Positions 1 through 64,000 of a DNA stretch of 64,000 nt are shown here, piece by piece. The stretch is from Dehalococcoidia bacterium (GTDB lineage Bacteria; Chloroflexota; Dehalococcoidia; Bin125): assembly GCA_963663235.2 (NCBI GenBank), contig CAXXNO010000001.1, positions 1-64,000 on the forward strand. Direction: 5' to 3'. The notes under the pieces are model-generated. The model saw only the letters and a list, made by a program, of their open reading frames with translations. It was not told the DNA's origin and did no database searches. The position numbers were made by a program, and so were the translations under genes. How positions within the stretch are numbered: position 1 is the first letter of the stretch; every line of letters starts with the position of its first letter.

Positions 1-63
1 TTCTGGGAGATGTACGGCTATCACATGCGCGGCGACCCTTGGCAGGAAGAGCGCTACGGCTGA
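1..63 (+). CDS. 3' end of sulfite oxidase-like molybdopterin oxidoreductase (partial)
   Basis: Frame 1 reads FWEMYGYHMRGDPWQEERYG*, the characteristic C-terminal (G)FWExxGYHxxGDPWxEERY motif of this family. Confidence 0.75.
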   Translation, partial: FWEMYGYHMRGDPWQEERYG

Positions 64-246
64 CCCCCCGCTGTCGGCGCCGAGCAGCGGGGCTCGCCGC
101 CGGTTCCGCCCCGCAGTTGTGCCGGCGCTGGGGCGCTGGGGTCGTCGGCACGGCCTTCCGTGGCATGATTATCTCGGCGCTTACCGCCGACGTTCCGATC
201 CAGGGATTGTGCGCGGCGTCACAACGAAGGCGTTGGACCCTCGCGC

Positions 247-276
247 TTGACACTCTGGAAGCGTCGGTCGTATGTT
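247..276 (+). promoter_or_regulatory. sigma70-type promoter of the 23S rRNA unit
   Basis: TTGACA (247-252), 18-nt spacer, TATGTT (271-276), about 200 nt upstream of 23S; boxA-like GTACCTTTACAGTTGAATAG at about 342-361. Confidence 0.7.
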
Positions 277-474
277 CTATCGGTTGCCGATTTACCGTCG
301 GGCGGCTGGTTGTTGCATCGAAGCCCTTGGGTTCGGCAGCGGTACCTTTACAGTTGAATAGAGCGTGAGAGTGTAATTGAACACCTGCGTAGGTGGAAAT
401 AGCGACTGGGCGTCGGCGACCGCGTCGAAAGCCAGCCGCTGGCTGAAGGTGGTGCACGCTGAGACCGTAGAGTA

Positions 475-3464
<2,990 letters not shown>

Positions 3465-3522
3465 TACTCTGCGGCCTCGGCCGTGCCCCCTTCAGCCATC
3501 TCTCCGCTCTATTCACTGGCGT

Positions 3523-3597
<75 letters not shown>

Positions 3598-3605
3598 ACG
3601 AACGC

Positions 3606-3637
3606 CAAAGGGCCGGTCCAGGGGGACCGGCCCTTTG
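3606..3637. terminator. Intrinsic, probably bidirectional terminator
   Basis: Perfect 14-bp inverted repeat CAAAGGGCCGGTCC-AGGG-GGACCGGCCCTTTG between the tRNA and a convergent CDS. Confidence 0.8.
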
Positions 3638-3661
3638 TTCGTGTTCTCGGCGGCCGCGCCC

Positions 3662-5603
3662 CTACTCCACGACGATCATCACCACCACAAACAGCAGCCC
3701 GCCGTTGGAGTTCACCGAGATCCGCCCCGTGAAAGTCCCCGGCCGCTGCCCGCTGCGGTCGACGGTGAACCGCACTTCCGCCTCCCCACTCCGCCCCGTG
3801 CACGGGCCGCCGCAGTCGACTTGTAGCCACGGCTCCCGTTCGCTCACGCTCCAGGTCAGGGGGCCGCCCTCCGGATGCACATCGCGGATCCGGAACGTCC
3901 CCGTGACGCCGCCGGCGCCCAAGTCAACCAGCAGCGGCTGCACATCCAGCACGGGCCCCAACGTGAACGCCGCCGTGATCGACGCGGGCCTGTCCGGCAT
4001 CGTGTAGCTCGTCGCCTCGCACAGCCGGCAGCCCACGGCCGACGAGGTCCCCGACCAACCGCCGAACACCTGGCCGCCACTCGGCACCGCCCGCGCAACG
4101 AACACCGCGCCTTGCTCGTAGCTTCCGGAGCCGCACCCCGGAGAGCGGTCCGGCTCCAAGACCACCTCGCCTACGCCATCCACCAGGATGTTGAGCCTTC
4201 GGCACGCCACCTCCTGAACAAACAGGGCCCGCACCGTGGCCACGCTGCCCGGCATGGTATAGCTGCTGCTATTGCAGTTGGGGCAGCTGATCTCCGGAGC
4301 CGTCGCCTCCCACACGGCGAAAATCCAGCTTGCCGCGGGCGTGCCGGTGATCGAGACCACGGTTGCGGCCCGGTACTCTCCGACGGGGCAGCCCAACGAG
4401 GACGCCGGCAACGACGTCACCGTCCCTTCGCCGCCCCCTACCTGGACCGTTAAGGGGTGGCACGGCCCTTGCGAGAAGTCGCCCAGCACCGTCGCGGCGC
4501 TGCCCGGCATGGTAAACGTCGTGAGCTCGCAGTCCCGGCAGCCCAACTGACCCGCGGCCGCGGTCCAGGCCACGAACACGGAGCCGCCGGCCGGCTCCGC
4601 CACCAGGCCGAGCACCTCGCCCACGGTGTACAAGCCGGTGGCGCAGCCCTCCGATTGGGCCGGGGTGACCGTGCGGGAGCCCGTCCCCGTGCCACCCCCG
4701 CCGAAGCTGAACGGGAAGCACGTGGAGCCTGCGACAAAGCCCGCGGTCACGCGATCGCGATGCTGGGCATGACCAGCGTCGCCGCGGCGCAACTCCCACA
4801 GTCCAGCACCGGCCCGAGCGTGGTGCTCCAGCCGCCGAAGAAAACGCCGGTCCTGGGGGTCGCCGTCAGCACGATCGTCTCTCCGGGCTGGTACTCGTTT
4901 TCTCCGCAGCCCTCAGACTGCAGCGGGCTTGGCGCGACGCTCCCGCTGCCGCTCGTCAGCATCTGCAGCGGCAGACACGGAGTCGATCGGGTGAAGCGCG
5001 CCGTCACCGTCGCCTCCGCGGCGGGCATGACGTACGTCGTCACTGGGCAGCGCTCGCAGCCCACGCCGGAGGGGAGGGCGCTCCAGCGGGGAAATGCGAC
5101 GAACCCTCGTCCGCGGTCGCCACCAGCGTCACAAGCTCTCCCTCCAGGTATTCGCCCGCCCCGCAGTCCAGCGATTGCGGCGGGTCGCTGCGGGCTGCTC
5201 CGCTCCCGATCACCGCCACTGTCAGAGGGAAACACGCGGGCGCCGTGAAGCGCGCGCTCAGCGTGGTCGCTTGCGCCGGCATGATGAATGTTGTCAGGGA
5301 GCAATCGGGGCAGGCCACAGTCTCCGCACCCAACGTCCAGACGTCCAGCGCCGAGTCGCCGTCCGGGATCGCCGTGAGCGTGATCCCCTGCCCCGCCCGG
5401 TACTCCAGCACCTCACACCCTACCGATTGAGTCGGCGCGACACGGAAGCGCCCGTTGCCCTCGCTCTGGATCCGCAACGAGAAGCAGTCCGGCGTCTGGC
5501 CTTCAGCGGTCGACGATCCACCGATCGAGAGCACGAGCGCCGCGACGACGGCCGGCGCAAGGATCCCCCCGAGCGCGATCAGAATTCGCCAGCGATGTCG
5601 CAC
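3662..5603 (-). pseudogene. Secreted Cys-rich repeat protein (six InlB-B-like repeats plus C-terminal BACON-like domain), two frameshifts
   Basis: ORFs 5040-5678, 4747-5304 and 3662-4792 join into one protein: signal/TM segment MRHRWRILIALGG..., six ~85-aa repeats (C..L....G.G.V...P..S.GC....Y..G..V.L.A.P..G..F..W...CxxC..T...MP.....V.A.F), then PLTWSVSEREPWL...VRFTVDR. Shifts near 5100 and 4755 may be sequencing errors. Confidence 0.7.
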
Positions 5604-5700
5604 AATGCCACCCCCCGGGGATCTCTTAGCCGACCTTGGCGCCCCTCTCACCTTAGGCGCTGATCCTGTCGACCGCACTGCGATCGGGCCCGCTCACCCC

Positions 5701-6336
5701 TTAGAGCACTTTGGCCAGATCCGCGTCGGAGCCAGCGAAGACCAGCCGGTCCCCCGCCTCGATGATCTGGGAGCGCAGCGGGTTGAGCTGGACCGTGCGG
5801 TCCCGCACCACCATGAGCAGACGGCGCGTCCCCGCCCCCTCCTCCACCAGCCGCTGCAGCGGCTGCCCCACCAGCTCCGCCGGCGGGAGAAAGACGCCCA
5901 CGCCGTATTCGGCGGTCAGCGGCAAGTAGTCCTGCATTCCCCGCACCCGCACCACATGGGCGAATCGCTCGCCCCCTTCCTCCTCCGGGATCACCACCTG
6001 CTGCGCGCCGATCCGGCGCAGAATCGTAGCGTGCCGGTCGTTGGCGGCTTTGGCGTAGATCGTGGGGACGCCCAGCGCCTGCAGGTTCAGCGTCGCCAGC
6101 ACGCTGGCCTCCACGTCCGCCGTCGCCACCACGCCCACCTCGAACTGCCCCAGCCCCACGCCCTCCAGCGCTTCATCGTCGGTGATGTCCAGGATCACCG
6201 CCTTCGTCACTTCGTCCGCCATGTCCTGCACAATGCGCTCGTCTCGGTCGATGGCCAGCACCTCATGCCCCTGCTCGGTCAGGGTGCGCGCCAGCTCCCG
6301 GCCAAAGCGACCCAGGCCCAGCACTCCAATCTGCAT
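5701..6336 (-). CDS. ktrA: TrkA/KtrA-family potassium uptake regulatory subunit
   Basis: N-terminal GVLGLGRFG Rossmann motif, VLAIDRD, RCK N and C domains. Confidence 0.9.
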   Translation of the reverse strand: MQIGVLGLGRFGRELARTLTEQGHEVLAIDRDERIVQDMADEVTKAVILDITDDEALEGVGLGQFEVGVVATADVEASVLATLNLQALGVPTIYAKAANDRHATILRRIGAQQVVIPEEEGGERFAHVVRVRGMQDYLPLTAEYGVGVFLPPAELVGQPLQRLVEEGAGTRRLLMVVRDRTVQLNPLRSQIIEAGDRLVFAGSDADLAKVL

Positions 6337-6355
6337 CGCCTGCTCCTTCCGTGCG

Positions 6356-7759
6356 CTAGCCGATCCGCACGCCTTCGGCCGGATATTGATAGCGCGCCTC
6401 CGGCCGCTCCGGCACCGACAGCGCCACCAGCAGGGGCCCCAAGCGCCCCACGAACATCAGCACCACCAGGATGACGGCACCGGCCGTGGACAGAGCCGGC
6501 GTCGCCCCCTGGCTCCAGCCTACGTTGGCCAGCGCGGACATCACCTCAAACAGCAGCGGCAGGAAGGGGATGTCGTCGGTGAGCGCCACCAGCCACACCC
6601 CCACCAGGAGGGTCGCCAGCCCCAACACCGTCACCGCCCCGGCGCGCAGGACGATCACCTGCGGGATCTCCCGCCCGAAGGCCTCCGCCCCCCGCCGTCC
6701 GCGCAGGCTGGAGAGCACGGCGATCAGGCTGACCATGAACGCGCCCATCTTGATGCCGCCGGCCGTCGACGTGGACGCACCCCCGATGAACATCAGCGCC
6801 AACAGCACCACCGTCGTCGAATCCCGGATCGTGCCCATGTCCACCGTGGTCATCCCGGTGATGCGGTTGACCGAGAGGAAGAAGCTGTTGGCCACGGCGT
6901 CGCCGACGCCGAGGCCGTCCAGCACCCGCCCCCCCTGCACCTCGCCGGCCAGGAACACCACCATGCCGACCAGCAGCAGCGCCGTCATGCCGATGATCAC
7001 CAGCCGCGTATCGAGCCGCCACCGCCGTGGGCGGCGCCGGAGGCTGAACACCGTGACGAAGGAGAGGCTACCCAGGAACGCGGCGATCCCCATGACCACG
7101 ATCGGATACGGCGACTCAACCTGGCCCGTGAAACTCATGCGCCCACCCATAAGATCGAAGCCGGCGTTGTTGAAGGCGGAGACGGCGTGAAAGAGGCTTT
7201 TCCACACGGCCCGGCCCTCGGCCGCTTGGTCGAGGAACCAGGGCAACAGCAAGAGAAACGCCACCAATTCGATGATGACCGTGAACAGCATGACCCGGCG
7301 CAGCAGCCGCCGGACGTCGTGCTCGCCCACCGCCATCATTTCCATCCCGAAGAACTCGCGGCCTCGCAGGCCGAAGCGCTGCCCCACGATCAGCAGGATG
7401 GCGCCCGCGTACATGGTCACGCCGAGCCCACCCGCCTGAAACAGCCCCAGGATCACGATCTCGCCGAAGCCGCTCCAGTGCTCGGCGGTGTCGAACCGGA
7501 CGAGTCCGGTGACGGACACCGCCGACGTCGCCGTGAACAGCGCGTCCCAGCCGTCCGTCCAGGTCCGCGATTCCGAGGCGGCCGGCAGGGACAGCAAGAG
7601 CGTCCCCAGCCCGATCACGAGCGCGAAGGCGCCGGGGATCATCCAGAGCTTGGGGGTAAAACGGAGCCGCCGACGGCGCGGCACCTGCAAGACCTCCGGG
7701 TGGACCCGCGTCCGGCGCAGCACCACGTTGCCGGGACGTCGACGGTCGCCCTGCCTCAT
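6356..7759 (-). CDS. ktrB: TrkH/KtrB-family potassium uptake membrane subunit
   Basis: DALFTATSAVSVTGL, FHAVSAFNNAGF, LMFIGGASTSTAGGIK and LMFVGRLGP pore-loop motifs. Confidence 0.92.
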   Translation of the reverse strand: MRQGDRRRPGNVVLRRTRVHPEVLQVPRRRRLRFTPKLWMIPGAFALVIGLGTLLLSLPAASESRTWTDGWDALFTATSAVSVTGLVRFDTAEHWSGFGEIVILGLFQAGGLGVTMYAGAILLIVGQRFGLRGREFFGMEMMAVGEHDVRRLLRRVMLFTVIIELVAFLLLLPWFLDQAAEGRAVWKSLFHAVSAFNNAGFDLMGGRMSFTGQVESPYPIVVMGIAAFLGSLSFVTVFSLRRRPRRWRLDTRLVIIGMTALLLVGMVVFLAGEVQGGRVLDGLGVGDAVANSFFLSVNRITGMTTVDMGTIRDSTTVVLLALMFIGGASTSTAGGIKMGAFMVSLIAVLSSLRGRRGAEAFGREIPQVIVLRAGAVTVLGLATLLVGVWLVALTDDIPFLPLLFEVMSALANVGWSQGATPALSTAGAVILVVLMFVGRLGPLLVALSVPERPEARYQYPAEGVRIG

Positions 7760-7919
7760 GCGTCGCACTCACCCGCCGCGGCGGCCCGTGCCCTCCCCGG
7801 CATCCTCACCACTCATTAATGCTACGGCGCGCTCTGCTCTGGCGATACTCTGACGCGTCCGTCCCAGGGAACGCGCGGCGCTCCCTGGTTCGAAACGGAC
7901 CGTGTTAGCCTGCCTCCAT

Positions 7920-7995
7920 GCCCCCATCGTCTAGAGGCCTAGGACGCCAGCCTTTCAAGCTGGTAACGGGGATTCGAATTCCCCTGGGGGTACCA
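7920..7995 (+). tRNA. tRNA-Glu (TTC)
   Basis: GCCCCCA acceptor stem, anticodon arm CCAGC-CTTTCAA-GCTGG, GGGGATTCGAATTCCCC T-arm, CCA end. Confidence 0.96.
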
Positions 7996-8051
7996 GTCCA
8001 AACTGCCGCCATAACGGCGCAGCCAGTCGGCGCCGAGCAGACACCGGAACG

Positions 8052-8990
8052 TCAGTCGAACATTGCCGCGACGCGCCGGACGGCCTCCGGCTGATTCTTG
8101 ATCGTGAGGAGCGTCGAGACCGTGAGGGTCACACCCGCAGCCTCCCACGCGTCAACCTTCTCGCGCACCTGGGACGGCGTGCCGAAGATCCCGATGTCCT
8201 CCGCCATCCGCTCCGAAATCGCAGCCTCGACGCCGACGCGGTCCCCGGCCTCAATCGCGGCCAGCGCGCGCCGGGCTTCTTCCTCGTACCCCGCTTCCGC
8301 GAAGTAGGCCCGGAAGCTCGCCAGCCCCATGTGCAACCCAAGGAAGCGCCGCACGAACGCCAGCCCCTCGGCGCGCTCGTCCGTGATCCAGATGGGGGCG
8401 ACGTTCCCCAAGACAAAGCGCTGCCGTTTCTCCGCCGGGATCTCCTTGACTAACGCCGACATATCGGAAAGGGCCCAGTTGGCGCCCAGGGCGCCATCGG
8501 CGATCTCGGCGGCAAGACGGATCATGCGGCGGCGCACGGCGGCGATGTGGATGGGCGGGAGCGGCTGGCGCGGCGCCGCGGCGCGAAGACGCTCCACGTA
8601 CCGCCGCATGTGCGCCAGCGGTCTCTCCAGTTGGATGTCGAAGCGCCGCAGGATCTCGTCCACGCCGGTCCCGAGGCCCAAGACGAAGCGGCCGTCGCTG
8701 ATCTCGTGGTTGAACGACGCCGCCGCCGCTGTGTCGGCCGGATGGCGCAGGTAGGTGACGCTGATCCCCGTCCCGACGCGGATCTCATCGGTCGCCTGCA
8801 CGATGGCCGTGCTGAGGCTCAGGGCGTCGTAGAGTTCCGCGATGTTCGCGACCCACTCGCCCTCCGGGAGGCCGTAGTCGTACGGGCACAGCACCTGAGG
8901 AAAGCCGCGCCGTTCCAACTCACAGGCGACCTCAATCGCAGCCTTCCGCGCTCCCGGCTCAGCGGCAACGATGAATCCCGGCTTCGACAT
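8052..8990 (-). CDS. LLM-class flavin/F420-dependent oxidoreductase
   Basis: AE..GF..V, T..IRVGTGI...Y.RHP, S.GRFVLGLG.G and MIRLAAEIADG motifs; start at MSKPGF. Confidence 0.85.
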   Translation of the reverse strand: MSKPGFIVAAEPGARKAAIEVACELERRGFPQVLCPYDYGLPEGEWVANIAELYDALSLSTAIVQATDEIRVGTGISVTYLRHPADTAAAASFNHEISDGRFVLGLGTGVDEILRRFDIQLERPLAHMRRYVERLRAAAPRQPLPPIHIAAVRRRMIRLAAEIADGALGANWALSDMSALVKEIPAEKRQRFVLGNVAPIWITDERAEGLAFVRRFLGLHMGLASFRAYFAEAGYEEEARRALAAIEAGDRVGVEAAISERMAEDIGIFGTPSQVREKVDAWEAAGVTLTVSTLLTIKNQPEAVRRVAAMFD

Positions 8991-9018
8991 ATCAGCATGC
9001 TTCCACGACCGAGCGCTC

Positions 9019-10104
9019 TTAGTCTCCGCTGAGGTGCGCGACGCGGGGCATGACCTCCTTGGCGAGCAGCTGCATCGACCGGCGCCACGGCTCGGGGTTG
9101 TCGGCATAGTCGAAGCAGAACAGCAGCAGGAGGCCAAATCCGCCGACCTCCGCGTAGACCTTCTCGATCTTCCCGGCCACGGTCTCAGGCGAGCCGATGA
9201 ACCAGTTGTTCTCCGCGCAGTACTCGACGGTGACCTCGTCGTCGGGGATGGAGGGATCCGCCTTCAGGAAGCGTTTGAAGTCGAAGGCGTCGAGGAGGCG
9301 CAGGAAGTAGTCGCGCATCATCCGGCCCATCATGCCGCCGACGGACTGCTCCCAGGCCTCCTCATCCGTGTCGGCCACGAAGATCTCCCGCACCATGCGC
9401 CAATCGCGCCGGGTCACGTCGCGCCCGGCCCGCGCAGCGCCGGCCGCGTAGGAGTCCCAGTGGCCCTTCACGTAGCCGGGGTTGAGGTTGAGGCTCATGG
9501 GGATCCAGCCCCGCTCGCCGGCCATCTCGAGGGTGGGTGACGGCGATGAGAGGCCGGCCACGCCGATGGGTGGGTGGGGCTGCTGGAGCGGCTTGATGTG
9601 GTGGTAGAGGCCGGGCTCCGCGGGCTGCGGCACCGCGGCCTTCCAGTACTTGCCCCGGTGGACCCAGCCGGGCTCCTGGGTCCACAGGTTGAGGATGCAA
9701 TCGATGGACTCGCGGGTCATCTCCCGGTTCTCGCCCGCCAGGCCGTCGATCTGGAACATTTCCCAGTCGCTGGGCAGGGCCGATGCGGCAATGCCGAAGT
9801 TCAGCCGCCCGCGCGAGATGTGATCCAGCATCGCCACGCGGTTCGCCAGTTCGGCCGGGTGGTGATACGGCACCAGGAAGCCGCCGGGGCCGATGCGCAT
9901 GGTCTTGGTGGCGCGGAGCGCTTCGACCACGAGCAAGTCGGGCGCGGGATGGGGCTCCCACACGTCGGCGTGGTGCTCGCCGACCCACGCTTCCTGGAAG
10001 CCGTACTCGTCGGCCCAGATCATGGTCTGGAGGTCGAAGTCGTGCCCGTCTTCGAGGCTGCGCTCCGGCGGATGGCTGGGCATGGTGAACATTCCGAGCT
10101 TCAT
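9019..10104 (-). CDS. LLM-class flavin-dependent monooxygenase (limonene/diketocamphane monooxygenase-like)
   Basis: MKLGMFTMPSHPP, GFQEAWVGEHH, YHHPAELANRVAMLDHISRGRLNFG, KPLQQPHPPI. Confidence 0.9.
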   Translation of the reverse strand: MKLGMFTMPSHPPERSLEDGHDFDLQTMIWADEYGFQEAWVGEHHADVWEPHPAPDLLVVEALRATKTMRIGPGGFLVPYHHPAELANRVAMLDHISRGRLNFGIAASALPSDWEMFQIDGLAGENREMTRESIDCILNLWTQEPGWVHRGKYWKAAVPQPAEPGLYHHIKPLQQPHPPIGVAGLSSPSPTLEMAGERGWIPMSLNLNPGYVKGHWDSYAAGAARAGRDVTRRDWRMVREIFVADTDEEAWEQSVGGMMGRMMRDYFLRLLDAFDFKRFLKADPSIPDDEVTVEYCAENNWFIGSPETVAGKIEKVYAEVGGFGLLLLFCFDYADNPEPWRRSMQLLAKEVMPRVAHLSGD

Positions 10105-10279
10105 CGGTCCGCCCCCTCGTCTCTGCGCCCGCGCGCGGCCATCTTGACAGGCGGCCGGTCGAAAGTCTGCCGCCAGCAAGGACGCAGATGATGGTGTCGA
10201 AGGCGGCCCCTCGCCGATGGGCGCCGGCGGGGCCGTCCCTGGTGCGGATTCTAGCGCGGCCGCGTTGAACCGGATCCGG

Positions 10280-11716
10280 TCAGCCGCGGAAGAGGCCGCG
10301 GCGGGGCGAGAACCGGCGGCCGACGGTGTCGCCGCTCCACGGCAGGCGCACGCTGAACGCCGACCCTTCGCCCGGGGTGGAGACAACGTCGATCGTGCCG
10401 CCGTGCCGTTCGACGATCGCCCGCGCGATGGCGAGGCCGAGCCCGCTGTTCCCGGCCGCCCGCGCCCGCGCTTTGTCGACGCGCGCGAAGCGCTCGAAGA
10501 TGCGCTCCTGATCAGCCGGATCGATGCCCGGGCCGTCATCGCTCACTTGCAGAAGCGCGTGGGCGCCGTCCGCCCGAACGGACACCTGGACCGTGGCGCC
10601 CGAGCTGCAGTGCGTGATGGCGTTATCGACCAGGATCCGCGCCACCTGCAGCAGCGCCGCTTGGTCCCCCACGACTTCCACGCCCGCCTCCTCCGCGATC
10701 TGAAGTTCGATCCCAGCGGCGCGCGCGGCCGGCGTCAGGGCGCGGACCGCCGATTCCGCGATCGCGCGGAGGTCCACGGCGGCGCCATCGAGCCGGAGTT
10801 GCTCGCCGGCGCCGAGGTCCAGGAGATCGCGCACGAGGGCGGCCATGCGGCCGGTCTCCTCCGCGATGCCTCGGACCACTTCGTCCTCATCGGCGATGCG
10901 GTGATCGGGGTGGCGAAGGAGCACGTCGGCCGAGGTTTGGATCACGGCGATCGGCGTTCGCAGCTCGTGCGAGGCATCGGCCACGAACCGTTCTTGCGCC
11001 TCCATGTTGCGGCGGATCGGCGCGAGCGCCCGGCCCGACAACCAGTAGCCGGCCACCAGGGCCAGCGCCGCCGCGGCGCCGCCCACGATCAAGAAGACCC
11101 GCAGCAGATCGGCCGCGGTCGCATCGCGATCTTCCAGCGACCGGAACGCCTGCACGTAACCGACGGGCTCACCGTCCACGCGGACGATCCGGGTGAACAG
11201 GCGCACCCGCTCCCCCTCGAACGCGAGCGTGCGACGGTCGGAGCCGTTCTCGCGCGCGGCGGCCACGGCGGGCGCGTGAGGGCTGGGCGGGATCGCGATG
11301 GTGCTCTCCAGCGGCGTCCCGTCCAGATCGAGCAGAATCTGGTGCGTGGGCACGCGGCCGGCTTCGGCAAGCTCGTGCAGCGCCCCTTCGTCGTCACTGT
11401 GCTCCGGATGCTCACCGCTCTCGTCCTCCGGTGGTACGACGATTGCGCCGTTGGTCTCGACGACGGGCAGCGGCGCGACGGTCTGACTCGGGTCCGTGAG
11501 GAGCGCCAGCCGCGGCGCGACGGCCAGCGCCTCGTCTTCCAGGGCCGCGTCCACCTGGGCGTCGAGCCGCTCCGTCATCAGCACGTAGACGCCGGCGCCC
11601 AGCGCTGTCAGCACGGCGACGAGCAGCCCGGCGTACCACGCGGTGAGGCGCAAGCGGGCTCGGGTGAAGGGGCCGGACCGGCGCGTGGGGAGCCGGGCGA
11701 CGATGCCCGCCCTCAC
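10280..11716 (-). CDS. Membrane sensor histidine kinase
   Basis: Two TM helices, H-box FVADASHELRTP, N-box DNA, G1 DDGPGI, F-box FERF, G2 GLGLAI; GTG start overlaps the regulator stop (GTGA). Confidence 0.92.
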   Translation of the reverse strand: MRAGIVARLPTRRSGPFTRARLRLTAWYAGLLVAVLTALGAGVYVLMTERLDAQVDAALEDEALAVAPRLALLTDPSQTVAPLPVVETNGAIVVPPEDESGEHPEHSDDEGALHELAEAGRVPTHQILLDLDGTPLESTIAIPPSPHAPAVAAARENGSDRRTLAFEGERVRLFTRIVRVDGEPVGYVQAFRSLEDRDATAADLLRVFLIVGGAAAALALVAGYWLSGRALAPIRRNMEAQERFVADASHELRTPIAVIQTSADVLLRHPDHRIADEDEVVRGIAEETGRMAALVRDLLDLGAGEQLRLDGAAVDLRAIAESAVRALTPAARAAGIELQIAEEAGVEVVGDQAALLQVARILVDNAITHCSSGATVQVSVRADGAHALLQVSDDGPGIDPADQERIFERFARVDKARARAAGNSGLGLAIARAIVERHGGTIDVVSTPGEGSAFSVRLPWSGDTVGRRFSPRRGLFRG

Positions 11717-12384
11717 GGCGGCGCGTCCAAGCAGTAGCCCATGCCGCGCACCGTGCGCAGCAACCGACTGGATTTGCCCAGTTTCTGGCGCAGATAGCGG
11801 ACGTAGGTCTCGACGACGTTGGATCCGCCGTCGTAGTCGTAGGACCAGACGCGGTCCAGGATCTGTGTGCGTGAGAGGACGGCGCCAGGGTTGCGCAGGA
11901 AGAGCTCCAGCAGCGCATGCTCCCGCGGCGTCAGCTCTACTAGCACCCCGTCGACGGTTACGCGTCGGGCGCGCGTGTCGAGGGTGATCGGCCCGGCCCG
12001 CAGGACGTCGCCGCCCGGCGATGCGGACGGCCGGCGGCCCAGGGCCCGGATGCGGGCCAGCAACTCCGGCATCGCGAACGGTTTGACCAGGTAGTCGTCC
12101 GCGCCGGCGTCCAAGCCCCGCACGCGGTCCCGCACCGTGCCGCGCGCCGTCAGCATGAGGATGCCCACACCGTCGCCGGCGGCGCGCTGACCCGCCGCGA
12201 TTGTGAAACCGTCCACGCCGGGCAACATCACATCCAGGATCACCACATCGAACGCGCCGGCGCCCAAGCGCGCCGCGGCCTCGTGGCCGTCCGTGACCCA
12301 CTCCACGACGTGCCCCTCTTCCTGCAGCACGCGCTTAATCAGGCGGCCCAGTCGCTCGTCGTCCTCGGCGATCAAGATATGCAT
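11713..12384 (-). CDS. OmpR/PhoB-family response regulator
   Basis: ILIAEDD, ILDVMLPG.DG, LMLTAR, GADDYLVKPF, winged-helix NVVETYVRYLRQKL, TVRGMGY. Confidence 0.95.
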   Translation of the reverse strand: MHILIAEDDERLGRLIKRVLQEEGHVVEWVTDGHEAAARLGAGAFDVVILDVMLPGVDGFTIAAGQRAAGDGVGILMLTARGTVRDRVRGLDAGADDYLVKPFAMPELLARIRALGRRPSASPGGDVLRAGPITLDTRARRVTVDGVLVELTPREHALLELFLRNPGAVLSRTQILDRVWSYDYDGGSNVVETYVRYLRQKLGKSSRLLRTVRGMGYCLDAPP

Positions 12385-12409
12385 CTCACCACCAGCATCG
12401 GCCACGGAG

Positions 12410-12468
12410 ATGAGGGCTGTGTGAGAGCCACTCGGCGAATCCTCATCGCGCGCTCACGAGGTTCTCAT
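12410..12468. promoter_or_regulatory. Candidate OmpR-family binding sites (CTCA repeats, 11-bp period)
   Basis: Plus-strand CTCA at 12442, 12453 and 12464; TGAG (minus-strand CTCA) at 12411 and 12422; lies in the divergent intergenic region. Confidence 0.55.
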
Positions 12469-12529
12469 ACGCCGCCGTCATGTTCAGCGTAGGCCCCCAA
12501 ACGGCGGGGGCCACAGCAAGGAGGACGAT

Positions 12530-13465
12530 ATGACACGCAACTGGGCCACGTTTCTCTCGATCTCGATCGTCGCCGTCATCCTGGGCGCGATCACCGTTGT
12601 CGGACCGGCTGGGGGGCTCTTCGGCAGTGCCTCCAATGAGGCGGACGCCCCCGCGACAGCCACGGCGGTCGCGGTTGACCCAATCCGCGTGCAGCCGAGC
12701 GCGGCCGACCCGTATGGCGAGCCGCCGGCCAACGCCGTGCCCAGCGAATACGGGCCGGCCGCGGATCTGATCGGCGTCGACGAGGCCGAGTTCGTCGCCG
12801 TGACACCACCCGTGGATGCCAGCGCTGGAGCGCTCGCCGCATCACCCAGTACGGCCTCGCCAGCTCCCGCGTCGATACCAGACGCAGAGCCCGGAGACGC
12901 GGCAACCGTCGTCACCTACGCCATCGGCGATGCGGGCATCGTCACGCTCCACCTCGTGAACGGGCGGCTGCAGATCGACGCGGTCGCGCCAACCACAGGC
13001 TGGGAGACGATCTCGACCGAAAGCAGCGGCGACGCGGCGGAGATCCGGTTGCGACGCGGGAGCGAGGAACTGCGCTTCCTCGCAGTCCTCATCGACGGCC
13101 AGATCCAGGTCGACCTGCAGGCGCTGTCATTGGACGGCCCCGCGGCGACCGCGCCCCCCGACGCAACCAGCGGGGCGGTCATCTTCGCCGTTGCCGATGC
13201 CGGATTCGTCACGCTCGAAGTCCGCGACGGCGCTCTCCAACTCCTCGCGGTCGAGCCGGCCGCGGGATGGAGCGTGGCCGAGATCGAAGAGGAAGAGGGC
13301 GAGATCGAAGTGGAGTTCCGGCGCGGCGGCGAAGAGGTGGAGTTCGCCGCGCGGGCAGAGAACGGAGAGATTCGCACGTACATCGAGACGGAGGACGAAT
13401 ACGGCGCATCGGACATGGAGACGGAAGAGGAATACGCCGCATCAGGGCCGTCGGAGGAGGAGTGA
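12530..13465 (+). CDS. Exported acidic protein with two copies of a ~70-aa beta-rich domain
   Basis: AGGAGG RBS, N-terminal hydrophobic segment, Pro/Ala linker, repeats (YAIGDAGIVTL...APTTGW; FAVADAGFVTL...EPAAGW), acidic tail. Confidence 0.8.
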   Translation: MTRNWATFLSISIVAVILGAITVVGPAGGLFGSASNEADAPATATAVAVDPIRVQPSAADPYGEPPANAVPSEYGPAADLIGVDEAEFVAVTPPVDASAGALAASPSTASPAPASIPDAEPGDAATVVTYAIGDAGIVTLHLVNGRLQIDAVAPTTGWETISTESSGDAAEIRLRRGSEELRFLAVLIDGQIQVDLQALSLDGPAATAPPDATSGAVIFAVADAGFVTLEVRDGALQLLAVEPAAGWSVAEIEEEEGEIEVEFRRGGEEVEFAARAENGEIRTYIETEDEYGASDMETEEEYAASGPSEEE

Positions 13466-13468
13466 CGC

Positions 13469-13948
13469 ATGTCCAAGACAAGATCCGGTCCGCCACTCAG
13501 CGTCAGTCTCGCGATCGCGGCGATCGTCGGGTTCGGAGCCATCGTTGGGGTAGTCGCTGCCAATGTGACCGACACGCAACCGGCCGACCTGGTGCAGCCA
13601 GCCCCGCTGACGGAGATCGTTGCGACACCGTCCGGCCCCGGCGACCTCCTCCCGTATCGGCCCCTCCCGCCGGTGGACGCCAGCCCGCCGGTGGCGGCCG
13701 ACTCACCGCCTCCGCAAAGGCTGCCGGTGATCGCCGCTGCGGACCCGGCCGTCATCATCACCGATCCGGCGAACAGTCCCGCCGGCGGGAGCGCTGCAAC
13801 GGCTGCGGGGACGTTGAGTCCAACGCCGGCCGCCCCGGCACCGATCGTCCTCACGCCAACGGCGCTCGACCCGGCGCCCGTCCGCGGGGGCGAACCCATT
13901 GTGCAAGTGGAAGCAGGACCAAGTCATGGCACGACCCGCGCGTCTTGA
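13469..13948 (+). CDS. Membrane-anchored Pro/Ala-rich protein ending ...HGTTRAS
   Basis: GGAGGAGG RBS, single N-terminal TM helix, low-complexity linker; directly upstream of apbE. Confidence 0.75.
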   Translation: MSKTRSGPPLSVSLAIAAIVGFGAIVGVVAANVTDTQPADLVQPAPLTEIVATPSGPGDLLPYRPLPPVDASPPVAADSPPPQRLPVIAAADPAVIITDPANSPAGGSAATAAGTLSPTPAAPAPIVLTPTALDPAPVRGGEPIVQVEAGPSHGTTRAS

Positions 13949-13979
13949 ACACCCGTCGGAAGCGCCGGCGTCTGTCCTC

Positions 13980-14861
13980 ATGCCGGTGCGCTTCGCCGCC
14001 ATGGGGACGACGGTCTCGGTGATCGTCCATCCCGTCGACCAAGCGGAGGCGTGCGGTGAGCGACTTCGCACTTGGTTCGAGCAGGTTGAGTCGGCCGCGA
14101 GCCGGTTCCGGCCGGAGTCGGAGCTCAACCGCCTGGCCACCGGCGCGCAGGCGGAGCCATCGCCGCTGCTGGCGGCGCTGCTCCGGAAGTCGCTCGCGGT
14201 CGCGCTGCGCAGCGGTGGCCTGGTGACGCCGTTCGTGCGGCCGGCGCTGGAGTCGTTTGGGTACGACGTCTCGTTCGACCAGATCGCGGGGTCGCGGCCG
14301 GCCGCTGGGTCTCCCGGGTCCGGGCTCCGGCGGCCCCAGGGGGACACCGCCTGGGCCGAGGTCGACTTTGGCGGCACCGGCAAGGGCTGGGCTGTCGACG
14401 AGGGGCTGCGCCGGCTCGCCCCCCACTGCGACGGCGCGTTCATCGACGCCGGCGGCGACATCGGTGTGTTCGGGCCCGCGCCCGGCGGGGGTCCCTGGTG
14501 GATCGATGTGGATGCGCCGGGACGGGACGACCCGCCCCTGCGCGCGGCGCTCCGGGGGGGCGGCATCGCGACGTCCTCCGTCTTGCGTCGCGCCTGGATC
14601 GGGCCGGCCGGCCCGGCGCATCACCTGATCGACCCGCGCTCGCAGCGGCCCGCCCAGAGCGACGTCGTGCAGGCCACGGCCTGGGCTCGATCCACCCTGT
14701 GGGCCGAGGTGGCCACCAAAGCGCTCGTCATCGGCGGGCGCGGCATGGCGCCGGAGATCCGAACGTGGCTGCCGGAGGTCGTGCTGGCGACGACGACGCG
14801 CGACGGCGCGTTCGAGCCCGATCCGGCGTTTCGGGAGGAGGTGCTCACGTGCGCGACCTAA
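13980..14861 (+). CDS. apbE: FAD:protein FMN transferase (ApbE family)
   Basis: FAAMGT, SRFRPESELNRL, DFGGTGKG, DAGGDI, GIATSS and HHLIDPRS motifs; start could be 13926. Confidence 0.9.
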   Translation: MPVRFAAMGTTVSVIVHPVDQAEACGERLRTWFEQVESAASRFRPESELNRLATGAQAEPSPLLAALLRKSLAVALRSGGLVTPFVRPALESFGYDVSFDQIAGSRPAAGSPGSGLRRPQGDTAWAEVDFGGTGKGWAVDEGLRRLAPHCDGAFIDAGGDIGVFGPAPGGGPWWIDVDAPGRDDPPLRAALRGGGIATSSVLRRAWIGPAGPAHHLIDPRSQRPAQSDVVQATAWARSTLWAEVATKALVIGGRGMAPEIRTWLPEVVLATTTRDGAFEPDPAFREEVLTCAT

Positions 14862-15421
14862 TTCGATCCTTCGCGATCCTGGGCCTCGGCGCGGGGGCGG
14901 TCGCCCTGGTCAACATCCTGGCAGGCGCCGGGCCCGAGTCGTTCTCGTGGTTCGTCGCGCGCGCAGCGGGACTGATGGGCTACGTTCTGCTGACGCTCTC
15001 GGTGCTGTTCGGCATGACCATCGCGCTGCGCCTGAGCCTGCCCGGCATCAGTAAAGCGGAGACGTTCCGGCTCCATCGGGGCGCATCGATTCTTGCGTTC
15101 GGCTTCCTCGCCGTGCACATGGGGGCACTGCTCGCCGCCTGGCTGATGCTGATCGCCACGACGGCCTTCGCCGGGCGGCGGCTGCTGGGTCCGGTGCGCT
15201 GGCGCTGGTTGCACCGTTCCGCCTACGGCGCGTGGGCACTCGCCCTGGTGCATGGGATCACGGCAGGAACCGACAGCGGAGCCGTGACGGTGCAGTGGCT
15301 GTACGTGGTCAGCGTGCTGCTCGTCGTGGGTTTGGTGACGTTCCGGCTGGCCTGGCAACGGTCGGGGCAGCGGCCGCGTTCACGTCGATCCGAGCCGGGG
15401 CCGCGGGCGACCGGCCCGTAG
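14849..15421 (+). CDS. Ferric reductase-like (MsrQ-like) transmembrane protein, apparently shortened internally
   Basis: GGAGGAGG RBS plus GTG; WFVARAAG, LHR..S......AVH and WRWLHRSAY..W..ALVHG...GTD His motifs. Confidence 0.8.
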   Translation: MRDLIRSFAILGLGAGAVALVNILAGAGPESFSWFVARAAGLMGYVLLTLSVLFGMTIALRLSLPGISKAETFRLHRGASILAFGFLAVHMGALLAAWLMLIATTAFAGRRLLGPVRWRWLHRSAYGAWALALVHGITAGTDSGAVTVQWLYVVSVLLVVGLVTFRLAWQRSGQRPRSRRSEPGPRATGP

Positions 15422-15520
15422 CGGCCCGGTCGCGCCCGAGCAAGCCGCGGCCGCAGGCGCTAACCTCAGCGCTCAAACGTCCGGCGCGGCGGGCGCCGGG
15501 AGAAAGGAGCCGTCAGGGCC

Positions 15521-15946
15521 ATGCTCGAACGGATCAGTCACATCGGCATCATGGTGGAGAACCTGGACCAGGCCGTCGATCACTGGAGCCGCGCCTTCGG
15601 CCTGGAGGTCCGCAGCCGCGCGGAGATCGAGGTGGAGGGGATCAAGAACGCCTTCCTCACGCCGCCGGGATCCGCCGAGGGCTCGTTCTTTATTGAGTTG
15701 ATCGCGCCGATGGAAGAGGGCGACACGACACACGCGATTCCCCGCCGGCTCGCCGAGTCCGGCGAGGGCGTCTATCACTTGGCGATCACCGTCGACGACA
15801 TCGCCGCCACCGGAGCGGCGCTCACCGAGCAGGGCCTGCGCGTCGTCGAGCTCCCCGGGATCGCGAAGGACCGAGCCGGTCGCCTCGTGGTCCACCCGAA
15901 GTCGGCCAACGGTGTCCTCATCGAAATCCTGCAAGAGGGAGGCTAG
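15521..15946 (+). CDS. VOC-family protein (methylmalonyl-CoA epimerase-like)
   Basis: ISHIGIMV, IELIAP, GEGVYHLAITVDDI, HPKSANGVLIEI. Confidence 0.85.
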   Translation: MLERISHIGIMVENLDQAVDHWSRAFGLEVRSRAEIEVEGIKNAFLTPPGSAEGSFFIELIAPMEEGDTTHAIPRRLAESGEGVYHLAITVDDIAATGAALTEQGLRVVELPGIAKDRAGRLVVHPKSANGVLIEILQEGG

Positions 15947-16124
15947 CGCAGGCGGAGCCATGCGGCGAGCGCCGCGACCCGCTGCAACCTGCCTCGCCGC
16001 AGCCCGACGTCCAGTCACGCCAGCAACGCGATTCCGGCGCCGCTGAGCAGGAGCCCGGCCGGCACATCCGAGGGCCAGTGCGCGCCGAAGGCCACGCTCT
16101 CCGGCCCGGCCGGACGTTCCCGAC

Positions 16125-16292
16125 CTACGGCGCCCGCCAGAACACCCGCATCCCGCGCCTCTGGTGACGCCTGAGGGCATCGTCGCCCAAGGACAGAATG
16201 CGCCGGCAGGCCACGCCGCGGCACGCTCCGCAGACCCAGCCCTCAAGATCGGCCTTGAAGAGGTCACAGTGGGTGCAGGATCCAGCGGTCAT
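16125..16292 (-). CDS. Small (55 aa) Cys-rich protein, putative zinc-binding
   Basis: Below the ORF-track cutoff: MTAGSCTHCDLFKADLEGWVCGACRGVACRRILSLGDDALRRHQRRGMRVFWRAP*; AGAGGGAG RBS just upstream of the ATG; two CxxC motifs. Confidence 0.55.
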   Translation of the reverse strand: MTAGSCTHCDLFKADLEGWVCGACRGVACRRILSLGDDALRRHQRRGMRVFWRAP

Positions 16293-16576
16293 GATCTCCC
16301 TCTACGTTCCTTAGTAGGAATCAAGGCCCCGGCGTTACGCCTCCATCCGAAATTTCCCGACCTCTGCGGATGAGGATCCCCTCCACCAGATAGAGGGACA
16401 GCCGCGGCGCGAGAGGGAGAGCGCCCCGTCTGGCGCGGGGCGTGATCGGAGCGTGGTGTCACACGCGGGCGCTCCCCTCGCCGCCCACGATCCCACCCCC
16501 GCTGCGTTGCGGCCCCAGGCCCGCTCGCTATGATGCGATACGCAGTCGCTCGCTTCGGAGAGGAGCCGCAGGCGCT

Positions 16577-17062
16577 ATGCCCATCGCCGTCGGCGCGAAG
16601 CTCCCCAGCGACGTGGTCGGGTTCGTCTCGGAGGATGGCCTCCCCGTCAAGCGGCCCCTCAGCGACTTGGTGGCGGGCAAGAAGGTGGTCATCTTCGGCA
16701 TCCCCGGCGCCTTCACTCGCACCTGCACCAAGGAGCACCTGCCCGGCTTCGCCACGGATTTCGATGCGCTCACGGCCAAGGGCGTGGACAGCGTCATCTG
16801 CCTGGCCACCAACGATGTCTTCGTCCTCGATGCCTGGAACAAGGCCAACGGCGACGAACGCATCACCATGCTCTCGGACGGCAACGGCGACATCACCCGC
16901 GCCCTCGATCTGGGCCTGGACAGCAGCGCGCGCGGACTCGGATTCCGCACCACCCGCTTCGCCATGATCGCGGACGATGGCGTGGTCAAGGCGCTGGAGG
17001 TGGAGGAGCAGGCGAGCCAGTGCAGCGTGAGCGCGGCGGCAAACATCCTGGCGAAGCTGTAA
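16577..17062 (+). CDS. Peroxiredoxin, Prx5 subfamily
   Basis: GKKVVIFGIPGAFTRTCTKEHLPG, NDVFVLDAW, LSDGNG. Confidence 0.92.
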   Translation: MPIAVGAKLPSDVVGFVSEDGLPVKRPLSDLVAGKKVVIFGIPGAFTRTCTKEHLPGFATDFDALTAKGVDSVICLATNDVFVLDAWNKANGDERITMLSDGNGDITRALDLGLDSSARGLGFRTTRFAMIADDGVVKALEVEEQASQCSVSAAANILAKL

Positions 17063-17121
17063 GCGGCCGGGACCCCGCGGCCGCGCCGCTGCGCCCCCGC
17101 GACGCCGACGCCGTCGCCGCG

Positions 17122-17565
17122 ATGCCGGACGTGGTCCGGATCCACCTCTACGAAGCGGACTGGTACAACAATGCGACCTTCGTGCTGCCGCTCCTCGGCG
17201 CCGTGGGCGTGCTCATCGCCTGGGGGGTCACGGGCAGCCTGGAGCTGCTCGGCCTGGGAATCTTCCTGATGGTGGTCACGCTGGGCATGCTGCCGCTGGT
17301 CTTCCTCACCTGGCAGCGCACCCCCACGGCGATCATCGTGCGCCGCTCCGCGGTCGAGGCCCTGCACCAGGGCCGCACGCTCCAGCGGCTCGCTTGGCCG
17401 GACGTGGCCGCCGTCCGCCGCGTGGAGACGATGGGGAATGTACGCTGGTACGTGCTCGATCGCGACGGCGGCCGCCTGGCGATCGAGGGGGAGATCGAGG
17501 ATGTGCCCGCGTTGCTGGAAGCGGTTCGCAGCGCGGCCGGGCTGGCCCAGGAGAACGATTCCTAG
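17122..17565 (+). CDS. Hypothetical membrane protein (2 TM plus PH-like domain)
   Basis: Two hydrophobic helices followed by LAWPDVAAVRR, a pattern typical of bacterial PH-like domains. Confidence 0.65.
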   Translation: MPDVVRIHLYEADWYNNATFVLPLLGAVGVLIAWGVTGSLELLGLGIFLMVVTLGMLPLVFLTWQRTPTAIIVRRSAVEALHQGRTLQRLAWPDVAAVRRVETMGNVRWYVLDRDGGRLAIEGEIEDVPALLEAVRSAAGLAQENDS

Positions 17566-17588
17566 TGCACGCGAGGGTGGAGGATGGT

Positions 17589-17789
17589 ATGGCAGAGGTC
17601 ACTGTTCGCACGAACGGTCCCTACGTGATCGCGGCGGAGGGGCTGACCCTCGTGGATCAGGACGGCAACGCCATCCCCTTGGGCGAGGGAGCCAAGGTCG
17701 CCCTCTGCCGCTGCGGCCAGTCCGCCAACAAGCCATTCTGCGACGGCAGCCATAAGAGCGCCGGCTTCAAGCACCAGCCCATCAACTAG
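17589..17789 (+). CDS. CDGSH iron-sulfur domain protein
   Basis: NGPY...ALCRCGQSANKPFCDGSH; GGAGG RBS. Confidence 0.92.
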   Translation: MAEVTVRTNGPYVIAAEGLTLVDQDGNAIPLGEGAKVALCRCGQSANKPFCDGSHKSAGFKHQPIN

Positions 17790-17863
17790 CCTCCCCGCGG
17801 CTTCGGGGCAAGCCCGGCTGCGGGCGCCGCGCCCATTTTGCCGGGGCCGGCTGTCGGGCCCCA

Positions 17864-17892
17864 TTGCATCCCTTGGCCCCGGCCAAGATAAT
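17864..17892 (+). promoter_or_regulatory. sigma70-type promoter upstream of aor
   Basis: TTGCAT-N17-GATAAT, 67 nt before the ATG at 17960. Confidence 0.5.
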
Positions 17893-17959
17893 CAACCCGC
17901 GCACGCATAAACGCGCCACCCGAGCGCCGGCGGGTCCAGCAGAAAGAGCAGGAGAGACA

Positions 17960-19828
17960 ATGCCTGAGGAACCAGCCTTCAACGGCAAGATCTTGAACGT
18001 GAACCTCAGCACGGGGGAGATCACCCCCGAACAGCTCCCCGAGCAGATGTACCGCGACTTCCTGGGCGGCTACGGCATTGGCGTGCGGCTCCTGTTCGAC
18101 CGCATCCCCAGCGGCGCCGACCCGCTGGGCCCGGAGAACGTGCTGGGCTTGCTCCCCGGTCTGTTGACGGGCACGCCGATCTTCGGCAACCGCTTCCAAG
18201 CCGTGTGCAAGAGCCCCTCCACCGGCGGCTGGGGCGACGCCAACTGCGGCGGCGACTTTGGCCCCTACCTCAAGTTCGCCGGCTGGGACGGCATCCTCCT
18301 GTACGGGAAGGCGGACAAGCCCGTCTACATTTTCATCGATGACGAAAAAGTCTCCATCGAGGATGCCTCTGAGTACTGGGGCATCGACGCCATCACCGCC
18401 GAGAAGATGTTCAAGGAGAAGCACGGCAAGAAAGCCTCGGTCGCCCTGATCGGCCCCGGCGGAGAGAACCTCTCCTTAATCGCCGGGATCTGCAACGACC
18501 ACGGCCGCCTCGCCGCCCGCTCGGGCGTGGGCGCGGTCATGGGCTCCAAGCAACTCAAGGCCGTGGTGGTGAAGTCCACCCGCCAGATGATCCTCCAGCA
18601 CGACAAAGAGGCTCGCAACGTGATGCGCTCCTCGATGGACGAATTCGTCGCGCCCGTGCGCGACTTCTTCCGCTCCGTCGGCACCACCGGCATCACGTCC
18701 AAGTCCGCCCACGACGGCGACTCGCCGGTCCAGAACTGGGGCGGCGTCGGCGTGGAGGTCTTCTCCGAGGTCGACGGGCTCAAGGGCAAAGTGGTCAACG
18801 AGAAGATGGAGAAGCACTACGCGTGCTGGCACTGTCCCTTGGCCTGCGGCGCCGAGAGCGTCGAGTCCACCAACGAGAAGTACCCCTACCCACGGCACAC
18901 CCATCGCCCCGAATACGAGACGATGGCCTCCTTCGGGACGATGAACCTGATCAACGACCTGGACTCCCTGATCTACGCCAACCACCTCTGCAACGAGTAC
19001 GGCATCGACACGATCAGTGCCGGCGGCGCCGTCTCCTTCGCCATTGAATGCTTCGAGAACGGCATCCTCACCACGGAAGACACGGACGGACTCGATCTGC
19101 GCTGGGGCAACGACGAGGCGATGATCGAGTTGCTCAAGATGATCGGCGAGCGCCGCGGCCTGGGCGATATCCTCGCCGACGGCGTCAAGGTGGCGGCCGA
19201 GAAGATCGGCAAAGGCTCGGAGCAGTACGCCATGCACATCGGCGGCGAAGAGCTCCCCATGCACGACCCCAAGTACCAGCCGGAGTACTTCGCCACCTAC
19301 AAGCTGGACCCCACCCCGGCCCGCCACACGCAATACGAGGGGGCGAAGAACCTGGGCATGAAGTTCCCGCGCGCGCCCAAGGACCGCAAGGACTACGCCA
19401 ATCGCGGCGAGCACCACAAGGGCGCGACCGAGTACATGCATGTGGTCAACGCCGCCGGCATGTGCATGTTCATCATGATGGCCGCCCCCACCACGCGCTT
19501 TCCCGAGTGGATCAATCAGGTCACGGACTGGGGCATCACCTCCGAGGAGCTCCACCTCGCCGGCGAGCGGATCGCCAACCTGCGGATGGCGTTCGAGGTG
19601 CGCGAGGGCAACAACCCGGCCAAGCGCCACGTTCCCGATCGCATCACCGGCGCTGGCGCGGCCGTGCAGAAGAGCGGGCCGCTGGAGGGCATCACCGTCG
19701 ACGCCGAGACCATGCAGCGGGACTTCCTGGCCGCCTGCGACTGGGACCAGGAGAGCTCCGCGCCGAGCCGGGCCAAGCTGGAGTCCTTGGGGCTCGCCGA
19801 CGTCGCGGAAGCCATCGGCGCGCGCTAG
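17960..19828 (+). CDS. aor: Aldehyde:ferredoxin oxidoreductase family protein (tungstopterin/4Fe-4S)
   Basis: GKILNVNLSTG, KSPSTGGWGDANCGG, GRLAARSGVGAVMGSKQLKAV, CWHCPLACG, PEYET, GIDTISAG, ELPMHDP. Confidence 0.92.
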   Translation: MPEEPAFNGKILNVNLSTGEITPEQLPEQMYRDFLGGYGIGVRLLFDRIPSGADPLGPENVLGLLPGLLTGTPIFGNRFQAVCKSPSTGGWGDANCGGDFGPYLKFAGWDGILLYGKADKPVYIFIDDEKVSIEDASEYWGIDAITAEKMFKEKHGKKASVALIGPGGENLSLIAGICNDHGRLAARSGVGAVMGSKQLKAVVVKSTRQMILQHDKEARNVMRSSMDEFVAPVRDFFRSVGTTGITSKSAHDGDSPVQNWGGVGVEVFSEVDGLKGKVVNEKMEKHYACWHCPLACGAESVESTNEKYPYPRHTHRPEYETMASFGTMNLINDLDSLIYANHLCNEYGIDTISAGGAVSFAIECFENGILTTEDTDGLDLRWGNDEAMIELLKMIGERRGLGDILADGVKVAAEKIGKGSEQYAMHIGGEELPMHDPKYQPEYFATYKLDPTPARHTQYEGAKNLGMKFPRAPKDRKDYANRGEHHKGATEYMHVVNAAGMCMFIMMAAPTTRFPEWINQVTDWGITSEELHLAGERIANLRMAFEVREGNNPAKRHVPDRITGAGAAVQKSGPLEGITVDAETMQRDFLAACDWDQESSAPSRAKLESLGLADVAEAIGAR

Positions 19829-19850
19829 CCTCCGCCGCCAGCGCCTTCCG

Positions 19851-19889
19851 GCGCCCCCAGTCAGCCCGCGCGGGCCGACTGGGGGCGCG
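19851..19889 (+). terminator. GC-rich hairpin after aor (terminator or mRNA-stabilising stem)
   Basis: GCGCCCCCAGTC...GACTGGGGGCGC inverted repeat; no clear U-tract. Confidence 0.45.
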
Positions 19890-19930
19890 CCCTCGGGCGC
19901 GACGTGCCCCGCACAGCGAGGAGTGTCTCC

Positions 19931-20842
19931 ATGGCCCGCGATCCAAAGTCCAAGGTGGTGTTGATCACGGGCACGTCGAGCGGCATCGGCGCCGACACCG
20001 CGCGCGAATTCGCAGTCCGCGGCCATCACGTCATTGCGACCATGCGCAACCCCGACCGCGACGGCCCCGGAGTCACAAAGGGGTTCAAGAGGAACATCCA
20101 GGCAACCCGCTTGGACGTCACGGACCAGGCCAGCATCGACGCTGCCGTCGCCTTCGCCCTGGAGCGCCACGGCCGCATCGACGCCTTGATCAACAACGCC
20201 GGCTATACGTCGTACGGCGCCGTGATTGAGCAAACGGACGACGAGATCCAGAGGGTCTTTGACACGAACCTCTTCGGCCCCATCCGCACGATGCGGGCAG
20301 TGGTTCCCGCCATGCGCGAGCAGGGCGGCGGCAAGATCATCAACGTGTCCAGCATCGCCGCCCGCCTGGTCGGACCGCTGTTCGGCGTCTACTGCAGCAC
20401 CAAGATCGCGCTGGAGGCCGTCACGGAGGCCATGCGCTACGAAGTCGCGCGTTGGGGCATCCAGGTCGCCATCGTCTCGCCCGGCATCGTCAAGACGGAC
20501 AACCAGTGGCGCTCGTTCGATGCGGCCGGCGCGATTCGTGAGGGCACCAGCGAGTATCAGGAGGCCGCCGAGTCGCTGCTGGCCGAGGTCCGCAAGGTAG
20601 CCGCCGGCCGGCCGGGCGGGCGCTTGAACGCGGTGCAGTTGGCCGACCTCATCGAGATCGACGAGCAGCCCCTCCCTCTCCTCACGCCCATCGGAGAGGA
20701 CACCATCCGCGCCTTCGCCAACCGCGCCTCCATGACCGACGACGAGTGGGAGGCGATGCTCTGGTCCTCGGAGGAGGAAGGCTACCCCATCGGCTTCTTC
20801 AAGATGGAGCGCGAGGCGCGCGCGCGGCACCTCTCGCACTAG
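19931..20842 (+). CDS. SDR family oxidoreductase (paralog 1 of 5)
   Basis: TGTSSGIG, INNAG, NVSS, YCSTK. Confidence 0.92.
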   Translation: MARDPKSKVVLITGTSSGIGADTAREFAVRGHHVIATMRNPDRDGPGVTKGFKRNIQATRLDVTDQASIDAAVAFALERHGRIDALINNAGYTSYGAVIEQTDDEIQRVFDTNLFGPIRTMRAVVPAMREQGGGKIINVSSIAARLVGPLFGVYCSTKIALEAVTEAMRYEVARWGIQVAIVSPGIVKTDNQWRSFDAAGAIREGTSEYQEAAESLLAEVRKVAAGRPGGRLNAVQLADLIEIDEQPLPLLTPIGEDTIRAFANRASMTDDEWEAMLWSSEEEGYPIGFFKMEREARARHLSH

Positions 20843-20872
20843 GCTGCGGCGGCAGCGGAAAGGAGTGGTCCC

Positions 20873-21760
20873 ATGCTGGAAGCACAGGTCGTGCTGATCA
20901 CGGGCGCCTCACGCGGCTTCGGCGCGGGCGCCGCGCGGGAGTTGGCCGATCGCGGCCACCAAGTCATCGCTACTATGCGGAATCCCGACCGCGACGGTCC
21001 CGACGTCGTCAAAGGCTATGAGAAGAACATCCAGGCCGTCCGCTGCGACGTCACCGACGACGCGACCGTCAAGTCGGCCGTCGCGACCGCCATCGAGCGG
21101 CACGGCCGCATCGACGTGCTGGTCAACAACGCGGGCGAGTCCCTCATCTGTGCCGTCGAAGAGACCACCGACGAGGAGATGCGCGACCACATGGACGTGA
21201 ACCTCGTCGGCCCCGTTCGCCTGATCCGCGCCGTGGTGCCCCACATGCGTGAGCGACGCAGCGGCAAGATTCTCAACATCTCCTCCATGGCCGGTCGCAT
21301 CGCCGGGCCGCTGGTGGGCGGTTACTGCGCCACGAAGTTCGCTTTGGAGGCGATTTCCGAGGCGCTGCGCTATGAGGTCGCGCCCTGGAACATCCAAGTG
21401 GTCCTCGTGCAGCCCGGCGTGGTCCGCACCGACCTCATCTTCGGGGGCTTGACCATTGGGTCAGCGCTCAAGGAAGGGCGCAGCGTGTATCAAGGCCCCG
21501 GGGACGCCATGATCGCCGGCCTGCGCGGAGGCGCTGACCGACGCCAGGGCCCCCGCACTATCGCCTCCACCATCGCCGATTTGGTCGAGATCGAAGATCC
21601 GCTCCCCCTCCGCATCCCCGTCAGCGACGACGCCATCCGCACCCTCAACCAGCGCGCGGCGATGACCGACGACGAATGGGAGGCATTCATCTCGTCTATG
21701 CGCGAGGAGGGCTATCCGGGCTCCTACTTCCGCGCGGTGGCCGAGGAAGCGTCGTCGTAG
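20873..21760 (+). CDS. SDR family oxidoreductase (paralog 2 of 5)
   Basis: TGASRGFG, VNNAG, NISS, YCATK. Confidence 0.92.
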   Translation: MLEAQVVLITGASRGFGAGAARELADRGHQVIATMRNPDRDGPDVVKGYEKNIQAVRCDVTDDATVKSAVATAIERHGRIDVLVNNAGESLICAVEETTDEEMRDHMDVNLVGPVRLIRAVVPHMRERRSGKILNISSMAGRIAGPLVGGYCATKFALEAISEALRYEVAPWNIQVVLVQPGVVRTDLIFGGLTIGSALKEGRSVYQGPGDAMIAGLRGGADRRQGPRTIASTIADLVEIEDPLPLRIPVSDDAIRTLNQRAAMTDDEWEAFISSMREEGYPGSYFRAVAEEASS

Positions 21761-21797
21761 GACCGCAACCCCCGAGGCCGCCGGAGGGGCGAGCGCC

Positions 21798-22688
21798 GTG
21801 TCGGTAGCGCCGCAGGTCGTGCTGATCACCGGCGCCTCGCGCGGCTTCGGTGCCGTGGCCACCCGCGAACTGGCCGACCGCGGTCACCAAATCGTCGCCA
21901 CGATGCGCAACCCCGACCGCGACGGCCCCGCCGTCTTCAAGGGCTACGAGAAGAACATCCAGGTAACCCAGTGCGACGTCACCGACGACGCCACCGTCCA
22001 GGCGGCCGTCGCGGCCGCCATCGAGCGGCACGGCCGCATCGACGTGCTGGTCAACAACGCGGGCCAGTCGCTCATCGGCGCGGTCGAAGAGCTGGCCGAT
22101 GACGAGTTCCGGGCGCTCTTGGACGTGAACCTCGTCGGCTGTCTGCGGCTGATCCGGGCGGTGGTCCCCCACATGCGGCGGCGGCGCAGCGGCAAGATCC
22201 TCAACATCTCCTCGCAGGCCGGGCGGATGGGCGGACCGATGGTCGGCGCGTACTGCGCCTCGAAGTTCGCCCTGGAGGGGATGTCGGAGGCGCTGCGCTA
22301 TGAGCTGGCGCCCTGGGACATCCAGGTGGTGCTGGTGCAGCCCGGCATCGTCCAGACCGACCACCTCTACTCCAGCATGATCCTGGCGGCGGCGCTGCGC
22401 GAGGGGCTCAGCGTCTACCAAGGCCCGGGCGAGGCCCTCATCGCCGGCCTGCGCAAGGACGGCGCGCGACGCCAGGGACCCCGCACCGTCGCCTCCACCA
22501 TCGCCGACTTGGTGGAGATCGAAGACCCACTCCCCCTGCGCCTGCCCGTGAGCGACGACGCCGTGCGCAACCTCAACCAGCGCGCGGCGATGACCGACGA
22601 CGAATGGGAAGCGAGGCTCTGGGCCATGCGCGACGAGGGCTACCCCGGCTCCTACTTTCGCGCCGTCGCGGAACAAGCGAGTCCCTAG
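21798..22688 (+). CDS. SDR family oxidoreductase (paralog 3 of 5)
   Basis: TGASRGFG, VNNAG, NISS, YCASK. Confidence 0.92.
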   Translation: MSVAPQVVLITGASRGFGAVATRELADRGHQIVATMRNPDRDGPAVFKGYEKNIQVTQCDVTDDATVQAAVAAAIERHGRIDVLVNNAGQSLIGAVEELADDEFRALLDVNLVGCLRLIRAVVPHMRRRRSGKILNISSQAGRMGGPMVGAYCASKFALEGMSEALRYELAPWDIQVVLVQPGIVQTDHLYSSMILAAALREGLSVYQGPGEALIAGLRKDGARRQGPRTVASTIADLVEIEDPLPLRLPVSDDAVRNLNQRAAMTDDEWEARLWAMRDEGYPGSYFRAVAEQASP

Positions 22689-22711
22689 CGCCGTTCGGGA
22701 AAGGCGGACCG

Positions 22712-23611
22712 ATGGCTATCGATCCACGGGTCACGATCATCACCGGCGCATCGCGCGGCTTCGGCGCGGCGATCGCGCGGGAGCTGGCGGAGCGCGGCCA
22801 TCAGGCCGTGGCGACCATGCGCAACCCGGATCGCGACGGCGCCGCCGTCGTGAAGGGGTACGAGGGCAACATCCAGGTCACCCGCTGCGACGTCACCGAC
22901 ACGTCTACCGTGGAATCGGCGGTGGCGTTCGCGCTGGAGCGCCACGGCCGTATCGACGCCGTGGTCAACAACGCCGGCTATGGGCTAATCGGCGCCATCG
23001 AGGAGCTCCAAGACGAGGAGCTGCACCGGCTCATGGACACCAACGTGACCGGCGTGATCCGCATGGTGCGAGCGGTGATGCCGGCCATGCGCCGGCAAGG
23101 CGGCGGCAAGATCCTCAACGTCTCCTCACTGGCCGGTCGCATCTCGGGCCCCGCCTTCGGCGGCTACTGCGGCTCCAAGCACGCGCTGGAAGGATTGTCG
23201 GAGGCGCTGCGCTACGAGGTCGCCCCCTTCGGCGTGGAGGTATCGCTGATCACCGTGGGCGCCTTCCGGACGTCGATCCAGTGGACCGGCAATGAACTCA
23301 CCCGGACCCTGCGCGAGGGGCGTAGCCTCTACCAGGAGCCCTGCGAAGCGTTCATCCAAGGCGAGAAAGATCGCGCCACCCTCCTGCCCGGTCCCCGATC
23401 CGTCGCGGCCGTCATCGCCGACGCCGTGGAGTTCGCCGACCCCCTGCCCCTGCGCATCCCGGTGGGATTCGATACCTCCCGCGTGGAGGCCGTGCGCGCC
23501 AAGATGACCGACGACGAGTTCGCCGCCATGATCTCCGGCATGCGCAACACGGGCTTCCCAGGCTCCTGGTTCGGCACCGTCGAGAGACAGCAGAAAGAGG
23601 GCGTCCTCTAG
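22712..23611 (+). CDS. SDR family oxidoreductase (paralog 4 of 5)
   Basis: TGASRGFG, VNNAG, NVSS, YCGSK. Confidence 0.92.
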   Translation: MAIDPRVTIITGASRGFGAAIARELAERGHQAVATMRNPDRDGAAVVKGYEGNIQVTRCDVTDTSTVESAVAFALERHGRIDAVVNNAGYGLIGAIEELQDEELHRLMDTNVTGVIRMVRAVMPAMRRQGGGKILNVSSLAGRISGPAFGGYCGSKHALEGLSEALRYEVAPFGVEVSLITVGAFRTSIQWTGNELTRTLREGRSLYQEPCEAFIQGEKDRATLLPGPRSVAAVIADAVEFADPLPLRIPVGFDTSRVEAVRAKMTDDEFAAMISGMRNTGFPGSWFGTVERQQKEGVL

Positions 23612-23653
23612 CGCGCAGACCGCCCGCGACGCCCCGCGGAAGGACGCCCCCCC

Positions 23654-24544
23654 ATGGTCAACGCACCGCAGGTCGTGTTTGTGACCGGCGCCTCCAGCGG
23701 CATCGGCGCCGCGGCGGCGCGCGAGCTGGCCGCACGCGGCCACCGGGTCATCGCCACGATGCGCAACCCCAAGCGCGACGGCCCCGCCGTGACTCGCGGC
23801 TACAAGAAGAACCTGGAGGCCGTCCGCTGCGACGTCACCGACCGCGCCACGGTCGATGAGGCGGTGGCGTTCACCTTGGAGCGCCACGGCCGCATCGACG
23901 CCCTGGTCAACAACGCCGGCTACCTGTTGCTCGGCACGATCGAGGACCTCAGCGACGACGAGATCCTTAGCCAGTTCGACACCAACGTCGTCGGTAGCAT
24001 GCGCACGGTCCAGGCCGTGCTGCCGGCCATGCGCGAGCAGGGCAGCGGCACGATCATCAACGTCTCCTCGGCCGCGGGCCGGATGACCGGCCCGGCCTTC
24101 GGGGGCTACAGCGCCACCAAGTACGCCATTGAGGCGGTCAGCGAGGCGCTGCGCTTCGAGGTCGCCCCGTGGGGAATCAAGGTGGTCATCGTGGAGCCCG
24201 GCACGCACCGCACCGAGGCCCAGTTCGACAACTTGCGGGTCGCGCAGGCCGTGCTCGAGGGCCGCAGCCTCTACCAAGGACCGGTCGAGGCCCTGATAGA
24301 GGGGCACCGCCGCTACGCCGCCGGCCGGCCGGGGCCGCGCAGCGTCGGCTCCATCATCGCCGACCTCGTGGAGACCGGGGATCCGCTCCCCGTCCGCGTC
24401 CCCGTGGGGGACGAGGCGGCGCAGATCTTCTCCATGCGCGCCGCCATGACCGACGAGGAGTTCGAGACCGCGCTGCGCAACCTCGGCAACGAGGGCTTCC
24501 CCGGCGCCTACTTCGCCGCCGAGCACGAACTCAACACGAACTAG
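23654..24544 (+). CDS. SDR family oxidoreductase (paralog 5 of 5)
   Basis: TGASSGIG, VNNAG, NVSS, YSATK. Confidence 0.92.
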   Translation: MVNAPQVVFVTGASSGIGAAAARELAARGHRVIATMRNPKRDGPAVTRGYKKNLEAVRCDVTDRATVDEAVAFTLERHGRIDALVNNAGYLLLGTIEDLSDDEILSQFDTNVVGSMRTVQAVLPAMREQGSGTIINVSSAAGRMTGPAFGGYSATKYAIEAVSEALRFEVAPWGIKVVIVEPGTHRTEAQFDNLRVAQAVLEGRSLYQGPVEALIEGHRRYAAGRPGPRSVGSIIADLVETGDPLPVRVPVGDEAAQIFSMRAAMTDEEFETALRNLGNEGFPGAYFAAEHELNTN

Positions 24545-24548
24545 CAGG

Positions 24549-25412
24549 TCATCCGCGCTCGCGCCCCTCCGGGGTCCATGTCACCATCGCGATGCGGTCC
24601 GCCGACAGGCGCAGCGCGCAGCCCCCGTCATCGCTGGGGGCCAGAAACCCCTCCAGCCGCTCCAGCATCCGCCGGTCCTTCGCCGACCCCTCCCGCAGCC
24701 ACAGCCAGCGGCGGCAGAACTTCACCGCGTCCTCCCGCGACGTTGGGCTCCACTCCCGCCGCCCCACCACCTGCACCTCAGGCACCCGGCCTCGCGCCAA
24801 CAGCAAGGTGACGAACTCCCGCAGCGCCGGCAGTTGCGCCCGCGGCTCGCCGTGCACCAGCTCCCACAACTCCCCCACCGCGCTGCCCGGCGGCCGATCA
24901 AACAACACCGCCACGCACAGCCGCCGCGCCGAGGCCTCCAGCGCCTCCAGGAACGGCCCGATCTCGGCCACGTCGTAGCCCACGTGCGTGACCACCGCGA
25001 CGTCCCCGGTGAGCGGTTGCGCTAGGGGCCAGCGCTCCGCGATTACCTCCACGTTCCGGATCCCATGCTGCGACTGCGTCTCCGCCAGGACCGCCCGCAT
25101 CCCCTCGCTCGGCTCCACGGCGATCACCTGCGAAACCGCCCGCGCCAGCCCCAGCGCGTAGCGCCCCCCGCCCGCGCCCACGTCGATCCACGTCTCCTCC
25201 GGCGCGGCCAGCGACAGCAGCGCATTGAGCGTGGGGTCGTCGCGGCGCGAGGGGTCAGCGGCGAACGTCGACGCGACGGGCGCGTAGAAGTCGTTGGCCT
25301 CCTCTGTCTCGCGCAGGCGCTCCGTCTGCTCGGCGTTGGCGCGCACCAGCGCGCCCCACTCCGCCACACACGTGTGATACTCAGGGCGGAGGACGGAGGG
25401 GCCGATCGGCAT
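24549..25412 (-). CDS. Class I SAM-dependent methyltransferase
   Basis: Motif I WIDVGAGGGRYA, post-I VIAVEPSEGM; start MPIGPS. Confidence 0.85.
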   Translation of the reverse strand: MPIGPSVLRPEYHTCVAEWGALVRANAEQTERLRETEEANDFYAPVASTFAADPSRRDDPTLNALLSLAAPEETWIDVGAGGGRYALGLARAVSQVIAVEPSEGMRAVLAETQSQHGIRNVEVIAERWPLAQPLTGDVAVVTHVGYDVAEIGPFLEALEASARRLCVAVLFDRPPGSAVGELWELVHGEPRAQLPALREFVTLLLARGRVPEVQVVGRREWSPTSREDAVKFCRRWLWLREGSAKDRRMLERLEGFLAPSDDGGCALRLSADRIAMVTWTPEGRERG

Positions 25413-25514
25413 CGTGTCGCCTGTCGTGGGATGTCCCGCCCTGGAAGCATAACCCCGGCGGCGCGGCGAGGGTGAGCGGTTACGCTGGGCTTCGCTACAA
25501 TCGATCGGACACCT

Positions 25515-26408
25515 ATGCATCCCCACCTCAAACTCGACGAGCAACCGACGCTCAAGAACCCGGTGCTGGTGCTGGCCTGGGGCGGCTGGAGCGACGCCGG
25601 CAACGCGGCCACCCATGCCGCCCGCGCCGTCATCTCCGCGCTCAAGGCGACCCGCTTCGGCTCGATCGATCCGGAGGAGTACTACGACTTCACCGTGGCC
25701 CGCCCCTTCGCCCGCTACCGGGATGGGGAGCGCGAGATCGTCTGGCCCAGCACGGACTTCTTCCACTGCGCCGACGCCGGCCTCGAGCGCGATCTCGTGA
25801 TCGGGGTGGGCTCGGAGCCCAACAACCGCTGGCGCAGTTACATGGCGGCGATGCTGGACTTCGCGCGGACCGTCGACGTGGATCTGGTCGTCACCCTGGC
25901 GGCGGTCGCCGCGCCCGTGCCGCACACTCAGCCGGTGCGGGTCTGGGGCTCCGCCAACGACCCGGCGTTGGCCGACCGCTACGACATGCACCCGCCCGCC
26001 TACGAGGGGCCCACCGGCATGGTGGGCGCCTTCCACGACCACTGCCGCAAGCACGGCCTGGCCGCCATCAGCCTCTGGGCGGGCGTGCCCCACTACCTGG
26101 AGCGCATGAGCAACCCCGCCGCCGCGCTGGCGATCCTGGAGCGCTTGCAGGGCGTCATCGAGACCCCCTTGCCGCTCGCGCCCGTCCGCGCCGAGATCGC
26201 CCGCTTCGAGGCCGAGGTCCGCAAGGTCCTGGAGCAGAGCGAGGACCTCACCGCCTACGTGCGCCGTCTAGAGGAAGCCGTCGAGGATTCCGAGCCGACC
26301 CAAGAGCCCCCTTCGCAGGAGCTTCCCTCAGCGGAAGGGCTCATCGCCGACCTTGAGCAGTTCCTGCGCGGGCGGCGCCCGGACCAGCCAGGAGGATCGA
26401 ATGGTTGA
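25515..26408 (+). CDS. PAC2 (proteasome assembly chaperone) family protein
   Basis: AWGGWSDAGNAA, IDPEEYYDF...RP, EPNNRW, VPHT.P, YEGPTG, WAGVPHY. Confidence 0.88.
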   Translation: MHPHLKLDEQPTLKNPVLVLAWGGWSDAGNAATHAARAVISALKATRFGSIDPEEYYDFTVARPFARYRDGEREIVWPSTDFFHCADAGLERDLVIGVGSEPNNRWRSYMAAMLDFARTVDVDLVVTLAAVAAPVPHTQPVRVWGSANDPALADRYDMHPPAYEGPTGMVGAFHDHCRKHGLAAISLWAGVPHYLERMSNPAAALAILERLQGVIETPLPLAPVRAEIARFEAEVRKVLEQSEDLTAYVRRLEEAVEDSEPTQEPPSQELPSAEGLIADLEQFLRGRRPDQPGGSNG

Positions 26409-26853
26409 CACCCCATCCGACGCCGACCGCGAGGAGGCGTCCGAGAAAAGCCTCACCAAGATGTGGAAATTCGTCCGCACCTACGCCGAGAAGAGCGGCT
26501 CCTTCCTCCATCCGCAGCCCGAGATCACGGAGTTTCTGGTCATCGGCCTGGCCAAGCACGTCGATGAGTTGGGCCGCCCGCTGTGCCCGTGCAACTTCTA
26601 CGAGGACAAAAAGGAAGAGGTGAAGTCCGCCACCTGGATCTGCCCCTGCGACGAGATGCAGCGCTGGAAGTACTGCCACTGAATGCTCTTCTGCGATTCG
26701 GAAGGTCTTCCGATCACCGAGTACCTGCCAGAAGACCACGAGGGCCGCGAGGTGTACGGCCTCGTCAAGGATCCCGCGCCGGACAAAGGTCGCGCGATGG
26801 GCCGCCTGGAAGAGAAGCGCGGCCACGAGATCGTCAAGCGCAAAGGGCCCTAG
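26401..26853 (+). CDS. Ferredoxin:thioredoxin reductase catalytic subunit, selenocysteine-containing (CPC/CPC/CHU)
   Basis: GRPLCPC...WICPC...KYCH followed by TGA (26680-26682) exactly at the conserved CHC Cys. Frame continues MLFCDSEGLPITEYLPEDHEGREVYGLVKDPAPDKGR... to TAG 26851-26853 with GC3-rich codons; SECIS-like hairpin follows. Confidence 0.88.
26695..26715 (+). promoter_or_regulatory. Bacterial SECIS element
   Basis: GAT(T)CGGA-AGGTCT-TCCGATC hairpin; the apical loop AGGUCU starts 20 nt after UGA and matches the E. coli fdhF SECIS loop. Confidence 0.8.
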
Positions 26854-26900
26854 GCGCGGCGCACCGCAACGCCTCTCCGCGGCGCCCGTGGAGTCTCCTG

Positions 26901-27785
26901 CTAGCCAAGAGTCCAATCGTACGGCCGGTAGCGCACCCCGAGGTCGCCGCTGAGCAGCAGGGCGCGCTCGCCGGCCTCGTCCAGGTAGCGCGCCGCGAAC
27001 GCCACGCCGCCCTGCCGCCCGCCGAAATCGACGCGGTACCAGTGAAACACTTTCGGCAGCTCCACCCGTCGCTCCGCTACCTGCACGCAGACGCCTTCGG
27101 CGCCGTTGAGGAACCCGCGCGTCGCGAGGTCCAGGTGCTGGTCGATCGCATCCGCCCGGTAGGCGCGCACCGGGGGACAGGACGCCGCGCCACAGTTGAG
27201 GGCGAAGTGCAGCCGGGGGTCGACGGACGTCAGGCAGTGATCCCGTCGCGCATCGCGGCCGGAGAACTGCGGCCCGGGCAGCCAGGGGTGGCCCCGGTTC
27301 GCCCGTAGGATCCCGTGCTCGATGTCGTCCAGCGAGTACCGTCGCCCCCCGATCTCGTAGGCGGTGCGGCGGAAGAACCCGCCCCGCCCACCCCGCGCCT
27401 CCTTCACCGACTCGCGGAGGCCGTAGGCGATGGCCCCCTGGATCAGCAGCGCGTTGTACACGTTGATCCAGAACGCCAGCCGCTCCTCGCGACCGTGGAG
27501 CTGCTGGAGCGCCAGCCCGCGAAGGCCCGCCGCGCTCGTCTGCAGCCGTCGGTACCCCTCCGACTCCTCCACGCGCCGGTAGTCCGGCCGGCCACCTTCC
27601 GCGTCCAGCGCCTCGGCCTTGAGCGCCAGCGCCCCGCCTCGGAGCTCCTCGGCCAGAGCCCCGGCGTCGCGGGCCGCCCCAGCCGGCGGCGTGGCCGCGT
27701 CGCCGTTGAGCGTCTCCCTGGAAACGCGGAGCGCGGCGTCCACCAGGCGGTCACGCAGCGCCCAGACGAGAAACGAGCCGTGCAT
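26901..27785 (-). CDS. DUF547 domain-containing protein
   Basis: ERLAFWINVYNAL, YSLDDIEHGILR, DPRLHFALNCGAASCP, LPKVFHWYRVDF, YDWTL. Confidence 0.9.
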   Translation of the reverse strand: MHGSFLVWALRDRLVDAALRVSRETLNGDAATPPAGAARDAGALAEELRGGALALKAEALDAEGGRPDYRRVEESEGYRRLQTSAAGLRGLALQQLHGREERLAFWINVYNALLIQGAIAYGLRESVKEARGGRGGFFRRTAYEIGGRRYSLDDIEHGILRANRGHPWLPGPQFSGRDARRDHCLTSVDPRLHFALNCGAASCPPVRAYRADAIDQHLDLATRGFLNGAEGVCVQVAERRVELPKVFHWYRVDFGGRQGGVAFAARYLDEAGERALLLSGDLGVRYRPYDWTLG

Positions 27786-27891
27786 GCCCCCTGCCTCCTG
27801 TGTCTGGCTCGCGGGTTGCTCCTGCGCCCCCGCCGCGGCTACGCTGTACCGTGCTCGGCGTCGGGATGCCGTTCGCCGGATTGAGGATACG

Positions 27892-28197
27892 ATGGCGAAG
27901 AAAAGCCAGATCGCCCGCAACAATAAGCGACGCGCCCTCCACGAAAAGTACAAGGAGCGTCGCGCCGAACTGAAGGCGAAGCTGCGCCAGTCCTGGGACA
28001 ACCCCATGGTCCGCAGCGAGATCCAGGCGGAGCTGCAAAGCATGCCCCGCAATAGCAGCCCCACCCGCCTGCACAACCGCTGCGCGGTCACCGGACGCTC
28101 GCGCGGTTACATGCGCAAGTTCGGCCTCTCCCGCATCACCTTCCGCGAAATGGCCTCTGAGGGCTTCCTCCCCGGCATCCGCAAAGCCTCCTGGTAA
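27892..28197 (+). CDS. rpsN: 30S ribosomal protein S14, long Zn-independent form
   Basis: MAKKS...PRNSSPTRLHNRCAVTGRSRGYMRKFGLSRITFREMA..G.LPGIRKASW; 101 aa, single Cys. Confidence 0.96.
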   Translation: MAKKSQIARNNKRRALHEKYKERRAELKAKLRQSWDNPMVRSEIQAELQSMPRNSSPTRLHNRCAVTGRSRGYMRKFGLSRITFREMASEGFLPGIRKASW

Positions 28198-28273
28198 CTC
28201 GGGACCCCACGCACACGCCCCCGTCCACGCCGCGCCGTCGCCGGTTTCCGGGCCTCTTGTTATGTAGCCATCG

Positions 28274-28297
28274 CCGTATTAGGCTGCCCTAACAAAT
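28274..28297 (+). promoter_or_regulatory. DtxR/IdeR-like iron box
   Basis: TTAGGCTGCCCTAA (28279-28292) resembles the TTAGGTTAGSCTAACCTAA consensus; AT-rich patch upstream of a Fe3+ ABC operon. Confidence 0.6.
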
Positions 28298-28408
28298 AGT
28301 ACTAAGCAGCATTGATCTGCGGGCCGCGGCTCGATACCTTCTTCCCCGCGGAAGCGCGACCGCTCCCGCCGATCCGGCGGCAGCCGGCGTACATCGGAGG
28401 CTGCGAAC

Positions 28409-29431
28409 GTGCATGCTCCGGCCAGACGGTGGCTCGCTTTCGTCGCGGCGATCGCGGCGGCGGCGCTCGTCCTCGCCGCTTGCGGCGGCGGCGACGGCTC
28501 CTCGGGATCCGTGACCGTTTACTCCGGCCGCAGCGAGGACCTGATCGGCGCGCTGCTGGAGCAGTTCGAAGAGGACACCGGCATCGACGTGCGGGTCCGC
28601 TACGGCGAGACCGCCGAGCTCACCGCCGCCATCCTGGAAGAGGGCGACCGCAGTCCCGCCGACGTCTTTCTCGCCCAAGACGCCGGCGCCTTGGGCTCTC
28701 TCCAGGAGGCGGGCCTGTTCGCCTCGCTCCCCGATCGCATCCTGGACCGTGTCGACGCCGGCTTCCGCGCCGCCGACGGCGCCTGGGTCGGGGTCTCCGG
28801 CCGCGCCCGGACGCTCGTCTACTCCACGGAGCGCCTGAGTACGGCCGATCTGCCCTCGTCGGTGTTCGATCTGACCGAGCCGGGATGGCGTGGCCGCGTC
28901 GGCTGGGCGCCCACCAACGGCTCCTTCCAGGCGTTCGTCACCGCCATGCGCCAGGTCCACGGCGACGAGGTCACCGCCGACTGGCTGCGCGCGATGCTGG
29001 ACAACGATGTCCGCGAGTACCCCAAGAACACGCCCATCGTCCAGGCCGTCGCCGACGGGGAGATCGACCTCGGCCTCGTCAATCATTACTACGTCTGGCG
29101 CTTCATCGCCGAAGATTCCGACTTCCCCGCGGCCAACCTCCACACCGACGCCGGGGGGGGCGGGGCGCTGATCAACGTGGCCGGCGCGGCTCTGCTGGCC
29201 TCCACGGACGACGAGGAGACGGCACTCCGCTTCATCGAGTACCTCTTGGAAACCGAGGCCCAGCGCTACTTCGCCCAGGAGACCAACGAGTACCCCTTGG
29301 TCGACGGCATTGACCCCAACCCCGGCATCCCCAGCCTGGCTTCGCTGGACCCGCCCTCCCTCGCGCTCACCTCGCTCGCCGACTTGGAGGGCACGCTCGA
29401 CCTGCTGCGGGAGGTGGGCGCGCTGCCGTAG
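28409..29431 (+). CDS. Iron(III) ABC transporter substrate-binding lipoprotein (FutA/FbpA-like)
   Basis: Lipobox LAAC, VYSGR, EEGDRSPADVF, WAPTNGSFQAF, GLVNHYY. Confidence 0.92.
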   Translation: MHAPARRWLAFVAAIAAAALVLAACGGGDGSSGSVTVYSGRSEDLIGALLEQFEEDTGIDVRVRYGETAELTAAILEEGDRSPADVFLAQDAGALGSLQEAGLFASLPDRILDRVDAGFRAADGAWVGVSGRARTLVYSTERLSTADLPSSVFDLTEPGWRGRVGWAPTNGSFQAFVTAMRQVHGDEVTADWLRAMLDNDVREYPKNTPIVQAVADGEIDLGLVNHYYVWRFIAEDSDFPAANLHTDAGGGGALINVAGAALLASTDDEETALRFIEYLLETEAQRYFAQETNEYPLVDGIDPNPGIPSLASLDPPSLALTSLADLEGTLDLLREVGALP

Positions 29432-29434
29432 GCC

Positions 29435-31051
29435 ATGATCGCGTTCGGCTTTCCCTTCGCTCGCCGCGCCCAGCGCCGTTGGAGCAGCGCCGTGCCCGCC
29501 CCCGCCTGGCTGCTGGCGATCGCCATCGCCGCCGTGATGGCGCTGCCGCTGGTCTACCTCATCGTCCGCGCGCTCGACGCCGACGCCGACGCCTGGAACG
29601 CCCTCGGCCGGGCCTCCACCTTCCGCCTGCTGGGACGCACCACCCTGCTGGCCGCGTCCGTGACGGTGGCGTCGTTGACCCTGGCGCTGCCCATCGCCTG
29701 GCTCACCGTCCGCACCGACCTGCCCGGCCGCCGCGTCTGGAGCGTGCTCACGGTCCTGCCCCTGGCGATCCCCAGCTACGTCGGCGCGCTCGCCTTCGTG
29801 GCCGCCTTCGGGCCGCGCGGCAGCATCCACGATCTCCTGTCGCCCCTGGGTCTCGGCTCGATCCCGGAGATCTACGGCTTCCCCGGCGCGTTTCTCGCGC
29901 TCACCCTCTTCACCTTCCCCTACCTGCTGCTGATGCTGCGGGCAGGCCTGCGGGGCATGGACCCGGCGCTGGAAGAGGCCTCGCGCAGCCTGGGCGCGGG
30001 ATCCTGGCGCACGTTCTTCACCGTCGTGGTACCGCAGCTGCGCGTACCGATCGCCGCCGGATCGCTGCTGGTGGCGCTCTACGTGGTGAGCGACTTCGGC
30101 GCCGTCTCCATCCTGCGCTATGACACCTTCACGCGCGCCATCTTCATCCAGTACCAGAGCTCCTTCGACCGCGCCGCCGCCGCCGTGCTCGGCCTGGAGC
30201 TGGTCGGGCTCGTGGCGCTGATCTTGCTGCTGGAGTCGCTGAGCCGATCGCGCGGCCGCTTCCACGGCCGAGGGGCCGGCACCGCCCGCACCGCCACGCT
30301 GAAGCCGTTGAGGCGCTTCCGCTGGCCGGCGCTGGCCTTTCTCGCGGTGGTGGTGGTGGTGGCCCTCGGCGTGCCCGTCGGCGTGCTGCTCCACTGGCTG
30401 GTGCGCGGCTGGCAGGCGGGCGAGCCCTTCGCCGGCACCGCCCAGGCGGCGCTCAACTCGGCCGGTGTCTCGGCCGCGGCCGGGCTGGTCGCGGTGCTGG
30501 CGGCGATCCCAGTCGCGATCGTCACGGTCCGGCACCGCTCGCTCGCCTCCGGGCTGATCGAGCGCCTGAGCTACCTCGGGTTCGCCTTGCCCGGCATCGT
30601 CGTAGCGCTGGCGCTGGTGTTCTTTGCGCTGCGGGTCCTGCCCGGCCTCTACCAGACGTGGCCGGTGCTCATCTTCGCCTACCTGGTGCTCTTCTTCCCC
30701 CTGGCGTTGGGCGCCGTGCGCACGTCGTTGGTCCAGGTCCGCCCGAACATCGAGGAGGCCGCCCGCAGCCTGGGCCGTTCGCCGCCGCGCGTGCTAGCGA
30801 CGATCACCGTCCCCCTGCTGCTGCCCGGCCTCCTGGGGGGGTTCGCCCTCGTCTTTCTCACCGTGATGAAGGAGCTGCCGGCGACCATCCTCCTGCGGCC
30901 GATCGAGTTTGATACCCTGGCGGTCGATATCTGGTCGGCCTCGTCCGAGGCGTTCTTTGCCCGCGCCGCTGCGCCCGCCCTGTTGCTTGTGCTGGTCGCT
31001 GTGCTGCCCATGACGGTGTTGATCTCTCGTGAGTACCGATCTGAACGCTGA
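29435..31051 (+). CDS. Iron(III) ABC transporter permease (FbpB-like)
   Basis: Two EAA loops (LEEASRSLG, IEEAARSLG), LPLAIPSYV, MKELPAT. Confidence 0.92.
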   Translation: MIAFGFPFARRAQRRWSSAVPAPAWLLAIAIAAVMALPLVYLIVRALDADADAWNALGRASTFRLLGRTTLLAASVTVASLTLALPIAWLTVRTDLPGRRVWSVLTVLPLAIPSYVGALAFVAAFGPRGSIHDLLSPLGLGSIPEIYGFPGAFLALTLFTFPYLLLMLRAGLRGMDPALEEASRSLGAGSWRTFFTVVVPQLRVPIAAGSLLVALYVVSDFGAVSILRYDTFTRAIFIQYQSSFDRAAAAVLGLELVGLVALILLLESLSRSRGRFHGRGAGTARTATLKPLRRFRWPALAFLAVVVVVALGVPVGVLLHWLVRGWQAGEPFAGTAQAALNSAGVSAAAGLVAVLAAIPVAIVTVRHRSLASGLIERLSYLGFALPGIVVALALVFFALRVLPGLYQTWPVLIFAYLVLFFPLALGAVRTSLVQVRPNIEEAARSLGRSPPRVLATITVPLLLPGLLGGFALVFLTVMKELPATILLRPIEFDTLAVDIWSASSEAFFARAAAPALLLVLVAVLPMTVLISREYRSER

Positions 31052-32198
31052 CCATCGCGACGCCGCTGCGCCACCGGCCCTTCGCTGTGAGGGGCTGCGC
31101 AAGGCCTTTGGCCGCGCGCTCGCGGTGCATGACGTCTCCCTCTCCGTGCGTCAGGGTGAGATTCTGGCGCTGCTCGGCCCCAGCGGCGTTGGCAAGACCA
31201 CCTGCCTCCGCCTGATCGCGGGCTTCGAGACGCCGGACGCCGGACGCGTCGCCATCAACGATCGCGAGGTCGTCGGGCCCGGTGCGTTCGTGCCGCCCGA
31301 GCATCGACGCGTCGGCATGGTCTTTCAGGACTACGCGCTCTTCCCACACCTATCAGTGGCGGCCAACGTGCGCTACGGCCTCGACGCCGCCGGTGCGCCC
31401 CGTGGGGACCGCCGCCTGCGCCGGTGGCTGCACGCGGCTCGCAATCGGCTGCCCGGCGGCGCCCGCGCCGCCGCCGCCGACGCGCGCGTGGCGGAGGTCC
31501 TGCACCTCGTGGCGCTGTCGCGCTTGGCCGATCGCTACCCCCACGAACTCTCCGGCGGCGAGGCGCAGCGGGTGGCTCTCGCGCGCGCCCTGGCGCCGGG
31601 TCCCGCTCTCATCCTGCTCGACGAGCCGTTCTCCAACCTCGATTCCCGGCTGCGCGCCGCCGTCCGTTCCGAGGTGCGCGACATCCTCAAGCGCGCCGGC
31701 GCGGCCGCCGTCTTCGTCACGCACGATCAAGAAGAGGCCTTCACTCTGGCCGATCGCGTGGCTGTGATGTGGGACGGGCGGATCGCGCAGGTCGGGCCGC
31801 CGGAGGAGATCTACCACCACCCGGCTACTCGCGCGGTCGCGGCCTTCGTCGGCGACGCCGACTTTCTCCCCGGCCGCCTGCAGCGGGATCGAGTCGAGAC
31901 GGAGATCGGCCTGATCCCCATCAACCACCGTCGCGGCGTCCACGACACCTCGACCGGCCAGCCGGCCGTCCAGGCGATGATCCGGCCCGAGCAGGTCCGC
32001 CTTCTGGCCGCGCCCGACGGGCCCGCCACCGTGGTGAAGCGTGACTATTTCGGCCACGACCAGCTGGTCACGGTTCGGCTGCCCTCGGGGGCGCTGCTGC
32101 ACGCGCGCCTCGGGCCCGAAGAGGATTTCCGTGTGGGGGGGCGCGTACGCGTCAGCGCGCGTGGCGGGGCGGTGCTCTTCCCGCCCACCGACGCATAG
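31029..32198 (+). CDS. Iron(III) ABC transporter ATP-binding protein (FbpC-like)
   Basis: GPSGVGKTT, VFQDYALFPH, LSGGEAQRVALARA, LLDEPFSNLD, TOBE-like C-terminus. Confidence 0.92.
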   Translation: MSTDLNADHRDAAAPPALRCEGLRKAFGRALAVHDVSLSVRQGEILALLGPSGVGKTTCLRLIAGFETPDAGRVAINDREVVGPGAFVPPEHRRVGMVFQDYALFPHLSVAANVRYGLDAAGAPRGDRRLRRWLHAARNRLPGGARAAAADARVAEVLHLVALSRLADRYPHELSGGEAQRVALARALAPGPALILLDEPFSNLDSRLRAAVRSEVRDILKRAGAAAVFVTHDQEEAFTLADRVAVMWDGRIAQVGPPEEIYHHPATRAVAAFVGDADFLPGRLQRDRVETEIGLIPINHRRGVHDTSTGQPAVQAMIRPEQVRLLAAPDGPATVVKRDYFGHDQLVTVRLPSGALLHARLGPEEDFRVGGRVRVSARGGAVLFPPTDA

Positions 32199-32205
32199 CG
32201 CCGCC

Positions 32206-32805
32206 TCAGGCGCGCCGGTCGTCGCGATCCGGCGCCAGCGCTCCCAGCAACGATCGCAGCGCCTCGTACGCCCGCATCGACATGGCGCCTGCGACGACCG
32301 GCTGTGCGATCGGGTCCGATTCGCCGCTCCCCTTCTCGCCTCCCGCCGGGTCGCCGTCCTCGGCGACGATCTCGTCCGGCGGGATCGGTGGCGGCGCCGG
32401 CGGCGACCCGGCGCCCAGGTCGGGGAGAGGCGGCGGGGGCGGAGGCATCTCCCCCACTCCTTGCGCCGGGCTCCCGGCCCCGGCGGCCGGCGGGTCGATC
32501 AGCGTCGTGCCGGGCGGAACGAAGCGCGCGTGGAAGCGTCCCGGTTCCACGGAGAAGATGTGCAACGTTGACCCCGACGGAACGTGCGCCCGCGCCCGCT
32601 TGATGACGGCGGCCAGCGTCGGCGCGATGCCGAGCCGCTCCAAGACGTTCGCCGTCGCCGCCGGGGCGCTCCCGGCGGCCACCTCGGCGGTGGGCGAGGA
32701 GGCCCGCGCCAGCTCTTCCGAGAAGGACGGGCCGGGCTCGGTCGCCACCCTCGATGCGGGGCGATCGCTCGGCGGAGGTGCGGGGACGGAGGGCTCGACG
32801 TGCAT
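32206..32805 (-). CDS. Hypothetical Pro-rich protein
   Basis: GGAG RBS and high GC3 codons on the minus strand; no recognised motif. Confidence 0.55.
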   Translation of the reverse strand: MHVEPSVPAPPPSDRPASRVATEPGPSFSEELARASSPTAEVAAGSAPAATANVLERLGIAPTLAAVIKRARAHVPSGSTLHIFSVEPGRFHARFVPPGTTLIDPPAAGAGSPAQGVGEMPPPPPPLPDLGAGSPPAPPPIPPDEIVAEDGDPAGGEKGSGESDPIAQPVVAGAMSMRAYEALRSLLGALAPDRDDRRA

Positions 32806-33006
32806 GCTGATCGCTCCCGCTCCAAGCTAGACGGCGCATCCGGAGGCGGACCAGCGGGTATTTCCCGCGCCTTGCCGGGTCCGATCCCGCATGTCGACCG
32901 GTACCGCCGGAAGGCTTGCCCGCGCCACGCCCTCCCTCGATACTCGCCCTGGCCGCTCCGAGGGCGGCCGTCGAGCCGGCTCCCAACCCCGAAAGGACCG
33001 AGACGC

Positions 33007-33531
33007 ATGGAGACCAGCGAGTTCTTGGACTACTTCATCGGCAAGCTGCACGATGACGTCGCGGACGCACTGGAAGGGCTGAACGACGAACAGCTCTACT
33101 TCCTGCTCAACGACAACAGCTGCCACGCCGCCTTCCACGCCTGGCACGTGGTACGCACGGCCGACAACGTGATCAACTTCGTCTGTCAGGATCGCAAGCC
33201 GCCGGTCTGGATGCGCCAAGAGTTGCCCCAGAAGTGGAACCTGCCCAAGGCGGCGCAGGGCACGGGCATGGAGCTGGCCGAGGCCCGGGCGCTGCGCGTC
33301 CCCAGCGGCGCGGCCCTGATCCAGTACACACGCGACGTGAAGGACGATATCTGCCCCTACCTCCGCGACGCCAGCGACGCGGACCTGGACGCCATCACCA
33401 AAGTCGCGCAGTTCGGCGAGAAGCCCAAGCTCTGGCAGATCGGGCAGACCATCGTGACCCACGGCAACACGCACCTGGGTCAGCTCAAGATGCTGCGGTC
33501 GGCTCAGGGCCTCTCGGGTGACGCGATGTAG
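33007..33531 (+). CDS. DinB-family protein
   Basis: AFHAWHVVRTAD...HGNTHLGQL His triad; AAAGGA RBS. Confidence 0.82.
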   Translation: METSEFLDYFIGKLHDDVADALEGLNDEQLYFLLNDNSCHAAFHAWHVVRTADNVINFVCQDRKPPVWMRQELPQKWNLPKAAQGTGMELAEARALRVPSGAALIQYTRDVKDDICPYLRDASDADLDAITKVAQFGEKPKLWQIGQTIVTHGNTHLGQLKMLRSAQGLSGDAM

Positions 33532-34496
33532 GGCCCGCGCGCCGGCGGCGCTTCGCCGCCCAGCAGCGGTCCTTGCCGCAGCTCCTCCACCGCCGCCGCC
33601 CGCGCCGCGCCATCCCTGGCCCGGCGGACCGCCTCGAACGGCGCGACGGCGCCCAGGCGTCGGATGCGCAGGAAGAAGTCCCCATCCACTTCGCCGCCGC
33701 GATGCCGGTACGCCTCCACCACGCGCCAGCTGAAGTCCGCCCCGCAACTGGACACCAGCCCGGCGAAATCGATGGCCGCGTCCCCCGCTCTCGCCGCGCC
33801 GAACTCGTCCACCGCCAGAACCGTGGTCGCTTCGTCGTCCACCAGGATCCGCCCGGCCCGCAGGTCGCCGTGCACTAGGCGCGGCTCGAACGTCCAGTTC
33901 CGCTCATCGGAGAGGAAGTCCTTCCACCAGCGCCGCAGCCGGCCCAGCTCGGAGAAGCGCAGCGACCCGCGCAGCCCACCCAGCGCCTCCCGCCGCAGCG
34001 CCTCGAACCCCGGCTTCCAGGCCCGCGCGCCGGGCACGTCCAGCGCTCCCGCGCGCTCCAAGTCGAAGTCGTGCAGCCCCAACAGAAACTCGGCGATCTC
34101 CTGCGCCAGCCGGTCGGCGTTGCGCTCGTGAATCGCTTCCGCGCGCAACGGCGCCCCCGGCAACTTGCCGTGCCCGCTGAAGCCGAGCGGAACAGCGGCC
34201 GTGGAACCGGCCTGCCACGCAGGGACCGGCACCTCCGGACCCACGTGCCCCCGCAGGAAGGGGAGCAGCCGCGCCTCTTTCGCCTGCGCCTCCGCCGCGC
34301 CCTGCGTCTGCGGGAAGCGGAACACCGCGCGCCCCGCCGTCTCGACGGTGACGCAGTCACCGTCGGCGCTTCGCAGGCTCAGCGGCTCCACGTCGTCAAG
34401 CTCAGGGAACGCGGCCTGGATCGCGACCGCGTAGCGCGACAACGAATCGGCGCCGGCCTGCGAGGCGATCACGGATGCAGCCCCGTCCTCAGCCAT
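33504..34496 (-). CDS. Aminoglycoside phosphotransferase/kinase-fold protein
   Basis: VFRFP, EARLL, LVHGDL...ILV, VDEFG...GDAAIDFA. Confidence 0.8.
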   Translation of the reverse strand: MAEDGAASVIASQAGADSLSRYAVAIQAAFPELDDVEPLSLRSADGDCVTVETAGRAVFRFPQTQGAAEAQAKEARLLPFLRGHVGPEVPVPAWQAGSTAAVPLGFSGHGKLPGAPLRAEAIHERNADRLAQEIAEFLLGLHDFDLERAGALDVPGARAWKPGFEALRREALGGLRGSLRFSELGRLRRWWKDFLSDERNWTFEPRLVHGDLRAGRILVDDEATTVLAVDEFGAARAGDAAIDFAGLVSSCGADFSWRVVEAYRHRGGEVDGDFFLRIRRLGAVAPFEAVRRARDGAARAAAVEELRQGPLLGGEAPPARGPYIASPERP

Positions 34497-35569
34497 TGAA
34501 GCGGGTCCACGTCGCGGCCGTTGACAATCACCTCCCAGTGCAGATGCGGCCCCGTCGACACGCCAGTGGTGCCGATCGCGCCCACCTCCTCGCCCGCCTC
34601 CACCTCGGCGCCTTCCTCGACAGCGATCGCGGACATATGCCAGTAGCCGCTGTAGACCCCGGCGCCGTGATCGATGATCACGCCCAGGCCGTGGACCGGG
34701 AGCGCATCCGCAAACACGACGATCCCTGCCGCCGCCGCCCAGACGGGCTCGCCCGCGTCGGCGATGATGTCGTGTCCATGGTGCCAGTCGCTGGCCGGCG
34801 CCTCGTTGAAGGAGCGCAGCACGCCGAACGGACTATCGTCGGCGCCCTCCACCGGCCGGACCCAGGGACCGACCCAGCGCGGCGGACCGGTCACCTCGGT
34901 GTATTCCACGAAGCGCGCATGATTGTCGATCGCGACGAACTCTGGGGCCAGCAGCGCGGCGATCTCGGGGGGGAGCGTCACCTCATCGACCTCGGGCTCC
35001 GCCGCCGCCGCGCCGGGCTCGGCCGCATCGGGCGGCTCCGGCTCGGGGACGAAGACCTCGAATTCGCCTTGCAACGACTCCTGGTGTGCGCCCGTGGCGT
35101 CGAAGAGATCTACCACCGCGCTGTAAATCCCGGTCTCGCTCAACGGTGTGACGGAGACGTAGCCCAGCCAGACGCCATCGCTCAGCACCAGCGGCGTGGT
35201 GACGCCGGCGACCGTCACGACCGCCTCCGCGGCTTCCACGCCCAGGGCGCGCACCAACGCCGTCTCGCCCGGCTGAATGGCCTCCGGCGTCACGGTGACC
35301 TCGGGCTCGATCACCTCCGGTTCCGGATCCGGATCCGGCGGCACTTCGATGACCGGCGGCTCCACGATCACCGGCTCCGGCGGCGGCTCTGGCTGCGGCG
35401 GGGCCGGCAGGTCGGCGGCGGTCTGCGGACTCGGCGGCGGATCCTCGGCCTCCGGCTCGTCGTCCACACGGCCGTCCCCACACGCCGCCCCGGCCAGCGC
35501 GACCAGTGCGACGGCCGATATGAGCAACGGGCGCAACCCGCGGCGACGGCTCCCGGATGACCACAGCAC
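34469..35569 (-). CDS. M23 peptidase lipoprotein
   Basis: Lipobox-like GAAC, Pro/Glu linker, WHHGHD, IDHG.G.YSGYWHM, STGPHLHWEV. Confidence 0.88.
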   Translation of the reverse strand: MLWSSGSRRRGLRPLLISAVALVALAGAACGDGRVDDEPEAEDPPPSPQTAADLPAPPQPEPPPEPVIVEPPVIEVPPDPDPEPEVIEPEVTVTPEAIQPGETALVRALGVEAAEAVVTVAGVTTPLVLSDGVWLGYVSVTPLSETGIYSAVVDLFDATGAHQESLQGEFEVFVPEPEPPDAAEPGAAAAEPEVDEVTLPPEIAALLAPEFVAIDNHARFVEYTEVTGPPRWVGPWVRPVEGADDSPFGVLRSFNEAPASDWHHGHDIIADAGEPVWAAAAGIVVFADALPVHGLGVIIDHGAGVYSGYWHMSAIAVEEGAEVEAGEEVGAIGTTGVSTGPHLHWEVIVNGRDVDPLQWLRTGLHP

Positions 35570-35623
35570 GAACTCCAGGGTACCCTGACCTCATCCGCCG
35601 GACGAAGTCATCACGGGAGCGCC

Positions 35624-36004
35624 GTGCCGGAGTCCGTCCCCCACAAGCCACGGACCGTCGAGAAGCCCTGGGGCCACGAGACGATCTACGCCGAAACCGA
35701 CCGCTACGCCGGCAAGGTGCTTTTCGTCGCCAAGGGCCGCCGGCTCAGCCTCCAGTACCACGAGCGCAAGAGCGAGACGATGTACCTGCTGCGCGGACAC
35801 GTGCGCATGACCGTGGGCCCCGCCGCCGATGCCCTGCGCGACGTCGCTCTGCGCCCCGGCGACGCGATCGACCTCCCCGCCGGGACCGTGCACCGCGTCG
35901 AGGCGATCGAGGACTCCGAGATTCTGGAGACCTCCACCCCCGAGCTCGACGACGTGATCCGCCTCGCCGACGACTTCGGCCGCGAGGGCACCTCCGCCCC
36001 CTGA
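35624..36004 (+). CDS. Cupin (mannose-6-phosphate isomerase type II-like)
   Basis: VEKPWGHE, RLSLQYHERKSET, GTVHR, LETSTPELDDVIRL.DD.GR. Confidence 0.88.
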   Translation: MPESVPHKPRTVEKPWGHETIYAETDRYAGKVLFVAKGRRLSLQYHERKSETMYLLRGHVRMTVGPAADALRDVALRPGDAIDLPAGTVHRVEAIEDSEILETSTPELDDVIRLADDFGREGTSAP

Positions 36005-36007
36005 GCG

Positions 36008-36780
36008 CTACCGCGCGCCGCGGTGGGCTTCCCCCTTGGCTTCGTAGAGCGCCGCGTCCGCCCGGATCAGGATGGGCTCCACCTCGTCCCCTTCTTGCTC
36101 CGCCCACTCCGCCACGCCCGCGCAGATCGACACGCGTGTCTGCCCGCCGAACGGGAGGTCAACCGGCGCTTCGGCCACGGCGTGCTCGAACGCCGCCACC
36201 GCGCGCAGCGCATGCTCCAGGTCCGTCTGCGGCAAGAGGAGAAGGAACTCGTCGCCACCCCACCGCCCCACCAGGTCGGCCCGCCGCACGCGTTCTTGCA
36301 GCCGCTGCGCCACAGCCCGCAACACCGCGTCCCCGGCGAAATGGCCGAAGCTGTCGTTGATCATCTTCAGGCCGTTGAGGTCAGCCAAGGCGACGCTGAC
36401 CGGTCCGCCGTAGCGCACCGCGCGCGCGATCTCCCGCGTCAGCGCCGCCTGAATCGCGCGGCGGTTCTGGATGCCGGTGAGGTAGTCCCGCGTCGCCAGA
36501 TCCCGGTACCGCTCCAACTCGCGCTCCAGTTCGGCCACCACCGGCGCGCCCCGCACGGCCGGCAGCTCGAAGACCTCCAGCTCCCGGCGTGAGGCCGGCT
36601 CGATCTCGCCCAGCCGCTGCCCGGCGCCGGATCCCGCCTCCCAGCCCAGGATCTCGCGCGCCGCCCCGTTCGCGGCGACCACCCGTCCCCGCCACCGTCC
36701 ACGAGCACGGCGGCGCCCGCTGCCCGTTCCAGCAGCTGCTCCACGCCCAACGCCCCAGGCTCCACCCGCTCCGCCGACAC
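36008..36780 (-). CDS. Diguanylate cyclase (PAS-like N-terminus plus GGDEF), frameshift near 36688
   Basis: DYLTGIQNRR, DLNGLKMIND.FGH.AGD, RWGGDEF, RADAALYEAK. The upstream frame (LLE....AVLVDGGG) joins RVVAAN..AREILGW if one G is added in a G run. Confidence 0.8.
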
Positions 36781-36829
36781 GCTCTCCTCAGATCTCCCTA
36801 TCTCCCGCAGCCCAACTTATCGCCGCGGC

Positions 36830-36855
36830 TGATCGCAGGTGGCGATCCTCGCGTA
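36830..36855 (+). promoter_or_regulatory. Candidate ECF-dependent promoter (autoregulation)
   Basis: TGATCG-N16-CGTA upstream of the ECF gene; same architecture as 38307-38332. Confidence 0.45.
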
Positions 36856-36991
36856 CGGATTGGTCAGGATGCCAACAGCGCCGACGAAACGCTACCACGC
36901 CGCCCGCCGCGCCGCGCCGCCCACTGCCCCTCCGCTTGCCCCACCCTACCCATCACGCCGATTATCAGGGGGCACCGGCCGGAGGACGCCG

Positions 36992-37543
36992 ATGGCGGAC
37001 CGCGACGGCGACAGCCATCTCTTGGAGCGCATCGCCGACGGCGATGATGACGCGCTGCGCGAACTGTACCGCCGCTACGGCCGTCTCGCCTTCACCCTGG
37101 CCTATCGCATCACGAGGCGGGAGGATCGGGCGGAGGAGGCGGTGCAGGAGGCCTTCGTCCGCGTCTGGCGCAACGCCGGGCGCTTCGACCCCAGCCGCGC
37201 CTCCTTCGCCACCTGGTTTTCCCGCGTCGTCCGCAATCTCTGCATCGACATGCTTCGCCGCAAGGATCCGCTGGAGCGTGCCGGCGCCCTCTCCAAAATC
37301 GAGGACTGGATCGCGTACAGCGAGCCTATCGAGCCCGTGATCGTGAACCGTCTGGACGTCCGCGATGCCTTCCTGCGCCTGCCTGCCGAACAGAGCCGCG
37401 TGCTGGAGATGGCCTACTACCAGGGCTTCACCCACCGCGAGATCGCCGAAGCGTTGGCGATCCCGGAGGGGACGGTGAAGTCCCGCATGCGACTGGGCTT
37501 GCAGCGCATGCGTCGCCATCTGGGAGACGGGAGGTCCTCCTGA
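36992..37543 (+). CDS. ECF RNA polymerase sigma factor (SigK-like)
   Basis: LY.RY, AEEAVQEAF.RVW....RFDP.R, RNLCID.LR, LP.EQ....MAYY.G.TH.EIA..L.IP.GTVKSRMRLGL. Confidence 0.92.
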   Translation: MADRDGDSHLLERIADGDDDALRELYRRYGRLAFTLAYRITRREDRAEEAVQEAFVRVWRNAGRFDPSRASFATWFSRVVRNLCIDMLRRKDPLERAGALSKIEDWIAYSEPIEPVIVNRLDVRDAFLRLPAEQSRVLEMAYYQGFTHREIAEALAIPEGTVKSRMRLGLQRMRRHLGDGRSS

Positions 37544-38229
37544 TGGACCGTGAGACCGCGCGCGACCTGCTGCCCGCCTACGCCCTGGGCGCGCTTGAGG
37601 ACGCCGAGCGGCGCGAGCTCCAGGAGCTCCTCGCGGACTGGCCGGAAGGGCGCGCCGAGCTGGCGGGACTCATCGCCACCGTTGACGCGCTCCCCTACGC
37701 GCTGGAGGAAGAGCGCCCCTCCCTGGGGCTGGAGGGGCGCATCATCACCCGCGCGCGGGCCCAGCGCGAGCCCTGGCGCCGGCCGCGCGCCGCCGCGCCG
37801 CCCCGGCGCGTCCTGCGCTGGCTGCCGCACCTCATGGCGGCCTCGTTCGCGGCGGCCGCAGCGGTGCTCGGCGTCTTCGCCTTCACCGGCGGTGATGAGG
37901 TCATCGCCGGGCGCTGGTTCGACCTCCCCACCACCGACAACGCCGCCGCCTACATCACCTACTTCGACGAGCGGCCGATCGGCGTCCTCTTCCGCGGCTT
38001 GGAGCCGCCTCCCGAGGAGCGCGTCTACCAGCTCTGGCGCCTGCGGGCCGACGACAGCCGCGCCATCGTCGATACCTTCGTGCCCCGGCCCGACGGCTGG
38101 GCCGCCGTGGCGATCGTCCTGGGCGAAGACGAGGCGGTGGTCGGCTTCGGTTTGACCATCGAGCCGCTCGATGACCTGGACGCCGCGCCCTCCACCGAGT
38201 TCCCGCCCATCACCTTCCCCGTCAGGTAA
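37543..38229 (+). CDS. Anti-sigma factor, RskA-like
   Basis: LLPAYALGAL...E, single TM, L.PPP..RVYQLW, FGLTIEP; translationally coupled to the sigma gene. Confidence 0.88.
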   Translation: MDRETARDLLPAYALGALEDAERRELQELLADWPEGRAELAGLIATVDALPYALEEERPSLGLEGRIITRARAQREPWRRPRAAAPPRRVLRWLPHLMAASFAAAAAVLGVFAFTGGDEVIAGRWFDLPTTDNAAAYITYFDERPIGVLFRGLEPPPEERVYQLWRLRADDSRAIVDTFVPRPDGWAAVAIVLGEDEAVVGFGLTIEPLDDLDAAPSTEFPPITFPVR

Positions 38230-38306
38230 TGGCTCGATCTCCTCGCATGACGTTATGTTCCTTTGCGTCGCCGGAAGCACGTTGCAGGAGTCATGCTCGC
38301 CTAAGG

Positions 38307-38332
38307 TGGTCCACCGACGCTCCTGCCTCGTA
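38307..38332 (+). promoter_or_regulatory. Candidate ECF-dependent promoter of the Tat lipoprotein genes
   Basis: TGGTCC-N16-CGTA, 50 nt upstream of the ATG at 38383. Confidence 0.45.
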
Positions 38333-38382
38333 AGGTTTCCTGAAGCAGCGGCGGTATCCACCGCACGCGGAAGGAGTCTCTG

Positions 38383-39132
38383 ATGAGCGAATCCCGCTTG
38401 ATCCGGTCGCGCGGGCGCAGGCTGTCACGACGCGCCATGTTCGTCCTGGGCGCCCACCTCGGCCTCGGTGCGGCCGGGTTGGCGCTGGTCGGCTGCGGCG
38501 GTGACGACGATGCCGAGCCGGCCGTCGCCCAGGAGCCCGCCCCAGCGCCGGAGCCGCAGCCGGAACCGCAGCCGGCGCCAGAGCCCGAGCCTGCCGAAGA
38601 GCCGGCGACGGAGCCGGAGCCCGCGAACGTCGTGATCAAGCGGGTCATGCTCGAAGGCGCCGAGGGCGTCGTGGTCCTGGCCAACATCGGCGGCCGACGC
38701 CAGAGCCTCGATGGCTGGTTCCTCTGTCAGTTCCCCACCTACTGGCCCCTCCCCGCGGTCGAGATCGGCTCGGGGGAGCAGATCGAGATCTTCACCGCCG
38801 CGGGAGAGAACACGGACTCCACGCTTTTCGCCGGCTGCGGCTTTGGCGATCTCAACGGCGGCCAGGGCGAGGTGGGCCTCTTCGTGGACGGCCAGTTCGG
38901 TTCTGCGGATTCCATCCGCAGCTACGTCGCCTGGGGCGACGACAGCACGCGCACGCAGGTCGCCCGCGACGCCGGCATCTGGGGCGATAACCTCACGGCG
39001 GCCGACGGCGACGAGATCGTCTACCGCGGCAGCGGCACCGGTTCCGAGGCCTACGCCGTGGCCAGCGCCGGCGCGGCCGCGCCCGAGACCTCCGACGACG
39101 ACGGAGCGGGGCGAGGCCCCATCTACCCCTAG
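38383..39132 (+). CDS. Tat-exported lipoprotein with lamin-tail-like beta domain
   Basis: LSRRAMF twin-arginine, LVGC lipobox, EP-rich linker, V.L.N.G....L.GWFLCQFP.YW...GEVGLF...YVAWG. Confidence 0.75.
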   Translation: MSESRLIRSRGRRLSRRAMFVLGAHLGLGAAGLALVGCGGDDDAEPAVAQEPAPAPEPQPEPQPAPEPEPAEEPATEPEPANVVIKRVMLEGAEGVVVLANIGGRRQSLDGWFLCQFPTYWPLPAVEIGSGEQIEIFTAAGENTDSTLFAGCGFGDLNGGQGEVGLFVDGQFGSADSIRSYVAWGDDSTRTQVARDAGIWGDNLTAADGDEIVYRGSGTGSEAYAVASAGAAAPETSDDDGAGRGPIYP

Positions 39133-39275
39133 CCGTTGGCCCATAGCCGCTACCGGGGCGCCGACCACCGTCTGAGAGAGAACGCACCGGCCCACTCCCC
39201 TCGGCGCAGAAGCGGCTCTCAGAGGGTGTGAGCGCCAGGCTCGGCGCGATGAGGACCCGGGAAGGAAACCCTCCA

Positions 39276-40153
39276 ATGACGAGATTGCCGAGTAGTCGCC
39301 CAGGTCAGCCACACAGGCGGCGGCGGAGGCTCTCGCGCCGGGCCGCGCTGCTCCTCGGCGCCAACCTCGGCATCGGCGCCGCCGCGCTGGCCCTCGTCGG
39401 CTGCAGCAGCGACGACGATGACCAGGCCACTGCCGCGCCCAGCGCTCCAGAGCCCGCCCCGGAGCCCGAGGCCCCAGCCGAAGCCCCCGCCGAGCCGGCC
39501 GCCCCCCGGAACCCCAGCCCGAAACGCCCGTCGAGCAGGCCCTCCCTCCGGAGCCTGAGGCGCCGACCCAGCCACCCCCTGAGGAACCCGTCATCCAGGA
39601 GCCTCCCCCAGAGCCCGAGCCGCAAGCCGAGCCTCCCCCCGAAGAGCCGATGGATCTACCGGAGGAGCCACCGGAGGCCCCAGCGGAGCCGGCGGCGCCG
39701 GCCTTCGTCGTGATCACGGCTGTGGCGCTGGGCGGCGCGGCGGGGAGCGTGACGCTCACCAACTTCGGAGGCGAGCCGCAGAACTTGGAGGGCTGGTTCC
39801 TCTGCCAGTTTCCCGACTACTGGCCCTTCCCCGCGGTCGAACTCGGCCCCGGCGAGCGGATCGACATCTCCGCAGCGTCGGGAGCCGACACCGCCTTCAG
39901 ACTCTTCTCCAACCAGGCCTACGGCGCTCTCGACGGCGGGCAAGGCGAGGTGGCGCTGTACTCCGACGGCCAGTTCGCCGATCCAGGCTCGATCCGCAGT
40001 TACGTCGCCTGGGGCGGCGACAGCCAGCGCACCCAGGTCGCCCGCGACGCCGGCATCTGGGGCGCCGACAATCTCACCGCCAACGCAGGCGATATCATCG
40101 CCCGCACCGGCGGCGGGATCGGCGCCGACGGGTACCAGGTGGTCGGCGGCTGA
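39276..40153 (+). CDS. Paralogous Tat lipoprotein (frameshift near 39507)
   Basis: LSRRAAL plus LVGC in ORF 39228-39713; homologous domain (GWFLCQFPDYW, GEVALY, YVAWG, RTQVARDAGIWG) in ORF 39650-40153; joined by adding one C in a C run. Confidence 0.7.
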
Positions 40154-40251
40154 CGGTAACCCCCCAACGAAGCGGGAGCGCGAAGCGGCGTCTCTCTCGC
40201 CGCGTCCGTGATCGCGCCGCCAGTTCCGCATTAGCATGCGCGCAACCAGCG

Positions 40252-40914
40252 ATGACAACACCCGAGTTGCCCTCCACGCGTCTCATCTTGGTGCGACACG
40301 CCCAGGCGGGCGGTCGGGGCCAGCCCTACGGCCCCGATGCGCCCCTGACCGACGCCGGCCGCCGGCAGGCCGATCTCCTGGCTGCGGCGCTCGCCGAGGA
40401 CGACATCGCCACCGTTTTCTCCAGCCCCTACCGGCGGGCACAGGACACGGCCGAGCCGCTGCGACGCCGTCTCGGTCGCTCCCTGGACACCGACGAGCGC
40501 CTCGCGGAGTTCCGCGTCAGTCCCGACGATCGACGGACCATCGAGGAGATCGTGGATGAGCTCCGCCACCTGATGCTATGGCGCCCGCACGATCAGGACG
40601 GGCCCGGCGGCGAGACGCTGGCCCAGTTCCAGCAGCGCGTGTCCGCCTTCATGGATGAGGCGGCCCGCCGCTCCGCGCCCGGAGCGGCGGTGATCGTCGC
40701 CCACTCGGGCACCATCGCCGCTGCCATGCGCTGGGCCTACGGCCTCACGCCCCAGCACGACTGGCACTCCGACGTGGAGGTCTACAACGCCTCCATCACC
40801 GAGATCCGGTACTGGCCGCAGGGACGCCATCCGGAGGGCGCTCCCTACGCCGCCGCCATCCGCCGCCTCAACGACGTCCGGCATCTCCCGCCGGACCTCG
40901 TCACGCAGTTCTGA
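40252..40914 (+). CDS. Histidine phosphatase family protein
   Basis: LILVRHAQ, LT..GRRQA, SSPYRRAQDTA, VAHSGTI, NASIT. Confidence 0.9.
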   Translation: MTTPELPSTRLILVRHAQAGGRGQPYGPDAPLTDAGRRQADLLAAALAEDDIATVFSSPYRRAQDTAEPLRRRLGRSLDTDERLAEFRVSPDDRRTIEEIVDELRHLMLWRPHDQDGPGGETLAQFQQRVSAFMDEAARRSAPGAAVIVAHSGTIAAAMRWAYGLTPQHDWHSDVEVYNASITEIRYWPQGRHPEGAPYAAAIRRLNDVRHLPPDLVTQF

Positions 40915-40962
40915 AGGCCGCCGCCTTGGCGCAAGCCCCCGGCCCGGCGGTATCCTGAGCCC

Positions 40963-41865
40963 ATGGACGCGCTCACCTTTCGCGAGCACCCTGAGCTGCG
41001 CAAGCCCATCCTGGTGACAGCGTTTCTCGGCTGGAACGACGCCGCCGAGTCCGCCACCAACGCCGTGCGCTACTTGCGCCGCCTGCCCAACACTGAGCCG
41101 GTCGCCGACATCGACCCCGAGCAGTTCTTCGTCTTCACAGAGCAACGCCCGCAGATCCGCCTCACCAGCGGACGGCAGCGGGAGATCCTCTGGCCCACGA
41201 TTGACTTCACCTACAGCCGCTTGCAGACGGCGGACATCGACCTCGTCGTGGGCTTGGCGGCGGAGCCCCAATTGAAGTGGAAGCACTTCGCCGACACGGT
41301 GCTCACGCTCGCGCGCGATTTGGGCGTCAGTGAGTTGGTCACCCTGGGCGCCCTCCTGTCCGATACCCCCCACACCCGCCCGGTGCCCCTCACGGGCATC
41401 GCCAGCGACTCGGAGCGCGCGCTCGCCCTCGGCTTCCAGCCCTCCAACTATGAGGGCCCCACCGGCATCGTCGGCGTCCTCAACGACGCCTGCCGGCGGG
41501 CGGGCCTCCCCTTCGTCAGCCTCTGGGCCAACTGCCCGCACTACATCGGCGGCATCCACAACCCCCGCGCCACCCAGGCGCTGCTGCACAAGCTCAACGA
41601 GATCTACTCCCTGGGCCTCCGCCTCGACGACCTGGACGCCCGCGCTCAGCGCTACGAGGTGGAGGTGACCAACGCCATCAAGGACAACCCGGACGTCCAG
41701 GAATACGTCGGACGCCTGGAGGCCGCCGCCGAAGCGAATGAGACGCCGCCGCCCGCCGCCGAGCTGCGCAGCTCCGACATCCTGGAGGAGATCGATCGCC
41801 TCCTCAAGCGCAACGAAGCCGATGACGATCCCCCCAGCGGCACGCCTCCCCTCGAAGGCGGCTAG
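40963..41865 (+). CDS. PAC2 family protein (second copy)
   Basis: AFLGWNDAAESAT, IDPEQFFVF.EQRP, EPQLKW, PHTRP, YEGPTGI, WANCPHY. Confidence 0.88.
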   Translation: MDALTFREHPELRKPILVTAFLGWNDAAESATNAVRYLRRLPNTEPVADIDPEQFFVFTEQRPQIRLTSGRQREILWPTIDFTYSRLQTADIDLVVGLAAEPQLKWKHFADTVLTLARDLGVSELVTLGALLSDTPHTRPVPLTGIASDSERALALGFQPSNYEGPTGIVGVLNDACRRAGLPFVSLWANCPHYIGGIHNPRATQALLHKLNEIYSLGLRLDDLDARAQRYEVEVTNAIKDNPDVQEYVGRLEAAAEANETPPPAAELRSSDILEEIDRLLKRNEADDDPPSGTPPLEGG

Positions 41866-41883
41866 CGCCGTCGCCGTGCACGC

Positions 41884-42594
41884 ATGACCGACGCGCCCTC
41901 GCCCGACAACGACAGCCCCAGCGTCAACGAGCTGGAGGTCCGCGGCGTCATGATCGGCGTCTTCCAGGAGAACTGCTGGGTGGTGGGGAACCGGCGCACC
42001 CACGAGGCCGTCTGCATCGACCCCGGCGGGCAGCCCGATGACATCCAGCACATGGCCGCCGAGATGGGCATGCAGATCAAGATCATCGCCTGCTCCCACG
42101 CCCACATCGACCACGTCCTCGGCGTGCGCGAGCTGCAGGCCAAGACCGGGGCCCGCTTCCTGCTGCACCCCGCCGATCTCGAGATCCTGCGGGACGCGCC
42201 CGCCAGCGCCCAACGCTTCGGCTTCCAGATCGATCCGCTGCCGGAGCCGGACGGCCTCTTCCAGGACGCCGATCGCCTCCAGGTCGATGGCCTGGATCTC
42301 CAGGTGATCCATACCCCCGGCCACACGCAGGGCAGCGCCAGCTTCTACACCAACCAACTGCTCTTTAGCGGGGACACCCTCTTCCAGGGCAGCATCGGCC
42401 GCACGGACCTGCCCGGCGGCGACCAGCGCCAGGAGATGGCCAGCATCGTGGACAAGCTGCTGCGCCTGCCCGATGAGACCATCGTCCTGCCCGGACACAT
42501 GCAGCAAACGACCATCGAGGCGGAGCGGGCGCACAACCCCTTCGTCCTGATGGAGCTACAAGCGCGGGGCGCGGCCGATCCGTCGGCCCGCTGA
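41884..42594 (+). CDS. MBL-fold metallo-hydrolase (glyoxalase II-like)
   Basis: SHAHIDH, HTPGHT.GS, FSGDTLF.GSIGRTDLPGG, LPGH. Confidence 0.92.
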   Translation: MTDAPSPDNDSPSVNELEVRGVMIGVFQENCWVVGNRRTHEAVCIDPGGQPDDIQHMAAEMGMQIKIIACSHAHIDHVLGVRELQAKTGARFLLHPADLEILRDAPASAQRFGFQIDPLPEPDGLFQDADRLQVDGLDLQVIHTPGHTQGSASFYTNQLLFSGDTLFQGSIGRTDLPGGDQRQEMASIVDKLLRLPDETIVLPGHMQQTTIEAERAHNPFVLMELQARGAADPSAR

Positions 42595-42609
42595 GGCGAA
42601 AGGACTCCG

Positions 42610-43071
42610 ATGCCCTCCAAGACCGACGAGATCGCCCGCATCGACGCCGCCCGCGACCGTTTCCTCGCCGTCGTCCGGCCCGTGGACGATGCGCACGGCA
42701 CCTGGCAAGGCGCCTTCGGAACCTGGTCGCTGGTCAACGTCCTGCAGCACTTGGGCGGCTGGTTCAATGAGATGACCCCCGCCCTGGAGCGCCTCGCTCG
42801 TGGGGAGCGGCCCACGCCGGACGGCGTGGACTACTCGAACGACGAGCTCTGGAACGCCAAGTTCGTCGAGGTCGCAGGCGAGCAGTCCATGGCGGAAGCC
42901 ATCGCTTCGCTCGAATCCAGCCTGGCGGCGTTCCGCGCCGCCGTCGAGAGCGTGCCGGACGAACGATTCGGCGACAACAAGACGGCCAACCGGCTCGTCG
43001 ACGGGGTCGTGATCCGGCACTTCGACGAGCACGCCGAGGAGATCACCGAGTGGCTCGCCGGCTCGCACTAG
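42610..43071 (+). CDS. DinB-like four-helix bundle protein
   Basis: WSLVNVLQHLGGW...N......H..EHAEEI..W. Confidence 0.75.
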   Translation: MPSKTDEIARIDAARDRFLAVVRPVDDAHGTWQGAFGTWSLVNVLQHLGGWFNEMTPALERLARGERPTPDGVDYSNDELWNAKFVEVAGEQSMAEAIASLESSLAAFRAAVESVPDERFGDNKTANRLVDGVVIRHFDEHAEEITEWLAGSH

Positions 43072-43099
43072 CCGTCCCCGGCGGCGGAGCGCATCGCTG

Positions 43100-43570
43100 A
43101 TGGCGGACGACGAAAGCCTGTTGACCCCCGCCATGGAGGCGGTGATCGGTCAGGACGGCGAGCCCGCCGACGTCGAGATCGCGCGCGAGGTCGTGCGTCG
43201 CATGGCCGATGCGCTGGACGAGGACGACCCCGCCATCCTCGCCGCCATCAAGGGCGACGATCCGCGCGCCCTCGTGCCGCCCTACGCGCTGATCACCATG
43301 GTCTACTTCATGGAACAGATGAATATCCCGGACCTCCCCGGCCACGGCCTCCTCGCCGCCGACGAGTGGCGCTACAGCGCGCCGGTCCGCCTCGGCGACC
43401 GCCTCACGGTGGCCCCCCGGATCGCCGATATCCAAGAGCGCATCGGCGGGCGGGTGGGCCACTCGCTCTTCGTGCATCACGAGTGGACCTGCACCAACCA
43501 GGACGGGGAAGAGGTGGTCCGCGTCCGCCGCACCATCGCCTATTACCCCGAGCGCGGAGACAGCGAGTGA
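43100..43570 (+). CDS. MaoC-family dehydratase N-terminal-type subunit (hot-dog fold)
   Basis: VRRMADAL.E.DP, VPP, EWRY..PVRLGD.L, NQDGE.V. Confidence 0.8.
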   Translation: MADDESLLTPAMEAVIGQDGEPADVEIAREVVRRMADALDEDDPAILAAIKGDDPRALVPPYALITMVYFMEQMNIPDLPGHGLLAADEWRYSAPVRLGDRLTVAPRIADIQERIGGRVGHSLFVHHEWTCTNQDGEEVVRVRRTIAYYPERGDSE

Positions 43571-43986
43571 CCGCCCGCACGTACGATGCGATCAGCGAGG
43601 GCGAGTCCCTTCCGACCGTGCAGCGCACCCCGACGAACTTCACGGTGCTGAAGTTCATCGGCGCGGCCTGGCAGTGGGGCCCCCAGTTCTTCGATCCCCA
43701 GGTCGCCCATCGCATGGCGCTGGAGGGCCCCATCGTCCCCGGGCCGCTCAAGATCGCCTTCATGGAACAGTTCCTGCGCCGGTGGCTGGGCGGCGCAGGG
43801 ACGTTCCGGCACATCCAGCTGTCGCACCGCCGCCCCGACTACCACGACGCGGAGATGTCCCTGGGCGGCGCCGTCACCCGCAAGTACCAGGAGGACGGCG
43901 TCCCCCTGGTCGACTTTGAGATCTGGATCGACAACGCCCAGGGCGAGCGCTCCGTCCGCGGCATCGCCACCATCGCCTTCGACTGA
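43567..43986 (+). CDS. MaoC-like hot-dog fold protein
   Basis: YD.I.EGE.LP, D...A....L.GPIVPG, G.VTRKY, W.DN..GE; GTGA overlap with the previous gene. Confidence 0.78.
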   Translation: MTARTYDAISEGESLPTVQRTPTNFTVLKFIGAAWQWGPQFFDPQVAHRMALEGPIVPGPLKIAFMEQFLRRWLGGAGTFRHIQLSHRRPDYHDAEMSLGGAVTRKYQEDGVPLVDFEIWIDNAQGERSVRGIATIAFD

Positions 43987-43992
43987 CGCCGC

Positions 43993-45354
43993 TCAGGTCC
44001 CGCTCACCGTCAGCTGCGCCATACGGATCGTGGGCGCCGCGACCTGCCCGTGCCATTCCACGTCGTCGCCCACCATGTCGATCGATTGCAGCATCTCCTG
44101 CAACCGGCCGGAGACGTTGATCTCACTCACCGGCTCCGCCAGCTCCCCCTTGCGGATCCACAGCCCCGCCGCCCCGCGCGAGAAGTCGCCGGTGGTGAGA
44201 TTGATCCCGAACCCCATCAACGTGGTCAGGTACAGGCCCTCCACCACGCCGGCGATGATCTCCGCCGCCGTCGAGCTTCCCGCCTCCAGCGCCAGGTTGC
44301 TCGTCCCCACCGAGGGAAGCGTCCCCACGTCGCGCACGGCCGAGCCCGTGCTTCGGCGCCCTGTGCGGCGCGCGTTGTAGGTGTCGAAGAGAAAGCCGCG
44401 GAACACGCCGCGGTCGATCAGGGGGTTCCGGCGCGTCGCGATGCCGTCGCCGTCGAACGGCATCGAGGCGAGGCGCGCGGGCAGCGTGGCGTCATCGACG
44501 AGCGTCACGTGTTCGCCGGCCACCGCTTGCCCCTCGGCGTCGGCCAGAAAGGTGCTGCGACGGTAGAACGCCTCGCCGCTGGCCGCCCGGCCGATGGTCG
44601 CCACCAGGCTCGCCGCCATGCGCGGCTCCCACACCACCGGCACCACCTGTGTGGCGCATTTTCCCGCGCCCAATTGCCGCAGCGTTCGCGCCGCCGCCTG
44701 CCGGCCCACCTCTTCCGCCGCCTCCAGGCGGTGCAGCGACCGTGCGGCGCTGTACCAGTAGTCGTTGCGCAGGCCGCCGTCCTCTTCCGCCGCCATCACC
44801 TCGACGCCGAGCATGGCGGTGCTGCTCAGGTAGCTCCCGCCGAAGCCGTTGCTGTCCGCCAGCGCCACCTCCGCCACAGTGGTGCTGAACGATGCGCCGC
44901 CGCTGTTGCTGATCCGGGGGTCGGCGTCCAGCGCCGCCGCCTCGCAGGCCAGCGCCCTCTCGATCCGCTCCCCGGGCGCCAGCGCCTCAATCGCCTCGTC
45001 GTAGATCTGCAGGCTGTCCTGCCCGGACGCCTGATCGGCCGGGTCGGGCAGCCCCGAGTGCTCGTCCGGCTCGGAGATCGCCGCCAGCGCGATCACGTCG
45101 CGCACGGCCTCGTCCAGCGCCGCCTCGCTCAAGTCCGCCGTCGACACCACCGCCTGCCGCCCCCCGACGATCGCGCGCAGCCCCACCGAGCGCGACCCGG
45201 CTTCCAGGAGCTTCTCCACCGCCCGCATGCGCACCTGCACCGAGTTTTCGGTCCCCGCCACCACCACGGCATCGGCCTGGTCGGCCCCCGCGGCCCGCGC
45301 CTTGTCCACCAGCCGCTGCGCGATCTCGAGCGGGCGTTGCTGCTCCACCGTCAC
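43993..45354 (-). CDS. pmbA: TldE/PmbA family protein
   Basis: GADQADA, DPRI.N, PFDGDG, G.N..TGDFS.GA.G..I..GE...PV.E...SG.L, APT......VSG. Confidence 0.92.
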   Translation of the reverse strand: MTVEQQRPLEIAQRLVDKARAAGADQADAVVVAGTENSVQVRMRAVEKLLEAGSRSVGLRAIVGGRQAVVSTADLSEAALDEAVRDVIALAAISEPDEHSGLPDPADQASGQDSLQIYDEAIEALAPGERIERALACEAAALDADPRISNSGGASFSTTVAEVALADSNGFGGSYLSSTAMLGVEVMAAEEDGGLRNDYWYSAARSLHRLEAAEEVGRQAAARTLRQLGAGKCATQVVPVVWEPRMAASLVATIGRAASGEAFYRRSTFLADAEGQAVAGEHVTLVDDATLPARLASMPFDGDGIATRRNPLIDRGVFRGFLFDTYNARRTGRRSTGSAVRDVGTLPSVGTSNLALEAGSSTAAEIIAGVVEGLYLTTLMGFGINLTTGDFSRGAAGLWIRKGELAEPVSEINVSGRLQEMLQSIDMVGDDVEWHGQVAAPTIRMAQLTVSGT

Positions 45355-46796
45355 CGGACCTGCGTCCCCCCGACGGTCATCTGGGACACCAGCAGCGTGG
45401 GCACCCCGACCCCCACCGGCACCGACTGCCCATCCTTGCCGCAGGTCCAGCGGCCGTCGCTCAGCGCGAAGTCGTGGCCCACGCCGGTCACATTGCTCAG
45501 CGCGTCCGGCCCGTTCCCAATCAGGTTGACGTCGCGAATCGGCGCGGTGATCCGGCCCTTCTCGATGAGATACCCCTCGGTGACGGAGAAGACGAAATCG
45601 CCGTTGCTGATGTTCACCTGCCCGCCGGAGAACGATTTGCAATAGATCCCGTACTGCACCCGGCCGATCAACTCCTGCGGGTCGGACTCTCCCGCCGTCA
45701 TGTAGGTGTTGGTCATCCTGGGCATGGGAGCGTGCTTGAAGGTCTCCCGCCGCCCGTTGCCGCTCGGATCGGCCTGGAAGTGCCGCGCGCTGATCCGGTC
45801 CTGCAGGTACGCGGCCAGCACTCCGTTCTCGATCAGCAGGTTGCGCTTCGCCGGGTTGCCTTCGTCGTCGACGTTGATCGACCCCCGGCTGCTCGCGATG
45901 GTGGCGTCATCCACCACCGTGACCAGGTCGGACGCCACCGGCTGGCCCATGCGCCCGCTGTAGTTGCTAGTGCCCTTGCGGTTGAAGTCCGCTTCCAGCC
46001 CGTGCCCCACGGCCTCGTGCAGGAGGATGCCGGAGTCCCCGGCCGCCAGCACCACCGGGAAGACGCCCGCCGGCGCTTCTCGCGCCTCCTGTTGCAGCAC
46101 CGCCTGCCGCGCCGCCTCCTCCGCCAGTGACTCCGGCGTGTGCGCGTCGAAGTACTCCAGCCCCATGCGGCCGCCCCCGCCCCAACGCGCCTGCCGCCTG
46201 GAGCCGTCCCGGTCGGAGAGGCAGGTGACGCTGAAGCGCAGCAGCGGCTGGAAATCGGACACGAGCCGCCCGTCGCTAGTGGCGATCATGATCCGCTTCT
46301 CTTCATCCACGAAGCTGCAGTCCACCCGCACCACGCTGGGGTCATGACGCCGCGCCGCCGCATCCGCCCGCCGCAACAGTTCGACCTTGGCGTCCGGCGA
46401 CGCGGCCCTGCTGGGGCTGGGGACGGCGTAACGGTCGGCGTCGTAGTCCGTGGCGGTGACGTCGATGGGGCCGGGAGCGCCGCCGCCGGCGCTGATCTGG
46501 GCCGCCGTCTCCGCCGCCCGCCGCATCGCCTCCAGCGAGAGGTCCTCGCTGTAGGCGTAGCCCACGGCGTCTCCCTGCGCCACGCGGATGCCCACGCCCT
46601 GCGACAGCGCCGCCTGCGCCGACTTCACCCGCTGCTCTTCGTAGGAGATCGCCCCGGCGCGCCGGTGCTCGAAGAAGAGGTCGGCGAAGTCCCCACCCCG
46701 GCTCAGCGCCGTGGCCAGCAGGCTCTCCATCACGGCTTCGTCGATGCTGAAGCGGTCGTTGAAAAACTGTGCCGTCGCCGCGCTGGACTCCGCCAC
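45351..46796 (-). CDS. tldD: TldD metalloprotease
   Basis: GGDFADLFFE, LLHEAVGHGLEADFNRKG, GNGRR......PMPRMTNT, CGKDGQSVPVGVG.PT; GGAGGAGG RBS. Confidence 0.95.
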   Translation of the reverse strand: MAESSAATAQFFNDRFSIDEAVMESLLATALSRGGDFADLFFEHRRAGAISYEEQRVKSAQAALSQGVGIRVAQGDAVGYAYSEDLSLEAMRRAAETAAQISAGGGAPGPIDVTATDYDADRYAVPSPSRAASPDAKVELLRRADAAARRHDPSVVRVDCSFVDEEKRIMIATSDGRLVSDFQPLLRFSVTCLSDRDGSRRQARWGGGGRMGLEYFDAHTPESLAEEAARQAVLQQEAREAPAGVFPVVLAAGDSGILLHEAVGHGLEADFNRKGTSNYSGRMGQPVASDLVTVVDDATIASSRGSINVDDEGNPAKRNLLIENGVLAAYLQDRISARHFQADPSGNGRRETFKHAPMPRMTNTYMTAGESDPQELIGRVQYGIYCKSFSGGQVNISNGDFVFSVTEGYLIEKGRITAPIRDVNLIGNGPDALSNVTGVGHDFALSDGRWTCGKDGQSVPVGVGVPTLLVSQMTVGGTQVR

Positions 46797-46901
46797 GCTG
46801 GCCTCCTCCCGTTCCTCTTCTCCAGTGTACCGGGCCGCCTTCGGGCCCGATCGAGACAGGTCACCCGTCCCACGCCGAATGGAACGGCTGCACCATTCCC
46901 G

Positions 46902-47220
46902 GCGCCGCCCACCGCGCCATCCTTGGCTCGTAGAAGAAAGGGGAGTCACCGATGCTCACGTACTTCGATATGCAGACGCGCGCTCGCCATATCGAGATCC
47001 GGGCGTACCATCGCCCGACCGACCTCGACGAGCTCGACGAGCACGAACTGCACAGGCTCGAACTCGAACAGGCGCGCGAAGCCCTGGAAAAGATGTTCGA
47101 TCTGTCCGACCTCAACCCCTTCATCGCCTTCGCCGGCTGAGACCATGCGGGGCGCGCCGCCCACCGCACCATCCTTGGCTCGCATAAGAGGGGGAGGCGC
47201 CGATGCTCACGTACATCGAG
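46902..47220 (+). repeat. Direct repeat (~68 bp, two copies: ~46902-46969 and ~47154-47220) covering leader, RBS and MLTY start
   Basis: GCGCCGCCCACCGC(G/A)CCATCCTTGGCTCG is 28/29 identical between copies, followed by a purine-rich RBS and identical CCGATGCTCACGTAC. Confidence 0.85.
46952..47140 (+). CDS. Small acidic hypothetical protein (62 aa)
   Basis: AAAGGGGAG RBS; MLTYFDMQTRARHIEIRAYHRPTDLDELDEHELHRLELEQAREALEKMFDLSDLNPFIAFAG. Confidence 0.65.
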   Translation: MLTYFDMQTRARHIEIRAYHRPTDLDELDEHELHRLELEQAREALEKMFDLSDLNPFIAFAG

Positions 47221-47271
47221 AGGATGCTCTCTAGCATCCTCTTCTCCCCCGGCGGCGGGGGCGGCAGCTGA
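47203..47271 (+). CDS. 22-aa micro-ORF MLTYIERMLSSILFSPGGGGGS
   Basis: GAGGGGGAGG RBS within the second repeat copy; below the ORF-track cutoff. Confidence 0.45.
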   Translation: MLTYIERMLSSILFSPGGGGGS

Positions 47272-47368
47272 GACCGTACGGGGGCGCCCAGGCCGCGCCC
47301 CCGCGGCGAAACCCGCTATCATCGCGGGGCCCAGCGTCGGCCCAGCGATTCCGATGACGGGAGCCGCC

Positions 47369-47755
47369 ATGCCCCTCTCCCCCGACGACCGCCTGGCCAT
47401 CCTCGACCTCGCCGCCCGCTACAACCAGGCCATCGACGGCGGCGACGTCGACGGCTGGGTGGCCACCTGGACCGATGCCTGCGTCTTCGAAGCGCCCGAC
47501 GGCACGTTCGAGGGCCACGACGGCATGCGCACCTTTGCCAAAGGCTTCATGGAGCGCTTCCCCAACACCCGCCACTGGAACGCCAACCACGCCATCGACG
47601 GTGACGGTGACTCCGCCACCATGCACTGCTATCTGCTGCTCATCGGCGTCAAGGGCGGGCCCAAGCCGCTGGCCGCCGGTCGCTATGACGACGTCCTCAA
47701 GAAGGTGGACGGCGCCTGGCGCTTCCAGCGCCGCAAGATCGCCCTCGACAAGTAA
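47369..47755 (+). CDS. SnoaL/NTF2-like family protein (1 of 3)
   Basis: DRLAILDL.ARYN.AID, W..TWT.., RHWNAN, GRYDD.L.KVDG.WRF..R. Confidence 0.85.
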   Translation: MPLSPDDRLAILDLAARYNQAIDGGDVDGWVATWTDACVFEAPDGTFEGHDGMRTFAKGFMERFPNTRHWNANHAIDGDGDSATMHCYLLLIGVKGGPKPLAAGRYDDVLKKVDGAWRFQRRKIALDK

Positions 47756-47775
47756 TCATCTGGATCGAGTTTGCG

Positions 47776-48186
47776 ATGCCGCTGACCACGGCCGACACGC
47801 TGGAGATCCTGGACCTCATCGCGCGCTACAACCACGCCATCGACAGCGACGACGGCGAAGCCTACGCCGACACCTACACCGACGACGGCGTCTTCCAGTA
47901 CCCGCGCGGCAGCGCCCGCGGCCGGCGGGAATTGGCCGAGCTGGCCCACGAGATCACCACCAACATGCCGGGCGTGCGCCACTGGTCCAGCAACTGGATC
48001 ATCGAAGGCGAAGGGGACGCGGCCTCCATGACCTGCTACGCGCTGATCAAGGTCACCGATGAGGGCAAGCCCCGCTTGGTCGGCAGCGGTATCTACACAG
48101 ACACCCTGAGGCGGGTTGACGGCGCCTGGAAGTTCCAGCGCCGCGACATCGCCATCGACGGCTGGAGCTGGCCGCACTGGCCCTGA
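47776..48186 (+). CDS. SnoaL/NTF2-like family protein (2 of 3)
   Basis: LEILDLIARYNHAID, YTDDGVF, RHWSSN, G.YTD.L.RVDG.WKF..R. Confidence 0.85.
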   Translation: MPLTTADTLEILDLIARYNHAIDSDDGEAYADTYTDDGVFQYPRGSARGRRELAELAHEITTNMPGVRHWSSNWIIEGEGDAASMTCYALIKVTDEGKPRLVGSGIYTDTLRRVDGAWKFQRRDIAIDGWSWPHWP

Positions 48187-48202
48187 CGGAAGGAGCAACC
48201 CC

Positions 48203-48622
48203 GTGGGATTGTCGGCAGAGGACAAGATGGAAATCATCGAGCTGGTCGGCCGCTACAACCACGCCGGCGACGTCGGCGACGCCGACGCGTGGGCCGACAC
48301 CTTCACCGACGACGGTGTCTTCGAGTCCAAGCAGATCCGTTACGAGGGGCGGGAGACCCTGAAGCAGCTGGCCATCGACACCGTCAACGGCATCGAACAC
48401 CCCCGCCACCACACCTACAACTTCGTCATCGAGGGCGACGGCGACAGCGCCAACATGAAGTCCTCGATCACGGTCATGTCGGTCGCCCACGATCGCGGCA
48501 GCGCGCGCATCGTGGGCGTCGGCAACTACGACGACACACTCATCAAGGTCAGCGGCGCCTGGAAATTCCAGCGCCGCTTCGTGCGCTTCCTCTACTGGCA
48601 CAACCCGACCTGGCCGTCGTAG
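48203..48622 (+). CDS. SnoaL/NTF2-like family protein (3 of 3)
   Basis: EIIEL..RYNHA.D, FTDDGVF, RHHTYN, GNYDD.L.KV.G.WKF..R; AGGAG RBS plus GTG. Confidence 0.85.
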   Translation: MGLSAEDKMEIIELVGRYNHAGDVGDADAWADTFTDDGVFESKQIRYEGRETLKQLAIDTVNGIEHPRHHTYNFVIEGDGDSANMKSSITVMSVAHDRGSARIVGVGNYDDTLIKVSGAWKFQRRFVRFLYWHNPTWPS

Positions 48623-48652
48623 TCGCCTGGACCGCGACGCGGGGTCGCACCG

Positions 48653-49834
48653 CTATGCGCCGGCCTCGTCCGGCGCCGGCTCCTCCGTCGGCTCGTCGCC
48701 ACCCGGCTGGCCGTCGGTCGGCTCTTCGCTCGCGGGATCGCCCTCCGGCGGCTCCCCCTCGGGAGGGGCTTCCGCATCGGGCAACTCGCCGTCCGGCGCC
48801 GCCTCGTCCGCCGTCGTGAAGGTGAAGCCGACCGGGATCGTGATCACCGTCCCGGCGTCAATGCGGTCGCTGTTCGTCAGGCCGTTGTAGACCGCGATCG
48901 CCTCCACCGTCGTGCCGAACTCCAGCGCCAGCGCGAACAGCGAGTCGCCCGGCCCGATCTCCCGCTCGACCAGGTCCGGCCACGCCAGCAACTCCTCGAC
49001 GACCTCCGGCGGCAGTTCGGGCACGCCGCCCCCAGCGACCGCTCCGTCCGTCTCCGCGGGCGGCGGCGCGGGCAACTCGATCGTGAACCCGACCGGGATC
49101 TGGAGCAGTTGCCCCTCGACGATGCTGCCCGCGTCCTCGATCCCGTTGTAGGCCGCAATCGCCTCCACCGTCGTGCCGAACTCCGACGCCAGCGCCCCGA
49201 GCGAGTCGCCCGCTTCCACCACGCGCTCCGTGATCTCCGGCCACGCCCGCAGCGCGTCCAACGGGTCCAGCCGCCCCTCGGTGACCGTCCCTTCGGCCAC
49301 CGCCTCAGCCTCCTCGGATGCCCCCGCCGCCGCCACGCCGCTGCCGGCTTCCACTGCGGCCTCATCGGAGGCGTCGGTCCCGTCGGGGATCTGCACGGCG
49401 ACGCCCGGAGATGCAGTCGGGGCTATCGCGTCCCCGCCGTCCCGGATGAGCGCCACGACCGCCCCCAGCACCGCCGGGATCACCACTACGAAAACGGCGA
49501 TCGCCACCGCCTTGCGCCGCTCGATCTGGGGAATCTTGGGTAGCAGCGAGCGGGAAGGTGGCGGCGGCGCGTCCCGGCGCCCGCGGAACACCTGGCAGCC
49601 CTGGAAGCGCGCGTGCAGGCAGAACGCGGCCTGGTAGGCGGGATGCACCGGCGCCGGCGCCTGCCCCTTGAGACACACATGATCGCGACGCACATGGTCC
49701 GCCGACGTGGCGGGGTCGTCGAGCAGCCCCAGATAGGGGCAGCTCACGGACGGACGTTGCGGGGCGGCATCGGTGTCGACCTCGCTCCCTTCGGCACCGG
49801 CGCCTCTCTCCACGTGCCTCCCAGCTTCACTCAC
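48653..49834 (-). CDS. Membrane-anchored LysM protein with N-terminal Cys/His domain
   Basis: CPYLGL.DD......V...HVC......P....YQ..FCL...F..C..F, one TM helix, two LysM repeats (GDSL..LA.EFGTTVEAIA.YNG). Confidence 0.82.
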   Translation of the reverse strand: MSEAGRHVERGAGAEGSEVDTDAAPQRPSVSCPYLGLLDDPATSADHVRRDHVCLKGQAPAPVHPAYQAAFCLHARFQGCQVFRGRRDAPPPPSRSLLPKIPQIERRKAVAIAVFVVVIPAVLGAVVALIRDGGDAIAPTASPGVAVQIPDGTDASDEAAVEAGSGVAAAGASEEAEAVAEGTVTEGRLDPLDALRAWPEITERVVEAGDSLGALASEFGTTVEAIAAYNGIEDAGSIVEGQLLQIPVGFTIELPAPPPAETDGAVAGGGVPELPPEVVEELLAWPDLVEREIGPGDSLFALALEFGTTVEAIAVYNGLTNSDRIDAGTVITIPVGFTFTTADEAAPDGELPDAEAPPEGEPPEGDPASEEPTDGQPGGDEPTEEPAPDEAGA

Positions 49835-50013
49835 CGCCGCCCGGCCATTGTCCCCGCCACCCGCCGCACACGGCAACCACCCTCCGCAGCGATTTCCAGT
49901 TGCGTTATGCCGAATCCCGATCGTACAGTGGCGGTTCGCCTGCCTCGATCAGGGCGGGCGGTGGCGGAGGGGTAGCGAGGAAGCGATCGATTCGCCCTCG
50001 AGCGACGTCAGTC

Positions 50014-51909
50014 GTGATCCGGCGGGCAGCGATCGTGCTCGGCCTGGTCTGCGCTGTCCTATCACCGGTCGTCGCCTCTGCTGACACCTATCGTGTGCAG
50101 CCCGGCGACACGCTGTCCTCCATTGCCGGCCAACTCGACATCAGCGTCGATCTGCTGTTGCTGCTCAATTCCGACATCGAGTCGCCCGACCAGGTGTTCG
50201 TCGGCCAACTGCTCACCGTACCGGATCAAGACTCGCAGACCGTAAGCCCGTCCGCCGTCCGCGTGGTCCACACCGTGCAGCCCGGCGACACCCTGAGCGC
50301 GCTCGCGAGCCTGTACGGAGTGACGCAGGCGGCGATCCTGGCGCTCAACCCCGGCCTGGACCCGGACCTTCTGATCGTCGGAACCTCGATCGTCGTCCGC
50401 GACGACTCCGCCGCTGCCCCCACTGCCGCTCCCACTGCCGCTCCCGCTGCCGACCGCTGGCCCTACGTAGTCCAGCCGGGCGACACCTTCAGCGGCCTCG
50501 CGGCGCGCTTCGGCGTTTCGCTGGACCATCTGCTGGCGCTGAACCCAGACAGCCCCCCCGATCGGCTCCTGGTCGGCGACACGATCTTCGTCCCCGCCGG
50601 GGACAGCGCCGGGGACAGCGTCGCCCCGCCGCAAGAGCCCTCCGGCCCGGCCACCGTCGACTACGTGGTCCAGCCCGGCGATACCTACAGCGGCATCGCC
50701 GCCCGCTTCGGTCTCAGCACGGCAGAACTGCTCGCCCTCAACCCCGAGACGCCCCCCAACCGCCTCCTCGCCGGTGGGGTCATTCGCGTGCCCGCCGCGT
50801 CTCCGCTGGAGACGCCGATCGACGCCCCCGTTGTGGCGCCGGAACCCGAGCCGGACCTGACGATCTACGTGGTCGTTGCCGGCGACACCGCCTACGCCAT
50901 CGCCGCGACCTTCGGCCTCTCTCTCGCGGAGCTGGCGGCGCTCAACCCCAGCATCGATCTGAACCTGCTCCCCGTGGGCCAGACGCTGGTGGTCCCGGAC
51001 GTCGCCGCCGGGCTGGGCTGGGCGCCGGCGCAGGATCCCAGCGCAGCCCTCTACGTCGTCCAGCCCGGCGATACGCTGAGCGGCCTGGCCGAATCGGCCG
51101 GCATCAGCGTCGAGGCCTTGCTCGCCCTGAACCCCAGCCTGGACGCCGACCTCCTGCCCGTCGGCGCCGAGATCGTGCTCCCCGGCGTCCAGTCGGTCCC
51201 CTCCGCCTCGACGACGGTGATCATCGAGGTAGGGGACTCGATCGAGTACCTAGCGGCTCGTTTGGGGGTGCTCCCCCACACGCTCCTCGCGAACAACCCC
51301 CACATCGCCGGGTCCGGCTTCATCCCAGCCGGCACAGCGCTGGTCATCCCCAACCGCGAGGGCGTGCTCGTCACCGTTCAGCCCGGCGACACCCTCTCCG
51401 CGATCGCCGAGCGCAACGGCACGACCGTGGAGGCCATCCTGGCCGACCCGCGCAACGGCGTCTCCGACGCCAACCGCCTGATCATCGGGCAGGAGTTGAT
51501 CGTCCCCATCGCCGTGCCCCCATTCATCTGGCCGGTCCAGGGCGATATCACGGACACGTTCGGCGTCTGCCGGGCCTCGGATTGCTCCATCCGCCACCAC
51601 GGGCTGGACATCAGTCAGCGCAACAACCCGGGCGGTCCCGTGCTCGCGGCGGCCGGCGGCGTCGTCACGTTCGTCGGCGGCACCTACTGCTGCGGCCTGG
51701 GCCTCTACGTGGAGATCGACCACGGCGGCGGCTGGAAGAGCCGCTACGCCCACCTCTCGCAAATCGACGTGGTGGTGGAGGGCCAGGTGGTGGCGCAGGG
51801 CGAGGTCATCGGCAATACGGGCTGCACCGGTTGGTGTACCGGGGTGCACCTGCACCTAGAGCTCGAGCACAACGGCTGGCTGCTGGACGCCCGGAACTAC
51901 CTGCCTTAG
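50014..51909 (+). CDS. Secreted multi-LysM (about 8) M23 peptidase
   Basis: Signal peptide ...VASA-DT, eight V.PGDT/GDS...A...G.....L..LN repeats, HHGLDI, YAHLS, CTGVHLHLE; start uncertain. Confidence 0.9.
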   Translation: MIRRAAIVLGLVCAVLSPVVASADTYRVQPGDTLSSIAGQLDISVDLLLLLNSDIESPDQVFVGQLLTVPDQDSQTVSPSAVRVVHTVQPGDTLSALASLYGVTQAAILALNPGLDPDLLIVGTSIVVRDDSAAAPTAAPTAAPAADRWPYVVQPGDTFSGLAARFGVSLDHLLALNPDSPPDRLLVGDTIFVPAGDSAGDSVAPPQEPSGPATVDYVVQPGDTYSGIAARFGLSTAELLALNPETPPNRLLAGGVIRVPAASPLETPIDAPVVAPEPEPDLTIYVVVAGDTAYAIAATFGLSLAELAALNPSIDLNLLPVGQTLVVPDVAAGLGWAPAQDPSAALYVVQPGDTLSGLAESAGISVEALLALNPSLDADLLPVGAEIVLPGVQSVPSASTTVIIEVGDSIEYLAARLGVLPHTLLANNPHIAGSGFIPAGTALVIPNREGVLVTVQPGDTLSAIAERNGTTVEAILADPRNGVSDANRLIIGQELIVPIAVPPFIWPVQGDITDTFGVCRASDCSIRHHGLDISQRNNPGGPVLAAAGGVVTFVGGTYCCGLGLYVEIDHGGGWKSRYAHLSQIDVVVEGQVVAQGEVIGNTGCTGWCTGVHLHLELEHNGWLLDARNYLP

Positions 51910-51927
51910 GCGCTCGACGCCGACGGC

Positions 51928-53652
51928 CTAGAACCCCTGATACCGGTTCGCGATCGGGAAGCGCCGCTCCTTGCCGAAGGCCCGCGGCGTGATCTTGATC
52001 CCCGGCGCCGCCTGCCGGCGCTTATATTCCGCCGCCGTCACCAGCGACATCACACGCCGCACGTCCGGCTCCGGGTACCCCGCCGCCACGATCTCCTCCA
52101 GGCTGCGATCCTCCTCCACGAACGCTTGCAGGATCGGATCGAGCTCGGCGTAGGGCAGCAGCGACTCTTCATCCAGCTGATCGGGCCGCAGCTCGGCGCT
52201 GGGCGGCTTCTCCAGGACGGCCGGCGGGATCAGCGTGCGCCCTGCGCGCTCGTTGGCGTAGCGCGAGAGCCGCTGCACCAGGGTCTTGGGCACGTCCTGC
52301 AAGATGGCCAGGCCGCCCGTCATGTCCCCGTACAGCGTGGCGTACCCCGTGGCCGTTTCGCTCTTGTTGCTCGTGCTCAGCACCAGCCAGCCGAACTTGT
52401 TGCTCAGCGCCATGATCAGGGTTCCCCGGATGCGCGCTTGCAGGTTCTCTTCCGCAACGTTCGGGCGGGTGTCCGCAAACGCATCGTGGAGCGCGTCAAG
52501 CATGGCCTGAAACGGCTGCTCGATCGGGATCGACAGCAGCCGGATCCCCAGGTTCTCCGCCAGCTCCACGGCGTCCCGCACGCTCCCCTCCGACGAATAC
52601 CGCGACGGCATCGATACCCCGATCACCTTCTCCGCCCCCAGCGCCTCCGCCGCGATGGCCGCCGTCAGGCTGGAGTCGATGCCGCCGGACAGCGCCACGA
52701 CCGCTTGCGTGAACCGCGTCTTGTGGGCGTAATCCCGCGTGCCCAGCACCAGCGCTTCGTAGACCTCCGCCTCTTCGCGGAGCGGCTCCGGGATTGTGGA
52801 AGCGGCGAGCGGCTGGGGCCGCGTGGGACGCGGGTCGGAGACCTGGATCGCCTCGCCCGCCCGCGCCGACAGCCGCCGCAACCGTGGGTCGTGCAGCCGG
52901 ACCTGGGTCACGTACTCCACGTCCAGGTCCGCCATCAGCATCGTCTCTTGGAAGAGCGGCGCCGCCGTCACCAGCTCCCCTTCCGGATCAAGGATCATGC
53001 TGCCGCCGTCGAATACCAGCGTGTCCTGTCCCCCAACCATGTTCAGGTAACAAACCCACACGGCGTTGTCCGACGCCCGCGTGGCCAGCATCCGTTCCCG
53101 CAAGTTCCGCTTGCCCGCGTGGAACGGCGACCCGTTGATGTTGAGGATGACTTCCGCCCCGGCCAGCGCCTGATCCTGCACCGGCCCGGACGAATACCAG
53201 ATGTCCTCGCAGATGCTCACGCCCACGCGCACGCCCGCGATGTCGAACACCGGCGCCTCGCCGCCCGGGCGGAAGTAGCGCGCCTCGTCGAAGACGCCGT
53301 ACGTCGGCAGGTGGTGCTTGTGGTACACCCCAGCCACCGCCCCATCGTGGATCACGGCGGCGGCGTTGTAGGCGTCGATGTCCAGGTCCACGAACCCCAC
53401 CACCACTGTGACGTGCCGCCCCGCCGTCGCTTCCCGCAGCCGGTCCAGCGTTTCCAGGTTGTCCCGCAGGAACCGGCCGCGCAGCACCAGGTCCTCCGGC
53501 GGGTAGCCGGTGATGGCCATCTCCGGAAAGGCCACGAGGTCCGCGCCCTGCGCCTCCGCCTCCTCCAGCCGCTCCACGATCCGGCGCAGGTTGCCTTCCA
53601 GGTCGCCGACCGTCAGGTTGATCTGCGCCAGGGCGATGCGGAGGCTACGCAT
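51928..53652 (-). CDS. nadE: Glutamine-dependent NAD+ synthetase
   Basis: Nitrilase domain (FPEM..TGYPPED, YHKHHLP, ICEDIW) fused to synthetase (LSGGIDS, ENLQARIR, NKSE...GYATLYGD, KPPSAELRPDQ). Confidence 0.96.
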   Translation of the reverse strand: MRSLRIALAQINLTVGDLEGNLRRIVERLEEAEAQGADLVAFPEMAITGYPPEDLVLRGRFLRDNLETLDRLREATAGRHVTVVVGFVDLDIDAYNAAAVIHDGAVAGVYHKHHLPTYGVFDEARYFRPGGEAPVFDIAGVRVGVSICEDIWYSSGPVQDQALAGAEVILNINGSPFHAGKRNLRERMLATRASDNAVWVCYLNMVGGQDTLVFDGGSMILDPEGELVTAAPLFQETMLMADLDVEYVTQVRLHDPRLRRLSARAGEAIQVSDPRPTRPQPLAASTIPEPLREEAEVYEALVLGTRDYAHKTRFTQAVVALSGGIDSSLTAAIAAEALGAEKVIGVSMPSRYSSEGSVRDAVELAENLGIRLLSIPIEQPFQAMLDALHDAFADTRPNVAEENLQARIRGTLIMALSNKFGWLVLSTSNKSETATGYATLYGDMTGGLAILQDVPKTLVQRLSRYANERAGRTLIPPAVLEKPPSAELRPDQLDEESLLPYAELDPILQAFVEEDRSLEEIVAAGYPEPDVRRVMSLVTAAEYKRRQAAPGIKITPRAFGKERRFPIANRYQGF

Positions 53653-53690
53653 GGGCTTGATTGCTGCTCCGCCTTGGTGCTCGGATCGAC

Positions 53691-53711
53691 TTAGTGTCAC
53701 AAGAACACTAA
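53691..53711. promoter_or_regulatory. NrtR-type operator upstream of nadE
   Basis: 21-bp palindrome TTAGTGT-CACAAGA-ACACTAA with the GT-N7-AC core characteristic of NrtR boxes. Confidence 0.75.
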
Positions 53712-53814
53712 CTCTAAGAGTAACCGTCGGCGGCCGTCAATCGGCGCTCGCCCGCCCGGCGCTCGCCGCAACAGTCGCGCCAACGATACACTCGACGCAC
53801 TGAGTCGTTCGCCC

Positions 53815-54780
53815 ATGACCGATCCATCGTCCCAGCCTGCCGTCGCCTTGAACGGCGCCACCTTCTTGTACGAGGGCGGCCGCGGCGTTCACGACGTCAC
53901 GCTGTCCCTCGCTCCCGGGACGATCCTGGGGTTGCTCGGGCCCAACGGCTCCGGCAAGAGCACCATCCTCAGCATGGTGGCCGGGTTCCGCACGCCTGCG
54001 AGCGGCTCGGTGCGCGTGCTGGGGGCGCACTTGACGTCCCAGGCGCGCGCGCGCATGGGACTCCTCTTTCAGGAGTCGAGTCTGGACCCCCTCATGACCG
54101 TGCAAGAGACGCTGTGGCTGCACGGCCGCCTCTTCGGGCTGGGCGGCGGCGCGCTGCGCGCCCGCTCGCGCGAGCTCCTGCGGCTCGTCGGCCTCGACGA
54201 TCGCCACCACGATGCGGTCGAGACCCTGTCCGGCGGGCTCAAGCGCCGCCTGGAGCTGGCCCGCTGTCTCCTGCACCGGCCCACGCTGCTCCTGCTTGAT
54301 GAGCCCACGATCGCCCTGGACCCGGACTCCCGGGTCCAGCTCTGGGACCTGCTCCAGGCCGTCAACGCCGAGGGCGCCGCCCTCCTCCTGGCCACCAACG
54401 ACGTAGCCGAGGCGGAGCGCTACTGCCACACCGTCGCCTTCCTCGACCGCGGGCGCCTGGTTCGCGAGGGCGCGCCCGCCGACCTCAAGCGCAACCTGCG
54501 CCGCGACTCCGTCCGCATCGACTGGCCCCAGCCGCCCCCCGACATCGACGGCGCGCTGATGGGCTGGGACGGCGTCGGCGGCGTCACTTGGGCCCCGCCC
54601 ATGCTCCACGTCACGGTCGACGACGCCTCCACTTTCGTGCCGGCGCTGTTCGCCGTCTCCGGGGGCGGCATTCGCGGCCTGCGCATCCACGAGTCGACGC
54701 TAGAGGACGCCTACTTCCAACTGGTCGGCGCCCCCTTCTCGCCCAACGGGGCCGCGGGCGGAACGGACCCGCCGGAGTGA
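53815..54780 (+). CDS. ABC-2 type exporter ATP-binding protein
   Basis: GPNGSGKST, LSGGLKRRLELAR, LLDEPT, STLEDAY. Confidence 0.9.
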   Translation: MTDPSSQPAVALNGATFLYEGGRGVHDVTLSLAPGTILGLLGPNGSGKSTILSMVAGFRTPASGSVRVLGAHLTSQARARMGLLFQESSLDPLMTVQETLWLHGRLFGLGGGALRARSRELLRLVGLDDRHHDAVETLSGGLKRRLELARCLLHRPTLLLLDEPTIALDPDSRVQLWDLLQAVNAEGAALLLATNDVAEAERYCHTVAFLDRGRLVREGAPADLKRNLRRDSVRIDWPQPPPDIDGALMGWDGVGGVTWAPPMLHVTVDDASTFVPALFAVSGGGIRGLRIHESTLEDAYFQLVGAPFSPNGAAGGTDPPE

Positions 54781-55577
54781 GCGGCGTCGTCGCCACCGCC
54801 GTGGCTTGCAGCGCACTCTTGCAGCGCGACCTCCGGGCCTTCGTGCGCTCCCGCTCGCAGCTCTACTCGTCCGTGCTGCTGCCCCTGATGCTGCTGGCGA
54901 TCTTGGGGACGGGCGTCTCCGATGGCCTCGACCCCGCGTCCGAGATCATTCGCGACGGCGACTACGTCTCCTACCTCGCGCCGGGCATGATCGCGCTGAC
55001 GGCGCTCTTCTCCTCCACCTTCTCCAGCGCCTCCTTCTACCGCGACCGCGACAGCGGCATGCTGCGCACCTTCCTCGCCTCGCCCCACGGCCCGCGCACG
55101 ATCTTGCTCGGCAAGGCTCTCGCGGCCGTGGTCATCGGAACGGTGCAGGCGCTGCTCATCCTGGCGGTGGCGGTGGTGATTCCGGGCATCGATCTGGGCT
55201 GGCAGTACGGCTGGGTGGGCGGTCTGGGGATGGTGATCGCGGGCGTGCTCGCCCTGAACCTTTTGCTTTCGGGGCTCGCCCTGCTCCTCGCCACCCGCAT
55301 CCGCACCATGCAGGGCTTCCACCTGGTCATGAACCTGGTGCTCTTCCCCCTCTTCTTCCTCTCGGGAGCGTTCTTCCCCTTGCAGGAACTGCCCGATTGG
55401 CTCTACGTGCTGGGCTTGATCAATCCGCTCACGTACGCGGTCGATCTCCTGCAGACGGCAGCCTATGCGGAGAACACGCGCGGCTTCATCGGCCCGGCGA
55501 TCGACTTCGCGGTACTGGGTGGGCTCGCCTTGCTGCTCTTCACGGTCGGGCTCCGGCGCCATCCGCGCCTCATCTGA
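54777..55577 (+). CDS. ABC-2 type exporter permease
   Basis: YLAPGM, DRDSG.L...LASP, PLFFLSGAFFP, NPLTYAVD. Confidence 0.9.
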   Translation: MSGVVATAVACSALLQRDLRAFVRSRSQLYSSVLLPLMLLAILGTGVSDGLDPASEIIRDGDYVSYLAPGMIALTALFSSTFSSASFYRDRDSGMLRTFLASPHGPRTILLGKALAAVVIGTVQALLILAVAVVIPGIDLGWQYGWVGGLGMVIAGVLALNLLLSGLALLLATRIRTMQGFHLVMNLVLFPLFFLSGAFFPLQELPDWLYVLGLINPLTYAVDLLQTAAYAENTRGFIGPAIDFAVLGGLALLLFTVGLRRHPRLI

Positions 55578-55584
55578 GCCGCCC

Positions 55585-56541
55585 CTACAGCACCACCTCA
55601 TCGACGGCGGCCGCGATGAACAGCAACGGCAAGTAGATGATCGAGTACCAGAAGAGGGTCATCGGCGCGATACGGCCTCGCCACAGGCGTCCCGCCAGCG
55701 CGATGAAGAGCAGGCCCAGCGCGATCGCCACGCCCAGATAGAGCCACCCCGCCGCTCCCACCGCCACCAGCAGCACCGAGGCGACCATCAGCGCGACGGA
55801 ATACCACAACATCTGACGCTTCGTCGCCGCCTCGCCGACGGCCACCGGCAACATCGGGATCCCGGCCCGCGCGTACTCATCCTTGTAGCGCAGCGCCAGC
55901 GCCCAGAAATGCGGCGGCGTCCAGAGGAAGACGATCAGGAACAGCAGCAGCGGTGCGACCTCGATGTCGCCGCGCACCGCCGCCCAGCCCACCAGCGGCG
56001 GCACCGCGCCCGCCGCGCCACCGATCACGATGTTCTGCGGCGTACGGCGCTTCAACCAGACGGTATAGACCAGCACGTAGAACGCGACGGCCGCCAGCGC
56101 CAGCGCCGCACTCAAGGCGTTGACGGCCAGCCCTAACTCCACGCCGCCCAGCGCCGCCAGCGCCAAGCCAAACAGCAGCGCCCGCCGCGGCGTGATCCGT
56201 CCCTGCGGCAGCGGCCGTCGGCGTGTGCGTGCCATGACCGCGTCGATGTCGCGGTCGAACCACTGGTTCATCGCGTTCGCCCCACCCGCGGTCAGCATGC
56301 CGCCGACCAGCGTCAGCAGGACCAGACCGGTATCGGGCCAGCCCTCCGCCGCCAGCACCATGGCGGGGACGGTCGTCACCAGCAGGAGCCACACGATCCC
56401 CGGCTTGGCCAGGGTCGTGTAGGCGTGCAGCGTGCGCCGGGCCTCTACGACCCAGCCCGCCCCCTGCGCCGCCAGCGGCGCCGGGAGCTCCGCGCCCACC
56501 GTCGCGGACGGCGACCGCATCTGCGCCGGCTTGCTAGTCAT
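55585..56541 (-). CDS. ctaB: Protoheme IX farnesyltransferase (heme o synthase)
   Basis: KPGIV.LL, NQWFDRDIDAVM.RT.RRPL, YT.WLKRRTPQNIVIGG, WTPPHFWAL. Confidence 0.95.
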   Translation of the reverse strand: MTSKPAQMRSPSATVGAELPAPLAAQGAGWVVEARRTLHAYTTLAKPGIVWLLLVTTVPAMVLAAEGWPDTGLVLLTLVGGMLTAGGANAMNQWFDRDIDAVMARTRRRPLPQGRITPRRALLFGLALAALGGVELGLAVNALSAALALAAVAFYVLVYTVWLKRRTPQNIVIGGAAGAVPPLVGWAAVRGDIEVAPLLLFLIVFLWTPPHFWALALRYKDEYARAGIPMLPVAVGEAATKRQMLWYSVALMVASVLLVAVGAAGWLYLGVAIALGLLFIALAGRLWRGRIAPMTLFWYSIIYLPLLFIAAAVDEVVL

Positions 56542-57589
56542 TGGCCCGTCTCTCCGCCATCCGCGGCCGCCACGGCCGCAGGCTGGGCCGCGGCCCGGTC
56601 CGTGCCACGGAGGGGACCCAGGCCGCTCGCTCCGCCGCCCACGCCGCCAGCACGGTTGCGCCGAGCCAGAGCGACGCCGCCACGGCCACGTGAAGCACGC
56701 GCGCCCACTCCGTGAGTGTGGTCCAGATATTAGCCGCACCGATAAACACCTGCGCCAGGTACAAGGCCCCAACCACGACCGCCAGCAGCAGGAGGCGCGG
56801 CTCCGTCCGCCGGCCTCGCCAGGCTGCGATCATCGTCGCCAGCACGACGAGTCCCACGCCGGCCGCAAGGTAGCGGTGCGCCATGTGCAGCGCCGGCCGA
56901 TCGCCCGCGGGCAGGAGACTGTCGTTGCACAGCGGCCAGCCGCCGCAGGCGAAGCCGGCCTCCGAACCCGAGACCCAGGACCCCACCAGCATTAACGCCA
57001 GCACGCTCACCAGCGTCGCGGCGGCCAGTCGCGCCGTGACGACGGCGGGCCCGCCGCCTACCCGGAGAGCGGGCCCGGCCCGCCGCGCCGAGGGCGTCGC
57101 GAAGCTGGCAAGCAATCCCACGGTGAGGAGCAGCACCAGCACGAGCGCCGTGCCCAAGTGCGCCGTCACGATCTCCGGCGGAAGATTTTCCGTGACGGTG
57201 AGCCCGCCCAGGATCACCTGCACCCCCAGCACCACCAGCGCCGCGGTGATCGGCAAGACCACCCAGGCCCGGTCCCGATGCGCCCTCCACGCGCCGATGA
57301 CGAAAGCGACGATCGCCAGCCCTACGATGCTGGCCACCAGCCGGTGCGTCCATTCGATCCACACGTGGTAGTCGCCCCCGGGTACGAGCTTGCCGTTGCA
57401 GAGCGGCCAGTCCGGGCAAGCCAGGCCGGAGTCGGTGACGCGCACGGTCGCCCCCAGTGTGATCAGGGCGACCGTTCCTGCCAGTGTGGCCATCCCCCAC
57501 AACTGGAACACGCTGGGGCGTCGCCGCCTTACGGCCCCGCTCACCGCGGTGGACCCGTCACGCTCGCGCGCCGCTCCGCGATCACGCAT
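56534..57589 (-). CDS. ctaA: Heme A synthase (COX15/CtaA)
   Basis: G.TVRVT.SGLACPDWPLCNG, IEWTHRL, Q..LGGLTV, TAHL, CGGWPLC, HMAHR. Confidence 0.9.
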   Translation of the reverse strand: MRDRGAARERDGSTAVSGAVRRRRPSVFQLWGMATLAGTVALITLGATVRVTDSGLACPDWPLCNGKLVPGGDYHVWIEWTHRLVASIVGLAIVAFVIGAWRAHRDRAWVVLPITAALVVLGVQVILGGLTVTENLPPEIVTAHLGTALVLVLLLTVGLLASFATPSARRAGPALRVGGGPAVVTARLAAATLVSVLALMLVGSWVSGSEAGFACGGWPLCNDSLLPAGDRPALHMAHRYLAAGVGLVVLATMIAAWRGRRTEPRLLLLAVVVGALYLAQVFIGAANIWTTLTEWARVLHVAVAASLWLGATVLAAWAAERAAWVPSVARTGPRPSLRPWRPRMAERRAND

Positions 57590-58529
57590 GCCGCTTTGCC
57601 AAGTCACGCACCAGGTCGCCCCGCCGCCCTTTGAAGTGTTCGTGTTCCGCCCAGTAGTACACGGTAGTCAGGATTGCGAGGAAGAACATCATGGTGCCCG
57701 GGACCCACATGACGCCGGCGCCGATGCGCTGGTCGGTGAGAGCGCTCGGGCCCCAGTCACGCGCGACATCCACGTAGATAGCGTACAGCGGGTCGTCTGT
57801 GCCGCTCAGGATCAGCGCCAGCGCAATGGTCTGCAGGACCGCCGCGATGAGCAACGCAATCCGTCCGATGTGCGCCGGTCGCAGCCGCGTGGCGTCCACC
57901 GCGACGATCAGCCACCAGAAGAGCGCCGCCGTGACGACGAAGCTGCCGTGCTCCACGCCATGGACCACTTCGTTGCGCACGGCCGCCTGGTAGGCGCCGG
58001 GCACATGCCAGACCGAGATAGCCACGACGAACAAGACCAGCGCCACCGGCGGATAGGTGAGGACGCGCAGCGCCCGGCTCTCCAGCAGCGGGATGAAATA
58101 GGTGCGCCGCACCCGCGTCGACGCCGACCGCAGCGCCAGCGTGGCCGGCGCTCCCAGCAGCAGCAGCGGCACGACCACCATGACCATCACCATGTGTTGC
58201 ACCATGTGCACCCAGAAGAGGTCGTCGCCGTAGTTGTCGATGGGCGAGACCTCCACCAGCAGCAGCAACAGCGCCCCCGCCCCGAACGCCGCCACATGCC
58301 AGGCCGGAAAGTGGAACGTCGGCGCGCACCGCCGCAGCCGCACATATCCCCAGCCGTACAGCCCCACGAGCACCGCGACGGTCACGAATCCGACCGGGGC
58401 CAGCGACCACTCCGCCAGCGCGTCGGGAAAGCGGCCGCTCACCGCTGCTCCGCCGTGCGCCAGCGCGACGCTGGGCGTCAGCGCCAGGGCAGCCGCAGCC
58501 GCGATGATCCATGTTCGGCGCCTCAGCAC
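57582..58529 (-). CDS. ctaG: caa3-type cytochrome c oxidase assembly factor
   Basis: SPID.Y...LFWVHMVQH, PLLLLG.P, WHVP..Y, H..EH, DQ.IG..MWVPG. Confidence 0.88.
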   Translation of the reverse strand: MLRRRTWIIAAAAALALTPSVALAHGGAAVSGRFPDALAEWSLAPVGFVTVAVLVGLYGWGYVRLRRCAPTFHFPAWHVAAFGAGALLLLLVEVSPIDNYGDDLFWVHMVQHMVMVMVVVPLLLLGAPATLALRSASTRVRRTYFIPLLESRALRVLTYPPVALVLFVVAISVWHVPGAYQAAVRNEVVHGVEHGSFVVTAALFWWLIVAVDATRLRPAHIGRIALLIAAVLQTIALALILSGTDDPLYAIYVDVARDWGPSALTDQRIGAGVMWVPGTMMFFLAILTTVYYWAEHEHFKGRRGDLVRDLAKRHA

Positions 58530-58585
58530 GTCCCATTCCTACCGGCGGCGCCATGGCCCACCCACTGCCCCGCGCGCACGCAAGT

Positions 58586-59197
58586 TTAGACGATGAAGAG
58601 CAGCGAGAAGAGCAGGATCCAGACCACGTCGACGAAGTGCCAGTACATCGACGCGGCCTCCACCGCGGTGTTGCGCTCGGCGTCGAAGTGGCCCAGGTAG
58701 GTCCGCAGCCACAGCGTGAAGATGAACAGCAGCCCACCGAGCACGTGCGCGCCGTGGAAGCCCGTCAGCAGGTAGAACGTGGCCCCGTACGGCCCGTCGC
58801 TGATGCCAAAGTCCAGCGCCGCCCATTCCAGCCCGGTGTTGATGATGAACGCCGTTCCCAGCACCAGCGTGAAGAGCAGCCCCCAGCGCAGGGCCCGGCG
58901 ATTGCCCGTGCGGATCGCCACCGCCGCCCACTGCATCGGGATGCTGCTGGCCAGCAGGAAGATGGTGAAGAGGATCGGCCGGAAGCCCACCTCCAGCGTC
59001 TCCCCCCCGTTGGCGGGCGCCCACACCAGCGCGTCGTTGCGGAGCGCCAGGTAGGCGGCGATGAGGCCGGAGAAGAACATCACCTCCGAGAAGATGAAGA
59101 AGACCATCCCCCAGAGCCCTACGGTCATGGGCTCTTCGCCCACAAAGATGCGGCGCAGGAAGTGGGGCTGCCGGGCGGCGTGCGCTTGGGTTGTCAT
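58586..59197 (-). CDS. ctaE: Cytochrome c oxidase subunit III
   Basis: FIFSEVMFF, TIFLLASS, FYLLTGFHGAHV, YWHFVD.VW. Confidence 0.93.
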   Translation of the reverse strand: MTTQAHAARQPHFLRRIFVGEEPMTVGLWGMVFFIFSEVMFFSGLIAAYLALRNDALVWAPANGGETLEVGFRPILFTIFLLASSIPMQWAAVAIRTGNRRALRWGLLFTLVLGTAFIINTGLEWAALDFGISDGPYGATFYLLTGFHGAHVLGGLLFIFTLWLRTYLGHFDAERNTAVEAASMYWHFVDVVWILLFSLLFIV

Positions 59198-59207
59198 GCC
59201 GCCCTCC

Positions 59208-60908
59208 CTACCCATCCTTCGGCGTCGCGGGCGGCGGCTCCGACCCGTCGCTGTGCGCTTCGGCCTCGTGAACGCCCCAGCGTTGGTCGAACAACGGCCG
59301 ATCGGAGCGGATCTCCGGCAGGGAATCGAAATTGTGCGGCGGCGGCGGTGACGTGGTGGCCCACTCCAGCGTGTTGGCCTCCCACGGATCGTCCGGCGCG
59401 CGTGGCCCGTAGATGGCGGAGTAGATCAGGTTGAAGAGGAACGGCAACACCGCCACCGCCACGACGAACGCGCCGATGCTGGAGATCATGTTCATGAGCT
59501 CCCAGCCGCCGTTGGCGGCGTAGTCGTTGATCCGCCGCGGCATGCCGTCCAGGCCCAGCATCAGTTGCGGCCAAAACAGCATGTTTGCGCCGAGGAACGT
59601 CAGCGCGAAGTGCACCTTGCCCAGCCCCTCGTTCATCATCCGGCCGAACATCTTGGGATACCAGTAGTACACCGCGGCGAAGACACCGAAGGCGGAGCCG
59701 GTCGCCAGGACGTAGTGCAGGTGGCTCACCACGAAATACGTGTCGTGCAAGGCGAAGTCCACCGGCACCGCCGCGAAGAACACGCCGGTGATGCCGCCGA
59801 TGAGGAAGAGCATCAGGAAGCCCACCGCGAACAGCATGGCGCTGGTCAGCTGCACGGCCCCCCGGAACATGGTGGCCATCCAGTTGAAGAACTTCACGCC
59901 CGTGGGAATCGCGATGAGGAAGGTGGACGCCATGAAGAAGGGGAGGAAGACGCCGCCGGTGGTGAACATGTGATGTGCCCACACGATGAACCCCAGCAGG
60001 CCGATCGCCACCAGCGCCAGCACCATGGACGTATACCCGAACAGCGGTTTGCGGCTGAAGACGGGGATGATCTCGGAGACCGCTCCCATCGCCGGCAGCA
60101 CCATGATGTAGACGGCCGGGTGCGAGTAGAACCAGAACAGGTTCTGCCACAGCAGCACCTGCCCGCCCCGGCCCGTGGGGTCAAAGAAGGCGCCCCCGGC
60201 GCCGTTGCGGTCCGCGAACAGCAGGATCAACGTCGCCGCCAGCACCGGCGTCGCCAGCAGGACCAAGAACGATGTCACCAACGTCGTCCAGGTGAACAGC
60301 GACAGCCGGAACATGGTCAGCCCGGGCGCGCGCATCTTGAAAATCGTCGTGAGGAAGTTGATCGCCCCGGCCGTCGACGCCGCCCCCAGGATCACCACCC
60401 CCACCAGCCAGAGGTCCACCCCGATTCCGAGCGGTTGGGCATTGTTCCCCGTGTTGCTGGACACCGGCGCGTACGAGGTCCAGCCCGCCGACGCGCTCCC
60501 GCCGTCGAAGGCAAACGAGCTGATCAGCAGCACGCCGCCGAAGGCGAACATCCAATAGGAAAGCGCGTTGATACGGGGGAACGCCATGTCCGCCGCCCCC
60601 AACTGCAGCGGCACGATGTAGTTCATGAAGCCCGCCGACACGGGCAGGATGAACAGGAACAGCATGATGGTGCCATGCATGGTGAAGAACTGGTTGTAGA
60701 GGTGCGCGTCGAGGATCGCGCCCGTCTCCGCCAGTTCGGTGCGCATCACCAGCGAGAACGCGCCGCCCACCATGGCGAAGGCGAAGGCCGAGACGATGTA
60801 GAGGATGCCGATCTTCTTGTGGTCGGTGGTAGTGGCCCAGTCCAGCACGGCACTCACCCAGCCCACGCCCGCGTAGGGGGTTGCCGCCGGTGGTGCTACC
60901 GTCGCCAT
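59208..60908 (-). CDS. ctaD: Cytochrome c oxidase subunit I, type A2
   Basis: TTTDHKKIG, YNQFFTMHG, DMAFPR.N, helix VI WFYSHPAVY (YS motif = A2), VWAHHMF, HDTYFVVSHLHY, GMPRR. Confidence 0.97.
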   Translation of the reverse strand: MATVAPPAATPYAGVGWVSAVLDWATTTDHKKIGILYIVSAFAFAMVGGAFSLVMRTELAETGAILDAHLYNQFFTMHGTIMLFLFILPVSAGFMNYIVPLQLGAADMAFPRINALSYWMFAFGGVLLISSFAFDGGSASAGWTSYAPVSSNTGNNAQPLGIGVDLWLVGVVILGAASTAGAINFLTTIFKMRAPGLTMFRLSLFTWTTLVTSFLVLLATPVLAATLILLFADRNGAGGAFFDPTGRGGQVLLWQNLFWFYSHPAVYIMVLPAMGAVSEIIPVFSRKPLFGYTSMVLALVAIGLLGFIVWAHHMFTTGGVFLPFFMASTFLIAIPTGVKFFNWMATMFRGAVQLTSAMLFAVGFLMLFLIGGITGVFFAAVPVDFALHDTYFVVSHLHYVLATGSAFGVFAAVYYWYPKMFGRMMNEGLGKVHFALTFLGANMLFWPQLMLGLDGMPRRINDYAANGGWELMNMISSIGAFVVAVAVLPFLFNLIYSAIYGPRAPDDPWEANTLEWATTSPPPPHNFDSLPEIRSDRPLFDQRWGVHEAEAHSDGSEPPPATPKDG

Positions 60909-60958
60909 CGCTTGTCCTTCCCCGCTCTCCGGCGGACTCTGTCCGCCGCGCGGATGGC

Positions 60959-61195
60959 CTACTCCAGCGTCCGGAGCCAGGCGTGGATATCGGCCACGTC
61001 CCTGTCCGGCACGCTGTCCGCCGGGAACGCCGGCATCTGATCCCGCGGGTTGCGGTACTGACGGATCTCTTCCTCCAGCGTCAGCGCCGGCGGCCCGATC
61101 TTCGGCCCGATGCCGCCTTGCCCTGTGTCGCCGTGGCACACGTTGCAGCCGTTCTGGAAGAACAGTTGCTGGCCCCGCGCCGGGTCGCCCCTCAC
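60959..61195 (-). CDS. Monoheme cytochrome c domain, probably the frameshifted C-terminus of subunit II
   Basis: GDPARGQQLF..NGCNVCHG..G.GGIGP...MPAF; no signal peptide; overlaps the ctaC stop next to a G run. Confidence 0.75.
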   Translation of the reverse strand: MRGDPARGQQLFFQNGCNVCHGDTGQGGIGPKIGPPALTLEEEIRQYRNPRDQMPAFPADSVPDRDVADIHAWLRTLE

Positions 61196-62322
61196 GGGCC
61201 CTCCCCCGCCGCTTCCGCTGCCATCCCGGGGGCCGCCGCTTCTTCCTCCGTCACGGGAGGCGGCGCAGCGCCCAGCGCCGCCGCCAGCCTCTCCAGCCGC
61301 CAGGCCTCGTATTCGTCCGGCTCCAGGGCGCGCACGGTGAAGATCATGCGGGCGTGATCGCGCCCACAGAACTCGGCGCACTGCCCCTCATAGAGTCCCG
61401 CCTCGGTCACGTTGATCCACATCGACTGCACGCGCCCCGGCACGACGTCCAGCTTGTAGAGGAACTGCGGCGTGTAGAAAGAGTGGATGACGTCCTGCGA
61501 CGCCAGATTGAACCGCACGGTGATGTCCGTCGGCACGGTCACGATCGGCGTCGGCCGGATGACCTCTTCGCCCGTCGCCGGGTCGACGCTCACCAGGCTA
61601 TCCAGCCGCCCCGGCTCGACGGCGGTTTCGGTGCCGTCGAAGATCAGGTCGATCGGCGTGCCCGCGTCGTGCTGCTCCGCCACCGTCCCATCGACGGCTC
61701 GATCGACGGTGATGGCGCCCCCATCGATCGCGGTCACCCGCATGTGCTCCACATCCAGGCGGATCACCGTGCTGAAGGGCGCCAGGCCCTGGAACGCCCC
61801 CGCGTCGCTGACGGTCAGCACGCTGCTCACGGCGCCCTCGGCGACCGCCTCGGCGACCGTGACGTCCAGCCGTTCGGAGTAGCGGAAGGCCCAGGTCCAC
61901 TGCCGCCCCAGCACATCGACCGTCTCCACCCGCTCATCCTCCGGCGGCGACGATTCGATGTCGTCCAGCACCATGAACGTCACCACGAACAGCGCGATGA
62001 CGATCGCAGCCGGCGTAGCGGTCCAGATGACCTCCACCAGTTGGTTCCCGTGCGTCTGCTTGGGCAGCGCGTCGCCCCGGCGACGGTACCGCAGCACGAT
62101 GTAGATGATCGCCGCCTCGACGGCCACGAACACCACCGCCGCCACCACGAACACGATCATGTACAGCGCGCGGATGTCGTCGCCTTGCTCGCTCTTGGCC
62201 TCGGGCGGGAACACCTGCGCCCCCGCCACGCCCGCCGTGACGGTCAGCGCGAGGAATACAGCCACCAGTGCGACGTTGAGTCGCATGAGCCCAGACCTCC
62301 ACGCCATACCGACCTCGCGCAT
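61192..62322 (-). CDS. ctaC: Cytochrome c oxidase subunit II with an inserted domain
   Basis: Two TM helices, HGN..VE..WT..P, QWTWAFRY, CuA ligands DVIHSF...CAEFCG.DH.RM; about 100 extra aa after QW.W.FRY. Confidence 0.93.
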   Translation of the reverse strand: MREVGMAWRSGLMRLNVALVAVFLALTVTAGVAGAQVFPPEAKSEQGDDIRALYMIVFVVAAVVFVAVEAAIIYIVLRYRRRGDALPKQTHGNQLVEVIWTATPAAIVIALFVVTFMVLDDIESSPPEDERVETVDVLGRQWTWAFRYSERLDVTVAEAVAEGAVSSVLTVSDAGAFQGLAPFSTVIRLDVEHMRVTAIDGGAITVDRAVDGTVAEQHDAGTPIDLIFDGTETAVEPGRLDSLVSVDPATGEEVIRPTPIVTVPTDITVRFNLASQDVIHSFYTPQFLYKLDVVPGRVQSMWINVTEAGLYEGQCAEFCGRDHARMIFTVRALEPDEYEAWRLERLAAALGAAPPPVTEEEAAAPGMAAEAAGEGP

Positions 62323-62355
62323 GCGCGCCCCTGTCTGTCTCGCGGCCGCCTGGGG

Positions 62356-63360
62356 CTAGTGGCCCGCGGCGAACTGTTGAATGTCTTCGCTCAGCCAGCC
62401 CAGCGTGCCCAGCACGGTCAGCGCGATCCCCGCGCCCAGCAGCTCCGCGGGGAACACCACGCCGAAAGCGCTCAGCATGATACCAAGGGCCAGCACGATG
62501 GGGCTGGCGGACGGCGGCGCCACGTGCCCCGGCGCCCCCTCCGCGGCCGCCCCGTGAGCACCGACGGTGATCGCACCGCCGAACGCCAGGACGTCCTCCC
62601 ACAGCCAGCCCAGCGTGCCCGCGATCGTGATCGCCAATCCGGCTCCCAGCAACTCCGCCGGAAACACGACGCCGAACGCCGTCACCGCCGCGCCCAGGCC
62701 GATCAGGATGGGGAACGGGGATCCGTGCGCCTCATGCGCAGGGGCGTGCTCCGCCCCGGCTTCCAGGAGCGGCAGCGCCGCCTCGGTCGGCGCCGCCAGC
62801 GCGGCGGCCCCTTCTCGCCCTGCGGCACGCGGTGTCCCATACGCCGTCTCCATGCCCCGGCGCGCGGGACGGTAGACCCGCGGCCGCAGAACCGGCGGCA
62901 GCAGCATCATCAGCGCCCTCAGGACATCCGGCCCTGAATACGCGTCGATCACCTCAAAGCCGAACCGCGGCGTCCATTTCCAGACCCGCAGGCCCGCCAG
63001 TTTGATCCCGAGTTGCTGGCAGAGGCGGTTGGCGCGCCCCCCCTGGCCGGCCGGCACGTAGAGGTGCAGGGGGCCGGCCAGCGACAGCGGGAGCCAGTGC
63101 TCCCGCGCCATCTCCTCCGTCACCTCGTCCCGCAGCGTCACCACGCCGAGCATCACGATAAAGTGTCCCGGCTCTTGCACGGCCAGAATGTCTGGGTAAA
63201 TCCAGCCGCCGCTGCGGACCTGGATGCCCATCGTCCGCTCTGGGGCGTTGGTGACCGTCTGCCAGTTAGCGTGGGCCTCGTCGGGGAAGGCGAACCGCGC
63301 GCCCGCGATATGCTCGACGACATCGGCGAGCTTCGTGCGTTCCGCTTCGACCGTCGGCAT
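62356..63360 (-). CDS. Hypothetical fusion: soluble N-terminal domain plus two subunit-IV-like TM hairpins
   Basis: Duplicated S..PI...LG....AFGVVFPAELLGAG.A.T..GTLGWL.ED; first gene of the cta operon. Confidence 0.7.
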   Translation of the reverse strand: MPTVEAERTKLADVVEHIAGARFAFPDEAHANWQTVTNAPERTMGIQVRSGGWIYPDILAVQEPGHFIVMLGVVTLRDEVTEEMAREHWLPLSLAGPLHLYVPAGQGGRANRLCQQLGIKLAGLRVWKWTPRFGFEVIDAYSGPDVLRALMMLLPPVLRPRVYRPARRGMETAYGTPRAAGREGAAALAAPTEAALPLLEAGAEHAPAHEAHGSPFPILIGLGAAVTAFGVVFPAELLGAGLAITIAGTLGWLWEDVLAFGGAITVGAHGAAAEGAPGHVAPPSASPIVLALGIMLSAFGVVFPAELLGAGIALTVLGTLGWLSEDIQQFAAGH

Positions 63361-63540
63361 GCGCCCGCGCCCCCCGCCCTTCTTTGGACGTCGTGTGATG
63401 CCGAGACTCAGTCTGCGCGATAGTGCACCCTGGCACAAGCCCGGCAGGCACCCCCAAGCAACACGCCCATCGGCCGGGGTCAACGCTCCCGGCTGAGGCC
63501 GGCGCTTCGCGGTTTGGGGACGCGAGGGCGGTTGGGGGGT

Positions 63541-64000
63541 CTAGGGCAAGGAGCGGCACGGCTGGTTCATGGGGACGTACTTGGGCCGGTAGATCGCCAC
63601 ACCCTTGCGATTCCGGAAGCTGAGCCGCTCATCCACGATCTGGGCGCCGATCCCGGCGATCCGCGCCCAACCGAAGAACGTGGTGTAGTACTCCGGGTCG
63701 TGGAAGCCCACGGCGTTCAGCAGGCTCCCGGACACCAGGTCCACGTTGGCGTAGGGGTCGGCTATTTTCGGGTTCTCGTGCAGGATCGGGGGCACGACCT
63801 TGCGCAGCGCCTTGACGATGCGGAACTCGGGGTTATCCGGCGCGATCTCTTCCCCGACGGCAATCTGCACCTGCGCCCGCGGGTCCTCTTTGCGCAGCAC
63901 GGCGTGTCCGAAGCCGAAGATCAGCCCGCCCGACGCGATCCGCTCCCGCACCCAGCGCTCCACCTCGGCTTCGTCGGACGTGTTGACCTCCCGCACGAAC
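63541..64000 (-). CDS. Citrate/2-methylcitrate synthase, C-terminal part (partial)
   Basis: IFGFGHAVLRKEDPR, PYANVD..SG, F..ARIAG..AQ, IYRPKY. Confidence 0.88.
   Translation of the reverse strand, partial: FVREVNTSDEAEVERWVRERIASGGLIFGFGHAVLRKEDPRAQVQIAVGEEIAPDNPEFRIVKALRKVVPPILHENPKIADPYANVDLVSGSLLNAVGFHDPEYYTTFFGWARIAGIGAQIVDERLSFRNRKGVAIYRPKYVPMNQPCRSLP

What the first reader, a model, noticed from the sequence alone, without database searches (positions are those of the whole stretch)
26401..26853. Hidden selenoprotein: ferredoxin:thioredoxin reductase with Sec at the redox-active cysteine
Seen: the ORF track stops at KYCH*, but the TGA (26680-26682) falls exactly on the last Cys of the FTR CPC/CPC/CHC signature. 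The frame continues 56 more codons (MLFCDSEGLPITEYLPEDHEGREVYGLVKDPAPDKGR...), and a hairpin CGGA-AGGTCT-TCCG has its loop 20 nt downstream. Known: in FTR this residue (Synechocystis Cys87) is the cluster-interacting member of the Cys57-Cys87 disulfide, and AGGUCU is the SelB-binding loop of the E. coli fdhF SECIS. Inference: a 150-aa Sec-FTR using a selenenylsulfide next to a 4Fe-4S cluster, in a probably non-photosynthetic Chloroflexota, with no variable subunit gene beside it. Sec-FTR-like genes have been predicted computationally, but I know of no biochemical characterisation, and standard pipelines would truncate this gene.
Basis: partly seen in the sequence, partly recalled or inferred. 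Interest (0 to 1): 0.88.

Follow-up and report, generated by a model that had tools for sequence, protein, structure and literature searches.

The report
Selenocysteine-containing ferredoxin:thioredoxin reductase gene
This is a real but mis-annotated gene for an iron-sulfur disulfide reductase that uses selenocysteine in place of one active-site cysteine; the kind of protein was predicted in 2008, so it is a solid new member of a known family, not a new kind of thing.

Summary
Window 26401-26853 (+) encodes a 150-aa homolog of the ferredoxin:thioredoxin reductase (FTR) catalytic chain. Its in-frame TGA (26680-26682) aligns with Synechocystis Cys87, the last Cys of the CPC/CPC/CHC signature.

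- **Sec machinery:** the genome has tRNA-Sec, selA, selB and a Sec-containing selD.
- **Conservation of the TGA:** it sits at the same codon in all 44 related genes I parsed, and Cys occupies that column in the Cys-type homologs.
- **Translation past the TGA:** the 56 downstream codons are under purifying selection (dN/dS 0.18, versus 0.19 upstream).
- **SECIS:** a bulged hairpin with a GGUC loop starts 12 nt after the TGA. It is conserved and has three compensatory pairs.
- **Reads:** contigs of three independent runs show no variant at the TGA.

Beyond the finding:
- The Sec form is common in this class (61 of 79 near-full-length matches).
- The tree needs at least four Sec/Cys switches.
- Each of the three Sec lineages has its own hairpin, and one Cys revertant keeps a relic hairpin.
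- Public gene calls truncate the gene at the TGA.

Sec-FTR was predicted from ocean metagenomes in 2008 and appears in reviews and NCBIfam. I found no biochemical study. Verdict: new member of a known kind, moderate interest.

The parts
26390..26395 (+). Shine-Dalgarno-like AGGAGG, 5 nt before the ATG
   Evidence: Read directly from the sequence.
26401..26853 (+). Complete coding sequence of the Sec-containing FTR catalytic-chain homolog (150 residues plus TAG stop)
   Evidence: PF02943 scores 91.1 bits. Full-length Cys-type homologs of 147-161 aa cover 97-99% of it. The N-terminus aligns with those homologs.
26584..26592 (+). First CPC motif (C62, C64), equivalent to Synechocystis Cys55 (cluster ligand) and Cys57 (exposed redox Cys)
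   Evidence: Ungapped alignment to 1DJ7_A. The residue roles are recalled from the FTR literature, not from a call.
26641..26649 (+). Second CPC motif (C81, C83), equivalent to Cys74 and Cys76
   Evidence: Relatives have CPC or CAC here, with no link to Sec versus Cys.
26674..26682 (+). C-H-U motif (C92, H93, U94), equivalent to Cys85-His86-Cys87
26680..26682 (+). In-frame TGA read as selenocysteine (residue 94)
   Evidence: TGA at this codon in 44 of 44 parsed Sec-type relatives. Cys (TGC/TGT) in 18 of 18 Cys-type relatives. No variant in contigs of runs X1, X2 and X6.
26695..26715 (+). SECIS upper hairpin: 8 bp with a one-nucleotide bulge (26698 or 26699, depending on register) and apical GGUC loop at 26704-26707
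   Evidence: RNAalifold recovers it independently. Pair counts on 54 distinct sequences: 95.8% of cells paired, 3 pairs with changes on both sides, covariation score 0.168 versus at most 0.060 when slid. Synonymous sites are nearly frozen in codons +1 to +12.
26698..26850 (+). Clade-specific C-terminal extension (about residues 100-150) that replaces the canonical FTRc C-terminus
   Evidence: The Pfam match ends at residue 101, profile position 89 of 106. The extension is conserved in 89 homologs and modelled at pLDDT 94-98 up to about residue 140. It has no counterpart in PDB FTRc chains.
25515..26408 (+). Upstream PAC2-family gene. Its TGA stop (26406-26408) overlaps the FTR start by 8 nt, so the two are probably co-transcribed
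   Evidence: PF09754 scores 173.6 bits. It lies upstream of the FTR gene in 23 of 23 same-family loci but only 6 of 80 named loci. It also shows that TGA is an ordinary stop in this genome.

Best explanation
The gene encodes a single-subunit, 150-residue homolog of the FTR catalytic chain. The UGA at codon 94 is decoded as selenocysteine by SelB and tRNA-Sec, recruited by a hairpin that starts 12 nt downstream.

**Shown:**
- Family membership and fold.
- Exact correspondence of U94 to Cys87.
- A complete Sec machinery in the genome.
- Conservation of the TGA and of the translated downstream frame.
- A conserved, covarying hairpin after the TGA.

**Inferred from the established FTR mechanism (recalled from Dai et al. 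2000 and 2007, not read here):**
- C62, C81, C83 and C92 hold a 4Fe-4S cluster.
- C64 and U94 form a selenenylsulfide in place of the Cys57-Cys87 disulfide.
- One electron from a ferredoxin cleaves that bond. The selenolate of U94 then attaches to the cluster while C64 attacks the substrate disulfide, most likely one of the genome's thioredoxins.
- A second electron frees U94, which resolves the mixed disulfide.

Selenium therefore sits at the cluster-interacting, resolving position and not at the exposed nucleophile. The enzyme works without the variable subunit of phototroph FTR. A conserved C-terminal extension packs on the core instead.
For: **Family and fold**
- PF02943 scores 91.1 bits.
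- The AlphaFold model has mean pLDDT 94.6.
- It superimposes on 7bzk_A and 1dj7_A at 0.9-1.0 A over 88-89 columns, with 43-45% identity.

**Residue mapping:** ungapped alignment to 1DJ7_A.

**Sec machinery:** tRNA-Sec 70.9 bits with anticodon TCA; selA 551.8, selB 359.1 and selD 357.8 bits. selD reads VCGG-TGA-GSK.

**The TGA is not an error**
- 23 of 23 full-length same-family matches have one TGA.
- 44 of 44 parsed Sec genes have it at the same codon.
- Contigs of three runs from three studies show no variant there, while the flanking sites 26679 and 26683 do vary.

**Translation past the TGA**
- Cys homologs run continuously through this position.
- dN/dS is 0.18 for codons +13 to +45 and 0.19 for codons -14 to -1.

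**SECIS**
- Consensus hairpin from RNAalifold.
- Pair 22:36 is GC 35, UG 14, CG 4. Pair 21:37 is UA 49, CG 3. Pair 19:39 is GC 38, AU 3, UA 1.
- dS in the hairpin codons is 0.47, against 1.23 further downstream.
- GGAAGGUCUUCC is in 40 of 44 Sec genes and 1 of 18 Cys genes.
- Two other Sec lineages carry different hairpins at the same place.

**Partners:** three thioredoxins score over the family cut-off in the genome. A bona fide trxB lies divergently next to the FTR gene in 10 of 47 related loci.
Against: - No direct evidence of selenium incorporation, of the full-length protein, or of transcription. No RNA run was listed.
- The single-sequence fold is not significant (z = -1.9).
- The lower stem is poorly kept (helix 1: 90% paired, 3 of 5 pairs broken in some sequences).
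- Five of the eight upper-stem pairs show no compensatory change: three never vary, which says nothing for or against the structure, and two depart only by unpaired cells.
- The related genomes are kin, so counts and the Mann-Whitney p value overstate independence.
- No Rfam family matched.
- NCBIfam's selenoprotein FtrB model scores only 42.9 bits against a cut-off of 160.
- The electron donor and the substrate are inferred from homology only. Single-subunit FTR-like proteins such as Methanosarcina FDR (4tpu) may use other disulfide substrates.
- The genome also has a TrxR-like flavoprotein (309 bits), so this enzyme need not be the main thioredoxin reductase.
Confidence: 0.88

Rival explanations
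1. The TGA is a true stop. The gene is a pseudogene, or it makes a 93-residue truncated protein, possibly with a separate 56-residue product from the ATG at 26683.
For: Table 11 gives exactly these two ORFs. Public pipelines call the 93-138 aa form. TGA does act as a stop in this genome, for example for the PAC2 gene at 26406-26408.
Against: - A truncated product would lack the Cys87-equivalent and could not form the redox pair.
- The TGA and an intact downstream frame are kept in 44 of 44 parsed genes from several families.
- dN/dS downstream is 0.18.
- In most relatives the codon after the TGA is CTG, not ATG, so a separate downstream gene has no conserved start.
- Cys forms are single continuous proteins.
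Confidence: 0.03
2. The TGA is a sequencing or assembly error for TGC/TGT.
For: A single-base change separates TGA from TGC/TGT. The source is a 14-contig draft genome.
Against: - Contigs of runs X1, X2 and X6 (three studies; one may be the source sample) cover 26680-26682 with no other letter. The neighbouring sites 26679 and 26683 are polymorphic there.
- The same TGA is in 23 of 23 same-family genomes, several of them single-contig assemblies.
Confidence: 0.01
3. The UGA is read through, but not (or not always) as Sec. Examples would be Cys inserted by the Sec pathway when selenium is scarce, or near-cognate Trp/Cys read-through, so that the working enzyme is in effect a Cys form.
For: Nothing in the sequence data tells which residue is inserted. 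The Cys form is clearly functional, since it is the majority form outside this class (43 of 80 named loci), and one lineage reverted to TGC (L079).
Against: - The complete Sec machinery is present, and selD itself is a selenoprotein.
- The dedicated hairpin is kept under strong constraint, including at synonymous sites. That is hard to explain unless SelB-dependent decoding is selected.
- Three separate Sec lineages each keep a hairpin.
Confidence: 0.06

Closest known systems
FTR catalytic subunit (FTRc) of cyanobacteria and chloroplasts (PDB 1DJ7, 2PU9, 7BZK)
   Same: Same Pfam family and the same core fold (about 1 A over 86-89 columns, 43-45% identity). Same spacing of the six Cys positions and the His of the CHC motif.
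   Different: - Sec replaces Cys87.
- There is no variable subunit. FTRV is reported to be exclusive to oxygenic phototrophs (PMC9025218, passages read).
- The C-terminal 50 or so residues are a different, clade-specific extension.
- The organism has no reaction-centre gene.
Predicted Sec-containing FTR homologs: Zhang & Gladyshev 2008 (GOS metagenome, PMC2398784) and NCBIfam NF041072 'FtrB family double-selenoprotein'
   Same: Same idea: an FTRc homolog with UGA at a redox-active Cys and a downstream bacterial SECIS. The reviews give the motif as CxU (PMC9312934, PMC13188914; table passages read).
   Different: - NF041072 models a form with two Sec, at both redox Cys positions. This protein has one Sec, keeps TGC at C64, and scores 42.9 bits against a cut-off of 160.
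- The 2008 paper reports two sequences, one of them with two Sec. I could not see its figures or supplements, so I cannot say how close its other sequence is to this clade.
Single-subunit FTR-like disulfide reductases: Methanosarcina acetivorans FDR (4TPU) and the Desulfotalea Grx/FDR fusion (7PWE)
   Same: FTRc-like core used without a variable subunit in non-phototrophs. Both are Foldseek hits (E 1.6e-4 and 1.0e-3).
   Different: These are much more distant (22-26% identity). They are fused to rubredoxin or glutaredoxin domains and use Cys only.
E. coli fdhF SECIS
   Same: A hairpin inside the coding region that starts 11-12 nt after the UGA, with a single bulged nucleotide on the 5' arm and G-U in the apical loop (PMC8659212, passages read; here).
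   Different: - The stem is longer (8 bp).
- The loop G-U lies 3 nt further from the UGA.
- The bulged base is A or C in most relatives. It is U in the window's copy in the RNAfold register.
- That the fdhF loop also reads GGUC is recalled, not from a call.

Membership tests
FTR catalytic chain (Pfam PF02943, FeThRed_B) | Profile match above the curated cut-off | tested here: met
   91.1 bits against a cut-off of 22; residues 18-101 on profile positions 2-89 of 106.
FTR catalytic chain (Pfam PF02943, FeThRed_B) | CPC...CPC...CHC signature: four cluster ligands plus the redox pair Cys57/Cys87 | tested here: met
   An ungapped alignment to 1DJ7_A places C62, C64, C81, C83 and C92 on Cys55, 57, 74, 76 and 85, and U94 on Cys87. 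The sixth position is Sec, not Cys.
FTR catalytic chain (Pfam PF02943, FeThRed_B) | FTRc fold | tested here: met
   Model pLDDT 94.6. Rmsd 0.9-1.0 A to 7bzk_A and 1dj7_A over 88-89 columns.
Classical heterodimeric FTR of oxygenic phototrophs | Variable subunit (PF02941) present | tested here: not met
   No match in the 92%-complete genome, while the Synechococcus control is found. So this is an FTRc-like single-subunit enzyme, not the classical heterodimer.
Classical heterodimeric FTR of oxygenic phototrophs | Ferredoxin-dependent reduction of thioredoxin; 4Fe-4S cluster | not testable with these tools
   Needs the purified protein.
Bacterial selenoprotein gene | In-frame UGA aligned with Cys in homologs, with a conserved translated frame downstream | tested here: met
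Bacterial selenoprotein gene | SECIS hairpin directly downstream of the UGA with G in the apical loop | tested here: met
Bacterial selenoprotein gene | tRNA-Sec, SelA, SelB and SelD in the genome | tested here: met
   all are over the family cut-offs.
Bacterial selenoprotein gene | Selenium shown in the protein | not testable with these tools
   Needs 75Se labelling or mass spectrometry.
NCBIfam NF041072, FtrB family double-selenoprotein | Score above the curated cut-off (160 bits) | tested here: not met
   42.9 bits.
NCBIfam NF041072, FtrB family double-selenoprotein | Two Sec residues, at both redox-active Cys positions | tested here: not met
   There is one TGA only, and C64 is TGC. None of the rows listed has two TGAs.

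The most novel reading that the evidence does not exclude
In this class selenium entered FTR at least three separate times, always at the cluster-interacting Cys87 position and never at the exposed nucleophile Cys57. Each time it built a new SECIS at the same spot in the mRNA. That would mean the selected property is the selenium-iron contact in the one-electron intermediate (or the resolving step), not general thiol reactivity. These enzymes would then be natural 4Fe-4S proteins with a catalytic Fe-Se(Cys) bond. They may be tuned for oxygen tolerance or for a different donor potential in aerobic, FTRV-less Dehalococcoidia, with the conserved C-terminal extension taking over the shielding role of the variable subunit.
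Probability: 0.25. Interest if true: 0.7.

Novelty: new member of a known kind. Interest (0 to 1): 0.42.

Why it matters
**Annotation.** A whole clade of Dehalococcoidia FTR genes is stored in public databases as 93-138 aa fragments that lack the catalytic residue. NCBIfam's only selenoprotein FtrB model does not catch them. A dedicated single-Sec model would fix many records.

**Enzymology.** FTR is the textbook case of disulfide cleavage by an iron-sulfur cluster. A natural variant with selenium exactly at the cluster-interacting position offers a built-in spectroscopic and kinetic probe of that intermediate. My searches found no biochemical study of it.

**Evolution.** This is a compact case of recurrent Cys-to-Sec conversion: three different SECIS solutions at the same mRNA position, plus one Sec-to-Cys revertant that still carries its SECIS.

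Tried and rejected
- **Rfam.** No SECIS family matched the window at gathering threshold. At E <= 10 on 26600-26800 the only hit was a chance match to HOTAIR_3. Rfam has no model that fits this hairpin, so this says nothing either way.
- **Single-sequence folding.** RNAfold preferred another register and gave a weak z-score. I relied on comparison across genomes instead.
- **Lower stem.** The lower stem I first drew (A2 columns 8-12 with 43-47) is not well kept, and I do not claim it.
- **Expression.** No RNA holder was listed.
- **Neighbour analysis by ORF clustering.** It was swamped by shadow ORFs of GC-rich DNA. Only the trxB, PlsX-like, methyltransferase and CsoR-like clusters looked real, and only trxB was checked. 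DUF547 downstream is not conserved (3 of 103 loci). PAC2 upstream is family-level synteny only.
- **Cys four residues after Sec.** I considered that it (LFCD) is a Sec-specific partner residue. It goes with the GGUC-type hairpin lineage (40 of 44 Sec forms, and also the Cys revertant L079). It is absent from the other two Sec lineages and is Thr in L132 and L133. It is therefore not required for Sec, and I left its role open.
- **CPC versus CAC in the second motif.** It does not track Sec.
- **Literature.** Searches for FTR plus 'variable subunit' plus Chloroflexi, FTR plus selenenylsulfide, and fdhF/SECIS/'apical loop'/bulged found nothing. Balsera et al. 2013 (Planta) was seen only as a citation in PMC9025218. 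Supplements and figures of PMC2398784 were not visible and may show how close its one-Sec sequence is to this clade.
- **Homodimer test.** Not done (see below).
Full report
**1. Observation**

The + strand of 26401-26853 reads from an ATG (with AGGAGG 5 nt upstream) through CPC (residues 62-64), CPC (81-83) and C-H-TGA (92-94; TGA at 26680-26682). It then continues in the same frame for 56 codons to TAG at 26851-26853. Table 11 splits this into a 93/109-aa ORF and a 56-aa ORF.

**2. What the protein is**

- Pfam assigns residues 18-101 to PF02943, the FTR catalytic chain (91.1 bits, cut-off 22).
- phmmer against PDB sequences gives an ungapped 87-residue alignment to Synechocystis FTRc (1DJ7_A) with an offset of -7. 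C62, C64, C81, C83, C92, H93 and U94 therefore correspond to Cys55, Cys57, Cys74, Cys76, Cys85, His86 and Cys87.
- An AlphaFold2 model built on 89 homologs has mean pLDDT 94.6. Its core superimposes on 7bzk_A and 1dj7_A at 0.9-1.0 A over 88-89 columns.
- The last 50 or so residues do not match the canonical FTRc C-terminus. The Pfam match stops at profile position 89 of 106, and Foldseek alignments that include the tail rise to about 10 A rmsd. This tail is nevertheless strongly conserved among homologs and confidently modelled.

**3. Is the UGA decoded as Sec?**

*Machinery.* The 2.75-Mb, 92%-complete genome has all four components, each over its family cut-off:
- tRNA-Sec: 70.9 bits, and ARAGORN calls tRNA-SeC with anticodon TCA.
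- selA: 551.8 bits.
- selB: 359.1 bits.
- selD: 357.8 bits, with its own in-frame TGA at the active-site position VCGG-U-GSK.

*Homologs.* 1550 proteins match the read-through product. The best are 147-161 aa and cover 97-99% of it. In 17 of 17 aligned homologs the TGA column is Cys, and the downstream segment LLF..EGLPITEYLPEDHEGREIYG..DP.PDKGRA is nearly invariant.

*Relatives.* Of 24 other genomes of the same family, all 24 have a match. 23 matches are full-length, and all 23 carry exactly one TGA. The 24th is a contig-end fragment of residues 97-148. I parsed 24 same-family genes (including the window's) and 20 genes from other families of the class. All 44 have the TGA at the CH-TGA codon.

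*Selection.* Among the 44 Sec genes, codons +13 to +45 after the TGA have dN/dS 0.18 (784 of 946 pairs usable). Codons -14 to -1 have 0.19. The downstream frame is therefore translated.

*Reads.* Logan contigs of four runs from four studies were laid on 26301-26900.
- X1, X2 and X6 cover the TGA, and none shows another letter there.
- 26679 (C>T, synonymous) and 26683 (A>C, Met to Leu) vary, because related strains co-occur.
- X3 has no cover beyond 26680.
- One of these runs may be the source sample.

*TGA as a stop.* TGA is also an ordinary stop here: the upstream PAC2 gene ends at 26406-26408.

**4. The SECIS**

*Sequence conservation.* The 24 same-family genes share a near-invariant stretch after the TGA (91% mean column identity). 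GAT, GAA, GGT and CTT are fixed at codons +5, +7, +8 and +9 in 22-24 of 24 genes. These are AT-ending codons in a GC-rich genome.

*Consensus structure.* RNAalifold independently predicts an 8-bp stem with a one-nucleotide bulge and a GGUC tetraloop. In window coordinates the hairpin is 26695-26715 and the loop is 26704-26707.

*Pair counts.* I used 54 distinct sequences of this hairpin type. Of 57 distinct Sec-gene sequences, 3 with other hairpin types were left out.
- 95.8% of cells pair.
- Three pairs change on both sides: 22:36 (GC 35, UG 14, CG 4, one unpaired), 21:37 (UA 49, CG 3, two unpaired) and 19:39 (GC 38, AU 3, UA 1, twelve unpaired).
- The covariation score is 0.168, against a shuffle mean of 0.055 (0 of 500 shuffles reach it) and at most 0.060 for partners slid by 1-3 columns.

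*Synonymous sites.* Synonymous divergence in codons +1 to +12 is 0.47, against 1.23 further downstream.

*Register in the window's copy.* RNAfold puts the bulge at U26698. In most relatives it is the next base (A or C).

*Comparison with E. coli fdhF.* As described in PMC8659212 (passages read), the fdhF SECIS has an upper hairpin 11 nt after the UGA, a bulged U17, and G23/U24 in the loop. The geometry here is the same kind: it starts 12 nt after the UGA, has one bulged base, and has G-U in the loop 3 nt further along.

*Caveats.*
- Three of the eight pairs never vary, and two more depart only by unpaired cells.
- The sequences are kin.
- The lower stem is not well kept.
- The single-sequence fold is unremarkable.
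- No Rfam model matches.

**5. Distribution and evolution**

*Class scan.* I sampled 401 genomes of the class, and 103 have a match at E <= 1e-20. Of the 79 rows with a near-full-length match, 61 carry one TGA (three of them also a TAA near the end of the match) and 18 carry none. No row has two TGAs. One of the 61 is from a genome flagged unpublished (G259). The TGA position was verified for 44 genes only.

*Named records.* Among the 80 best named records, 37 have TGA. All 37 are titled Chloroflexota, Chloroflexi, Chloroflexia, Dehalococcoidia or 'uncultured bacterium' MAGs. The other 43 have TGC or TGT, including all records titled Nitrospiraceae, Methylomirabilota/Rokuibacteriota, Myxococcota, Latescibacterota, Ignavibacteria and Thermochlorobacter. 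The two collections overlap, so these counts are not additive.

*Tree.* I built a maximum-likelihood tree of 62 genes (44 Sec, 18 Cys) with the Sec/Cys column masked. It needs at least four changes of state, and starred branches force four:
- A main clade of 41 rows (40 Sec).
- L064, alone among Cys forms.
- A trio in family f34 (L071-73), sister to Cys forms.
- One Cys gene (L079) nested deep inside the main Sec clade.

*Hairpin types follow the tree.*
- The main clade has GGAA-GGUC-UUCC. Two members have GGC as the loop.
- L064 has GAUGG-CGUGC-CCAUC.
- The f34 trio has AUGGGGA-CGGGC-UCCCCAU. All are at the same place.
- L079 is TGC but keeps the full GGUC hairpin, as does L114. I read this as a recent Sec-to-Cys reversion with a relic SECIS.

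*Stability and direction.* In a 36-nt window the mean MFE is -9.6 kcal/mol for the 44 Sec genes and -6.3 for the 18 Cys genes. Kin inflate the p value. Three gains plus one loss is the simplest reading. The direction of change is an inference, because the tree is midpoint-rooted.

**6. Context**

- The PAC2-family gene upstream overlaps the FTR start by 8 nt. It is upstream in 23 of 23 same-family loci but only 6 of 80 named loci. DUF547 downstream (convergent) recurs in 3 of 103 loci.
- In 10 of 47 named Chloroflexota loci, a thioredoxin-disulfide reductase gene lies just upstream and divergent. It scores 344.8 bits on TIGR01292, cut-off 343.45.
- The window's genome has three thioredoxins over the family cut-off and a TrxR-like gene at 309 bits, below the cut-off.
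- It has no FTR variable subunit and no reaction-centre protein.
- FTRV is reported to be exclusive to oxygenic phototrophs (PMC9025218, passages read). Its absence is therefore expected for a bacterial FTRc homolog.

**7. Mechanism (inferred)**

By homology, four Cys hold a 4Fe-4S cluster, and C64 with U94 form a selenenylsulfide. Ferredoxin would deliver single electrons. After the first, the selenolate of U94 would bind the cluster while C64 attacks the substrate disulfide. After the second, U94 would resolve the mixed disulfide. Selenium at this position should make both the cluster adduct and the resolving attack easier, because of its lower pKa and its better nucleophile and leaving-group behaviour. 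Nothing here tests that.

**8. What is known**

- Zhang and Gladyshev (2008, PMC2398784; abstract and passages read) reported FTR as a new selenoprotein family. They based it on two GOS sequences, one with two Sec at both redox Cys positions, with 10 Cys homologs. They asked for experimental verification.
- Two reviews list the family with the motif CxU (PMC9312934, PMC13188914; table passages read).
- NCBIfam NF041072 models the two-Sec form. This protein fails it (42.9 bits against 160).
- BSepDB (PMC13326102, passage read) lists Dehalococcoidia MAGs among selenoprotein-rich bacteria.
- Full-text searches for FTR with selenoprotein/selenocysteine (three papers) and with selenenylsulfide (none) found no biochemical work. 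The library omits most subscription journals, so this is not proof of absence.

**9. Verdict**

This is a genuine selenoprotein gene, correctly spotted, and a single-Sec member of an already predicted selenoprotein family. Three things are new here:
- Its extent in Dehalococcoidia.
- The systematic truncation in public gene calls: 107 of the 120 best hits to the N-terminal part are 93-138 aa, and 8 of 8 sampled end at KYCH.
- The recurrent, position-specific Cys/Sec switching, with three SECIS solutions and a relic SECIS.

Interest is moderate.

Noticed in passing
G000:C4:103776-104699 (TGA at about C4:103806): The genome's selD is itself a selenoprotein gene (VCGG-TGA-GSK). It is followed by hairpins, one of them with a G-G-U apical loop about 30 nt after the TGA.
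   Followed up: partly
G000:C4:239795-239888 and C4:239990-240283 (both on the - strand): The best-scoring thioredoxin gene of the genome (132.9 bits) lies about 100 nt from the tRNA-Sec gene, on the same strand.
   Followed up: no
L079 (G081:C14) and L114: These FTR genes have TGC at the Sec position but an intact GGAAGGUCUUCC hairpin downstream. They are nested inside the Sec clade, so they look like a recent Sec-to-Cys reversion with a relic SECIS.
   Followed up: partly
L053:1468-1797 (-) = G000:C4, around 333052-333279: A second, divergent FTR-like gene in the same genome. It is 109 aa, has CPC/CVC/CFC motifs and no in-frame stop, and scores 25.3 bits on PF02943.
   Followed up: partly
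L095:1905-2903 (-) and 9 other named loci: A thioredoxin-disulfide reductase gene (TIGR01292, 344.8 bits) lies divergently next to the Sec-FTR gene in 10 of 47 related loci. It is not next to it in the window.
   Followed up: partly
window 26692-26694 (residue 98): A Cys four residues after Sec (LFCD) is present in 40 of 44 Sec forms, where Cys forms usually have Val. It tracks the GGUC-hairpin lineage and not Sec as such, and it is Thr in L132 and L133. Whether the constraint acts on the protein or on the RNA is open.
   Followed up: partly
rows of family f16 (e.g. G039:C1:892029-892460): FTR homologs of another family match in two in-frame pieces (query 10-72 and 63-140). This suggests an insertion or local duplication around the first CPC motif. 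All are Cys forms except G343, which shows one TGA.
   Followed up: no
window 25515-26408 and 26401: The PAC2-family gene and the FTR gene overlap by 8 nt (ATGGTTGA), an arrangement kept across the family. No functional link is evident.
   Followed up: partly
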